Assembly (NCBI RefSeq): GCF_000008665.1
Contig: NC_000917.1
Span: forward strand, 1,530,001 to 1,562,000
Length of the DNA stretch: 32,000 nucleotides
Source of the DNA: Archaeoglobus fulgidus DSM 4304
GTDB taxonomy: Archaea; Halobacteriota; Archaeoglobi; Archaeoglobales; Archaeoglobaceae
Direction of reading: 5' to 3'
Shown: positions 1 through 32,000 of the stretch, in pieces
Layout: the number at the start of each line of letters is the position of its first letter
Numbering within the stretch: position 1 is the stretch's first letter
Translations under genes and position numbers: made by a program
The notes under the pieces: generated by a model
The model's database searches: none
Seen by the model: the letters and a program-made list of their open reading frames with translations, nothing else
Told to the model about the DNA's origin: nothing

Positions 1-2115
1 AGCTCTGGCAGAAATAACGAGAACGGCTCTATCAATCGTATCCCTGTCGTAGCTCAGCTCAAAATCGAAAAATCTGAAGGCTTCATCCAATTTTTTCCTT
101 AACTCCTCCTTAAGCTCCTCTAATTCGTACGCTGCCCCCCTGATGTCCTCCTCCTCATACATCTCGAAGGCCTTCTTCAGAAACTTGAAGACTCCAACGT
201 AATCAACAACCAGCCCAGCTCCCTTGAGGTTCTCCCCATCCTTAACAAAAGGCCTGTTGGTTCTCGCTATCGCCTGCAGCAATCTGTGCTCCTTTAATGG
301 CTTGTCGAGGTAGAGGGTTTGCAGGATTGGAGCATCAAAGCCAGTGAGGAGCATATCCGTTACAATGAGTATTTTGGGATTCTCGTACTTTTTGAACCTC
401 GTTATAATTTCCTCGTGAATCTCTTTTAGCTCGCTTTTGCCGTATTTTTTCCTCAACTTTTCCAGATAGTCCAGCAGTTCCTTTGAATCGTTCTGCTGGA
501 AGGTCATCACGATTTCGGTTTCGTTTTCATTCAGGAATTTGTCCAAAGCCTGCTTGTAGTAAAGGCACGCGTTTCTGCTGACGGCAACAACCATCGCCTT
601 GAATGGTTTAACGAATTGGATGTAGTGGCTCGCTATATCCCTCGCTATCCTCTCAATCCTCTTCTTGTCCTCCAGAATAACTTTAACCTTGTTCAGCCTC
701 CTCTTCAGGTCCTGCTCCACCTTCTCTCTATACTCCTCAGGAATCTCCTCAAGCTTTGAGGAGAGGAAGATTTCCAGATTTTCCCTATCAAGGTGGACCT
801 CATCGAGCCTCGACTGGAAGGCAATCTTAACGGTATAGCCATCATCTATGGAGTCGAGGATGAAGTAGCGGTCGAGGTATGGCTCGTCTGGATAGCCAAA
901 GGCAAGGTAGGTATCTCTCCCCTTCTTTGCTATCGGCGTTCCGGTGAAGGCGAAGAAGCTTGCATTCTTCAGTATGCTCCTCATGCTTGCCGCAAGTTCC
1001 CCATATTGCGTGCGATGCCCCTCATCGATCAAGCAAACTACATCTCTCCTCTTCGCTATGCTCCAGTGCTGCTTCTCCATCTGCTCCCTCAGCTTCGCAA
1101 GCTCCTCCTCCCTGAACTTGTGTATGAGGGTTATGAAGAATCCCCGCTTGCCATCAGCATGGCTTAGAACCTCCTTGAGATGGTCAATACTCTCTATCAA
1201 CTCATAGCTTATTTTGAGGTTTTTCAGCTCATCTGAAAGCTGCTTCTGCAGCTCAACTCTATCAACTACGAAGAAGATTGAGGGATTTCCGATGAGGTCC
1301 CTTATCTTGAGGGCTGAGAAAATCATGGTCAGCGTTTTGCCCGTTCCCTGCCAGTGCCAGATTAGGCCTTTGTTCCTCTCCTCAAAGCCCTTAGCCCAGC
1401 CAACTGCCCTCTCAACGATGGAGTTAACTGCTCTGTACTGCATGTATCTCGGCAGAACCTTTGTTATCTCCCCATCCTGCTCTCTGTAAATGGTGAAGTA
1501 GCGGATGAGGTCCAAGAAAATCTCAGGCTTCAGGATGTCGAACTGAGGTTTCCACTCGTAAACCGGAACGCTCTCCTCCCACCTCACGATGGGAAAGTAA
1601 ACGAGCCTGTCAGCGAAGCTGAAACCAATCTGAACATACTTGAAAAGCTCTGGGGCTGATTGCTCATACCTCTTTATCTGAGCATAGCCTTCCTTCCAGC
1701 TTTTGGCCATCTTCTTGCACTCAATGATGGCGAGGGGGATGCCGTTAACAAAGAGGGTGATGTCCGGGATGATGTCGGCGAAGCTAACCTGCCTTGAGAA
1801 GACGAGGCTGTTGGCTTCAGGGTTTGCGTAATCTATCAGCTTTATGGTCTTAAGGATGCCTTCTGAATCCTTTATTGTTACTCCCTTCTTTATCGCATCC
1901 AGAATTTGCATTGAGCCCTCAACGTCAAAGGAGCGGGTTTCGAGGTAGTTCAAAACCTCCTTGATATCCTCATCATCCACATCGTTCAGCCTTTTTAATG
2001 CAGCCTTAAATTCGGTTAAGTCGAGAATGTCAGGGCTGAGTTTCCTCTCCTCCCAGCCGAAGGATTTGAGAATCTCCGAAAGGTAGTCTTCGGATTGCTC
2101 TTTCTCTTTCTTCAC
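1..2115 (-). CDS. hsdR: Type I restriction enzyme R subunit (HsdR); C-terminal end cut by the window edge
   Basis: The minus-strand frame is open from GTG at 2115 to position 1 (705 codons). It is absent from the ORF track because the window truncates it. My translation contains a PD-(D/E)xK nuclease motif (FADIIPDITLFVNGIPLAIIECKK, about 1715-1790). It also has helicase motif I (WHWQGTGKTLTM, about 1320-1385), motif II (CLIDEGHRTQYG, about 1000-1035), motif III (FAFTGTPI) and motif VI (QAIARTNRPF, about 255-290). Confidence 0.9.
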   Translation of the reverse strand, partial: MKKEKEQSEDYLSEILKSFGWEERKLSPDILDLTEFKAALKRLNDVDDEDIKEVLNYLETRSFDVEGSMQILDAIKKGVTIKDSEGILKTIKLIDYANPEANSLVFSRQVSFADIIPDITLFVNGIPLAIIECKKMAKSWKEGYAQIKRYEQSAPELFKYVQIGFSFADRLVYFPIVRWEESVPVYEWKPQFDILKPEIFLDLIRYFTIYREQDGEITKVLPRYMQYRAVNSIVERAVGWAKGFEERNKGLIWHWQGTGKTLTMIFSALKIRDLIGNPSIFFVVDRVELQKQLSDELKNLKISYELIESIDHLKEVLSHADGKRGFFITLIHKFREEELAKLREQMEKQHWSIAKRRDVVCLIDEGHRTQYGELAASMRSILKNASFFAFTGTPIAKKGRDTYLAFGYPDEPYLDRYFILDSIDDGYTVKIAFQSRLDEVHLDRENLEIFLSSKLEEIPEEYREKVEQDLKRRLNKVKVILEDKKRIERIARDIASHYIQFVKPFKAMVVAVSRNACLYYKQALDKFLNENETEIVMTFQQNDSKELLDYLEKLRKKYGKSELKEIHEEIITRFKKYENPKILIVTDMLLTGFDAPILQTLYLDKPLKEHRLLQAIARTNRPFVKDGENLKGAGLVVDYVGVFKFLKKAFEMYEEEDIRGAAYELEELKEELRKKLDEAFRFFDFELSYDRDTIDRAVLVISARA

Positions 2116-2236
2116 CGAAATTAGTTTAATTTGGAGGGATAAAATTGTTTCGAAAGGTCAGAGAATTTTGCTGATAGCTTTGTAAATGTCCCACACCTCT
2201 ATTATACCAGCCTTCTTGATGAGGTCAAAGAGTAAG

Positions 2237-3151
2237 TTATATTTCATATACCAATAAATTCGCTACTTCATCCAATAACTTAACGATTTCATTAAAATAC
2301 TGAACTATTCCTAAATTTTCATCATATTTTTCAGGTGGCAATGTTTTGTTTGGATATCTGGCGAATGTGGCATGAGGATAGGTTATTATAGATAGCATAT
2401 AAAGCACAAGAAAGGTCGAACTCAGTTTTAATAACGTCTCCAGATTATTTAGGACTCTATCAACACTATCAATTAATTTTTCCAGAATAAATTTCTCGGA
2501 TGGATCCGAACTCTTTATTTCGCTTGCTTCATTCTTTAATTTGGAGAGTAACCCCAATATCTGGTTTTTAATTTCTTTATTCTCCAAGGCAATTTTTATT
2601 TTAATTGTGGCATTTATAATTCCTTTTATCTGATTTGAATCCATTTCTGCGATCTGTTTTCTACTCATATTTACAATTCTCACCAATTTGCGTATATCTT
2701 CATCTGAAATTTTTAGAAATTGTGTATCCAATCCGCCAATTTTTTGAATACTTTTTAAAAACAATTCTAATGATCTTTTGTACCTATCGAGAAGTCTAAT
2801 AAACGCTTTTGGCGAATCGTGCCCAACATAACCTTTCATCTCTTTTTTGCTCAATCCAAAAAACGCTAAAACATAAGCTTTAACATATTTCTCCACAGCT
2901 TGTTGTAAGTGGTACACAGCTAAAGAGTAAATTTTGGATTGATACAAAATCTTAACGGATTCAAAATCCTGTAGTGCCATTTTAACGAAGCTTTTTGCTT
3001 CAGATGATCTTCTCTCTTGCTCTTTCTTATCAATTTCATAAAATTTTGAAAATTCTGAAACAGCTTTAAGAAATTCTATTGAGTCCTTTTCGGATGATAA
3101 AATGGAAAATAAGCGTTCTATAATTTCCTCCGTGTTTCCTTTTTTATTCAT
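2237..3151 (-). CDS. HEPN-like domain protein with a roughly 140-aa helical insert, embedded between hsdS and hsdR
   Basis: 304-aa ORF. The N-terminal part ([37 protein letters not shown]...GHDSPKAF) resembles the HEPN helix 1-3 signature (..A.fH.QQAaEKalKA...tHdL). The C-terminus ([19 protein letters not shown]) resembles the HEPN closing ..aRYP....y.. element. Its start overlaps the hsdS stop by 8 nt. GC is far lower than the flanks: 16 of 60 in 2281-2340 and 15 of 60 in 2581-2640, against 26 of 60 in hsdR 1981-2040 and 32 of 60 in ilvB 10981-11040. Confidence 0.55.
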
Positions 3152-4418
3152 TTGCTTTCACCCTAACCCTCCTCCTTCCAGTCAGCAAATCGTTCATCAA
3201 ACCCTTCTTAATCCTCTCAAGCTTTTCCTTTCGTTTCCTTTCGAGTTCGAGCTTTTTGTCCACTGTTGAAAGAATTTCAGCGATTTTTTGCTGTTCTGGG
3301 AGAGGTGGGAGTGGGATTTTAAACTTTTTCAAGTTTGTTGCATTGATATTTGCTTGATGAACTGCAACAGTTGCCAATTGCTTAAGCCTACTCTGTGAAA
3401 ATATAAGGTAGAACGTTAGGAAATGAGGATGCAAAATTTCATGCTTAGGCCTCAATCTAATCAGATAAGAAGCAAAAACATAATAACCATCCAATAAAAA
3501 TATACCTGTCCTCCCAACAAGTTCTAAACTATTTGTGCGGTTGAATAAAACATCTCCTTTTTCTAATTTGAAATTCTTGAACGTTTCTTCATCAAGATCT
3601 GCATACTTGGCAATATCTGTAACAACATACCCATTTACAATTTCATCCATTCTAATAACTGGATATTTACCCTTATCCTTCAGCGGAACTGATAACCCAT
3701 ACTGGCACAATTCCAAAACATCCCCAAGCCTAACAACCTCCCACTCCTTCGGAATCCTCCCGATTTCGGTATCTTTAAACTCCTTGTGCCCTATCCCTTT
3801 GGTGAGAAGCTCCTGCATCAGGCCCTTCTTCAGCCTTTCAGTCTTCGCTATGGCTTCGTCAACCTTTTCTATGGCTTTATCAACCGTGCTGAGAATTTCG
3901 GCGATTTTTTGCTGTTCTGGGAGCGGAAGTAGTGGAATTAGTAATTCCTCAAGAGACTTTTTCGGCAATTCTTTAAAGGTGCTTCCACCACTTAATTGTT
4001 CGAGTTTCCGTTTAATCAATAGCAAGTAATAGCAATAAAACTCTGTGTTAATTTCTGAAGATTTTGGAATTAAACCTTTGCAGCCTTGGTTAAATGTAGT
4101 GTCCTCATCTACGATAGCAACATAACCGACTGGCGCACGGGTTGAGACAATAATCGAGCCTTTAGGCAATAATGTAAGGTTGTAATCTCTTAATGCTTTC
4201 TCAGTTATTTTTCTTTCTGAAACGGAAATATGTGTTCTCCCATTTAGTTTACTTAAATCAGTTGGAGTTAGCCAATTAATTGTTCCGTTTTCCCAATATT
4301 CTTCTTTTTTTGTAGATGGTGTCGTTCCCGTTTCAACATTGAAAATGTCCCCAAGCCTAACAACCTCCCAATCCTCAGGAATCCTCCCGATTGGTGTTTC
4401 CTTGTATCTGGATGCTAT
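3144..4418 (-). CDS. hsdS: Type I R-M specificity subunit HsdS with two target-recognition domains; the homology-supported 5' end lacks a canonical start codon
   Basis: The track ORF 3144-4169 starts at an internal TTG in the middle of TRD1. The same frame stays open upstream to 4463 and encodes [55 protein letters not shown], a typical HsdS N-terminus. It parallels the TRD2 start ([20 protein letters not shown]). The conserved coiled-coil spacer LP(L/P)[16 protein letters not shown] occurs twice. No ATG, GTG or TTG occurs between 4463 and 4170. An in-frame ATA at 4416-4418 lies 7 nt downstream of GGAGG. Confidence 0.85.
3272..3302. repeat. 31-nt direct repeat inside hsdS (partner copy at 3893-3923, 30 of 31 identical)
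   Basis: gaatttcagcgattttttgctgttctgggag at 3272-3302 against gaatttcggcgattttttgctgttctgggag at 3893-3923. Both encode PEQQKIAEI of the central and C-terminal conserved HsdS regions. Confidence 0.9.
3720..3764. repeat. 45-nt direct repeat inside hsdS (partner copy at 4348-4392, 42 of 45 identical)
   Basis: tccccaagcctaacaacctccca...ggaatcctcccgatt is present at both sites. Both encode the IGRIP(K/E)(E/D)WEVVRLGD segment that opens each TRD. Confidence 0.9.
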
Positions 4419-4420
4419 GT

Positions 4421-4864
4421 TTACCCCTCCCCTTTCAGCTTTCCAATCGCCTCTAAGGCTTTTTCAAGTTCATCGAGCAAACAGTATGCCTCAATCCCAT
4501 ATTTCTTGCCATTCCTTACCATTAATCTATCTGATGATATCAGGATGGAGTTCGTTAATCTGGCGGTGGCTATGAAATATGAGTCCGCAGCCCTTGGATG
4601 AACTTTTTCAGCGACATTTAAAGCCTCATCAAACACGAAATCCTCTGAAAGAATCTCGAAATCATATGTAAGTTCCTCAATATCCTTTCTCGAAATCTCA
4701 ATCCCAAGCCTTTTAGCTACTGAAATCAGCTCAATAACGAAGATTTTCGGAACAAATACAGTCAATCCCTCAATGGAATTCAAAAACTTCCTCGCTTTTT
4801 CATTTCTATTCTCATCCCTATCAAAAAGATAATCGACAAAAATCGATGTATCAATAACGATCAT
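4421..4864 (-). CDS. vapC: PIN-domain toxin (VapC family)
   Basis: 147 aa. [13 protein letters not shown] supplies the first acidic residue. Further conserved acidic positions lie in [19 protein letters not shown] and ILISSD, which is typical PIN spacing. Its start overlaps the upstream antitoxin gene by 14 nt. Confidence 0.8.
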
Positions 4865-5066
4865 CCCTGATCTCCTCTAATTCTCGATGAGCTCCCTCAA
4901 CTCTCTCAATTCTCTTCTCAAGCTCCCTGAGTTTTGCGTAAAATCTTCCTGTCACCTTTTTTGTTTCCCTTATCTCCACCTTAACAATCTCCCCCTCTCT
5001 AAGGCTAACTTTCCTGAGGGGCTTAAGAACTCCCTTCTGGTAAACAGCCTCGATAATCTCTCCCAT
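4851..5066 (-). CDS. DUF104/AF2212-like antitoxin partner of the PIN toxin (VapB-like)
   Basis: [32 protein letters not shown] matches the family signature (..IEAvYenGVlKPL.kvdL.EG..V.v.i). I prefer the ATG at 5066 over the track GTG at 5075 because that GTG lies inside an AGGTG Shine-Dalgarno just upstream of the ATG. Confidence 0.7.
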
Positions 5067-5100
5067 TTGAAACACCTTTTCTTCGTATTCTAATATCTTA

Positions 5101-5187
5101 AAACCAATAAAAACTTAACTTTTCCTCACTCAAAAACTCCTTAATCGATTTTGCGACTTTTGGGTGAACTATAATTTCATAACTCAT
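5101..5187 (-). pseudogene. Truncated RelE/ParE-like toxin stub (28 codons)
   Basis: Its ATG overlaps the stop of the upstream relB-like ORF in an ATGA junction (5184-5187). My translation is [29 protein letters not shown]. This follows the usual RelE/ParE N-terminal pattern (M.Y.I/V.I/V..ka.K.l..l) but stops after 28 codons, where about 85-95 would be expected. It is below the ORF-track size cutoff. Confidence 0.4.
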
Positions 5188-5405
5188 AGGCCGAGTTCAG
5201 CTTTAAGCTTCTCCCATGGAATTCCGTTCTTTTTCGTCTCTTCAACAAGCCTGTCAAGCTCCTTGGCCTCTTCCTCGCTGATTTCCTCTTCCTGTATCAT
5301 TCCAGCCTCAAGAAGTTCGATTTTACTGCTTAACTTCTTCAACTCCTCTCTTATGATTTTCAACTCATCATAAATTGCCTTTAAAAGCTCAGTATCACCA
5401 CTCAT
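5184..5405 (-). CDS. RelB-like / addiction-module antitoxin-like small protein
   Basis: 73 aa. An N-terminal coiled coil (LLKAIYDELKIIREELKKLSSKIELLEA) is followed by an acidic ISEEEAKELDRLVEE segment and a C-terminal IPWEKLKAELGL. This layout recalls archaeal RelB and 'putative addiction module component' antitoxins. It is translationally coupled to the relE-like stub. Confidence 0.45.
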   Translation of the reverse strand: MSGDTELLKAIYDELKIIREELKKLSSKIELLEAGMIQEEEISEEEAKELDRLVEETKKNGIPWEKLKAELGL

Positions 5406-5465
5406 TGAATTTTAATAAGCACGAGAAAATTTAAAGGTTTGCTGGAGTGGTCAGAAGCAGATTTA

Positions 5466-5648
5466 TCAAACTAAATCCCTTTTTAGCTCCATCCACGACT
5501 TATCTGTCTTAATCACTCCCTTTAGCTCATTCATCAGTTCAAAGAACCTGTCCCTCTCATTGAAGAATTTGGCAGTTTCCTCAACTGCTTTTCTAAACGC
5601 CTTTTCGGCGTTATCTGGAACGGATACTTTAATCGTAACCTCCCCCAT
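5466..5648 (-). CDS. Small hypothetical protein (60 aa), possibly an orphan antitoxin-like protein
   Basis: The ORF reads MGEVTIKVSVPDNAEKAFRKAVEETAKFFNERDRFFELMNELKGVIKTDKSWMELKRDLV. It has a short N-terminal beta-strand-like segment followed by helices, and a C-terminal SWMELKRDL similar to the neighbour's PWEKLKAEL. No family is recognised with confidence. Confidence 0.35.
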   Translation of the reverse strand: MGEVTIKVSVPDNAEKAFRKAVEETAKFFNERDRFFELMNELKGVIKTDKSWMELKRDLV

Positions 5649-5691
5649 GTATTTGGGTTGGTTTGAGATGTTAAATAACTTACTCCTATTT

Positions 5692-5728
5692 TCATAGCTC
5701 CCAATCTTCAGGCAGATTGATCGAGCAT
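5692..5728 (-). pseudogene. Relic of an hsdS 5' end immediately downstream of the hsdM stop
   Basis: An ATG at 5728 lies 1 nt after the hsdM TAA (5730-5732) and reads MLDQSA*. One frame over, the same stretch reads SINLPEDWEL* (stop 5692-5694). LPEDWE is the HsdS N-terminal signature also seen at 4365-4382 (IPEDWEV). Confidence 0.4.
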
Positions 5729-5729
5729 A

Positions 5730-7255
5730 TTATCCTCGCCCAAACCCCAACTCAGCAAGATACTCCTCTATCCTCCTCTCCACCTCATCAATCTCCCTCT
5801 CAATCCCCCTGAGCTCCTCCCACTCCTTGGCAACATCAATCTCCTCAACTTCCTCCTGCGGGAAGACATAAAGCGTAACGTTCAGGTTGTAGTCGTTCTT
5901 TCTCACTTCCTCGACATCAACAACCCTGCAGAATCCATCTCCATCCTTGAACTCCCTGTAAGCGCTGACTATCTTCTCAATATGCTTCTCTCCAAGCCTG
6001 TTCAGCTTCCTAACCTCAGGATGCTTCTCGTATTCGTTGCTTGCGTTAATAAACAGAATCTTTCCCTTCCTGCTCTCTGGCTTCTGCTTGTTGAAGATTA
6101 TAATCGCTCCCGGAGCTCCCGTGTTGTAGAAGAGCTTTTCAGGGAGCAGAATTACGCACTCGATTAAATCATCCTCAACCACAGCTTTCCTTATCGCCCC
6201 CTCCTTTCCTCCTCTGAAAAGGCACCCGTTATCGATTACAACACCAACCTTCTTTTTTGCCGATGCAAGCATGTGCTGAATCCACGCCCAGTCGGCTGAT
6301 TGCTTTGGAGTAAAGCCGTACCTGAACCTCTCATCGTAGAACTCAGCCTTTTTCAGCTCCTCCTCGCCATACCCATCCTGATTCCATGGTGGATTTGCAA
6401 TAACTATATCGAATTTTCTGAACGTCTCTCCTTCCTTAAACCTCGGATTTTTCAGCGTGTCGCCAACAACGAGGTTTATGTCCTTTATTCCGTGAACGAT
6501 GGCGTTCATCTTGGCTATGGCGTAGGTTGTTGGATTAACCTCCTGCCCGTAAAGGAATAGCTTCCTCACCTCCTCCTCGCCGTATTTCTCCTTAACGTAA
6601 TCGTAGGCCCTTATCAGCATCCTCGCATAGCCAGCAGCGGGATCATAAACGCTATCCATCGGCTTTGGATCAACAATTCTGACGATGAGCTCAACAACCT
6701 CCGAAGGGGTGAAAACCTCCCCCTCTTTGGCCTTCTGTGGGGCGAAGTAGCCGATAAGCCACTCGTAAGCGTCACCAAGAATGCTATCACTCGCCCTTCC
6801 CAGATTCAGTCCGCTGAAAAGCTCAAAAAGCTGGACGAGAATGTCGAAGTTGTCCCTTGCCTCGTGAACTCAAGAAAGTCCAGCCTGTCCACAACTCCTT
6901 GCAACTCAGGATTTTTCTCGGCGAGCAGCTTTAAAGCCTCAGAAAGCCTTACAGGCAGCTCATTAACGTTCTTCCTCAGCTCCTCCCAAGTGTATTTTTC
7001 AGGATAGTCAAATTTGTGGAAGGATCTGTCCTTTGCGAGGATTTTTGCCTCCTCCTCATCAACTCCTTTCTCCATTAAGGTTTTGAGAGCCTCCCTGTAC
7101 TCTCGCTTCCACTCATCGCTCAGCTTTTTAAGGAAGAGAAGGACGAGAATGTACTTGTAATCAACCCTCGTCCTAATCAGATCAGCAGCCTGCTTGCAGG
7201 CCCTTATTAGCTCGTCTTTCGTTGTTTCAATTTCGACGTAATCGGCAAGGGTCAT
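5730..7255 (-). pseudogene. hsdM: Type I R-M N6-adenine methyltransferase subunit HsdM, interrupted by a 1-nt frameshift
   Basis: Two track ORFs belong together. ORF 6806-7255 is the HsdM_N-like part (DLIRTRVDYKYILVLLFLKKLSDEW). ORF 5730-6659 is the catalytic part (YDPAAGYARML, IVIANPPWNQ). The stretch 6660-6853 in the downstream frame encodes DNFDILVQLFELFSGLNLGRASDSILGDAYEWLIGYFAPQKAKEGEVFTPSEVVELIVRIVDPKP, which is continuous HsdM sequence. The total span of 1526 nt is not divisible by 3. Confidence 0.85.
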
Positions 7256-7495
7256 TGTTTGCGGTGGGTTTAGGCAAATATTATCTTTTCCTTTTGCGAA
7301 ATTAAAGCTAAAAAATGTGAACTCTGCTTAAAACAGTTGAAGGGAAACAATATTTGACAAGATTTTGAACGATATGCCCGTAGCTGCCAAAGGTGAACGT
7401 TCCAATGCACTTTTTTGAGTTGGAATCTGAACACTGCTCCTCCACACAATTGAAATTATTCATAGCCAGCAGAATTTAGCATTTCAAAACAAAAA

Positions 7496-7568
7496 TGGGC
7501 TCGGCCGGATTCGAACCGGCGATCTCCGCCTTGTAAGGGCGACGTCATAACCGCTAGACCACGAGCCC
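7496..7568 (-). tRNA. tRNA-Val (anticodon UAC), no encoded CCA
   Basis: The reverse complement is GGGCTCGTGGTCTAGCGGTTATGACGTCGCCCTTACAAGGCGGAGATCGCCGGTTCGAATCCGGCCGAGCCCA. It folds by hand into a cloverleaf. The 7-bp acceptor stem pairs GGGCTCG with CGAGCCC. The anticodon stem pairs TCGCC with GGCGG, the loop is CT-TAC-AA, and the T arm is GCCGG-TTCGAAT-CCGGC. Confidence 0.92.
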
Positions 7569-7591
7569 TTGGAGTGGTTCTGACGAATTTG

Positions 7592-7599
7592 TTATTAAG
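7592..7599 (-). promoter_or_regulatory. Candidate archaeal TATA box for tRNA-Val
   Basis: The minus strand reads CTTAATAA, ending 24 nt upstream of the tRNA 5' end. That places it at about -31 to -24, the canonical spacing for archaeal TATA elements. Confidence 0.4.
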
Positions 7600-7706
7600 C
7601 TTAACGCCTACCTCTGCAGTATCGGCAATCCAATACATTTCGCAATCAGCGAAATTTAAATCTTATTTCTTCCTTCTTACCGGAAGTTTTATAAGGGAAA
7701 GAGTTT

Positions 7707-8642
7707 ATGCTTGATATGCCAATCGACCCTGTTTACTACCAGCTTGCTGAGTATTTCGACAGTCTGCCGAAGTTCGACCAGTTTTCCTCGGCCAGAGAGT
7801 ACAGGGAGGCGATAAATCGAATATACGAGGAGAGAAACCGGCAGCTGAGCCAGCATGAGAGGGTTGAAAGAGTTGAGGACAGGACGATTAAGGGGAGGAA
7901 CGGAGACATCAGAGTCAGAGTTTACCAGCAGAAGCCCGATTCCCCGGTTCTGGTTTACTATCACGGTGGTGGATTTGTGATTTGCAGCATCGAGTCGCAC
8001 GACGCCTTATGCAGGAGAATTGCGAGACTTTCAAACTCTACCGTAGTCTCCGTGGATTACAGGCTCGCTCCTGAGCACAAGTTTCCCGCCGCAGTTTATG
8101 ATTGCTACGATGCGACCAAGTGGGTTGCTGAGAACGCCGAGGAGCTGAGGATTGACCCGTCAAAAATCTTCGTTGGGGGGGACAGTGCGGGAGGGAATCT
8201 TGCCGCGGCGGTTTCAATAATGGCGAGAGACAGCGGAGAAGATTTCATAAAGCATCAAATTCTAATTTACCCCGTTGTGAACTTTGTAGCCCCCACACCA
8301 TCGCTTCTGGAGTTTGGAGAGGGGCTGTGGATTCTCGACCAGAAGATAATGAGTTGGTTCTCGGAGCAGTACTTCTCCAGAGAGGAAGATAAGTTCAACC
8401 CCCTCGCCTCCGTAATCTTTGCGGACCTTGAGAACCTACCTCCTGCGCTGATCATAACCGCCGAATACGACCCGCTGAGAGATGAAGGAGAAGTTTTCGG
8501 GCAGATGCTGAGAAGAGCCGGTGTTGAGGCGAGCATCGTCAGATACAGAGGCGTGCTTCACGGATTCATCAATTACTATCCCGTGCTGAAGGCTGCGAGG
8601 GATGCGATAAACCAGATTGCCGCTCTTCTTGTGTTCGACTAG
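7707..8642 (+). CDS. estA: Carboxylesterase of the hormone-sensitive-lipase (HSL) family; matches AFEST of A. fulgidus as I recall it
   Basis: 311 aa. It has the HGGG oxyanion motif (VLVYYHGGGFVICS), the nucleophile elbow GDSAGG, and the C-terminal D...H of the catalytic triad (EYDPLRDEG, VLHGF). The N-terminus MLDMPIDPVYYQLAEYF is the one I remember for AFEST. Confidence 0.93.
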   Translation: MLDMPIDPVYYQLAEYFDSLPKFDQFSSAREYREAINRIYEERNRQLSQHERVERVEDRTIKGRNGDIRVRVYQQKPDSPVLVYYHGGGFVICSIESHDALCRRIARLSNSTVVSVDYRLAPEHKFPAAVYDCYDATKWVAENAEELRIDPSKIFVGGDSAGGNLAAAVSIMARDSGEDFIKHQILIYPVVNFVAPTPSLLEFGEGLWILDQKIMSWFSEQYFSREEDKFNPLASVIFADLENLPPALIITAEYDPLRDEGEVFGQMLRRAGVEASIVRYRGVLHGFINYYPVLKAARDAINQIAALLVFD

Positions 8643-9052
8643 ATCCTCTTTCCAAAATTTTTTGCGAGAGTGAGGGCGAACCCGATGGCCTTCTGCACGT
8701 CAGGGTCCCTCAAGGCCTTCATGGCCTCCATCATCCCCATCTGCTCGTAAACCATGGACTCCTCAAAGGCATCGATTAGCCTCTTTATTACTTTGAGAAC
8801 CCTCTCATCGACGGAAAGAAGAATCTTTATCAGCATCTCGAATCTCTCGGCAATCTCCCTGATCTCGTCAGGCGTAAAGGGAACCTTGAACTCGGAGAAC
8901 TTCACTATTTCGTCAAAAACTCCCTTCCTCTCAAGTATCAGGAGCTTGTCGATAGCATCGAGAATTTCGTCGTGGTTCTCGACAACTTTCTCGAAAATCT
9001 CGTATATCGCCTCAGCTGCCTTGGCAAACTTGTCCGGGGATATATCGGTCAT
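8639..9052 (-). CDS. DUF1641-family protein
   Basis: The C-terminal MMEAMKALRDPDVQKAIGFALTLAKNFG resembles the DUF1641 signature (..l.alrdPevqrglgf.l..lk.lg). I prefer the ATG at 9052 because the track GTG at 9061 lies within an AGGTG Shine-Dalgarno. The 3' end overlaps the esterase stop by 4 nt in a convergent arrangement. Confidence 0.55.
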   Translation of the reverse strand: MTDISPDKFAKAAEAIYEIFEKVVENHDEILDAIDKLLILERKGVFDEIVKFSEFKVPFTPDEIREIAERFEMLIKILLSVDERVLKVIKRLIDAFEESMVYEQMGMMEAMKALRDPDVQKAIGFALTLAKNFGKRI

Positions 9053-9081
9053 TCTTCGCACCTAAAAATAAAAAGAGAGGT

Positions 9082-9273
9082 TTACTTCTTTTTCTTCTTG
9101 ATTACTTCCTCAAGCCTTTTTTCTAAGGGCGCCTCATGAGTGTAAGGGCACATGAGATAGTGCTCTACGGCCTTAGCTATTGCATCCTTCGTTGCATTCT
9201 CTCCCGTTTTCCTCTTTAGCTCTTCAAGCACATTTTCAGGCAGCACTGTTTGAGCGTGAACGATTTTCACCAT
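9082..9273 (-). CDS. Small putative ribbon-helix-helix (CopG-like) protein
   Basis: It has a beta-strand-like N-terminus (VKIVHAQTVLPENV) followed by two helices (LEELKRKTG, TKDAIAKAVEHYL) and a lysine-rich tail. I prefer the ATG at 9273, which is preceded by AGGTGG. The family call is tentative. Confidence 0.35.
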   Translation of the reverse strand: MVKIVHAQTVLPENVLEELKRKTGENATKDAIAKAVEHYLMCPYTHEAPLEKRLEEVIKKKKK

Positions 9274-9341
9274 CACTACCACCTATCATTATAATGAACA
9301 CTACCATATTTAAGTTTTTCTCATAATTACAATGTTGAAAT

Positions 9342-9821
9342 TCATTTTTTGTTTCCTCTTACCATTGCCACTTTTCCGGTTCTTGCAAGCTCCTTGATGC
9401 CGTACTGCCTCATCAAGTCAATGAACGCCGAGACCTTGTCTTCATCGCCCGTGACCTCAATAATGAAGCTGTCTCTGGAGACGTCAACTATTCTCGCTCT
9501 GAAGATGTTTGTGAGCTCCACAATTTCGCCCCTCTTCTCTGGAGGTGCGTGAACTCTGATGAGGCACAGCTCTCTTTCGACAGAGCTTTCTGTAATCTCG
9601 CTGACCTTGATTGTTTCAATGAGCTTGTTCAGCTGCTTAATCACCTGCTCAACGACCTTGTCGTCTCCTTCAACGACAATCGTCATTCTTGAAAGGTCAT
9701 CTCTTTCGGTGGTGCCGACTGTCAGGCTCTCTATGTTGAAACCCCTCCTCCTGAACAGTCCCGCAACCCTCGCAAGGACTCCGGGCTTGTTCTCAACCAG
9801 AACGGCTATCGTGTGCTTCAC
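9342..9821 (-). CDS. ilvN: Acetolactate synthase small (regulatory) subunit
   Basis: 159 aa. It has an ACT-domain N-terminus ([34 protein letters not shown]). It lies 9 nt downstream of ilvB, and its GTG start is preceded by GAGGTGG. Confidence 0.9.
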
Positions 9822-9830
9822 GCTACCACC

Positions 9831-11489
9831 TCACTCCTCATCGATAATCTCGTTTAACGCCGCTCCCGGCGGGACCATCGGGAAGACGTTTGCCTGGTAG
9901 TCAACTCTGAAGTCTATGACCACCGGCGCGTCGACTTCCTTTGCCTCCTTGAGTGCATCATCGACTTCCGAAGGCTTCTCGACGGTCATGCCTATCGCAC
10001 CGAAACCCCTTGCTATGGCTTCAAATCCCGTTTTCTCGCAGCCAATGCAGGTTGCAGAGTACCTCTCTCTGTAGAACAGCTCCTGCCACTGCCTGACCAT
10101 TCCGAGGTAGCCGTTATTCAGAACCAGAACTTTCACGGGAATCTCGTACTTGACGCATGTTGCAAGCTCCTGGATGTTCATGAAGAAGCTCCCATCCCCT
10201 GCGATGTCTATAACTGTCTTTTCTGGAAACGCGACCTGTGCGCCCATCGCTGCAGGGAAGCCGAAACCCATCGTTCCCAATCCACCGCTTGTTATGAACT
10301 GCCTTGGGTACTTGGTTTTGAAAAACTGAGCAGCCCACATCTGATTCTGTCCAACCTCTGTCGTGATAATAGCGTCCGGCATAATCTCGCAGGCGCGCTC
10401 AATCACGTACTGCGGCTTGAACCCCTCCTTTTTGTACTTCAGCGGATATCTCTTCTTCCAGTCGTTCACCTTGTCCTCCCATTCTTTTCTTTGCTTGTAC
10501 TCCACGGCCTTCTTAAGCTTTGCAAGGACTTTCCTCGCATCTCCGACTATAGGGACGTCAACTCTGACGTTTTTTCCTATTTCTGCAGGATCGATGTCGA
10601 TGTGGATTATCTTTGCCTCTGGTGCGAACATCGCGACGTTTCCGGTTGTTCTGTCGCTGAACCTGCAGCCGACCGCGATAATCAAGTCGCTCTCACTCAA
10701 AGCGTAGTTTGCGTACTTCGTTCCGTGCATTCCGGCGAATCCGAGTGACAGCGGGTGTGTTTCTGGAATTGAGCCTTTTCCCATCAGCGTTGTAACAACG
10801 AAGGCCGGGATTGTTTCTGCAAGCTCGACAAGCTCCTTTGAGGCGTTTGAGATTATGACCCCACCACCGGCAAGTATAACCGGTCTCTCCGCCTTCATTA
10901 TCAGCTCGGCCGCCTTCGCTATCTGCCTCGGATGCCCCTCCAGCTTCGGCTTGTATCCCGGGAGGCTGACCTTCTTGGGGTAGTTGAAGTCTATGTCTGC
11001 GGTTGTGATGTCCTTGGGCAGGTCAACGAGAACCGGACCGGGTCTGCCGGTTGAGGCTATGTGGAAAGCCTCCTTTATCGTGCCCAGAAGGTCTTTGGTG
11101 TCCGTAACCAGGTAGTTGTGCTTGGTTATGGGCATCGTGATTCCGGTTATGTCGGCCTCCTGAAACGCATCGTTTCCGATCATGCTGGTCGGAACCTGGC
11201 CGGTGAAGACAACGAGCGGTGAGGAGTCCATGTAGGCTGTAGCTATGCCGGTAACGGTGTTCGTCGCTCCGGGTCCGGAGGTGGCGAAGGCAACCCCCAC
11301 TTTGCCGCTCGCCCTTGCGTAGCCGTCTGCCGCGTGGGTCGCACCCTGCTCGTGCCTCGTTGTTATGTGCCTTATTCCCGAATCGTAGAGCGCATCGTAG
11401 ACCTCAATAATCGCACCTCCGGGTATTCCAAACACGACCTCTATACCTTCCATCTCCAAAGCCTTGACAATGGCATCAGCAGCACGCAT
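9831..11489 (-). CDS. ilvB: Acetolactate synthase large (catalytic) subunit, ThDP-dependent
   Basis: 552 aa. The N-terminus is typical ([38 protein letters not shown]). The ThDP/Mg motif is present ([16 protein letters not shown]...[12 protein letters not shown]). Confidence 0.92.
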
Positions 11490-11671
11490 TTAAAACCACC
11501 TCTAACTCCTTTAGAAAAGAAGTAAAAGCTGTACTACAATGAACTCTTTTCCAGAGAACTTTTTCATCACTCCCACCACCAGCATGCGCTTTAAAAAGTT
11601 TTGGTTCGCCCAGGCAAGGTAATTGCACTGCTGCAAGCTAAGTTTTAAAAACTACTTACCTTTGTAGGAAA

Positions 11672-13258
11672 GTGTTAACCAGAAAGGTTCTGCTCGTTGG
11701 TGGAGGAGTTTTGGTCGTTTCAGTTATTGTTATCTACGCCGGACTGTACTTTGCCACTCAATCCTTGTTTGACCATATTGACGTTAACAACGCGTTAAAC
11801 AGGGCTGAATTGGTTCATTCAGCACTTTTTCATGAGGTTGATGCGATAGATTCCTTCTGTGCGGACTGGGCCGAGTGGGATGACACTTACAATTTCGTAC
11901 TAAATCGAAACATGGACTACGTTGAATCAAATCTTGTTGATGAAACCTTTCCAACTCTGAATGTAAACTATATCGTCTATCTCGACAGAAACGGAGAGGT
12001 GGTGCTTGCAAAGGGTTATGATCTGGAAAACGAAACAGCCATGAACCCCTCTCAGCCGCTGATTGAGCGGTTCAGGGAACTCTCCGCCAGAAACGATTTG
12101 GACGTCAAGAAGGGCTTTTTGAGGTTTGATAACTCCATTTACGCCTTCTCGGCCAGACCGATCCTGAGGAGCGACGAGACCGGCCCGTACGCTGGGACTC
12201 TAATCTTTGCGCGAATCGTGGACGACTCTTTTATCCAAAGCCCATCGAAAATTGCAGGTTTGAGCTTCAAAATACTGCCGGTACCAAAGGAGAAGAGTGT
12301 AAAATTTGTGAACGAAAGCGCGTTGCTGGTTGAATTTCCTCTTGAGGATTACAGCGGAAGGGTTGTAGGAACAATCGAGTTTTACGCCGAAAGGGAGGCT
12401 CTTGGAATTCTCAGCTCGCTTTACCTGCCTTTGGCATTTGCGGGTACAGCTGTTGGCATTCTGGTGGTTCTTGGCTACCTCCTTTTCGTTAAAAGGGCTG
12501 TGGTGGACAGGGTTGAGAGGCTGGCTGAGAGTCTGGGCAGAATTATGGAGAAAGGTGCGGGAAGGGTGGAGGTTGAGGGCTGTGACGAAATCACTCTGCT
12601 GGAGAAGAGGATAAATGAGCTTCTCGATGCAATCTCAGGCAAGATTGAGGAAGTTGAGGAGCTGAACCAGAACTTAAGGTTGGTAAACAAGTTGATGAGG
12701 CACGATATTCTGAACGACCTCACGTCAATACAGCTGGCCGTGGAGGTTCTGAAGGAGGAGGGAATGAATGATGGAATGGTAATGAACATTGAGAGGTCTG
12801 TCAGCAGGATTGCAGACTTGATAAGGAGGGTGAGAACTCTTGAGGAGATAATGGGGCGCGAAGCCGAACTCGTGGAAATTGACTTGAAAGACATCATAGA
12901 GGAAATTGCGGAGAAGTACAATGTGGAGGTGGAGGTTGAGGGAGAGACGATGTTTATGGCCGACAAGAACGTGGTTTCGGTGTTTGACAACCTGATTTCA
13001 AATTCGGTAAGGCACGGCAATGCGGACAAAGTCTTCATAAGAGGGGAGAAGAGGAACGGAAAGTGCTACGTTACCTTCTCAGACAACGGAAGTGGGATTC
13101 CCGAGGAGATTTCTGACAGAATTTTTGAGGAGGGTTTCAGCACGAAGGGGAGTGGTCTGGGGCTTTACATCGTTAAAAAGCTGATGAGCAGATATGGCGG
13201 GGAGATAAGGCTTTTGTCAGCCAGTCCGGCAACTTTCCAGTTAGTGTTTAAATGTTAG
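11672..13258 (+). CDS. Membrane sensor histidine kinase with an extracytoplasmic (CHASE4-like) sensor domain
   Basis: 528 aa. There is an N-terminal TM helix, then a sensor region containing FCADWAEWDDTYNFV, which resembles CHASE4. A second TM helix follows, then an H-box (LMRHDILNDLTSI) and HATPase_c N, G1 and G2 boxes (NLISNSVRHG, DNGSGIP, GSGLGLYIV). No response regulator lies adjacent. Confidence 0.85.
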   Translation: MLTRKVLLVGGGVLVVSVIVIYAGLYFATQSLFDHIDVNNALNRAELVHSALFHEVDAIDSFCADWAEWDDTYNFVLNRNMDYVESNLVDETFPTLNVNYIVYLDRNGEVVLAKGYDLENETAMNPSQPLIERFRELSARNDLDVKKGFLRFDNSIYAFSARPILRSDETGPYAGTLIFARIVDDSFIQSPSKIAGLSFKILPVPKEKSVKFVNESALLVEFPLEDYSGRVVGTIEFYAEREALGILSSLYLPLAFAGTAVGILVVLGYLLFVKRAVVDRVERLAESLGRIMEKGAGRVEVEGCDEITLLEKRINELLDAISGKIEEVEELNQNLRLVNKLMRHDILNDLTSIQLAVEVLKEEGMNDGMVMNIERSVSRIADLIRRVRTLEEIMGREAELVEIDLKDIIEEIAEKYNVEVEVEGETMFMADKNVVSVFDNLISNSVRHGNADKVFIRGEKRNGKCYVTFSDNGSGIPEEISDRIFEEGFSTKGSGLGLYIVKKLMSRYGGEIRLLSASPATFQLVFKC

Positions 13259-13444
13259 AAAGATTTATATGGTGAATGTGTTAATGATGATTAGGAATAC
13301 CAGCACCAATCCCCGCATACCCCCAATTTTTTAATCTCTATTAATTATAGGTTTTCGCTGCGGAGAGGCAAAGAATAGAAAAGAGCCATTATATTCATTT
13401 CACCATCCAGAAAGCTTATTTTGCGTGTTACTCAGTGTTGAAAG

Positions 13445-16400
13445 ATGGATGCAACTCTTGACAGGTTCTTCCCATTGTTTGAATCTGAGTCCAATGAGGA
13501 TTTCTGGAGGATTGAGGAAATCAGAAGGTATCACGAGTCCTTAATGGTTGAACTTGATAGAATTTACAGGATTGCGGAGGCTGCAAGGAAGAAGGGGCTT
13601 GACCCCGAGCTGAGCGTTGAGATTCCGATTGCGAAGAACATGGCGGAGAGAGTTGAAAAGCTGATGAATTTGCAGGGTTTGGCGAAACGCATAATGGAGC
13701 TTGAGGAGGGGGGATTGAGCAGGGAGCTCATCTGCTTTAAGGTTGCCGACGAAATTGTTGAGGGCAAGTTTGGAGAAATGCCTAAGGAGGAGGCAATTGA
13801 CAAAGCCGTCAGAACCGCCGTTGCGATAATGACCGAAGGTGTTGTGGCTGCACCAATTGAGGGCATTGCGAGGGTTAGAATCGACAGGGAGAACTTCCTT
13901 CGGGTTTACTATGCAGGCCCGATCAGAAGCGCTGGTGGGACGGCTCAGGTTATTTCCGTTCTTGTTGCTGATTATGTGAGGAGAAAGGCCGAAATTGGCA
14001 GGTACGTGCCTACAGAGGAGGAAATTCTGAGGTACTGTGAGGAGATTCCCCTTTACAAAAAGGTTGCAAACCTTCAGTACCTCCCGAGCGATGAGGAAAT
14101 CAGGCTTATCGTTTCTAACTGTCCGATATGCATCGACGGTGAGCCGACGGAAAGTGCCGAGGTTTCCGGCTACAGGAATCTGCCGAGGGTGGAGACGAAC
14201 AGAGTTAGGGGAGGAATGGCACTCGTTATTGCGGAGGGGATTGCGCTAAAGGCTCCAAAGCTTAAGAAGATGGTCGATGAGGTTGGCATAGAGGGCTGGG
14301 AGTGGCTCGATGCGTTGATTAAGGGGGGAGGGGATAGCGGTAGTGAGGAGGAGAAGGCAGTAATCAAGCCGAAGGACAAGTATCTTTCCGATATTGTTGC
14401 TGGAAGACCAGTCCTTAGCCATCCGTCCAGAAAGGGCGGATTCAGGCTCCGCTACGGAAGGGCGAGAAACTCAGGCTTCGCCACCGTCGGAGTAAACCCC
14501 GCAACGATGTACCTTCTCGAGTTTGTTGCTGTCGGCACGCAGCTTAAGGTTGAGAGACCCGGAAAGGCCGGAGGTGTTGTGCCGGTCTCGACCATTGAGG
14601 GTCCGACCGTCAGGCTCAAAAACGGGGATGTGGTTAAAATCAACACTCTGAGCGAGGCGAAGGCTTTAAAGGGGGAAGTTGCGGCAATTCTCGACCTCGG
14701 GGAAATTCTGATTAACTACGGCGATTTTCTTGAGAACAACCACCCCCTGATTCCCGCATCCTACACATACGAGTGGTGGATTCAGGAGGCTGAAAAGGCC
14801 GGTTTGAGGGGGGACTACAGAAAGATAAGCGAAGAGGAGGCTTTAAAGCTGTGCGACGAGTTCCACGTGCCGCTGCATCCGGATTACACCTACTTGTGGC
14901 ACGACATAAGCGTTGAGGATTACAGGTATCTGCGAAACTTCGTCTCGGACAATGGGAAAATAGAGGGGAAGCACGGAAAGAGCGTGCTGCTCCTACCCTA
15001 CGATTCCAGAGTAAAGGAGATTTTGGAAGCTCTGCTTCTGGAGCACAAGGTCAGGGAGTCCTTCATCGTTATAGAAACCTGGAGGGCCTTCATCAGGTGC
15101 CTCGGGCTGGATGAGAAGCTCTCAAAGGTTTCGGAAGTTTCTGGAAAGGATGTTCTTGAAATCGTGAACGGCATTTCTGGAATAAAGGTAAGGCCGAAAG
15201 CCCTGTCGAGGATAGGGGCGAGGATGGGAAGGCCAGAAAAGGCCAAGGAAAGGAAGATGAGCCCTCCCCCTCACATTCTTTTCCCCGTCGGCATGGCGGG
15301 AGGGAACACGAGAGACATAAAGAACGCAATAAACTACACAAAGAGCTACAACGCGAAAAAAGGCGAAATAGAGGTGGAGATTGCAATCAGGAAGTGCCCG
15401 CAATGCGGAAAGGAGACCTTCTGGCTCAAGTGCGACGTTTGTGGTGAGCTTACAGAGCAGCTCTACTACTGCCCGTCCTGCAGGATGAAGAACACCTCAA
15501 GCGTCTGCGAGAGCTGTGGCAGAGAGTGTGAGGGGTACATGAAGAGAAAGGTTGACCTCAGGGAGCTTTACGAGGAGGCAATAGCAAACCTCGGCGAATA
15601 CGACTCCTTTGATACGATAAAAGGAGTGAAGGGAATGACATCCAAAACGAAAATTCCAGAGAGACTCGAAAAGGGGATACTGAGGGTCAAGCACGGCGTT
15701 TTTGTGTTCAAAGATGGTACGGCAAGGTTCGACGCAACGGACCTTCCGATAACGCACTTCAAACCAGCGGAAATTGGTGTAAGCGTTGAGAAGCTGAGGG
15801 AGCTTGGTTACGAGAGGGACTACAAGGGAGCGGAGCTGAAAAATGAGAACCAGATTGTTGAGCTCAAACCGCAGGATGTGATACTGCCGAAGAGTGGAGC
15901 GGAGTACCTGCTCAGGGTGGCGAACTTCATAGACGATTTGCTGGTTAAGTTTTACAAAATGGAACCCTTTTACAACGCTAAAAGCGTTGAAGACCTCATC
16001 GGACACCTGGTTATAGGACTCGCTCCCCACACCTCGGCAGGGGTGCTGGGCAGAATAATAGGATTCTCAGACGTTCTTGCTGGCTACGCGCATCCGTACT
16101 TCCACGCGGCAAAGAGGAGGAACTGCGACGGTGATGAGGACTGCTTCATGCTCTTGCTCGACGGCCTGCTGAACTTCTCTCGAAAGTTCCTCCCCGACAA
16201 GCGAGGAGGGCAGATGGACGCACCTCTCGTTTTGACAGCCATAGTCGATCCGAGGGAGGTCGACAAGGAGGTTCACAACATGGACATAGTGGAGCGCTAC
16301 CCTCTTGAGTTCTATGAAGCTACGATGAGGTTCGCCAGCCCCAAGGAGATGGAGGACTACGTTGAGAAGGTAAAGGACAGGTTAAAGGATGAAAGCCGTT

Positions 16401-16876
16401 TCTGCGGGCTTTTCTTCACCCACGACACGGAGAACATTGCTGCGGGAGTGAAGGAGAGCGCATACAAATCCCTGAAAACGATGCAGGATAAGGTTTACAG
16501 GCAGATGGAGCTCGCTAGAATGATTGTAGCTGTTGATGAACACGATGTGGCCGAGAGGGTTATAAACGTGCACTTCCTGCCCGACATTATCGGCAACCTG
16601 AGAGCCTTCTCAAGACAGGAGTTCCGCTGTACAAGGTGCAACACGAAGTACCGCAGAATCCCCCTTGTGGGGAAGTGCTTGAAGTGCGGTAACAAGCTCA
16701 CGCTTACGGTGCACAGCAGCTCCATAATGAAGTATCTCGAGCTGTCCAAGTTTCTCTGCGAAAACTTCAACGTTTCCAGCTACACCAAGCAGAGACTAAT
16801 GCTTCTCGAGCAGGAAATAAAATCTATGTTCGAAAATGGTACTGAAAAGCAAGTGTCAATATCCGATTTCGTTTGA
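13445..16876 (+). CDS. polC: DNA polymerase II (PolD) large subunit DP2
   Basis: 1143 aa. Cys-cluster zinc modules are present (CPQCGKETFWLKCDVCG, CPSCRMKNTSSVCESCG, CTRCNTKYRRIPLVGKCLKCG). The catalytic acidic motif KRRNCDGDEDCFMLLLD is present. The length is consistent with no intein. Confidence 0.95.
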   Translation: MDATLDRFFPLFESESNEDFWRIEEIRRYHESLMVELDRIYRIAEAARKKGLDPELSVEIPIAKNMAERVEKLMNLQGLAKRIMELEEGGLSRELICFKVADEIVEGKFGEMPKEEAIDKAVRTAVAIMTEGVVAAPIEGIARVRIDRENFLRVYYAGPIRSAGGTAQVISVLVADYVRRKAEIGRYVPTEEEILRYCEEIPLYKKVANLQYLPSDEEIRLIVSNCPICIDGEPTESAEVSGYRNLPRVETNRVRGGMALVIAEGIALKAPKLKKMVDEVGIEGWEWLDALIKGGGDSGSEEEKAVIKPKDKYLSDIVAGRPVLSHPSRKGGFRLRYGRARNSGFATVGVNPATMYLLEFVAVGTQLKVERPGKAGGVVPVSTIEGPTVRLKNGDVVKINTLSEAKALKGEVAAILDLGEILINYGDFLENNHPLIPASYTYEWWIQEAEKAGLRGDYRKISEEEALKLCDEFHVPLHPDYTYLWHDISVEDYRYLRNFVSDNGKIEGKHGKSVLLLPYDSRVKEILEALLLEHKVRESFIVIETWRAFIRCLGLDEKLSKVSEVSGKDVLEIVNGISGIKVRPKALSRIGARMGRPEKAKERKMSPPPHILFPVGMAGGNTRDIKNAINYTKSYNAKKGEIEVEIAIRKCPQCGKETFWLKCDVCGELTEQLYYCPSCRMKNTSSVCESCGRECEGYMKRKVDLRELYEEAIANLGEYDSFDTIKGVKGMTSKTKIPERLEKGILRVKHGVFVFKDGTARFDATDLPITHFKPAEIGVSVEKLRELGYERDYKGAELKNENQIVELKPQDVILPKSGAEYLLRVANFIDDLLVKFYKMEPFYNAKSVEDLIGHLVIGLAPHTSAGVLGRIIGFSDVLAGYAHPYFHAAKRRNCDGDEDCFMLLLDGLLNFSRKFLPDKRGGQMDAPLVLTAIVDPREVDKEVHNMDIVERYPLEFYEATMRFASPKEMEDYVEKVKDRLKDESRFCGLFFTHDTENIAAGVKESAYKSLKTMQDKVYRQMELARMIVAVDEHDVAERVINVHFLPDIIGNLRAFSRQEFRCTRCNTKYRRIPLVGKCLKCGNKLTLTVHSSSIMKYLELSKFLCENFNVSSYTKQRLMLLEQEIKSMFENGTEKQVSISDFV

Positions 16877-16912
16877 CAATAGTAATATATAGTTTGAAGT
16901 CAAAACTCACCT

Positions 16913-17329
16913 GTGGACGAGAAGGATTTGAAAATAATCGAGCTGCTCGTAAGCAACGCGAGGATTCCGAAAACGAGGATTGCAAAGGAGCTAAACGTGA
17001 CAGAGGCGGCTGTTAGAAAGAGAATAGCGAATCTGGAGAGAAGAGAGGAGATTCTGGGCTACAAGGCAATCATCAACTACAAAAAGGTTGGCCTTAGCGC
17101 CTCGCTCACAGGTGTTGATGTTGACCCAGATAAACTTTGGAAGGTTGTTGAGGAGCTCAAGGACCTTGAAAGCGTCAAGTCGCTCTGGCTCACCACTGGA
17201 GACCACACGATAATGGCGGAAATCATAGCAAAGTCGGTTCAGGAGCTTTCAGAAATTCACCAGAAAATAGCGGAGATGGAAGGGGTTAAGAGAGTCTGCC
17301 CCTCAATAATAACGGATATCGTAAAGTAG
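16913..17329 (+). CDS. Lrp/AsnC-family transcriptional regulator
   Basis: 138 aa. The N-terminal HTH reads DEKDLKIIELLVSNARIPKTRIAKELNVTEAAVRKRIANLE. A C-terminal RAM/AsnC_trans_reg-like domain follows. The start codon is GTG. Confidence 0.85.
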   Translation: MDEKDLKIIELLVSNARIPKTRIAKELNVTEAAVRKRIANLERREEILGYKAIINYKKVGLSASLTGVDVDPDKLWKVVEELKDLESVKSLWLTTGDHTIMAEIIAKSVQELSEIHQKIAEMEGVKRVCPSIITDIVK

Positions 17330-17355
17330 ATTAGCCTTTGCGAAGAGTTCGAGCA

Positions 17356-18273
17356 ATGGAGGAGAAATTCAGAAACTGCATTCTTGGCCTGGCAGTTGGT
17401 GATGCCCTCGGAATGCCCGTTGAGGGGCTCTCAATCGAAAATATAAGGCAGCTGTACGGGGAGGTAAGGGACTTCCTTCCCTCACCCTATGGCGATTTGA
17501 ATGCGGGAGAATGGACGGATGATACCGAGCAAATGGTCGTTCTTGCCGAATCAATTCTCGAAACCGTTTACTTCGATCCGGAAAATTTTGCAGAGAGGCT
17601 GAAGAGGTGGTTTCTTGAAACCAACAGCAGGAGAATCGGGCCGAGCTCGACCAAAGCGATATCGAACCTGATGAGAGGTGTTCACTGGACGAGAGCGGGA
17701 GTTTTCAGCGACACGTGCGGAGCGGCGATGAGGGTTGCGCCGATAGGGCTGGTTTACCATTTCAGCCTGAACCTGGTTGAGAGGTATGCGGAGATTTCCG
17801 CAAGAGTTACACACACCGGAACTGCAGCGATAGGAGGTGCCGTTGCGGTTGCAGTGGCAATAGCTTGCAACGTTCTGGATTTCAGCGACGAGGAGATGCT
17901 CGAAGAGGTTTTGAGAAGGGTTGAGGCCTACGACAACCTTCTTGCGGAGAAAATAAGGTATGCGAACGAGATTTCCGATAGAGATGTGGAATACGCAGTC
18001 GAAAAGCTTGGAAACAGCATATCTTCCCTCGACGTCGTTCCCATGGCTTTTTACTCCTACTTTGCGGGAAAAGACTTTGAAGAGTCGCTGATAAAAGCCG
18101 TTAACGCCGGCGGAGATGCGGACTCAATTGCGGCGATATGCGGGGCGATTAAAGGGGCGAAGGGATTTGCAATTCCCGAGAGGTGGCTTGAGGGGCTGAA
18201 AGACAGAGAGTTCCTAGAGGAGCTGGCGACGAAGCTCTACGAATTGCACATGAGAATTGTTAAGCTCACTTAA
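17356..18273 (+). CDS. ADP-ribosylglycohydrolase (DraG/ARH) family protein
   Basis: FRNCILGLAVGDALGMPVEG and EWTDDTEQ near the N-terminus, plus AVNAGGDADSIAAICGAI near the C-terminus, are the family metal-binding motifs. I prefer the ATG at 17356 to the track TTG at 17338, but the start is uncertain. Confidence 0.85.
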   Translation: MEEKFRNCILGLAVGDALGMPVEGLSIENIRQLYGEVRDFLPSPYGDLNAGEWTDDTEQMVVLAESILETVYFDPENFAERLKRWFLETNSRRIGPSSTKAISNLMRGVHWTRAGVFSDTCGAAMRVAPIGLVYHFSLNLVERYAEISARVTHTGTAAIGGAVAVAVAIACNVLDFSDEEMLEEVLRRVEAYDNLLAEKIRYANEISDRDVEYAVEKLGNSISSLDVVPMAFYSYFAGKDFEESLIKAVNAGGDADSIAAICGAIKGAKGFAIPERWLEGLKDREFLEELATKLYELHMRIVKLT

Positions 18274-19211
18274 TCAATCCTGCATTCATCGGGACTTTTG
18301 TCCTCTCTCAGTCTCAGAAACACCGGTGCTCTGAGCTTCCCGTCTTCGGTGAACTCGAGGAACTCCACCTCGCAGACGTATCTCGGCTTAACCCAGTGAA
18401 CGTTTTTGGTCTCGATTTCGAAGTGCGGCTTTGCAACCTCTATTTCCCTCAACCTCTCCGAGAACCAGTTCAGAAACTCAGAATCAAAGCCGGTACCAAC
18501 GTTGCCGACATGTTTAAGCCTTCCATCCTCGTAAACAGCCAGAACGAGGGAGCCAAAGGTCTTTGCCCTCTCTCCCTCTCCCTCAATCCATCCCACTATA
18601 ACGCAGTCCAGTGTGTTCCTCTTCTTTATCTTCTTCCAGAGTCTGCTCCTTTTGCCTATCAAGTATCTTCCATCCTTTTTCTTTGCTACAATCCCTTCAA
18701 GCCCCATTTCCACCGCTTTTCTGTAGAACTCCTCCCCTTTACCTTCAATCCACTCCTCCACCACAACCCTTCCCCTGCTTTGGAGAACTTCGGAGAGTAT
18801 CTTCTTCCTCTCCATCAGCTCCAAATCCACAACCCAGCCGTCGCAGTAAAGAACGTCGAAAACTATGTAAACTGCGGGAATGGTTTTGCTGAGAATCTCA
18901 ATCTTGAATCTGCTGTCCACATGCTCTCTTTTCTGCAGAAGAGGGAAGGAGGGCTTACCGTCCTTTATCACAACAACCTCACCGTCGAGAATCGCGTTTC
19001 TCTCGACAGCATCCAGCAGTTTAATCTCGGGGTAGCGGTAGGTTATGTCCAGTAGCCTTCTGTTCTGCAGCCTGACCCTCTTTCCCTCCACATCAACGAA
19101 AGCGAGGCACCTCGTTCCATCCCACTTAACCTCGTAAATGTGGTCGTCGCTGCTGAAGGGCTTTGACCTGACAGCAAGCATCGGCTTGATTTTTTTATCG
19201 AACCAGCTCAT
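18270..19211 (-). CDS. ATP-dependent DNA ligase, small LigD-type ligase domain
   Basis: 313 aa. Motif I is YEVKWDGTR, with the adenylated Lys. Motif III is ILDGEVVV, motif IV is VYIVFDVLY and motif V is EGIVAKKKDGRY / LWKKIKK. An OB-fold tail follows. Its start overlaps the Ku stop in an ATGA junction. Confidence 0.9.
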   Translation of the reverse strand: MSWFDKKIKPMLAVRSKPFSSDDHIYEVKWDGTRCLAFVDVEGKRVRLQNRRLLDITYRYPEIKLLDAVERNAILDGEVVVIKDGKPSFPLLQKREHVDSRFKIEILSKTIPAVYIVFDVLYCDGWVVDLELMERKKILSEVLQSRGRVVVEEWIEGKGEEFYRKAVEMGLEGIVAKKKDGRYLIGKRSRLWKKIKKRNTLDCVIVGWIEGEGERAKTFGSLVLAVYEDGRLKHVGNVGTGFDSEFLNWFSERLREIEVAKPHFEIETKNVHWVKPRYVCEVEFLEFTEDGKLRAPVFLRLREDKSPDECRID

Positions 19212-19969
19212 TTGACTGCCTCAAGACTGGCTTTCAACGCATCAATCAGCGATTTAACCTCTTCAACTCCCTCGCTGACAACAATCTCTCTGCCGGAGAG
19301 CTTCGCCTCAATCAGCTGCATCAGCGCCTCCTTGTACTCGTCTCTGAACTCCTCCAGCTTCAGCGGTTTCTTCATGGCAAGGATGAGCTTTTTGGCGAGT
19401 TCAAGCTCCTCTTCGGTGATTTCCGCCACAGCGCCCCAGCCGGGAAGCTCCAGAGGGCTGCGGACCTCGTCGATGTAGTGCAGCTGAGCCAGAACTATCC
19501 CACCGTCGTAGGGTCTTAGAGCCACGAGGTTCTCCTTTCCGCGCATGGTCATCTTTCCTATCCCCATGCTGTTTGTCTCCTCCATAGCTTTCTTCAGCAG
19601 GTAGTAGGCCTTTTCTCCTCCCTTGTCTGGTGATATGTAGTAAAAGCTGCTGTAGTAAATCAGTCCAAGCTCTGCAGGGTCGAAAAACTGCCTTATCTCT
19701 ATGCTTTTCGTCGATTTTAGGGGAATCTTCTCAAAGTCTTCGTCGGTTAGAATCACATACTCATTTTTCGATATTTCGTATCCTTTGACGATTTCTCCGT
19801 CTGAAACCTCCTTTCCGCACTTCTCGCAGACTTTTCTGTATCTGATCCTGCCCCCATCAGCAGAATGAAGGAGGTGAAATTGAATCTCCTTCTGCGTTGT
19901 TGCTTTGTAAACCTTCACCGGTATGTTCACGAGGCCAAAGGATATGCTACCCTTCCATGTCGCCCTCAT
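19208..19969 (-). CDS. ku: Ku-type DNA end-binding protein (prokaryotic Ku homologue)
   Basis: MRATWKGSISFGLVNIPVKVYKAT is the canonical prokaryotic Ku N-terminus. I therefore place the start at the ATG at 19969. The 33-codon track extension up to 20068 runs into the AT-rich divergent promoter. Confidence 0.9.
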   Translation of the reverse strand: MRATWKGSISFGLVNIPVKVYKATTQKEIQFHLLHSADGGRIRYRKVCEKCGKEVSDGEIVKGYEISKNEYVILTDEDFEKIPLKSTKSIEIRQFFDPAELGLIYYSSFYYISPDKGGEKAYYLLKKAMEETNSMGIGKMTMRGKENLVALRPYDGGIVLAQLHYIDEVRSPLELPGWGAVAEITEEELELAKKLILAMKKPLKLEEFRDEYKEALMQLIEAKLSGREIVVSEGVEEVKSLIDALKASLEAVK

Positions 19970-20097
19970 GCTCAATCTTAAGCGCGCTCGGTAAAAAACA
20001 CTTTTCTCCATTAACATGATAAATTTGAATACAAATATGAGTATCAAATATGTATCGTGTAAAAACATTTAAGTACTATAGTACGTATAAGATTTGT

Positions 20098-21420
20098 ATG
20101 ATTGAAGAGGTGTTTGAATTGACCCAGAACGGAAGGGCAAAGAAATGGCACGCTTTTTATGGGGGAAAGATAGAGATACTCCCGAAAGTTCCCATTCGAA
20201 CTCTTGACGACTTCAGCATATGGTACACACCCGGAGTGGCGGAAGTTTGCAACGAAATTGCCGAGGACGAGGAAAAGGCCTACGATTATACGAACAAGTG
20301 GAACCTCATCGCAATAATCACGGACGGCTCAAGAACTCTCGGTTTGGGGAACATTGGGCCGAAAGCAGCGATGCCCGTTATGGAAGGCAAAGCTCTCCTT
20401 TTCAAATTCCTCGGTGCGGTTGACGCTTTCCCGATCGCTCTTGCGGAGCAGGATGCTGACAGGTTTATCGAGATTGTTAAAGCCATCTCACCAACTTTTG
20501 GAGGTGTAAACCTTGAGGATATTTCCTCTCCGAAGTGCTTCTACATCCTTGAAAGGCTGCAAAAGGAGCTTGACATCCCAGTCTGGCACGACGACCAGCA
20601 GGGGACGGCTACGGCCACACTTGCAGCCCTCATCAACGCCCTGAAAATCGTCGGGAAGGACATCAGCGAGGTGAAGATTTCCATAATCGGAGTTGGAGCG
20701 GCCAACTTCGCCACAATCAGGCTGCTGAAGGCTGCAGGGGCTGATCCGAAGAAGATGTTTGTTGTTGACAGCAAAGGCATTCTGCACCCAGACAGGGCTG
20801 ACCTGAAGGAGAAGAAGGGATACAAGTGGCAGGTGGCGATTGAGACCAACGGTGAGAGAAGGACCGGGGGAATGGAGGAGGCTATAAGGGGCACTGATGT
20901 CCTTATAGCCGCAAGCAAGCCCGGTCCGGACGTCATAAAGAAGGAGTGGATTGCTGAAATGAACGATGACGCCATCGTATTCCCTCTGGCAAACCCAACA
21001 CCGGAAATCTGGCCGTGGGAGGCGAAGGATGCAGGAGCGAGGATTGTTGGGACGGGGAGGAGCGACTTCCCCAACCAGGTCAACAACTCCCTCGTCTTTC
21101 CGGGAGTTTTCAGGGGTGCTTTGACGGTAAGAGCGAGAAAAATAACGGACGAGATGTGCCTTGCCGCTGCCAACGCCCTTGCAGAGTTTGCTGAAAGGAA
21201 CGGTCTTAGCGAGGACTACATAATTCCCAGAATGACTGAAAAAGAGGTGTTCCCAGAGGTGGCGACAGCCGTTGGCGTAAAGGCGGTTGAACTCGGGCTG
21301 GCTAGGCTGGAGCTGAGGGAGGAGGAGATTTACGAGATAGCCGAGCTGATGATTTCCGCCACGCAGAGGAAGATAAAGAAGCTCTACGAGCTTGGGTTTA
21401 TCAAGGAACCCCCATCCTGA
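20098..21420 (+). CDS. NAD(P)-dependent malic enzyme (oxaloacetate-decarboxylating malate dehydrogenase)
   Basis: DDFSIWYTPGVAEVC, ITDGSRTLGLGNIGPKAAMPVMEGKALLFK, NLEDISSPKCF and WHDDQQGTA are typical of small prokaryotic malic enzymes, and a Rossmann GVGAA motif is present. I prefer the ATG at 20098. Confidence 0.9.
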   Translation: MIEEVFELTQNGRAKKWHAFYGGKIEILPKVPIRTLDDFSIWYTPGVAEVCNEIAEDEEKAYDYTNKWNLIAIITDGSRTLGLGNIGPKAAMPVMEGKALLFKFLGAVDAFPIALAEQDADRFIEIVKAISPTFGGVNLEDISSPKCFYILERLQKELDIPVWHDDQQGTATATLAALINALKIVGKDISEVKISIIGVGAANFATIRLLKAAGADPKKMFVVDSKGILHPDRADLKEKKGYKWQVAIETNGERRTGGMEEAIRGTDVLIAASKPGPDVIKKEWIAEMNDDAIVFPLANPTPEIWPWEAKDAGARIVGTGRSDFPNQVNNSLVFPGVFRGALTVRARKITDEMCLAAANALAEFAERNGLSEDYIIPRMTEKEVFPEVATAVGVKAVELGLARLELREEEIYEIAELMISATQRKIKKLYELGFIKEPPS

Positions 21421-21436
21421 TTTTTTTACTTTTCTC
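21421..21436 (+). terminator. Oligo-T tract directly after the malic enzyme stop (candidate archaeal terminator)
   Basis: The TGA at 21418-21420 is followed by tttttttactttt. Archaeal RNA polymerase terminates at oligo-T runs. This is a sequence pattern only. Confidence 0.3.
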
Positions 21437-21497
21437 TAAGCAGATTTGAAACAAACCGAAGTTAAATTTATTTGTATCTCGCTTTACGAAGTGGCGC

Positions 21498-22568
21498 ATG
21501 AAGGTAGTTCTGCTGAGTTCGTACTTTCCACCCCACATCGGCGGGGTTGAGGTTCATGTTGAAAGAATTGCCCACCACCTCCACAGAAGGGGTTTCGAGG
21601 TTGTTGTTGTCACCTCCACAGCTTCTGGGAGAGAAAAGTTTCCGTTCAGAGTTGAGTACGTTCCGAGCATCCCGATTCCCTATTCTCCCATCACACCATT
21701 CCTCGGGAGGTTCTTGGAGAAAATAGATGGCGATATTTTTCACTCCCACACACCTCCCCCCTTCTTTTCCTGCTCACTCAGAAAATCGCCGCACGTCATA
21801 ACCTACCACTGCGATATAGAGATTCCCGAGAAGTACGGGAGATTTCCGATTCCGAGAGCTTTATCGAAGCTAATAATCAGAAGAACCGACGATATGCTTT
21901 CCGAAGCCCTTGACCGGGCTGATGCGATTGTTGCGACGACAAAAAGCTACGCGGAGACTTCGAGGCTCTTGGCAGGCAGGGACTACCACGTCATCCCCAA
22001 CGGCATAGAGCTAAGCGAGTTCGAAGGGGTTGAGGCGGAAAAGGAGCCCACGGTCCTCTTCCTCGGCAGGCTTGCGGCAACAAAGGGGGTTGACGTTTTG
22101 CTTAAAGCAATGAAGCACGTTGATGTTGAAGCGAGATGCGTGATTATAGGTGATGGAGAGGAGAGGAGCTCGCTTGAGAGGCTGGCAAGAGAGCTTGAGG
22201 TGAATGCAGAGTTTACAGGCTTCCTTCCGAGAAAAAAGGTTATAGAGTACCTTTCAAGAGCTTCTCTTCTCGTTCTGCCCTCATTATCCAGGCTGGAGGC
22301 GTTCGGAATAGTCCTTCTTGAGGCGATGGCATGCGGAACTCCAGTTGCTGCCTCTGACCTTCCGGGTGTTAGGGATGTTGCATCTGAGGCGGGCTTCGTT
22401 TTTCCTCCGGGAGATTACATGAGGCTGAGCGAAATAATAAACGAAGTTCTGAGCGACGAGAGGAAGGTGAAAGCGATTGGAGAAAGCGGAAGGAGAATTG
22501 TAAGGGAGAAGTACAGCTGGGATGTGGTTGTCAAGTCCCTCATAAGGTTGTACGAGTCTCTCATTTGA
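21498..22568 (+). CDS. GT-B fold glycosyltransferase (family 4-like)
   Basis: 356 aa. The N-terminus is MKVVLLSSYFPPHIGGVEVHV. The C-terminal donor-binding motif is LEAFGIVLLEAMACGTPVAASD. Confidence 0.85.
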   Translation: MKVVLLSSYFPPHIGGVEVHVERIAHHLHRRGFEVVVVTSTASGREKFPFRVEYVPSIPIPYSPITPFLGRFLEKIDGDIFHSHTPPPFFSCSLRKSPHVITYHCDIEIPEKYGRFPIPRALSKLIIRRTDDMLSEALDRADAIVATTKSYAETSRLLAGRDYHVIPNGIELSEFEGVEAEKEPTVLFLGRLAATKGVDVLLKAMKHVDVEARCVIIGDGEERSSLERLARELEVNAEFTGFLPRKKVIEYLSRASLLVLPSLSRLEAFGIVLLEAMACGTPVAASDLPGVRDVASEAGFVFPPGDYMRLSEIINEVLSDERKVKAIGESGRRIVREKYSWDVVVKSLIRLYESLI

Positions 22569-22610
22569 CTTCAAGAAAATATTTTAAACGCCTTTTCGAT
22601 TTTAAATCAA

Positions 22611-23543
22611 ATGAGGTTGCTGACAATAGGCTCGGGGCTGCGCGGGGCCAAGGTGGCAGAAATTCTGCATAAAAAAGGCGTGAAGGTCAACAGAGTTCCC
22701 CTGTTTAAGTGCTTTGCAGTTCTGAACAATGAGGAGCACTTGAGAAGCATTTCGATAGGTGACGACAGGAAGTACTACGTTCACGGGCTGAAAGGAGACG
22801 TGAGCGGGTTTGTGAATCAAATCACATCTCTTTATGAAATATTTGAGGGCAGCCTTGTTTTAACCTCGCTGGAGGATGATTTTGGCTACATAACATCTCT
22901 CGAGCTCTGCCAGAGGCTCAGAAAAGTTACGGAGGATGCTGTAATCTCCCTCGCAATAGTCCCCCAACTTGACACCTCGAGCATTGGGGAGATAAAGAAG
23001 CGAATTCGAAGTCTCAGAGACGTTTCGGACATTCTGATTCTCTTTGAGGGGGAGGTTGGAGTTGAGAGAAAAATCCTTGAGGTGATGAACCTCGTTGCCC
23101 TTGCCGGCGAGATTGATTTGAAGAAGAGGGTGGCTGGGGAGGTAGTTGTTGACACGTCCGATGTCTTCAACGCTTTGAAATCCGACGGATTCGCCATAGC
23201 GGGCTTGGCTGAGAGAAAGATACCCTTTAACTTTAAGAACCTGATTTTCAGAAGGAACAGCGAGCTCAAGGCGGTGAGAACTAGAAGAATGATAGAGCTG
23301 ACGGAGGAAGCGCTGCAGAACGTGAGCATCAACGGAGATGTTGAGAACGCCAAATCAGCATTGCTCCTCTTCGCCGGTAAGCCTGATGAGCTGACAATGG
23401 AGGGGCTTTTCTCCTCAATAGCGATGATAGAGAACATCAACAGGGATATCGTTGTGAGGTACGGGGACTATCCAATTCCCGGTTCGAGGAAAGTTTCCGC
23501 CGTTTTAATATTCTCAGGAATCAGGAAATTCCGCTTTGCCTGA
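22611..23543 (+). CDS. Divergent FtsZ/tubulin-superfamily-like protein with a degenerate nucleotide-binding signature
   Basis: 310 aa, and collinear by eye with FtsZ. LLTIGSGLRGAKVAEIL corresponds to the G-box I.VIGvGGgGsNav. LVLTSLEDDFGYITSLELC sits where GLGGGTGTG (T4) should be. VVVDTSDVFNAL corresponds to T7 (N.DFADv). GFAIAGLAE corresponds to G.AlMGiGe. AKSALLLFAGKPDELTMEGL...VVRYGDYPIPGSRKVSAVLIFSGI corresponds to the FtsZ C-terminal domain (gA.gvLinI.gg.dl.l.E......i..Ga..d..l.d.v.VtviaTGi). Confidence 0.55.
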   Translation: MRLLTIGSGLRGAKVAEILHKKGVKVNRVPLFKCFAVLNNEEHLRSISIGDDRKYYVHGLKGDVSGFVNQITSLYEIFEGSLVLTSLEDDFGYITSLELCQRLRKVTEDAVISLAIVPQLDTSSIGEIKKRIRSLRDVSDILILFEGEVGVERKILEVMNLVALAGEIDLKKRVAGEVVVDTSDVFNALKSDGFAIAGLAERKIPFNFKNLIFRRNSELKAVRTRRMIELTEEALQNVSINGDVENAKSALLLFAGKPDELTMEGLFSSIAMIENINRDIVVRYGDYPIPGSRKVSAVLIFSGIRKFRFA

Positions 23544-24318
23544 AAAGGGAGAACAGCTTGAAAATCGTACCGTGGTAAATTATTCTGTCCTCGATTCTTG
23601 ACTGGAGTGTTTTAAAGGCGTAATCGTCGATTTCGAATTCCACGTCGTCGTATTTGACATCCTTCAGGATTAGACCGTAAGGTGGAGCGGGCTCGACCCT
23701 CTCCTTGTGCTTTTCCGGGTTCAGGAGGTCCCTGAACCACTCAATGCTTCTGTGCTGCTTTCCGATCTCCATTATTGCCGTCACTATGCAGCGAACCATG
23801 TTCCAGGTAAAGGCGTTCCCCTCAATCTCGAAGATTATGAACTCCCTGTCCGCTCTAATGTCGGCGCTAATAATTTCCCTAACGCAGCTCTCTCCCTCTC
23901 CGAATTTCTTGGTGAAGTTTGAGAAGTCGTGGACGCCGATCAGCTCTTTAACAGCCTTTCTCATCGCAGAAATGTCGTAGTCCGAGCCGTACATAACGTA
24001 TGTGTAAACTCTGCTCTTCGCCCTTCTCGGGTCGAAGTCCTCGGAAACCTTCGCCCACGCCCATGCTGTTATGTCTTCGGGAAGCTCAGCGTTCAGCATT
24101 CTCGGAAAGATTTTGTCCTCGGAGTAGAAGGAAATGACCTGGCCGTAGGCATGAACTCCGGCATCAGTTCTCCCGGCACTCCTCAGCCTCGGATTCTCAA
24201 CTCCGAGCCTTCTTAGGGCGTTGATTACCTCTCCCTCAACCGTCCTTTGGTCGGGCTGAAACTGACTTCCGTGAAAGTTGTCACCGAAGTACGCTATCTT
24301 GAACGCGAACTTCATCAC
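23521..24318 (-). CDS. truA: tRNA pseudouridine synthase A (TruA/Pus3-like)
   Basis: 265 aa. The N-terminus is KIAYFGDNFHGSQ. The catalytic Asp motif is AGRTDAGVHAYGQV. Confidence 0.9.
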   Translation of the reverse strand: MMKFAFKIAYFGDNFHGSQFQPDQRTVEGEVINALRRLGVENPRLRSAGRTDAGVHAYGQVISFYSEDKIFPRMLNAELPEDITAWAWAKVSEDFDPRRAKSRVYTYVMYGSDYDISAMRKAVKELIGVHDFSNFTKKFGEGESCVREIISADIRADREFIIFEIEGNAFTWNMVRCIVTAIMEIGKQHRSIEWFRDLLNPEKHKERVEPAPPYGLILKDVKYDDVEFEIDDYAFKTLQSRIEDRIIYHGTIFKLFSLFRQSGIS

Positions 24319-24626
24319 AGCTCTCTCCCGACGAGAGACGAAACGAACTCGTTAAGTGCGCTCATTCTCCTCTGCAGTATCTCCTTAACCTGCTTCTGCC
24401 CCTGATAAAGACCAACTGCCGTGCCGACGATGAATAGAAACTCAAGCTCGTCGAGCTGGTACTTCTCCCTCAATTCAATCAAATCTCTAACCTTGCTCTC
24501 TGGCAGGCCGTCAACGGTAAGCTCCTCCTCTTCAACCCTCTCGAGGAACTTTTCGTCCGCACCCCACCTTGTTTTCAGCTCCTCAAAGGCGTCCCAGAGT
24601 ATCGACTTTCTCGTCTGAATATCCAT
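24315..24626 (-). CDS. Hypothetical protein (103 aa)
   Basis: The ORF lies between gap and truA on the same strand. Its stop overlaps the truA start by 4 nt. No motif was recognised. Confidence 0.45.
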   Translation of the reverse strand: MDIQTRKSILWDAFEELKTRWGADEKFLERVEEEELTVDGLPESKVRDLIELREKYQLDELEFLFIVGTAVGLYQGQKQVKEILQRRMSALNEFVSSLVGREL

Positions 24627-24647
24627 GGCAAAAGTGAGGTAAAAATT

Positions 24648-25670
24648 TTAAAAAACTTTCCCAATTCCAAGGCTCTCGTTCGTCTTCCTTATGCTCTCCT
24701 CCTTCTCCGCAAGCTCGAACATGGCCCTTATGGCGTCAATGTTCTCCGGAACAACAATAGCCTCCTGATGCACCGCCTGCGTTACGAAGAGGTCGTTTCC
24801 ATCAACGCCGATCGATTCCCTCCAAACGATGTTCTCGTAGAGGTCGTACCTGAGCCTGAGCTCTCTCGCGAACTCGATTACCTTTGCCGTTGAGGTGAAG
24901 CCATCCTCTGCGGAAATAAGCATGATTCTCGGCTCCTCGCTGAGAGCGCTCACGACGTCTTCTGCTTTGACCGCTTCTCTCATCTCAACGCAGAGGGAGT
25001 GGACGTGCATAAGCGTTGTGGGGAGCTTGAATGCTGTTGTTACAATATCAACATCGGGCAAAACAGTCTTGACGTCCGGCCCGTGGTGGGATGGAATCGC
25101 AACCGGATCAGGCATGATTCCGTTGACGAGCCCCTTCTTGTCTTCCTTCGGGTCGACAACCCTTCTCAGCATCGTCGCCCTAATCCTGCCGATGCTGAAG
25201 TTCGTTTTGAGCATGTAAATGAGCCTCGTCAAACCGGTGGTGTTACAGCTCACAACCCTTACGTAGCTTTTCCCAACAGCCTCATCATAGTTGGCCAGCG
25301 CGTTGAAGGAGACCTCGGCAACGTCCTTCTTCTCCCCGCCCTGGAATATCGCCTTTATGCCCGCTTTCTCGTAATACTTCGCCTTGTTTTCCGCCCCAAC
25401 CTTGTTCGGGCTGCAGTCGACAACGATGTCGGCTTTTGGCAGCAAATCCTCTATTGTTCCCTGAATCTCGATCCCCGCCCTCTCGAAAAGCTCCACGTTC
25501 TCGGGCTTGGCCACGTAGAGAGGATACCTTTTGGCGCCGAGTTTCGCCTCAAAGTCTGGGCGGGTTTTGGTAACTCCGACAACCTCCATATCGTCCTGAA
25601 GGCTGACTGCATCAGCCACTCTCTTTCCGATGGTTCCGTAACCGTTTATCGCCACCTTAACCTTCATCAT
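24648..25670 (-). CDS. gap: Glyceraldehyde-3-phosphate dehydrogenase, archaeal type II
   Basis: 340 aa. The Rossmann N-terminus is KVAINGYGTIGKRVADAV. The active-site Cys is in VVSCNTTGLTR. The overall length is typical of archaeal GAPDH. Confidence 0.95.
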   Translation of the reverse strand: MMKVKVAINGYGTIGKRVADAVSLQDDMEVVGVTKTRPDFEAKLGAKRYPLYVAKPENVELFERAGIEIQGTIEDLLPKADIVVDCSPNKVGAENKAKYYEKAGIKAIFQGGEKKDVAEVSFNALANYDEAVGKSYVRVVSCNTTGLTRLIYMLKTNFSIGRIRATMLRRVVDPKEDKKGLVNGIMPDPVAIPSHHGPDVKTVLPDVDIVTTAFKLPTTLMHVHSLCVEMREAVKAEDVVSALSEEPRIMLISAEDGFTSTAKVIEFARELRLRYDLYENIVWRESIGVDGNDLFVTQAVHQEAIVVPENIDAIRAMFELAEKEESIRKTNESLGIGKVF

Positions 25671-25849
25671 TCTCCCTCCAGTATTATTTTGTGCCCAACC
25701 AAATCCATCTCAACAACTCTACCTCTTACCTCTCTGTAATCTCCCAGAATGTCCCACATTTTTACTTTTTCCCCTTCAACGACGATTCTCACCACATCCT
25801 CCATCAGCGGCTCCTCCCGGCCTGCCAAAAAGACCTTCGATTCACACAT
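25667..25849 (-). CDS. CooT-like small protein (putative nickel-binding / RNA-binding-fold family)
   Basis: MCESKVFLAGREEPLMEDVVRIVVEGEKVKMWDILGDYREVRGRVVEMDLVGHKIILE follows the CooT pattern (MCea.vyl....e..lmedV..i...g..v.l.difG....i.g.i..idl..hkIiLe). I place the start at the ATG at 25849 so that the N-terminus is Met-Cys. The track start at 25867 adds 6 residues. The stop overlaps the gap start by 4 nt. Confidence 0.6.
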   Translation of the reverse strand: MCESKVFLAGREEPLMEDVVRIVVEGEKVKMWDILGDYREVRGRVVEMDLVGHKIILEGE

Positions 25850-25921
25850 GATGAAGTGTTGGTGCAAGGTTTTATCTTATTTCCCCCAAACGTTAAAATT
25901 CCAGATAATATCACAGTTTTT

Positions 25922-27535
25922 GTGCTGAAGGTCGCCAAGTTCGAACTAAAAAAGTCGAGGAAGAGGTACGGGGCGAGGAGCTTGCTTCTAATTCTGCTTG
26001 CTGCAATGTTCTCAGCAGCAATGGGATACGCCTCTGTTTTAACCGGTATCGATTCCGATAAGGGGATTTACACAGCCAACGTGAGGGTGGACCTTGGGAC
26101 GTTCAAGCTCTCGGAAGATTCTGACGTCGTGCTGTATGATGGTAAGCTGTTTGTAGGGCAGAACGACAAGAGCCTTGCAGCCGCAGATGAGCTTTTGAAA
26201 TACCTCAGGGAGGAGCACAGAAAGAGGATAGAGGCTGAGTTTGGAGAGTTGGCACATCCCGTGAGGGTTAGCGTTGTTTACCTCAACCCGTCGAAGATAA
26301 CACCTCCCAGGACGAAGGCAGAAGGCGGTGGGGTGAAGAATGAAACGGAGAGCGGGCAGTTAAACGTAAACGGGTCGGAGGGGTCAAAGCAAACCAGCGA
26401 ATCCGCCTCAAAAACGCCTGCAGCAACGACTGTAACGGGTGGTGAGATGACGGCAAATGTCACACAGGTTGAAAAATCCTCTTACGTACCTCCTGAGGAC
26501 ATTAAAACACCGAGCCTCGTTGACAGAATGGTTCTGGCTTTCCTCTTCGTTATTCCATCTTACTTCGCCGTTCAGGTCTTCTCGTCCTCCCTGCTTGAGG
26601 ACAAGCTCCTCAGGAGGCTTGAGGTTCTGCTGTCCGCGATAAGCAGATCAGACCTGATTTTCGGGAAGATTCTGCCCTACCTTCTTTTCTCCCTTCTTTC
26701 TTCCCTCGCCGTATCGGTGTATCTGGGGAGCTATTTGGCATTTCTCTTCGCCATCCCCGTAATCCTCCTGCTTTTCTCCGCTCAAACGTTCGTGGTGATG
26801 ATTTCGAGAAGCTACAGAGAGGCAACCTTTCTCCTCCTCGTCGTTTCTCTCCTTATTACGATCTACGCATTCATCCCTGCGGTGTTCTCAACTGCAATAC
26901 CCCTGTCAAAAATCTCACCCATCACGCTCCTGATAGCGAGCGTTCAGGGAGAGGAGATAAACCTGACAGACCTCTCCCTTTCATTCGCCCACTACCTGAT
27001 TATGGCCTCGATGCTGCTTTACTTCAGCATGAAGGCCCTCAATCCGGACATTGCCCATGGAAAGGAGATTTTCCAGAAACTCGTTGAGATTTCGAGGCTG
27101 AGCGTAACCAGCGATTCTGCAGCATTCATCTTGGCCTTTCTGTCTATATCCTTCGCCTTCATGGCCGAACTCTTTGCAGTTTTCATGATTTTTGTCCTTC
27201 CGCGGCAGCTCATGATTCCAGCCCTGCTCGTCTGCGTTGCGGCGGTTGAGGAGCTCATAAAGGGACTCATCATTTTCTCCTCGCCCACCGCTCGCAGAGC
27301 CTTTTTCACAGCTCTGGGCTTCTTTGCGGGTGAGAAGTTTCTAATCCTCTTCAACGTCCTTCAGGAGTACAGCATAGCCTTTCTCGGGCAGTTCCTCGTT
27401 CTTCCCTTAATTCTCCACATAGCAACCGCTCTGCTCATCGCCTTTACTGCTAAGTTCGGATACGGAAGGGCGCTGATGCTGGCGGCAATCCTGCATGCCA
27501 TCTACGACCATACGGTGGTGATGCTCCTTGTTTGA
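25922..27535 (+). CDS. Polytopic membrane protein: ABC-2-permease-like module fused to a C-terminal PrsW-like (EExxK / HxxxD) membrane protease-like module
   Basis: I place the start at the in-frame GTG at 25922 (MLKVAKFELKKSRKRYG followed by a TM helix). The upstream part of track ORF 25691 is antisense to cooT. An ABC-2 signature-like stretch (LLEDKLLRRLEVLLSAISRSDLIFGKILPY) lies at about 26590-26680. The C-terminal motifs are AAVEELIKGL (about 27245-27262), LGFFAGEKF (about 27317-27340), LILHIATAL and LHAIYDH (about 27491-27511). An S/T/G-rich linker lies at about 26290-26460. Confidence 0.55.
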   Translation: MLKVAKFELKKSRKRYGARSLLLILLAAMFSAAMGYASVLTGIDSDKGIYTANVRVDLGTFKLSEDSDVVLYDGKLFVGQNDKSLAAADELLKYLREEHRKRIEAEFGELAHPVRVSVVYLNPSKITPPRTKAEGGGVKNETESGQLNVNGSEGSKQTSESASKTPAATTVTGGEMTANVTQVEKSSYVPPEDIKTPSLVDRMVLAFLFVIPSYFAVQVFSSSLLEDKLLRRLEVLLSAISRSDLIFGKILPYLLFSLLSSLAVSVYLGSYLAFLFAIPVILLLFSAQTFVVMISRSYREATFLLLVVSLLITIYAFIPAVFSTAIPLSKISPITLLIASVQGEEINLTDLSLSFAHYLIMASMLLYFSMKALNPDIAHGKEIFQKLVEISRLSVTSDSAAFILAFLSISFAFMAELFAVFMIFVLPRQLMIPALLVCVAAVEELIKGLIIFSSPTARRAFFTALGFFAGEKFLILFNVLQEYSIAFLGQFLVLPLILHIATALLIAFTAKFGYGRALMLAAILHAIYDHTVVMLLV

Positions 27536-28520
27536 GCTGGTAAAAAAGGACATCAGGCTGATGTTCAGGGAGAGAACCTTCGTCAGCATCGTTTTTTTGA
27601 TAGTGTTTGTTGCGGGCATCTCATCAGTCATAACCTTCGGGCTGATAATGCTCTACAACCCCGATTACCTCGGCTACTACGGCAGCTCTAAGGTTGCGGT
27701 TGTGGGGGAGTGCTTCATTGAGAGCTGTTACGACGAGAAAACGGCCATGGAGCTCTTCAAAGGCGGGAAGGTTGATGCGGTTCTGATTGTAACCGATTTA
27801 AACGGTATCAAGTACGTTGACATTTTGGTGCCCGACGATGAGATAAAGGCCGCTCAGGTTCTGAGCTACGTTAAAAAGCTGCTCACCGAATATGAAGAGA
27901 AGCTGAGAGACGCTTACGGCGTTCCGAATCTCGACGTGAGGGTTTTCTCTGGAGGCAGGGAGAAAGACCTTCCATCAGGGTCGTCCACGGTATTCAAGTT
28001 CATCTACCTAATCCTAATCCCTCTCCTCAGCATCACAACTGCCGTCGTGGCTGCGGGAATGACGATCGACTCGATTTGTGAGGAGATACAGAGCGGCTCT
28101 CTGGAAGTGCTGCTCTCCACACCCCTCTCACCCTTCAAAATTTCGATGGCCAAGGTGGCGTCGCCGATGCTTTTCTCCTCCACCGTCACAGCGCTCTGGC
28201 TTCTGCTTCTCGCAGCCAACAGGGTTGACATCGCAAACCCTCTGCTGACCTTTGCTCTATCCGTCTTCATCGCAGCTTTTTTCGTGGCGTTGGGCTACAT
28301 CATGGCAGCGAAGTTCAGGGACAGGGAGAGGGCGCAGCTCCTATTCTCCATTCTCGCTGCGGGCTCACTGCCGCTGATGGTTACGAAGTACGCAAGCCCG
28401 GCTGTGATGGTTGGAAGGGCTGCGGCAGGGGCAGAGATAGAACCTGCTGTTGCCGCAGCATTCTCCGTTCTGGCCTTCTTGCTTCTTGCAGTTTCGCCGC
28501 TCTTGGTAAAAATTAAGTGA
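27528..28520 (+). CDS. ABC-2-type permease-like membrane protein
   Basis: 330 aa. The N-terminus FELVKKDIRLMFRERTFVSIVF is followed by a TM helix and a large extracytoplasmic loop. The ABC-2 signature EEIQSGSLEVLLSTPLSPFKISMAKV (about 28080-28160) comes next, followed by about 5 TM helices. The TTG start overlaps the upstream gene by 8 nt. Confidence 0.6.
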   Translation: MFELVKKDIRLMFRERTFVSIVFLIVFVAGISSVITFGLIMLYNPDYLGYYGSSKVAVVGECFIESCYDEKTAMELFKGGKVDAVLIVTDLNGIKYVDILVPDDEIKAAQVLSYVKKLLTEYEEKLRDAYGVPNLDVRVFSGGREKDLPSGSSTVFKFIYLILIPLLSITTAVVAAGMTIDSICEEIQSGSLEVLLSTPLSPFKISMAKVASPMLFSSTVTALWLLLLAANRVDIANPLLTFALSVFIAAFFVALGYIMAAKFRDRERAQLLFSILAAGSLPLMVTKYASPAVMVGRAAAGAEIEPAVAAAFSVLAFLLLAVSPLLVKIK

Positions 28521-28522
28521 GT

Positions 28523-29776
28523 TCAGCTTCTTAACCTCTCCAGAACCTCCTTGGCGTAGTCCAGCCTTATCTTTCCGTCCCTGACCATTATCTCAACAAC
28601 CCTGTCAACCTCATCTCCTGTTGCACCGGCCATTATGGCGAGGTTTCTGGCGTGAAGCTCCATGTGCCCCCTCTGTATTCCTTCAGTTGCCAAAGCCCTT
28701 AAAGCTGCAAAGTTCTGAGCAAGGCCGAGAGCTGCAGCTACTCTCGCCAGCTCCTCGGCAGTGTTTACTCCAAGAATCTTCAGCGAGATTTTTGCCAGCG
28801 GATTGACCTTCGTTGCCCCCCCAATCACCCCCACAGCCATTGGAATCTCTATCGTTCCAACCAGATTCCCCTTCCTGTCAACCTCGTAGGTAGTGAGGGG
28901 TTTATAGCCGCCAATAGCAGCGTAGCTGTGGGCTCCAGCCTCAATAGCCCTGAAGTCGTTGCCCGTTGCAATCATCAAGGCTGAGATGCCGTTCATGATT
29001 CCCTTGTTGTGCGTGGCACATCTGAAGGGATCAGCTGCTGCAAAGGCGTAGGCGAGCATGATCCCCTCAACAACCTCCTCTCCGCCGATAACATCTTTGT
29101 CAAAAACAGCCTTCGCCCTCGCCAGCCTGTAGGCTGCAAGGTTCGAGATGATGCGGAGATAAACTTTCCCTCCAGTGATTCTCTCAATGAAGGGAGCAAC
29201 CTTCTCGCACATCGTGTTTACCGCATTTGCCCCCATGGCATCCTTTACATCAACAATTAAGTGGACTATGAGCATCTTCCCCATTATGGTGTCAATGACT
29301 CTCGCCTCTATATCCTTGCAGCCCCCTCCGAGGTTTACGAGCATCGGGTCGCATTCGTTGGCCCTCTCTATAATTTCATCCTTTTGCCTGAGAACCTCAA
29401 ATTTCGCCGCATTTGGGTTGAGAAGCTTTGTAACCTGAATCTGGCCAATCATGAGCGAGCCGGTGTAGTCTGTGGTGAATCCACCGCTCTCCCTCGCCAT
29501 TCTGGCTGCGTTGCTTGCTGCGGCAACAACACTTGGCTCCTCAATGGCCATCGGGATGAGGTAATCCTTCCCATCAATCAGGAAATTGGTGGCTATGCCC
29601 AGCGGAAGCTCAAAGGTGCCGATAACGTTCTCAATCATCCTGTCAGCAACGTCGAGGGGCAAACCCTGAGATAAAACTGCTTTAACCTCCTCATCGCTCA
29701 ATCCAGCGAATTCAGCAACCTTCTTCAGCCTTTCCTCCACGCTGAGCTTGTAAAATCCGGGAATGCGAGAACTCAT
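28523..29776 (-). CDS. hmgA: HMG-CoA reductase, class II (bacterial type)
   Basis: [35 protein letters not shown] and [14 protein letters not shown] are class II HMGR motifs. I place the start at the ATG at 29776 ([11 protein letters not shown]). It overlaps the upstream stop in an ATGA junction. Confidence 0.92.
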
Positions 29777-31704
29777 GGCTCTTCTAATCTTCCCTGATTT
29801 ATAATGTCTTCGGTCGAGTCTAAGAACCTGCATGTGTTTCCTTCGCAGACCATTATTCCATCAACGTATTCCTTTATAACCAATTTAAAGGGCCTGAAGA
29901 GTTTAAGGGCACTTTCAAAGTGCTCCTCCGTTTTGACAACGTAAACTCCTTTAATGAAGGTGTAAAGGCTGAGCAAGTAGGAAGCGGAGGAGAAGGGAAA
30001 CCTTCTGGCCAATCCAGCGAAAGTTCTGAGGCCTTCAACCGCAAGCTCCTCGTACCTTCTCTCTCCAGTAATGGCGCTGAGGGCTAAAAGAAGCTGTGGA
30101 GCTGAGCCGTTCACTGACTGAGTTGGGCTGTCGTGGAAGTTTTTAAGCCTGATTCCAAGCACAGCCCTCTCAGAGTCGAAGAAGCCCCCATCTTCGCCAT
30201 CCCAGAATTTTTCGACCGCTGAATCAACAATTTCAAAACACTTTTCGAGGTATTCGTGCCTCTGCGTAACCTCAAAGAGGGCCAGAAGCCCTCTGGCAAA
30301 GAAGATGTAGTCCTCCGAGAGCCCTTCTACGTTATGAGTGTGGAGAAGCTCCCTACCATCCCAAAACTCCTTTAGCAGCCTGTTGGCCGTTTTCTCTGCC
30401 ATTTCAAGGCTCCAATTATCCCCAAAAACCTTGTGGTGCATACACAATGCCTCAATCATCAATCCATTCCATCCAGCGTAGATGGTGGTGTCGATGTAGG
30501 GCATCTCCCTCTGCTCCCTGAACTCCAGCATCTTCCTCCTTGCGGAATTAACAGCCCTCTCCACCTCTTCAACAGAAACTCCGAGGATTTTTGATATCTC
30601 CTCCTCGGTAAGGAAGATTCGGGGAAGCTTTCTCTCTCCCTGAATGTCGTAGTAAAGGGTAGCTATCCTGAACTCCCTCTCATCGAGAATTTCCTTCAAT
30701 TCTCTGTCGCTGAAGAGGTAGTAACCCCCCTCGTCGAGCTCTCCTATGTCCGCATCCTGTGAGGCGTAAAAGCCCCCCTCATTGCTGCAGCCAAATTTTC
30801 TGTAATATTCAACAATCCCATCGGCAATTTTCTGGTAAAGCCTCTTTCCTGTTAAGGCGTAGGCGATGGAGTAGAGATAAAGCAGCTCGGCGTTGTCGTA
30901 GAGCATCTTTTCGTAGTGCGGTGTGACCCACTTCGCATCGGTGGAGTATCTGAAGAAGCCACCAAGCAAGTGGTCGTAGATTCCGCCCCTCGCCATTGCA
31001 TCGAGCGTTATCTCTGCAGCCTTCAGCACCTCTTCATCTCCAGTGAAAAAGTGGTGAGTAAGGAGAAGCTCAACGGCCTTGGCGTGATGAAACTTTGGGG
31101 CTGAGCCGAATCCACCATTAACGTAATCCGTTTGATCCAGAACTGCCTCAATTCCCTTATCAAGCAGTTTTTCATCAACATCCCCTTTAAAGCTGCCCTC
31201 AGCATACCTCCTTACAGCTTCTGTAAGCTCCTCGGCAGATTTCAGCAGCCTCTCTCTGTCGTGCCTCCACATCTCCGCAATTTTTCTCAGCACAGTTTTG
31301 AATCCGGGAAGATGATAGCGGTCTTCGGGAGGAAAGTATGTCCCCCCGAAAAAGGGCTTGCCATCAGGGGTAAGGAAAACTGTTAGCGGCCACCCACCGC
31401 TTCCTGTGGTGGCCATTACAAACTCCTGATACCTCTTGTCGATGTCGGGCCTTTCATCCCTGTCCACCTTTATGGCCACAAAGTTCCTGTTAATCATTTC
31501 AGCAATCTCTTCATTCTCAAAACTCTCTTTCGCCATCACGTGGCACCAGTGGCACCAGACACCACCTATGGAGAGCAAAATAGGCTTATCTTCTTTCTTT
31601 GCCTTTGCAAAAGCCTCTTCTCCCCACTCAAACCACTCAACCGGCTGATTTGCGGCTTTGCGTAGATAGGGGCTACGGGAGTTGATTAGACGATTGACCA
31701 TCAA
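29773..31704 (-). CDS. Thioredoxin-domain protein of the YyaL/DUF255 family (thioredoxin-like N-terminus plus alpha/alpha-toroid C-terminus)
   Basis: 643 aa. The family signature is [61 protein letters not shown]...[15 protein letters not shown]. Confidence 0.85.
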
Positions 31705-31770
31705 AAAACATTGTTACGCAACTTTATAAAGATGGTGAAGTTTTAATATGGCCTGAAAAAACGCTTTTTG

Positions 31771-32000
31771 ATGAAAATTGCTGTGGTTGGAGCGGGGCTT
31801 ACAGGGCTCAAGACGGCGAAGGAGCTTGCAGAGCATGCCAAAGTTGTGGTCTTTGAGCCTGATGACGTGGGAGGGCTTGTGGCAACCTTCAGGGAATTCA
31901 GCATCGAGAAGTTCTACCACCACTGCTTCAGGGATGACGCCTTCCTGCTTGAGGAGATAAAGAGGTGCGGGCTGAAGTCGAAGCTTGTGTGGAAGATAGC
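31771..32000 (+). CDS. FAD/NAD(P)-binding oxidoreductase (amine-oxidase / phytoene-desaturase-like), N-terminal fragment cut by the window edge
   Basis: The ATG at 31771 gives MKIAVVGAGLTGLKTAKELAEHAKVVVFEPDDVGGLV. This is a GxGxxG dinucleotide-binding fold with the acidic residue at the end of beta2 and a following GG motif. The ORF is open to the window end. Confidence 0.6.
   Translation, partial: MKIAVVGAGLTGLKTAKELAEHAKVVVFEPDDVGGLVATFREFSIEKFYHHCFRDDAFLLEEIKRCGLKSKLVWKI

What the first reader, a model, noticed from the sequence alone, without database searches (positions are those of the whole stretch)
1..7599. Composite defence island beside tRNA-Val: a type I R-M operon split open by TA-type cassettes and a HEPN-like gene
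All genes lie on the minus strand, in this order: hsdM (7255-5730), a 37-nt hsdS-start relic, a 60-aa ORF, a relB-like gene, a relE stub, a DUF104 antitoxin, a PIN toxin, hsdS (4418-3144), a HEPN-like ORF (3151-2237) and hsdR (2115 to the window edge). The junctions are tight. The vapC stop (4421-4423) is 2 nt from the presumptive hsdS initiation codon. The hsdS stop overlaps the HEPN start by 8 nt. The antitoxin/toxin pairs overlap by 4-14 nt. The block could therefore be a single transcription unit. Ordinary type I loci keep hsdM and hsdS adjacent or overlapping. Here both modification-side genes look damaged, while hsdR, vapBC and the HEPN-like ORF are intact. This suggests the locus has shifted from classical restriction towards toxin/Abi-type immunity, or is caught in decay. 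It sits about 240 bp from a tRNA gene, a classic integration hotspot, although no integrase is visible in the window.
Basis: partly seen in the sequence, partly recalled or inferred. Interest (0 to 1): 0.75.

Follow-up and report, generated by a model that had tools for sequence, protein, structure and literature searches.

The report
Restriction operon carrying embedded toxin genes
This is an Archaeoglobus fulgidus type I restriction-modification operon with toxin-antitoxin cassettes and a HEPN gene embedded in it, a known kind of layout, and in this strain the methylase gene is broken by a one-base deletion.

Summary
All genes are on the minus strand: hsdM (one frameshift), an hsdS-start relic, three TA-type cassettes (two reduced to orphan antitoxins), a complete hsdS that begins at ATA, a HEPN gene overlapping hsdS by 8 nt, and hsdR.

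Comparison changes the reading. Ten A. fulgidus assemblies share this gene order. Four of them have an intact 508-aa hsdM. Three independent datasets share the window's one-base deletion, so it is real but strain-specific.

The HEPN gene is not a passenger. In 23 related loci its start lies within -20 to +8 nt of the hsdS stop, usually followed by hsdR and a YgjP-like gene, and one natural HsdS-HEPN fusion exists. In those loci the hsdM-hsdS gap also holds defence cargo (TIR, Fic, RhuM, Shedu-like, AbiJ-like).

So this is one lineage's version of a type I R-M operon with embedded defences, as in PrrC/EcoprrI and the DarTG2 island. Different strains carry different lesions, which fits decay. 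Nothing supports a shift to Abi-type immunity or integration at the tRNA. It is a new member of a known kind, of moderate interest.

The parts
1..2115 (-). hsdR, the first 705 codons (GTG start at 2115). The gene runs off the window. It is 957 aa in sister assemblies and is followed there by a YgjP-like (PF01863) gene.
   Evidence: Pfam HSDR_N, SWI2_SNF2, ResIII and T1R_D3-like. PADLOC REase_I, E 7e-91. Full length and the YgjP-like neighbour were seen in L001.
2116..2236 (-). 121-nt spacer between the HEPN gene and hsdR, with A/T-rich TATA-like stretches. It may hold a separate hsdR promoter.
   Evidence: Read directly from the sequence. Not tested.
2237..3151 (-). HEPN-T-like gene of 304 aa with about 30% GC. 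Its start overlaps the hsdS stop by 8 nt. Residues invariant across the family are E87, K88, K91, H111, P114, H260, R265 and Y266.
   Evidence: Pfam PF05168, E 8.6e-9. GC profile. Family alignments. 1896 cluster representatives at E<=1e-3. Conserved position after hsdS. HsdS-HEPN fusion P0088.
3144..4418 (-). hsdS, 424 codons with two target-recognition domains. The first codon is ATA, 2 nt after the vapC stop, with GGAGG 7 nt upstream. The first canonical start is TTG at 4169.
   Evidence: Pfam Methylase_S, E 7e-87.. In L006 the same 424-codon gene starts with TTG.
4421..4864 (-). vapC-type PIN toxin of 147 aa. The acidic residues D5, E45, D94 and D112 are present.
   Evidence: Pfam PIN, E 4e-21. 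Residues read from the translation. The gene is frameshifted in L001 and L004.
4851..5075 (-). AF2212-like (DUF104) antitoxin. The likely start is ATG at 5066 (71 aa). It overlaps vapC by 14 nt.
   Evidence: Pfam PF01954, E 8e-18. Gene calls in L001-L009.
5098..5187 (-). Stub of a relE/parE-family toxin, 29 codons. Only the first 17 or so match real toxins. Its start overlaps the antitoxin stop by 4 nt.
   Evidence: Matches the N-termini of the toxins in L098 and L101.
5184..5405 (-). 73-aa orphan antitoxin (AF_1713) of a RelE/ParE-type pair.
   Evidence: The name comes from a source record. Homologues are paired with an 88-aa ParE_toxin protein in L101-L103.
5466..5700 (-). Orphan VapB-type antitoxin (60 aa, 5648-5466) together with its roughly 50-nt leader. 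It is a paralogue of the vapB-PIN139 cassette that precedes hsdS in L006.
   Evidence: 88.5% identity over 226 nt to L006 8087-8312. Its homologue in L105 is followed by a 139-aa PIN gene.
5692..5728 (-). 37-nt relic of an hsdS 5' end. The ATG lies 1 nt after the hsdM stop. It reads MLDQSA* in frame and LPEDWEL* in a shifted frame.
   Evidence: The motif occurs twice in the window against 0.01 expected by chance.
5730..7255 (-). hsdM, with a one-base deletion near 6858 that splits it into 149-aa and 309-aa ORFs. The intact allele is 508 aa and reads ...TRPRDNFDIL.... NPPW is present. Motif I is the unusual DPAAGYARML.
7496..7568 (-). tRNA-Val(TAC). Its 3' end faces the locus, 240 nt from the hsdM start. 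No att-like repeat was found.
   Evidence: ARAGORN, Rfam, repeat checks.

Best explanation
The region is a type I restriction-modification operon of A. fulgidus built to a recurrent plan: hsdM, then a variable cargo slot, then hsdS, HEPN, hsdR and a YgjP-like gene.

Shown:
- The HEPN gene belongs to a family of about 300-aa HEPN-T-like proteins. Where an hsdS gene lies next to it, its start falls on the hsdS stop codon.
- The hsdM-hsdS gap is a landing site where small TA and defence cassettes are gained, swapped and eroded. Here it holds one complete AF2212-like/PIN (vapBC) pair, two orphan antitoxins (a VapB type, and a RelB type with a toxin stub), and the 5' relic of an earlier hsdS.
- The low-GC middle (30-41% GC) sits between hsdM and hsdR, which have host-like GC (47-51%). 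This fits replacement of the original hsdS by an imported block.
- In this strain a one-base deletion truncates HsdM.

Inferred:
- Loss of HsdM abolishes both methylation and restriction, because type I enzymes need the M2S core.
- hsdS, with ATA behind a good Shine-Dalgarno sequence, is at best weakly translated. It may reinitiate from the vapC stop 2 nt upstream.
- The HEPN protein is made in step with HsdS and docks on the R-M complex as a second-line RNase. It would be held inactive by the complex and released when the complex is disabled, as PrrC is in EcoprrI. It would use an alternative active site (H111 and/or H260 with R265, plus the E87-x3-K91 motif).
- The vapBC pair acts as an addiction or abortive module that stabilises the block.

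Confidence is about 0.85 for the architecture and the strain-specific inactivation, and about 0.35 for the PrrC-like mechanism.
For: - Domain assignments.
- The same gene order occurs in 10 A. fulgidus assemblies. hsdM is intact in L001, L005, L006 and L007 and split in L002, L003 and L008.
- Close HEPN homologues (40-57% identity) are all adjacent to type I R-M genes where the contig allows it to be seen. The hsdS-HEPN-hsdR-YgjP order holds in L011 (Archaeoglobus sp. JdFR-41, same 8-nt overlap). It also holds in L015 and L016 (Methanoperedens), with further genes between HEPN and hsdR. L014 (Methanosarcinales) shows HEPN-hsdR-YgjP.
- In 23 loci the nearest HEPN start codon lies -20 to +8 nt from the hsdS stop. 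Nine have a 4-nt overlap.
- A natural HsdS-HEPN fusion exists, P0088.
- Invariant residues include E87, K88, K91, H111, H260 and R265 across 22 sequences sharing as little as 26% identity with the window protein. This matches the 'alternative His' HEPN-T/AbiV type described in PMC3710099.
- Cargo in the hsdM-hsdS gap of related loci: TIR_2, Fic, RhuM, SduA_C, Bro-N, AbiJ_NTD4, HTH-M78, Schlafen and YhcG.
- Cassette swapping is seen directly in L006.
- GC profile.
- Published precedents: PrrC/EcoprrI and at least 16 R-M-linked HEPN clades, DarTG2 embedded between hsdS and hsdR with a downstream M48 peptidase, embedding in type I RM in general, and PIN TA systems coupled to type I RM.
Against: - No canonical Rx4-6H motif and no ABC ATPase domain, so this is not a PrrC homologue, and RNase activity is unproven.
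- In the wider family, only 9 of 28 loci with at least 1.5 kb on both sides carry R-M genes. The others sit beside housekeeping genes, so R-M linkage is a property of a subset of the family.
- hsdS lacks a canonical start in 9 of the 10 sampled assemblies. The R-M system may therefore be inactive across most of the species, leaving the HEPN protein without a partner.
- There are no expression, methylome or phenotype data.
Confidence: 0.6

Rival explanations
1. One reading: with hsdM and hsdS damaged, the locus has been repurposed. The intact HEPN, vapBC and hsdR genes now provide toxin/Abi-type immunity independent of modification.
For: - The hsdM frameshift is authentic.
- hsdS has no canonical start.
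- The HEPN, PIN and hsdR reading frames are open in this strain.
Against: - The same architecture exists with intact hsdM in four other assemblies.
- In DSM 8774 the PIN gene is the broken one.
- hsdR is itself broken in L002 and L007.
- HsdR alone has no known activity without M2S1 (established knowledge of type I enzymes).
- The HEPN gene is translationally coupled to the poorly initiated hsdS.
- The lesions look scattered rather than directed.
Confidence: 0.1
2. Pure decay: the whole block is a non-functional remnant in A. fulgidus. The hsdS start was lost first, and the other genes then drifted. The HEPN gene and the cassettes have no current role.
For: - ATA replaces a start codon in 9 of 10 assemblies.
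- Independent lesions occur in hsdM (two), vapC and hsdR (two) across strains.
- Two of the three TA cassettes are already reduced to orphan antitoxins.
- HsdM motif I is unusual.
Against: - L005 has no lesion other than the ATA start. L006 has a TTG start and intact hsdM.
- The 3.4-kb middle differs by at most one substitution, plus one 3-nt in-frame deletion in L007, from strains whose hsdR differs by about 1.4-2%. This does not look like free drift.
- A good Shine-Dalgarno sequence sits 7 nt before ATA.
- Some lesions come from metagenome assemblies and could be assembly errors.
Confidence: 0.25
3. The HEPN protein is a non-catalytic accessory subunit of the R-M complex, such as a scaffold, a regulator of HsdS or a nucleotide sensor, and not a nuclease effector.
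For: - There is no Rx4-6H motif.
- HEPN domains that have lost the Rx4-6H motif are treated as potential substrate-binding domains rather than nucleases in PMC3710099.
- Coupling to hsdS and the fusion to it fit a structural partner equally well.
Against: - Two invariant His residues, Arg265 and the Ex3K motif are kept across sequences sharing as little as 26% identity with the window protein.
- PMC3710099 proposes exactly this alternative-His arrangement as an active site for AF0298-like and AbiV-like HEPN proteins.
Confidence: 0.2
4. The block is a genomic island integrated site-specifically at tRNA-Val.
For: - The tRNA 3' end faces the locus at 240 nt.
- The middle of the locus has low GC.
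- The related locus in Archaeoglobus sp. JdFR-41 lies in a different neighbourhood, next to DUF87/TraG-like genes, so the module does move.
Against: - No integrase lies in the window or in 10 kb of L001. There is only an IS-type rve transposase beyond a further gene.
- No tRNA-derived repeat of 13 nt or more was found.
- hsdM, next to the tRNA, has host-like GC.
Confidence: 0.07

Closest known systems
EcoprrI-PrrC (prr locus of E. coli: hsdM-hsdS-prrC-hsdR)
   Same: A HEPN-superfamily gene sits between hsdS and hsdR in the same orientation. The proposed logic is the same: a latent RNase guarded by the R-M complex (PMC3710099; 10.1101/2024.01.29.577857).
   Different: The protein here has no ABC ATPase domain and no Rx4-6H motif. 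It belongs to the HEPN-T (PF05168) branch and carries a helical insertion of roughly 130 residues. The host is an archaeon. No activity has been shown.
RRDM island of EPEC (RptR-HsdM-HsdS-DarTG2-HsdR-M48 peptidase)
   Same: A TA system is embedded in a type I R-M operon, and a metallopeptidase-like gene follows hsdR. The published work notes the hsdS-hsdR site as a possible recombination hotspot (PMC12255303).
   Different: Here the TA cassettes lie between hsdM and hsdS. The toxin types differ (PIN and RelE-type, not DarT). No RptR-like first gene was seen.
R-M-linked HEPN clades and HEPN-T of the AF0298/AbiV type (Anantharaman et al. 2013)
   Same: Both match PF05168. The R of the motif is kept, the H is absent from the Rx4-6H position, and a conserved alternative His lies upstream. 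[quoted passage not shown]
   Different: This roughly 300-aa family, with its long insertion, its strict coupling to the hsdS stop and its HsdS fusion, is not among the families seen in the parts of that paper retrieved. Its supplementary lists were not checked.
Genes embedded in type I RM ('guilt by embedding', Payne et al. 2024 preprint) and PIN TA systems coupled to type I RM (Matelska et al. 2017)
   Same: Defence and TA genes are nested inside hsd operons in the same orientation.
   Different: Those are surveys. This locus adds an archaeal case with visible cassette turnover between strains.
rlo genes in the Campylobacter jejuni type I hsd loci (recalled from memory, Miller et al. 2005; not checked here)
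   Same: Extra ORFs are interspersed between hsd genes and vary between strains.
   Different: The gene families differ and the host is bacterial. This comparison is a lead from memory only.

Membership tests
Type I restriction-modification system | HsdM with HsdM_N and N6_Mtase domains and the NPPW motif | tested here: met
NPPW is present. Motif I is the atypical DPAAGYARML.
Type I restriction-modification system | Uninterrupted hsdM reading frame | tested here: not met
   A one-base deletion near 6858 splits the gene into 149-aa and 309-aa ORFs. The frame is intact in L001, L005, L006 and L007.
Type I restriction-modification system | HsdS with two target-recognition domains and conserved repeats | tested here: met
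   Two Methylase_S stretches. Internal repeats D3 and D4.
Type I restriction-modification system | hsdS with a canonical initiation codon | tested here: not met
   ATA at 4418. The first ATG/GTG/TTG is at 4169. L006 has TTG.
Type I restriction-modification system | HsdR with an N-terminal nuclease domain and an SF2 helicase motor | tested here: met
   HSDR_N, SWI2_SNF2 and T1R_D3. The C-terminal 252 aa lie outside the window.
Type I restriction-modification system | Bipartite m6A methylation and restriction activity | not testable with these tools
   No methylome paper for A. fulgidus was found.
HEPN superfamily | Significant match to a HEPN profile | tested here: met
   PF05168, 36 bits against a cut-off of 22. 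The family profile hits the HEPN structures 1o3u (E 0.003) and 1wol (E 0.014).
HEPN superfamily | Rx4-6H catalytic motif | tested here: not met
   R265 is invariant, but no His lies 4-6 residues after it. H260 (Hx4R) and H111 are invariant instead.
HEPN superfamily | Ex3[KR] motif in helix 2 | tested here: met
   E87 and K91 are invariant.
HEPN superfamily | Four-helix up-down bundle fold | tested here: inconclusive
PrrC-type anticodon nuclease | N-terminal ABC ATPase domain fused to the HEPN domain | tested here: not met
   No ATPase domain was found in Pfam, NCBIfam or PADLOC.
PrrC-type anticodon nuclease | Gene embedded between hsdS and hsdR of a type I operon | tested here: met
PrrC-type anticodon nuclease | Silenced by the R-M complex and activated by an anti-restriction factor | not testable with these tools
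   This needs biochemistry or genetics.
VapBC toxin-antitoxin | PIN toxin with four conserved acidic residues, preceded by an overlapping small antitoxin gene | tested here: met
   PIN, E 4e-21. AF2212-like, E 8e-18. D5, E45, D94 and D112 were read. The overlap is 14 nt.
RelBE/ParDE toxin-antitoxin | Complete RelE/ParE toxin gene next to the antitoxin | tested here: not met
   Only 29 codons remain, of which about 17 are homologous. Full 88-aa ParE_toxin partners exist in L101-L103.
tRNA-integrated genomic island | Integrase gene and a direct repeat of the tRNA 3' end at the far boundary | tested here: not met
   No integrase was found. No tRNA-derived repeat of 13 nt or more was found in L001 or the window.

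The most novel reading that the evidence does not exclude
The roughly 300-aa HEPN-T-like protein is a true fourth subunit of a lineage of type I R-M enzymes, found in archaea and in uncultured organisms. It would be made stoichiometrically with HsdS through stop-start coupling and bind HsdS. It would act as an RNase through a non-canonical active site (H111 and/or H260 with R265), released when the complex is disabled. That would make it a PrrC-like guard that arose independently, without an ATPase. The adjoining hsdM-hsdS gap would be a dedicated slot for cassette exchange.
Probability: 0.3. Interest if true: 0.6.

Novelty: new member of a known kind. Interest (0 to 1): 0.35.

Why it matters
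Defence genes nested inside type I R-M operons are already known, so this does not change the picture. It does supply a clean archaeal example with three useful features:
- A HEPN family whose start is coupled to the hsdS stop in about 20 distinct loci, and which is fused to HsdS once. This gives a concrete candidate for testing whether PrrC-style guarding exists without an ATPase and with an alternative HEPN active site.
- Natural alleles of one species that differ in which component is broken (hsdM, vapC, hsdR, or the hsdS start). These are ready-made material for methylome and phenotype comparisons.
- A direct view of TA cassette turnover at one site.

Tried and rejected
- Family searches (Pfam, including E up to 10; NCBIfam; PADLOC; PHROGs) gave nothing usable for the 60-aa ORF, the 73-aa ORF or the stub. 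Their identity came only from the neighbours of their homologues.
- An hhalign comparison of the family against two canonical MNT-partner HEPN proteins was uninformative, because the second profile had only two sequences.
- The search for an att-like repeat of the tRNA was negative.
- The paper on strain 7324 does not mention restriction, methylation or toxins. No A. fulgidus methylome paper was found.
- P0191 could not be located on any contig.
- I considered phase variation at the hsdM frameshift and rejected it. The site is CC to C, not a long repeat tract.
- I considered a VapC-HsdS fusion made by frameshifting and dropped it. It would require a ribosomal frameshift within the last 15 vapC codons, and nothing in the sequence suggests one.
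- The sigma-70 promoter scan was not run because the organism is an archaeon.

Full report
**Source and coordinates.** The window matches Archaeoglobus fulgidus. Positions 1-7700 are 100% identical to contigs L003 and L008 and 99.96% identical to CP006577.1 (L001). One search identifies that genome as strain 7324 / DSM 8774. One ORF is named AF_1713 of DSM 4304 by a source record. All genes discussed lie on the minus strand.

| Element | Window coordinates | Evidence |
|---|---|---|
| hsdR | 2115 to the window edge | HSDR_N, SWI2_SNF2 and T1R_D3 domains |
| HEPN ORF | 3151-2237 | PF05168, above the curated cut-off |
| hsdS | 4418-3144 | two target-recognition domains |
| PIN | 4864-4421 | PF01850 |
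| AF2212-like (DUF104) | 5075-4851 | PF01954 |
| hsdM | 7255-5730 | complete HsdM_N plus N6_Mtase profile once one frameshift is bridged |
| tRNA-Val(TAC) | 7496-7568 | ARAGORN and Rfam |

- The junction distances (2 nt, 8-nt overlap, 14-nt overlap, 4-nt overlap, 240 nt to the tRNA) are as stated.
- The hsdS-start relic lies at 5728-5692. Its 15-nt core, CCTGARGATTGGGAG, occurs only there and in the true hsdS N-terminus. Chance expectation in the window is 0.01.

**The small ORFs.** No profile library recognises the 60-aa ORF, the 73-aa ORF or the 29-codon stub. Their neighbours elsewhere identify them.
- Homologues of the 73-aa ORF at 70% identity are followed, with a 4-nt overlap, by an 88-aa ParE_toxin protein.
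- The stub's first 17 residues match the N-termini of those toxins.
- The 60-aa ORF is 88% identical to a protein followed by a 139-aa PIN toxin. It is an orphan VapB-type antitoxin.
- The gap between hsdM and hsdS thus holds three TA cassettes, of which only AF2212-like/PIN is complete. That PIN protein keeps the four acidic residues D5, E45, D94 and D112 (read).

**The damage.**
- The hsdM frameshift is a one-base deletion near 6858 relative to L001, L004, L005 and L007, where the protein is 508 aa.
- The same split hsdM appears in L002, L003 and L008, which come from separate datasets. It is therefore real, not a sequencing error, and it is strain-specific.
- hsdS is complete in content, but its first codon is ATA. 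Its frame is open for only 15 codons upstream, and the first canonical start is TTG at 4169.
- A GGAGG lies 7 nt before the ATA.
- Nine of the ten assemblies share ATA. L006 has a different cassette upstream and a TTG start that overlaps the PIN stop, giving the same 424 codons.
- A single ATG-to-ATA change would account for the common allele. This is an inference, since no strain with ATG was seen.
- Other assemblies carry other lesions: +1 nt in vapC in L001 and L004, a second hsdM deletion in L004, an hsdR nonsense codon in L002, and an hsdR frameshift in L007. Some of these come from metagenome assemblies and could be errors.

**The HEPN gene is part of the operon plan.**
- The word-indexed search found only 13 relatives. 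A full profile search found 1896 cluster representatives at E<=1e-3 and 759 at E<=1e-10, mostly 280-320 aa long.
- The close relatives (40-57% identity) are all adjacent to type I R-M genes where the contig allows it to be seen.
  - In L011 (Archaeoglobus sp. JdFR-41) the order is hsdS-HEPN-hsdR-YgjP with the same 8-nt overlap.
  - L015 and the Methanoperedens MAG (L016) add further genes between HEPN and hsdR.
  - The Methanosarcinales MAG (L014) shows HEPN-hsdR-YgjP.
- In 23 loci with an HsdS ORF upstream, about 20 of them distinct, the nearest HEPN start lies -20 to +8 nt from the hsdS stop. Nine have a 4-nt overlap.
- One protein, P0088, is an HsdS-HEPN fusion.
- The link is not universal. 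Of 28 more distant loci with at least 1.5 kb on both sides, 9 carry R-M genes. Several others sit beside housekeeping genes.

**What kind of HEPN.**
- Across 22 sequences sharing as little as 26% identity with the window protein, D62, E87, K88, K91, H111, P114, H260, R265 and Y266 are invariant.
- The Ex3K motif and the Arg are present, but the canonical Rx4-6H motif is not.
- Anantharaman et al. describe exactly this variant for HEPN-T proteins of the AF0298 type and for AbiV, in which an upstream His is proposed to complete the site. They also note that HEPN-T genes cluster with R-M operons.
- The AlphaFold model is confident and all-helical (pLDDT 81.7). Foldseek gave no significant PDB match. 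The fold therefore rests on the profile matches.

**The cargo slot.**
- In related HEPN-bearing loci, hsdM and hsdS are separated by 0.3-5.6 kb.
- That gap holds TIR_2, Fic, RhuM, a Shedu-like nuclease, Bro-N, AbiJ_NTD4, HTH-M78, Schlafen and YhcG genes.
- Within A. fulgidus, L006 replaces window positions 4745-4410 with a vapB-PIN139 cassette. The vapB and leader of that cassette are 88.5% identical to the orphan copy at 5700-5476. Both copies begin at CTATGAAAA.
- Together with the relic and the GC profile (hsdM and hsdR 47-51%, the middle 30-41%), this fits import of a cassette-hsdS-HEPN block into an older hsd operon, followed by serial cassette exchange. This history is inferred.

**tRNA and transcription.**
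- There is no integrase near the locus, and there is no tRNA-derived repeat of 13 nt or more.
- TATA-like A/T boxes lie 20-35 nt before the starts of hsdM, the 60-aa ORF, the 73-aa ORF, the AF2212-like gene and hsdR (read).
- Several promoters are therefore plausible, with AF2212-like/PIN/hsdS/HEPN as the one tightly packed unit. This is unverified.

**Comparison with known systems.**
- PrrC in EcoprrI occupies the same position and supplies the working model. The protein here fails two of PrrC's defining features (the ATPase domain and the Rx4-6H motif), so it is an analogue and not a member.
- The EPEC RRDM island shows a TA system embedded in a type I operon with a downstream metallopeptidase.
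- Embedding in type I RM has been surveyed.
- PIN TA systems linked to type I RM have been noted.

**Verdict.**
The damage is real and fits decay across strains.
- However, the composite layout is the normal plan of this operon lineage and predates the damage.
- Neither a shift to Abi-type immunity nor integration at the tRNA has support.
- It is a new member of a known kind, with interest 0.35.

Noticed in passing
window 1-2115 compared with 2237-7700 (against L005 and L007): Differences between strains are concentrated in hsdR, at about 1.4-2% (30 of 37 differences in L005). The 3.4-kb middle (TA cassettes, hsdS, HEPN) has at most one substitution, plus one 3-nt in-frame deletion in L007. 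This suggests allelic exchange or diversifying selection at hsdR, or a recent sweep of the middle block.
   Followed up: partly
window about 6635-6664 (HsdM motif I): The AdoMet-binding motif reads DPAAGYARML. Relatives have DPACGSGGML or DPASASNGML. NPPW is intact. It is unclear whether this HsdM binds AdoMet normally, even in strains with an intact frame.
   Followed up: partly
L001 8336-8731 (= window 4787): In DSM 8774 hsdM is intact, but the vapC PIN gene carries a +1 T insertion. This is the reverse of the window strain.
   Followed up: partly
L015 3801-6646 and 8941-10949: A related locus carries a TIR_2 gene and an unknown 504-aa gene between hsdM and hsdS. Between the family HEPN gene and hsdR it carries a second HEPN gene of the same family and an MNT/HEPN pair.
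   Followed up: partly
L016 8555-8890 and 9836-10033; L018; L019; L051: Short hsdS fragments flank the HEPN gene on both sides in several loci. It looks as if the hsdS 3' end and the HEPN gene move as a unit, or as if hsdS alleles are shuffled around it.
   Followed up: no
P0065 (770 aa): A member of the HEPN family is fused to an N-terminal DUF2779/RNase_H-like domain. This is a second fusion partner besides HsdS.
   Followed up: no
L060 4433-9249: In one locus the HEPN gene lies between hsdM and hsdS rather than after hsdS.
   Followed up: no
L099/L100 5219-5392 (Geoglobus ahangari): The RelE/ParE-type partner of the 73-aa antitoxin family is also truncated or replaced there (57 aa, diverging after about 15 residues). 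Loss of this toxin while the antitoxin is kept has therefore happened more than once.
   Followed up: no
L001 15387-16286, outside the window: An IS-type transposase (rve domain) lies about 1.5 kb beyond hsdR-YgjP in L001 and L002 but not in L005. There, a response regulator and a MazE/PIN pair follow instead.
   Followed up: no
window 7707-8642 (+): The gene on the other side of the tRNA is a 311-aa alpha/beta hydrolase (Abhydrolase_3 family in sister assemblies). By recollection it is the A. fulgidus carboxylesterase AFEST. Beyond it lie housekeeping ilv genes, so the defence block ends at the tRNA.
   Followed up: no

Follow-up and report, generated by a model that had tools for sequence, protein, structure and literature searches.

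The window, a 32,000-nucleotide stretch of Archaeoglobus fulgidus DNA, contains in its first 7255 positions a type I restriction-modification (R-M) operon on the minus strand, in which hsdM, hsdS and hsdR are all present. The hsdM gene (5745..7255) carries one frameshift near 6861/6862: Pfam finds N6_Mtase and HsdM_N on two separate ORFs, and tblastn with intact HsdM proteins changes frame at 6860/6863. Between hsdM and hsdS there is a vapBC cargo (4421..5075), identified with Pfam and made up of a PIN toxin (4421-4864) and an AF2212-like antitoxin (4851-5075). The hsdS gene (3144..4465; Pfam Methylase_S, E 3e-70) encodes two target-recognition domains. Its frame stays open as far as a stop near 4466, with the TTG at 4169 as the first canonical start; a canonical start codon for the first target-recognition domain is missing. 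Next comes the gene studied here, HEPN-L (ORF304, 2237..3151), which is separated from hsdR by an AT-rich spacer of 121 nt (2116..2236). The spacer contains GGTATAATAG, which matches TATAAT, and a separate hsdR promoter at this site is possible; in homologous loci the spacers between HEPN-L and hsdR are 65-90 nt long. Only the 5' part of hsdR (1..2115) falls within the window, beginning at a probable GTG start at 2115, the first in frame; its frame is 38-62% identical to the Pfam-annotated HsdR of related loci.

HEPN-L is intact from ATG to TAA and encodes 304 amino acids, including all the peptides quoted in a first-pass annotation of this DNA (residues 78-95, GHDSPKAF at 110-117, and 258-267). 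Its start codon (3151-3149) precedes the hsdS stop codon (3146-3144), so that the two genes overlap by 8 nt (ATGAATAA, 3144..3151, minus strand), and a Shine-Dalgarno-like GGTGA is found at 3162-3158. The coupling to hsdS with hsdR downstream, as claimed in the annotation, agrees with this arrangement, and we read the overlap as translational coupling from hsdS to HEPN-L. The same 8-nt overlap is present in loci L001 and L012, and in L005 and L006 the two genes are tightly spaced at 1 nt. Because the frame is open over 915 nt at 31% GC, has homologues with 29-57% identity and contains conserved motifs, it is not a chance ORF but a real, conserved gene. Pfam detected no nucleotidyltransferase among the eight minus-strand ORFs between 2237 and 7255, and a small custom HMM of limited sensitivity found no MNT match across the 32-kb window, in line with the earlier statement that no such partner lies adjacent.

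The gene is AT-rich, as had been noticed, although its overall GC content is 30.8% (0.30-0.32 in 300-nt windows) rather than the 25-27% given before. The corresponding value is about 48% for hsdM and hsdR. The difference holds at synonymous sites, with a GC3 of 0.285 in HEPN-L compared with 0.638 in hsdR, 0.58-0.60 in hsdM and 0.615 in the esterase gene. The low-GC tract had been described as coinciding with the ORF boundaries. The trough is indeed deepest across HEPN-L, but GC lies under the 48% mean of the window over the whole region 2100-5700, which includes hsdS, vapBC and two small ORFs.

Evidence for a HEPN fold came from several profile comparisons. Pfam PF05168 matched HEPN-L with 36 bits (cut-off 22; E 8.6e-9) over residues 53-103, corresponding to profile positions 2-52, and was matched by all 126 aligned relatives. 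In hhalign the N-terminal half was paired with a canonical, MNT-adjacent HEPN protein at 97% probability, and the family profile matched the HEPN structures 1wol (E 1e-6) and 1o3u in PDB. The N-terminal helices are thus HEPN-like, as proposed. When residues 131-236 (about 106) were spliced out, the Pfam match lengthened to positions 2-94 of 117. The C-terminal element, which had also been called HEPN-like, gained no independent significance: with a profile of 39 sequences it had no HEPN match in PDB (one chance match, E 0.98), none of the 39 sequences matched Pfam, and hhalign gave 0.16%. As this half is without matches in all three comparisons, we claim independent HEPN support for the N-terminal half only. 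The evidence that the C-terminal half may complete the domain consists of its colinearity, its highly conserved RYP motif and the longer Pfam match after splicing.

The AlphaFold2 (AF2) model of HEPN-L is all-helical (pLDDT 81.7, pTM 0.83), and Foldseek against PDB with the full model retrieved generic helical bundles, the best HEPN match being 4nqf with E 0.76 and probability 0.66. The fold check suggested in the first-pass annotation therefore came out positive with Pfam and profiles and without a significant HEPN match in Foldseek, where global matching fails because of the helical insert. The spliced core, an artificial construct modelled from a single sequence, gave an unusable AF2 model (pLDDT 53). 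Among annotation resources, NCBIfam had no match to HEPN-L, no PADLOC defence model matched it convincingly, and no ATPase domain was found in it with Pfam, NCBIfam or PADLOC. In PADLOC the insert also matched Csm2 (E 0.008), a result taken as chance, since it occurs in one of the 126 relatives.

The protein can be divided into six segments, all encoded on the minus strand. Residues 1-45 (3017..3151) form an N-terminal extension beyond the Pfam model, for which AF2 predicts two helices (4-17 and 21-39, pLDDT 46-71); it is missing in many relatives, whether embedded in R-M loci or not, whose profile matches begin at positions 39-50. HEPN core helices 1 and 2 (residues 47-97, 2861..3013), assigned with Pfam, hhalign and 1wol, carry D62, Q83, Q84 and the Ex3K motif (E87-K88-Y-V-K91), with E87, K88 and K91 identical in all of 126 sequences. 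The connector between helices 2 and 3 starts with GHDSPKAF (residues 110-117, 2801..2824), whose H111 is invariant in both family alignments (A1 and A2). It is followed by the helical insert (approximately residues 126-240, 2432..2776), in which AF2 places five helices (150-160, 164-168, 172-189, 192-211 and 217-235) and in which A168 and I175 are weakly conserved; by itself the insert matched no family. Residues 257-267 (2351..2383) would represent HEPN helix 3, judging from conservation and the alignment with 1wol and 1o3u, and contain H260-x4-R265-Y266-P267, which is colinear with the RYPD of these two structures, below threshold. In the C-terminal segment (residues 268-304, 2237..2350), with Y276 and G281-I282-V283, the AF2 helix 286-303 is the putative HEPN helix 4. 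The large insertion that had been noticed is borne out by the 140 residues (118-257) between GHDSPKAF and the 258-267 peptide, by the AF2 helices and by the effect of splicing (see above). The order of elements would then be that of a HEPN domain with extension helices in front, helices 1-2 with Ex3K, H111, the insert, helix 3 with H260-x4-R265-Y-P, and helix 4. The five-helix module (about 125 residues) may be an outgrowth of the helix-2/helix-3 connector, where HEPN domains are known to vary.

Conservation is concentrated in polar residues. D62, Q83, Q84, H260, R265, Y266 and Y276 are conserved to at least 90% across the family, and H260, R265 and Y266 to at least 98% among the best 147 near-full-length relatives, equally in R-M and non-R-M members. 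The canonical Rx4-6H motif is absent, as the annotation had stated: positions +5 to +7 from R265 (T, L, P) are variable and never a conserved His in the whole family. The H-x5-R seen in its place is in fact H260-x4-R265. An alternative active-site His has been described in HEPN-T proteins of the AF0298 and AbiV type (PMC3710099), and H111 lies in its place. Polar constellations of this kind are characteristic of active or ligand-binding sites, and this one matches the variant in which R is present and H is replaced by an upstream H of the helix-2/3 insert (PMC3710099).

HEPN-L belongs to an unnamed 'long HEPN-T' family of 759 clusters (50% identity, E ≤ 1e-10), which lies near the AF0298 and AbiV branch of PF05168. 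All close homologues with known context lie directly 3' of hsdS and ahead of hsdR-ygjP in several archaeal lineages; loci with the labels Archaeoglobus sp. JdFR-41, Methanosarcinales and Methanoperedens share this order, as do unlabelled metagenome contigs. HEPN-L is nearly always immediately 3' of hsdS, even where MNT-HepT cargo parts it from hsdR; in locus L068/L077 a 264-aa ORF separates it from hsdS. Across related loci the identity of HEPN-L (44-57%) roughly parallels that of HsdR (38-62%), and in all 14 loci compared the GC3 of HEPN-L is lower than that of its hsdR. The last observation indicates that AT-richness is a trait of the family and not the mark of a local event, and the gene order shared by several archaeal lineages indicates that the position between hsdS and hsdR is ancestral. 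We reject the recent local insertion proposed in the first-pass annotation, given the conserved synteny, a divergence in parallel with HsdR and a GC3 that is low throughout the family.

The wider family shows a looser association with R-M systems. HsdS accounts for 18 of 65 visible upstream neighbours and HsdR for 13 of 61 visible downstream neighbours, and in 46 of 75 distinct loci (about 60%) there is no Hsd gene. The link to R-M is thus facultative, and the protein cannot in general depend on Hsd subunits. The expectation that homologues recur next to hsdS and hsdR holds for every close relative with context and fails for about 60% of the members of the wider family. More remote members are found on their own among defence or toxin-antitoxin genes, and the neighbours at non-Hsd loci are varied (AAA_21/AbiEii, SMC_N, UvrD, HNH, STAND NTPases, PDDEXK with HerA, MNT-HEPN pairs). 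One member is placed after ygjP, outside the hsdS-hsdR slot, and similar type I systems without a gene between S and R exist (L074, L094). A search of 2.9 million viral contigs yielded no long-form member and three short canonical-HEPN matches. The same operons also contain other defence genes (TIR, KwaAB, VapBC and MNT-HepT), and it appears that defence cargo, including VapBC, TIR, Kiwa and MNT-HepT, has repeatedly docked in the arrangement hsdM-(cargo)-hsdS-HEPN-L-(cargo)-hsdR-ygjP. This operon type could be mined for more archaeal defence genes.

Taking these data together, our preferred reading, to which we give a probability of about 0.5, is that HEPN-L is a long-form HEPN-T protein of the AF0298/AbiV-like branch that most likely serves as a latent effector beside the type I R-M system. 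HEPN-L is the last cistron of an hsdM-(vapBC cargo)-hsdS unit, followed by the spacer and hsdR, and its product, a latent RNA-cleaving or at least RNA-binding effector, would be synthesised at a constant ratio to HsdS. Restriction would be backed by a second layer, of the abortive-infection type, and the helical insert may be a regulatory, sensor or docking module. The protein could act as a dimeric RNase with a defence function and be subject to some form of Hsd control; it is plausible that the restriction complex masks it in the manner of PrrC. A more specific version, in which HEPN-L is an archaeal, ATPase-less analogue of PrrC that is produced 1:1 with HsdS, is docked through its insert on M2S1 or R2M2S1, and is freed as an RNase (H111/H260/R265) upon viral inactivation or titration of the type I enzyme, seems to us doubtful. 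If the hsdM frameshift and the missing canonical hsdS start are real, a toxin masked by the R-M complex should have turned harmful.

HEPN-L could also be an autonomous, AbiV-like HEPN toxin or Abi gene that hitch-hikes in the type I operon and shares its transfer without physical or regulatory interplay with Hsd. Unrelated defence genes are commonly embedded in type I R-M loci (10.1101/2024.01.29.577857), and the 46 loci without an Hsd gene, the heterogeneous neighbours of these loci, the member after ygjP and the identity of the conserved residues in R-M and non-R-M members all fit such a gene. The other cargo, however, is found in varying slots, whereas HEPN-L is nearly always right after hsdS, often with the 8-nt overlap, and has diverged roughly in step with HsdR. 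We consider this reading possible, though on the unlikely side.

Somewhat less probable is a non-catalytic accessory subunit, that is, a nucleotide-, RNA- or DNA-binding HEPN protein that regulates or assembles the type I enzyme, for example in HsdR loading or restriction alleviation. The stoichiometric coupling of the gene to hsdS and the absence of the catalytic His of Rx4-6H would suit this role. The HEPN domain of sacsin, also a member of PF05168, binds nucleotides. It has been suggested that HEPN domains without the motif may be binding domains (PMC3710099). On the other side, two conserved histidines, with R and E where they would be expected, point to chemistry beyond binding, many family members have no R-M partner, and the type I systems of L074 and L094 do without a gene between S and R.

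We regard as improbable that HEPN-L is a solo HEPN toxin controlled in trans by an MNT that AMPylates Y266 or Y276, as MntA does with HepT. Both tyrosines are highly conserved, and MNT plus HepT/short-HEPN pairs are found beside HEPN-L or a few genes away in L005, L008/L014, L012/L013, L015, L067 and L101/L102, with HepT in L006. The neighbouring MNTs, however, are already paired with a HEPN or HepT of their own, and no MNT is close to HEPN-L in most loci, this window among them. Archaeal defence islands contain MNT-HEPN pairs in such numbers that the adjacency may be incidental. Finally, a newly inserted foreign gene or decaying remnant without a role in the operon, for which the GC3 of 0.285 against about 0.6 in hsdM and hsdR and the possible decay of the locus (hsdM frameshift, hsdS start) could be cited, is hardly tenable, as the ORF is intact with all family-invariant residues kept, occupies the identical position in distant archaea and shares its low GC3 relative to hsdR with all 14 loci; the conserved synteny largely refutes it.

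The idea that HEPN proteins back up R-M systems is older than this analysis. Anantharaman et al. in 2013 noted clusters of PF05168 HEPN-T genes with R-M operons and proposed the PrrC analogy for 16 HEPN clades (PMC3710099), and Payne et al. in 2024 formalised 'guilt by embedding' in type I R-M loci (10.1101/2024.01.29.577857), so that the earlier remark that such an effector has not been described is not supported and the advance would be a concrete archaeal case, not a new concept. The candidate A. fulgidus locus tags AF1707-AF1711 do not occur in the text of the 2013 supplement. If HEPN-L is an RNase wired to HsdS, the PrrC paradigm would reach archaea by a different domain solution, one without an ABC ATPase, with a non-canonical HEPN active site and with a connector insert as the probable control element, and a sizeable family that current defence-finding tools miss would acquire a function. 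Should the PrrC-analogue reading be true, it would be the first archaeal R-M 'guard' described and a new form of HEPN nuclease regulation.

Among known proteins, those of the AF0298 type (HEPN-T; PDB 2HSB, 1WOL, 1O3U, 1UFB) are in the same Pfam family, PF05168, and share with HEPN-L the Ex3K of helix 2, the RYP arginine of helix 3 and a conserved His directly behind helix 2 that stands in for the motif His (PMC3710099). They are about 120-135 aa long, whereas HEPN-L has a connector longer by about 125 residues with its own five-helix module, an additional His (H260) five residues before R265, a two-helix N-terminal extension and, instead of an MNT partner, the coupling to hsdS.

The closest relative found with reported biochemistry is AbiV, which has been reported as an rRNA-cleaving HEPN RNase with AF0298 and TT1696 as its nearest structural neighbours (10.1101/2024.05.05.592566). 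As in HEPN-L, additional helices separate its core helix pairs. AbiV is a bacterial protein of about 200 aa, reported to have an RNHKSKH (Rx5H) motif, which HEPN-L lacks, in a flexible middle segment and to be controlled by an upstream RNA antitoxin, whose place before HEPN-L is taken by the hsdS coding sequence. An AbiV-like RNA antitoxin was also sought in the 121-nt spacer, where no stable RNA structure emerged (folding z-score +0.84) and no conservation was seen among spacers from four loci. HEPN_AbiV (PF18728) was weakly matched by 18 of 126 relatives (best E 7.7e-6) and the PADLOC AbiV model by 6 of 126, whereas HEPN-L itself matched neither at E ≤ 1 (Pfam) or E ≤ 10 (PADLOC), which makes the family a branch next to AbiV and not a part of it.

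HepT-MntA has the superfamily in common with HEPN-L, and such pairs adjoin HEPN-L in several homologous loci (see above). HepT, however, is a DUF86/PF01934 protein of about 120-140 aa with Rx4HxY and always an adjacent MNT, whereas HEPN-L belongs to PF05168, has 304 aa and is in a window without MNT. In HEPN-MNT pairs the MNT gene is normally 5' of the HEPN gene; HEPN-L has hsdS upstream and hsdR downstream. The PDC/HEC candidates obtained by 'guilt by embedding' resemble HEPN-L in being embedded in type I R-M loci beside known defence cargo (10.1101/2024.01.29.577857). The family matches no PDC/HEC model of PADLOC-DB v2.0.0; individual members gave weak matches only. HEC-08 is a DUF3644 HEPN protein with the canonical motif, unlike HEPN-L.

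PrrC occupies the slot between hsdS and hsdR (prrA-D order), the same as that of HEPN-L. It differs in being a bacterial protein triggered by T4 Stp, with an N-terminal ABC-ATPase and the canonical Rx4-6H, neither of which HEPN-L possesses. Nevertheless, PrrC (EcoprrI), whose gene is embedded in hsdMSR (PMC3710099), and HEPN-L are both HEPN-superfamily proteins encoded within a type I R-M operon, and by analogy the logic of PrrC, a back-up RNase behind restriction, would apply to HEPN-L as well.

ORF304, a real gene under purifying selection, is intact, encodes 304 aa and extends over 2237-3151 on the minus strand, with an ATG start and a TAA stop codon. Its start overlaps the stop codon of hsdS by 8 nt (ATGAATAA, 3151-3144), and a Shine-Dalgarno-like GGTGA lies 6 nt 5' of the start. 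An AT-rich spacer of 121 nt directly 3' of the gene separates it from hsdR (minus strand), whose first in-frame start codon is the GTG at 2115 and which continues past the left edge of the window. This spacer contains the arrangement TTGACC-16 nt-TATAAT (2201-2228, minus strand), which agrees with the bacterial consensus at 11 of 12 positions; since the host is an archaeon, GGTATAATAG, which contains the TATAAT, may rather serve as the TATA box of a separate hsdR promoter. All peptides quoted in the first-pass annotation were found in ORF304, but the spacing that it had given as H-x5-R is in fact H260-x4-R265.

The Pfam HEPN profile (PF05168) matched residues 53-103 of ORF304 with 36 bits (cut-off 22), covering only profile positions 2-52 of 117. 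No NCBIfam profile matched, and the PADLOC models gave nothing beyond a weak chance match to Csm2. Screening 5.8 billion proteins by a word index gave 13 homologues (29-57% identity). When their alignment was used for an exhaustive HMM search, the clusters recovered (50% identity) numbered 1896 at E<=1e-3, of which 759 reached E<=1e-10 and 104 reached E<=1e-30. Because these homologues are numerous, and the best 150 of the 1896 clusters are mostly 250-340 aa long and match the whole profile, ORF304 can be placed in a large, unnamed family of long-form HEPN proteins, here called HEPN-L. PF05168 was matched by all 126 aligned family members, and HEPN_AbiV by 18 of them (best E 7.7e-6). Among solved structures the family profile detected 1wol (E 1e-6) and 1o3u (E 2e-5) through its N-terminal part, while the TYPH..tRYPd element of the family aligned colinearly, below threshold, to the RYPD of both. 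An hhalign comparison with a canonical 131-aa MNT-adjacent HEPN protein gave 97% probability, likewise over the N-terminal half only. These comparisons establish the N-terminal half as HEPN, as had been proposed; the C-terminal half alone was not significant against PDB, Pfam or canonical HEPN. When residues 131-236 were removed in silico, the Pfam match grew to profile positions 2-94 (40.3 bits). That ORF304 contains a complete four-helix HEPN domain is likely, though not proven.

The connector between helices 2 and 3, which is the usual insert site in HEPN domains (PMC3710099), is much enlarged in ORF304, exceeding that of the Pfam model by about 125 residues. The AlphaFold2 model built from the 13-sequence alignment is confident (pLDDT 81.7, pTM 0.83) and all-helical, with helices at 42-71, 75-97, 102-109, 114-139, five within 150-235, 237-265 and 286-303. 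The model agrees with the helical nature first proposed for the insert, but the high pTM argues for a predicted compact globule and not for the extended coiled coil that had been considered.

In the alignment of 126 sequences, E87, K88, K91 and H111 were invariant, and D62, Q83, Q84, P114, T257, P259, H260, R265, Y266, P267, Y276, G281 and I282 were at least 90% conserved. This constellation is common to HEPN-L members inside and outside R-M loci, and ORF304 carries an invariant polar site. E87-x3-K91 corresponds to Ex3[KR], the helix-2 motif of HEPN domains, and R265 is the counterpart of the arginine in Rx4-6H. No conserved His or Asp was found at +5 to +7 from R265 across the family, in agreement with the initial remark that a clear Rx4-6H motif is not obvious; the conserved Arg and His residues sought by homologue alignment proved to be R265, H111 and H260. 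AF0298-type HEPN-T and AbiV likewise lack the motif His, and a conserved His of the helix-2/helix-3 insert may form an alternative active site (PMC3710099). ORF304 resembles these proteins in having a conserved His, H111, at the start of the connector.

The genomic context of HEPN-L was examined in homologous loci on other genome and metagenome contigs (L numbers). In the close clade (at least 40% identity), all members whose neighbourhood is visible adjoin the 3' end of hsdS, which they overlap by 8 nt or follow at a distance of 1 nt, and precede both hsdR and a YgjP-like gene. Records with a label come from Archaeoglobus sp. JdFR-41, a Methanosarcinales MAG and Methanoperedens, and several metagenome contigs have the same order; relative to the window proteins, HEPN-L is 44-57% identical, HsdR 38-62% and HsdM 67-70%. 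L004, the nearest locus by HsdR, also carries the nearest HEPN-L protein (P0003, 57%). Within this clade of archaeal type I operons, HEPN-L has a fixed position after hsdS and is translationally coupled to it. The YgjP-like gene (PF01863, SprT-like) is found 3' of hsdR, usually overlapping it, in L001, L003-L006, L008, L020, L023, L038, L075, L077 and L094; in the window its position falls past the left edge.

In some loci the interval between HEPN-L and hsdR holds a second paralogue of the long HEPN gene, or a pair of the MNT-HepT or MNT-HEPN type. Tandem long-HEPN paralogues occupy the hsdS-hsdR interval in four loci (L005 8001-9840, L064 926-2688, L068 5000-6852, L075 5971-7838); two of the four pairs include a copy without H111 or H260, and such pairs may form heterodimers with one degenerate site. 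Complete pairs of MNT and HepT or short HEPN repeatedly adjoin the long HEPN gene inside and outside R-M operons (L005 9824-10949, L012 2828-3497, L006 6367-7054, L015, L008/L014, L067, L101 7105-8080). Some copies are decayed: in L010 (2129-3703) hsdS has only half its usual size (211 aa), and the long HEPN gene after it is broken into two ORFs, one of 102 aa and one of 214 aa (228 aa in a separate ORF call), and in L006 (5292-6255) the HEPN ORF ends at 230 aa, with a 108-aa ORF overlapping its end.

The neighbourhood census bore out the association with R-M genes in the close clade, but for less than half of the wider family. Among 75 distinct metagenome loci, Hsd genes were present in 29; HsdS was the upstream neighbour in 18 of the 65 loci with one visible, and HsdR the downstream neighbour in 13 of 61. 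The 46 loci without Hsd genes had heterogeneous neighbours and no recurrent partner; some encoded defence-type domains (AAA_21/AbiEii, SMC_N, UvrD, HNH, nSTAND3, AIPR, resolvase), alongside housekeeping genes. On long contigs HEPN-L was found downstream of ygjP in a type I operon, adjoining AbiEii and an HNH protein at about 4 kb from a STAND ATPase, adjoining PDDEXK and HerA-like genes, adjoining an MNT-HEPN pair, and near an N6_N4 methylase and AbiEii. A scan of 2.9 million viral contigs detected no long-form member. Taxonomic labels among the relatives were few, all archaeal.

The GC content of ORF304 is 30.8%, against 48.2% for the window, and the anomaly sits at synonymous sites (GC3 is 0.285, whereas hsdR has 0.638 and hsdM 0.58-0.60); hsdS, vapBC and the small ORFs fall in between. 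Low GC had been taken as a sign of recent local insertion. However, GC3 of the HEPN-L homologue was below that of hsdR in 14 of 14 related loci with a long hsdR (mean difference -0.17), and below the mean of the neighbours in 47 of 66 loci (Wilcoxon p = 5e-7). AT-richness is therefore a property of the family and no evidence of a local event; it could result from frequent cassette exchange or from selection for weak expression.

Upstream of hsdS lies a pair encoding VapC (PIN) and an AF2212-like antitoxin (4421-5075), preceded by two small ORFs and then hsdM. In operons of this type the hsdM-hsdS slot is a site for changing defence cargo, holding VapBC and the two small ORFs in the window (4421-5648), a TIR protein and a 504-aa ORF in L005 (3801-6646), and Kiwa KwaA/KwaB in L006 (2415-3917). 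The carboxylesterase encoded at 7707-8642 (plus strand) matched PDB 1JJI over its full length (311 residues, 703 bits). 1JJI is the Archaeoglobus fulgidus enzyme AFEST, and the window is accordingly archaeal, probably from A. fulgidus. The hsdM gene (5745-7255, minus strand) contains a single frameshift near 6861, within 6855-6865: intact HsdM proteins of related loci align in frame -3 to 6863 and in frame -2 from 6860, with zero residues missing. The site has no long homopolymer, and the frameshift reflects either a pseudogene or a sequencing error. The hsdS frame (minus strand) is open from a stop near 4466 and encodes the typical start of a first target-recognition domain, but in its 5' part (4169-4466) no ATG, GTG or TTG precedes the TTG at 4169. 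A natural N-terminus would result from an ATA at about 4431-4429, which lies 5 nt past the vapC stop; the start may be mutated or non-canonical, perhaps in connection with insertion of the vapBC cassette. If both defects are genuine, the R-M enzyme is inactive in the window and the HEPN gene nonetheless intact, which is easier to explain if the protein is autonomous or inert than if it is a toxin checked only by the R-M complex.

By analogy with the HEPN superfamily and with AbiV, which was reported to cleave rRNA (10.1101/2024.05.05.592566), we infer that ORF304 would act as an RNase or RNA-binding effector. It would also add a second line of defence. Since many relatives work outside R-M loci, the HEPN-L protein must be able to function by itself. 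Its strict coupling to hsdS in the close clade nonetheless suggests that HEPN-L dosage, and perhaps activity, is tied to the specificity subunit, and makes the PrrC-style masking by the R-M complex that was first proposed a reasonable, if unproven, hypothesis. The initial observation is thus confirmed, and its interpretation holds in part. An R-M-guarded HEPN effector had been regarded as undescribed, but the masking hypothesis was published in general form for R-M-linked HEPN clades by Anantharaman et al. in 2013 (PMC3710099). HEPN proteins embedded in R-M operons are already known; ORF304 is an uncharacterised example, set apart by the long connector insert, the non-canonical site, the hsdS coupling and the archaeal host, and is a good experimental lead although the concept is not new. 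The hypothesis fits the 'guilt by embedding' framework of Payne et al. 2024 (10.1101/2024.01.29.577857).

What the first reader, a model, noticed from the sequence alone, without database searches (positions are those of the whole stretch)
22611..23543. FtsZ/tubulin-fold paralogue whose GTP-binding signature is replaced (EDDFGYI instead of GGGTGTG)
Read by eye, the 310-aa protein is collinear with FtsZ over its whole length. The matching elements are the G-box region IGSGLRG, a strand-loop-helix at the T4 position, a T7-like VVDTSD, GFAIAGLAE, and the C-terminal domain ending VSAVLIFSGI. The spacing is FtsZ-like: about 80 residues from the G-box to T4 and about 92 from T4 to T7. However, the tubulin signature loop that binds the GTP phosphates is LEDDFGYIT (22863-22895), which is acidic and glycine-poor. 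GTP binding as in FtsZ, CetZ or tubulin therefore looks unlikely. It could be a pseudo-enzyme cytoskeletal or regulatory protein. It lies 43 bp downstream of a GT4 glycosyltransferase, which hints at an envelope-related role. An AT-rich tract (atattttaaa, about 22579-22590) lies roughly 25 nt upstream of the ATG, which hints at its own promoter and a leaderless mRNA. Such a protein would typically be annotated as hypothetical.
Basis: partly seen in the sequence, partly recalled or inferred. Interest (0 to 1): 0.7.

Follow-up and report, generated by a model that had tools for sequence, protein, structure and literature searches.

The report
CetZ paralogue without a GTP pocket
This Archaeoglobus gene encodes a well-conserved relative of the archaeal tubulin-like protein CetZ that has lost every loop used to bind GTP but kept the loop that activates GTP hydrolysis in a neighbouring subunit, so it probably regulates or caps cytoskeletal filaments rather than building them itself.

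Summary
ORF 22611-23543 (+) encodes a 310-aa protein identical to A. fulgidus AAB89523.1. It has a confident tubulin/FtsZ fold (pLDDT 90.7), closest to H. volcanii CetZ1/CetZ2 (TM 0.79), not to FtsZ.

Profile alignment puts S86-L-E-D-D-F-G-Y93 opposite CetZ1 G106-L-G-G-G-T-G-S113. T3 is deleted and the T2, T5, T6 and H7 nucleotide contacts are gone. This holds across about 120 Archaeoglobi orthologues, under strong purifying selection (dN/dS 0.02-0.05).

The T7/H8 face, including the counterparts of catalytic CetZ1 D215/E218, is nearly invariant. Archaeoglobi also carry a canonical CetZ elsewhere in the genome.

Best reading (inferred): a pseudo-GTPase CetZ paralogue that docks through its T7 face onto GTP-bound CetZ filaments as a cap, GTPase activator or co-subunit.

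The gene is already listed as a 'non-haloarchaeal CetZ' (Brown & Duggin 2023). I found no mention of the dead nucleotide pocket in the papers I could search.

The glycosyltransferase neighbour is not conserved. A dedicated TATA box at about -27 (71 of 74 loci) supports a leaderless mRNA.

Verdict: new variant of a known kind, moderate interest.

The parts
22611..23543 (+). CDS of the 310-aa CetZ-like pseudo-GTPase (A. fulgidus AAB89523.1; by coordinate match the locus Brown & Duggin list as AF_RS08700 / O28545)
   Evidence: ORF. Exact identity to AAB89523.1/AIG98730.1. Same gene order in CP006577. Supplementary-table region NC_000917.1:1532611-1573543, i.e. gene 1552611-1553543, which is the window coordinates plus 1,530,000.
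22576..22588 (+). TATA-like box (aaaatattttaaa) centred about 28 nt upstream of the ATG; no Shine-Dalgarno motif between it and the start, implying a leaderless or near-leaderless mRNA
   Evidence: Sequence. An AT-run of >=6 overlapping -28..-24 is present in 71 of 74 distinct orthologous upstream regions, against 16-38 of 74 at eight control offsets. An SD-like motif occurs in 5 of 74. The transcription start site itself is inferred.
22629..22649 (+). T1 loop remnant G7-S-G9-L-R11-G12-A13 (canonical CetZ: G-x-G-Q-A-G-G)
   Evidence: G7, G9 and G12 are kept (119-120, 120 and 115 of 120). Canonical Q10/A11 is replaced; position 11 is R or K in 111 of 120.
22677..22715 (+). Family-specific H1-S2 segment G-V-K-V-N27-R-V-P-L31-F32-K-C-F, absent from canonical CetZ; candidate new interaction surface
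   Evidence: N27 and L31 are invariant, F32 118/120, V26 114/120, C34 110/120. Canonical CetZ is unrelated at these columns.
22866..22889 (+). Replaced T4 'tubulin signature' loop: S86-L-E88-D89-D90-F91-G92-Y93 opposite canonical G-L-G-G-G-T-G-S
   Evidence: Alignments. At least two acidic residues at 88-90 in 114 of 120 family members. 0-1 Gly in the 8-residue window in 116 of 120, against 4-5 Gly in 117 of 117 canonical CetZ.
23103..23177 (+). T7 loop and helix H8 (A165-G-E-I-D...G176-E-V-V-V-D181-T-S-D184-V-F-N187-A-L189), the most conserved stretch; D181/D184 align with CetZ1 D215/E218
   Evidence: G166, E167, D169, G176, E177, D181 and S183 are invariant; D184 and N187 are 119/120. E218 is the T7 catalytic residue of CetZ1 (bioRxiv 10.1101/2024.04.08.588506). 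Numbering comes from the alignment.
23457..23474 (+). R283-Y-G-D-Y-P288, the CetZ C-terminal-domain hallmark (canonical: R-G/A-G-D-Y-P)
   Evidence: R283, Y284 and G285 are invariant, D286 119/120, P288 118/120. It lies within the PF21011 match at residues 151-306.
23521..23543 (.). 23-nt convergent overlap of the 3' end with truA (23521-24318, minus strand)
   Evidence: PF01416. Convergent truA is found in 28 of 76 loci.

Best explanation
The gene encodes a CetZ-branch member of the tubulin/FtsZ superfamily that has become a pseudo-GTPase.

Shown: it keeps the complete two-domain fold. The whole nucleotide-binding ('top') face has been dismantled. T4 GGGTGSG became S-L-E-D-D-F-G. T3 is deleted. 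The T2 N-T, T5 E-G, T6 D-N and H7 Asn contacts are lost. The C-terminal helix and tail of canonical CetZ are absent. The opposite ('bottom') face is kept almost invariant. That face comprises the T7 loop with the two acidic residues that activate GTP hydrolysis in the neighbouring subunit, helix H8 and the RYGDYP strand. The gene is under strong purifying selection, has its own promoter, and co-exists in Archaeoglobi genomes with a canonical GTP-binding CetZ.

Inferred mechanism: the protein cannot bind GTP in the tubulin manner and so cannot present a nucleotide-loaded top face for a next subunit. It can still dock through its T7 face onto the GTP-bearing top face of a canonical CetZ subunit or filament end. 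There it would complete the active site, acting like a GTPase activator, and terminate or cap that end, or form a defined heterodimer. In this way it would tune the length, polarity or turnover of CetZ filaments.
For: Fold: AF2 pLDDT 90.7, pTM 0.90. Foldseek gives CetZ1 4b46 and CetZ2 4b45 at TM 0.79 and FtsZs at about 0.70.

Homology: PF21011 E=1.4e-21. The family profile matches CetZ1 at E=4.5e-29 over 1-308/1-351.

Loss of nucleotide loops: consensus comparisons, residue counts. PF00091 is found in 0/40 members above threshold, with one member at E=0.003.

Single-residue precedent: CetZ1 G108S, one T4 substitution, already disturbs assembly. Here G108, G109, G110 and T111 correspond to E, D, D and F.

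Retained T7: D181 120/120 and D184 119/120 align with CetZ1 D215/E218. E218 is catalytic.

Asymmetric constraint: in canonical CetZ the top loops are the best-conserved part (0.90 against 0.78 overall). In this family they are below average (0.53 against 0.65), while the bottom face is highest (0.85).

Not decaying: dN/dS is 0.02-0.05 in both halves.

Potential partner present: canonical CetZ with PF00091+PF21011 occurs in A. profundus (P0364, reported longest contig 1,560,622 bp, the same length as for degenerate P0074), G. acetivorans and G. ahangari. Brown & Duggin Table S1 lists one of each type in four Archaeoglobales genomes.
Against: No experiment or complex model supports a heterotypic contact. 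T7/H8 conservation could equally serve a homotypic interface or fold stability.

The replaced T4 loop is itself conserved as an acidic motif, together with a basic residue at T1 position 11. So the top face is not simply free-drifting and may have a new function.

No operon or neighbourhood link to the canonical cetZ or to ftsZ was found.

The family lacks the CetZ C-terminal tail that CetZ1 needs for function, so its localisation may differ.

Confidence: 0.42

Rival explanations
1. Nucleotide-independent homopolymer or static scaffold. The acidic T4 loop (E-D-D) occupies the place of the phosphates and, perhaps through a bridging Mg2+, contacts the acidic T7 loop of the next subunit. Filaments would then assemble without GTP turnover.
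For: Both the T4 replacement (acidic in 114/120) and T7 are conserved within the family. The full polymer-competent fold is kept. Selection is strong on both domains.
Against: The top loops other than T4 and T1 are poorly conserved (0.43-0.49), which is unexpected for a homotypic longitudinal interface. T3 and T5, which contribute to the interface in canonical polymers, are deleted or changed. I know of no nucleotide-free tubulin-superfamily polymer (own knowledge).
Confidence: 0.2
2. It still binds GTP, or another nucleotide or dinucleotide, in a non-canonical way through the surviving G-x-G-x-x-G T1 loop and R/K11, and works as an ordinary but divergent CetZ filament former.
For: G7/G9/G12 are retained and position 11 is basic in 111/120. 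There are weak sub-threshold hits of the N-terminal beta-alpha-beta unit to Rossmann families (3HCDH_N and Pyr_redox; BaiCD). The literature files it as a CetZ.
Against: Three acidic residues replace the phosphate-binding glycines. T3 (gamma-phosphate sensor), the T5 ribose contact and the T6/H7 guanine contacts are all missing. The Rossmann hits are far below threshold and span only about 40 residues. Relaxed conservation of the top loops argues against a maintained ligand pocket.
Confidence: 0.12
3. A repurposed, non-cytoskeletal adaptor or regulator, for example linked to cell-envelope glycosylation, that merely reuses the tubulin fold.
For: A glycosyltransferase sits immediately upstream on the same strand in 11 loci of the clade closest to A. 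fulgidus: GT4 in the window and L001-3, and a GT2 in 7 loci. The family-specific invariant H1-S2 segment (N27, L31, F32) suggests a new binding surface.
Against: The two glycosyltransferases are unrelated to each other and are absent from most of the 76 loci. The other synteny groups are housekeeping genes: M24 peptidases, NUDIX and M50; SpoIIM, translin and Alba; Iso_dh. The gene has its own promoter in 71/74 loci. Strict retention of the catalytic T7 residues is hard to explain without a tubulin-type partner.
Confidence: 0.13
4. A decaying paralogue on its way to becoming a pseudogene.
For: Loss of the family's hallmark motifs.
Against: dN/dS is 0.02-0.05 with dS at 1.4 or above. Intact full-length orthologues occur in 75 Archaeoglobi genomes. 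There are many invariant residues and a conserved promoter.
Confidence: 0.01

Closest known systems
CetZ (archaeal tubulin-like proteins; H. volcanii CetZ1/CetZ2, PDB 4b46/4b45)
   Same: Best sequence and structure match. It shares the CetZ_C domain (PF21011), the R-x-G-D-Y-P strand and the T7/H8 motif G-E...G-E-x-V-V-D-x-S-[ED]-x-x-N. The orthologue F2KRD9 and, by coordinates, this very locus are listed as 'CetZ - non-haloarchaea' by Brown & Duggin 2023.
   Different: No T4 signature, no T3 loop and no T2/T5/T6/H7 nucleotide contacts. No PF00091 match. No C-terminal helix or tail. About 70 residues shorter.
Methanomicrobiales long-tailed CetZ-like cluster (e.g. P0129 Methanomicrobium, P0137 Methanocorpusculum)
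   Same: Groups with this family in an NJ tree (98% bootstrap, with a long-branch caveat). It also lacks T3 and has a non-canonical T4. It corresponds to the other half of Brown & Duggin's 'non-Halobacteria-like' group.
   Different: It keeps G-L-G-G in T4 (with a one-residue deletion), the T5 E-G, the T6 F-D-N and T1 G-G-A-G. It also carries 150-600-residue C-terminal tails. This looks like an intermediate state of degeneration.
FtsZ (FtsZ1/FtsZ2 of archaea, bacterial FtsZ)
   Same: Same fold; TM about 0.70 over about 330 columns.
   Different: 12-16% identity. No FtsZ chain reaches E<=1 in sequence or profile search. FtsZ_C (PF12327) appears in 1/40 members at E=0.07.
ARC3 of plant chloroplasts (FtsZ-like domain protein that inhibits Z-ring assembly)
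   Same: Works-like analogy: a tubulin-superfamily domain without GTPase function that acts on filaments built by canonical paralogues. [quoted passage not shown]
   Different: ARC3 is a multidomain eukaryotic protein with MORN repeats and no CetZ_C domain. That its FtsZ-like domain lacks GTP-binding motifs is from my own knowledge and was not checked here. No homology beyond the superfamily is implied.
Thaumarchaeal FtsZ-like protein (N. maritimus Nmar_1262)
   Same: An archaeal tubulin-superfamily protein with degenerate conserved motifs, not forming polymers in a heterologous system (PMC3684127).
   Different: There the divergence is reported for both the GTP-binding and the T7 regions. Here T7 is strictly retained.

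Membership tests
Tubulin/FtsZ superfamily | Two-domain fold: Rossmann-like N-domain, core helix H7, T7 loop, C-domain | tested here: met
   AF2 model pLDDT 90.7 with S1-S6, H7 (151-164), H8 and S7-S10. Foldseek prob 1.00 to CetZ, FtsZ and TubZ structures, TM 0.64-0.79.
Tubulin/FtsZ superfamily | Tubulin signature motif GGGTG(S/T)G in loop T4 | tested here: not met
   S-L-E-D-D-F-G-Y sits at the aligned position. 0-1 Gly in 116/120 family members against 4-5 in 117/117 canonical CetZ.
Tubulin/FtsZ superfamily | GTP binding, GTP-dependent polymerisation and GTP hydrolysis | not testable with these tools
   Needs purified protein. Sequence predicts no canonical binding: T2-T6 are lost.
CetZ | CetZ-type C-terminal domain (Pfam PF21011) | tested here: met
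   E=1.4e-21, 77 bits against a cut-off of 21.6. 40/40 family members match.
CetZ | N-terminal Tubulin/FtsZ GTPase domain (Pfam PF00091) | tested here: not met
   No hit at E<=1 for this protein. 1/40 members at E=0.003. Canonical Archaeoglobi CetZ carry PF00091+PF21011.
CetZ | T7 catalytic acidic residues (CetZ1 D215/E218) | tested here: met
   D181 120/120 and D184 119/120, aligned to D215/E218.
CetZ | Closer to CetZ than to FtsZ or tubulin in sequence and phylogeny | tested here: met
   The PDB profile search finds only CetZ1 and CetZ2. The deep search returns only CetZ-like proteins. No outgroup-rooted tree was made.
CetZ | C-terminal helix and tail after the last strand (functionally required in CetZ1) | tested here: not met
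   The protein ends 6 residues after S10. Canonical and Methanomicrobiales forms continue with a P-R-[IV]-x-x-L helix and tail.
FtsZ | FtsZ_C domain (PF12327) and FtsZ-type T7 (N-x-D-F-A-D) | tested here: not met
   PF12327 appears in 1/40 members at E=0.07. No FtsZ chain reaches E<=1. The T7 is CetZ-type.
FtsZl1 / FtsZl2 (Makarova & Koonin 2010) | Retained GGGTG(S/T)G loop by which these families were recognised | tested here: not met
   The families were detected through the signature loop (PMC2875224), and the motif is absent here. No profile of these families was available to test directly.

The most novel reading that the evidence does not exclude
A natural 'half-subunit' of the tubulin superfamily, conserved across the class Archaeoglobi. 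It has lost its own nucleotide pocket but keeps the trans-acting T7 catalytic face, and works as a dedicated end-capper or built-in GTPase activator for canonical CetZ filaments. This would be a paralogue-encoded filament regulator. I found none described for archaeal tubulin-like proteins. Alternatively, the acidic T4 loop mimics the phosphates and supports the first nucleotide-independent tubulin-type polymer.
Probability: 0.3. Interest if true: 0.72.

Novelty: new variant of a known kind. Interest (0 to 1): 0.52.

Why it matters
GTP binding at the subunit interface is treated as the defining property of tubulin-superfamily proteins, CetZ included (introduction of PMC9856176). How CetZ filaments are regulated is unknown.

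This clade is conserved and strongly selected. It dropped the GTP pocket yet kept the trans-activating T7 face. It is therefore a ready-made natural separation-of-function allele, and it comes from a thermophile whose proteins are easy to purify.

If it caps or activates canonical CetZ, it would be the first dedicated CetZ regulator. It would also be a prokaryotic example of subfunctionalised tubulin paralogues, conceptually like the alpha/beta-tubulin division of labour.

It also warns that automated names such as 'cell division GTPase FtsZ' and the classification as an ordinary CetZ overstate what the sequence supports.

Tried and rejected
- Pseudogene or decay was rejected by dN/dS of 0.02-0.05 and 75 intact orthologues.
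- A misplaced GGGTG motif elsewhere in the protein was rejected by a regex scan of all family members and by two HMMER alignments.
- FtsZ membership was rejected.
- A functional link to the GT4 neighbour is not supported. It is conserved on the same strand only in L001-L003. Three unrelated synteny contexts exist and no partner gene is shared by all.
- Recent duplication of the co-resident canonical Archaeoglobi CetZ was rejected: the D+CA split has 0% bootstrap.
- No canonical CetZ was found in the window by tblastn.
- Literature searches for AF1729/O28545 returned only unrelated antibody catalogue hits.
- Vaughan et al. 2004 and Duggin et al. 2015 are not held in the library, so I could not check whether they mention this protein's missing motifs.
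- Model coordinates are not exposed, so pocket geometry, electrostatics and an R11-to-E88/D89 salt bridge could not be examined.
- A first Biopython bootstrap run timed out and was replaced by a numpy implementation.
Full report
**1. Observation**

The ORF listing returns an ATG-initiated ORF at 22611..23543 (+), 310 aa.
- IGSGLRG, residues 6-12
- VVDTSD, residues 179-184
- GFAIAGLAE, residues 193-201
- VSAVLIFSGI, residues 295-304

The upstream GT4 gene ends at 22568, leaving 42 nt. The AT-rich tract aaaatattttaaa lies at 22576-22588.

The protein is identical to AAB89523.1 (A. fulgidus DSM 4304) and AIG98730.1 (strain DSM 8774, CP006577), with the same gene order there.

**2. What it is**

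Pfam finds only the CetZ C-terminal domain (PF21011, E=1.4e-21, residues 151-306). It finds no Tubulin/FtsZ GTPase domain.

phmmer against PDB sequences finds only H. volcanii CetZ1 (4b46, E=5.7e-15) and CetZ2 (4b45). A 40-sequence family profile (A1) aligns end to end with CetZ1 (1-308 against 1-351, E=4.5e-29). No FtsZ or tubulin chain reaches E<=1.

An AlphaFold2 model built on that alignment is confident (pLDDT 90.7, pTM 0.90). It has the full complement of elements: S1-S6, H7 at 151-164, the T7 loop, H8 and S7-S10. The only softer regions are the T7 loop (block 171-180, pLDDT 66) and the M-loop region (201-220, about 75).

Foldseek ranks CetZ1 and CetZ2 first (TM 0.79). Dozens of FtsZ structures follow at about 0.70, then M. 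thermophila CetZ 3zid at 0.70.

So the fold claim is correct. The family assignment should be the CetZ branch rather than FtsZ.

**3. The nucleotide site**

Both HMMER alignments put S86-L-E-D-D-F-G-Y93 opposite CetZ1 G106-L-G-G-G-T-G-S113.

I aligned 120 family sequences with 117 canonical CetZ and made a four-group alignment.

| Element | Canonical CetZ | This family |
|---|---|---|
| T1 | G-x-G-Q-A-G-G-K | G7-x-G9-x-[R/K]11-G12-A (basic at 11 in 111/120) |
| T2 | A-x-N-T-A | not kept |
| T3 | V-K-G-H-G-V-G-x-D-N | deleted (about 20 residues) |
| T4 | G-L-G-G-G-T-G-S-G | S-L-[E/D]-[D/E]-[D/E]-[F/Y]-[G/A/S] |
| T5 | E-G | lost |
| T6 | D-N | lost |
| H7 Asn | in I-N-E-E | aligns with variable E152 |

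For T4, 114/120 family members have at least two acidic residues at 88-90. Gly count in the 8-residue window is 0-1 in 116/120, against 4-5 in 117/117 canonical CetZ.

Family-wide, PF00091 is seen in only 1 of 40 members, below threshold (E=0.003). PF21011 is seen in 40/40.

For scale, a single T4 substitution in CetZ1 (G108S) already alters assembly and function (bioRxiv 10.1101/2024.04.08.588506). Here the residues equivalent to G108, G109, G110 and T111 are E, D, D and F.

**4. What is kept**

The most conserved stretch of the family is T7/H8: G166-E167-x-D169 ... G176-E177-V-V-V-D181-T-S183-D184-V-F-N187. These residues are invariant or 119/120.

By the alignment, D181 and D184 correspond to CetZ1 D215 and E218. 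E218 is the T7 catalytic residue whose E218A mutant is GTPase-blocked and makes hyperstable polymers.

The CetZ hallmark strand R-x-G-D-Y-P is kept as R283-Y-G-D-Y-P.

Conservation is asymmetric (entropy-based score):

| Group | Top (nucleotide) loops | Bottom (T7/H8/S9) face | Whole protein |
|---|---|---|---|
| Canonical CetZ | 0.90 | 0.83 | 0.78 |
| This family | 0.53 | 0.85 | 0.65 |

New family-specific invariant positions appear in the H1-S2 segment (V26, N27, L31, F32, C34).

The C-terminal helix and tail that follow the last strand in canonical CetZ are absent. CetZ1 needs that tail for function.

**5. Selection and distribution**

dN/dS against close orthologues is 0.024-0.049, and is similar in the N- and C-terminal halves. 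dS is already 1.4-2.4. This is not a decaying gene.

A scan of one genome per GTDB species found 75 loci. All are Archaeoglobi, apart from one 2.9-kb contig binned as 'Arcobacter', which is probably mis-binned.

An exhaustive profile search of 1.84 billion representatives found only seven sequences scoring above the next group, four of them full length. One of these is from Geoglobus (P0121). Next came a Methanomicrobiales group and canonical CetZs.

The Methanomicrobiales group has long C-terminal tails, T4 = G-L-G-G-x-[M/L]-x-D with a one-residue deletion, no T3, but T5, T6 and T7 kept.

In an NJ tree (313 columns, 100 bootstraps):
- the degenerate family is monophyletic (100%)
- it groups with the Methanomicrobiales cluster (98%; both are long branches, so attraction is possible)
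- it never groups with the co-resident canonical Archaeoglobi CetZ (0%)

Canonical CetZ (PF00091+PF21011) exists in the same organisms. A. profundus P0364 and the degenerate P0074 are both reported with a longest contig of 1,560,622 bp. G. acetivorans and G. ahangari also have one. No canonical copy lies in this window.

**6. Literature**

Their supplementary table lists A. veneficus F2KRD9, which is my P0092, a 46%-identical orthologue. It also lists A. fulgidus AF_RS08700/O28545 with region NC_000917.1:1532611-1573543. That places the gene at 1552611-1553543, which equals the window coordinates plus 1,530,000. So this exact gene is already filed as a CetZ.

That paper describes a critical GTPase active site as a property of tubulin-superfamily proteins. 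Its main text says nothing about loss of the site in this clade.

[quoted passage not shown] 2004. I could not read that paper or Duggin et al. 2015.

The phenomenon in general is therefore known. I did not find the specific anatomy, with T1-T6 dismantled and T7 intact, described anywhere.

**7. Surroundings**

The GT4 glycosyltransferase (PF00534/PF13439) is upstream on the same strand only in the window and L001-L003, and on the opposite strand in L008 and L026. An unrelated GT2 (PF00535) occupies that position in 7 loci.

Convergent truA plus a conserved 103-aa ORF are found in 28 and 25 of 76 loci. Other clades have different neighbours:
- M24 peptidases, NUDIX, M50 protease
- SpoIIM, translin, Alba
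- Iso_dh

No partner gene is shared by all. The envelope hint is therefore weak.

The promoter hint is strong. An AT-run of at least 6 overlaps -28..-24 from the start codon in 71 of 74 distinct upstream regions, whatever the upstream gene. At eight control offsets the count is 16-38 of 74. SD-like motifs occur in only 5 of 74. This matches the usual archaeal TATA-to-start distance (own knowledge) and implies a leaderless or near-leaderless transcript. The start site itself is inferred.

**8. Mechanism**

Shown: CetZ-type fold, dismantled nucleotide face, intact trans-acting T7 face, purifying selection, own promoter, and a canonical CetZ in the same genomes.

Inferred: the protein cannot load GTP and so cannot offer a nucleotide-bearing top face. 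It can still insert its T7 loop into the GTP site of a canonical CetZ subunit. This would make it an end-cap, GTPase activator or obligate hetero-partner that tunes CetZ filament length or turnover (confidence about 0.4).

Rivals:
- a nucleotide-free homopolymer in which the acidic T4 loop mimics phosphate (0.2)
- non-canonical nucleotide binding through the surviving GxGxxG and R11 (0.12)
- a repurposed non-cytoskeletal adaptor (0.13)
- a pseudogene (refuted)

**9. Verdict**

The protein is a member of the CetZ lineage by descent but fails the GTP-site features that define functional tubulin-superfamily proteins. I rate it a new variant of a known kind, with moderate interest (0.52). The reason is that the gene is already catalogued as a CetZ and the mechanism is untested.

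Noticed in passing
proteins P0128-P0176 (e.g. P0129 Methanomicrobium sp., P0137 Methanocorpusculum sp.): A large Methanomicrobiales group of CetZ-like proteins (500-950 aa). T4 is partly degenerate (G-L-G-G-x-M/L-x-D with a one-residue deletion) and T3 is absent, but T5, T6 and T7 are intact. They carry very long low-complexity C-terminal tails. This may be an intermediate stage of the same degeneration.
   Followed up: partly
window 24315-24626 (-): A 103-aa ORF with no Pfam family (only a weak Prefoldin_3 hit, E=0.027). It is conserved directly downstream of truA in 25 Archaeoglobi loci. Function unknown.
   Followed up: no
upstream regions of the family genes, about -58..-54 from the start codon (window about 22553-22557; loci L001-L075): A second, weaker peak of AT-runs: 35-41% of loci, against about 10% at -50..-40. 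It is unexplained. It could be a terminator T-tract of the upstream gene or a second promoter element.
   Followed up: no
L015, L017, L018, L030 (around 60 nt upstream of the match): In these loci the gene directly abuts an isocitrate/isopropylmalate dehydrogenase gene. L015 and L017 have no AT-run in the 70 nt upstream and carry GGAG at -9; L018 and L030 have neither an AT-run at -28..-24 nor an SD-like motif. This looks like an operonic, leadered variant of an otherwise leaderless gene.
   Followed up: partly
L072 (DQSS01000174.1, 2.9 kb): A contig binned as an 'Arcobacter sp.' MAG encodes an Archaeoglobi-type copy of this protein (46% identity). It is probably mis-binned.
   Followed up: no
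window 18270-20068 (-): A Ku gene (PF02735 in the identical CP006577 locus) is followed by a 313-aa ORF that looks like an ATP-dependent DNA ligase. This would be an archaeal NHEJ pair. The ligase assignment was not tested here.
   Followed up: no
window 25667-27535: A CooT homologue (PF10133, 25667-25867, minus strand) lies upstream of gap. The 614-aa ORF listed at 25691-27535 (+) overlaps it. Gene callers start that ORF at 25922 (537 aa), and it has no Pfam match despite a long hydrophobic C-terminal half.
   Followed up: partly
window 21498-22568 (+): Besides generic GT4/GT1 families, the GT4 glycosyltransferase also matches PF20706 'GT4 in conflict systems' (E=5e-13). This is weaker than the generic matches and was not pursued.
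   Followed up: no
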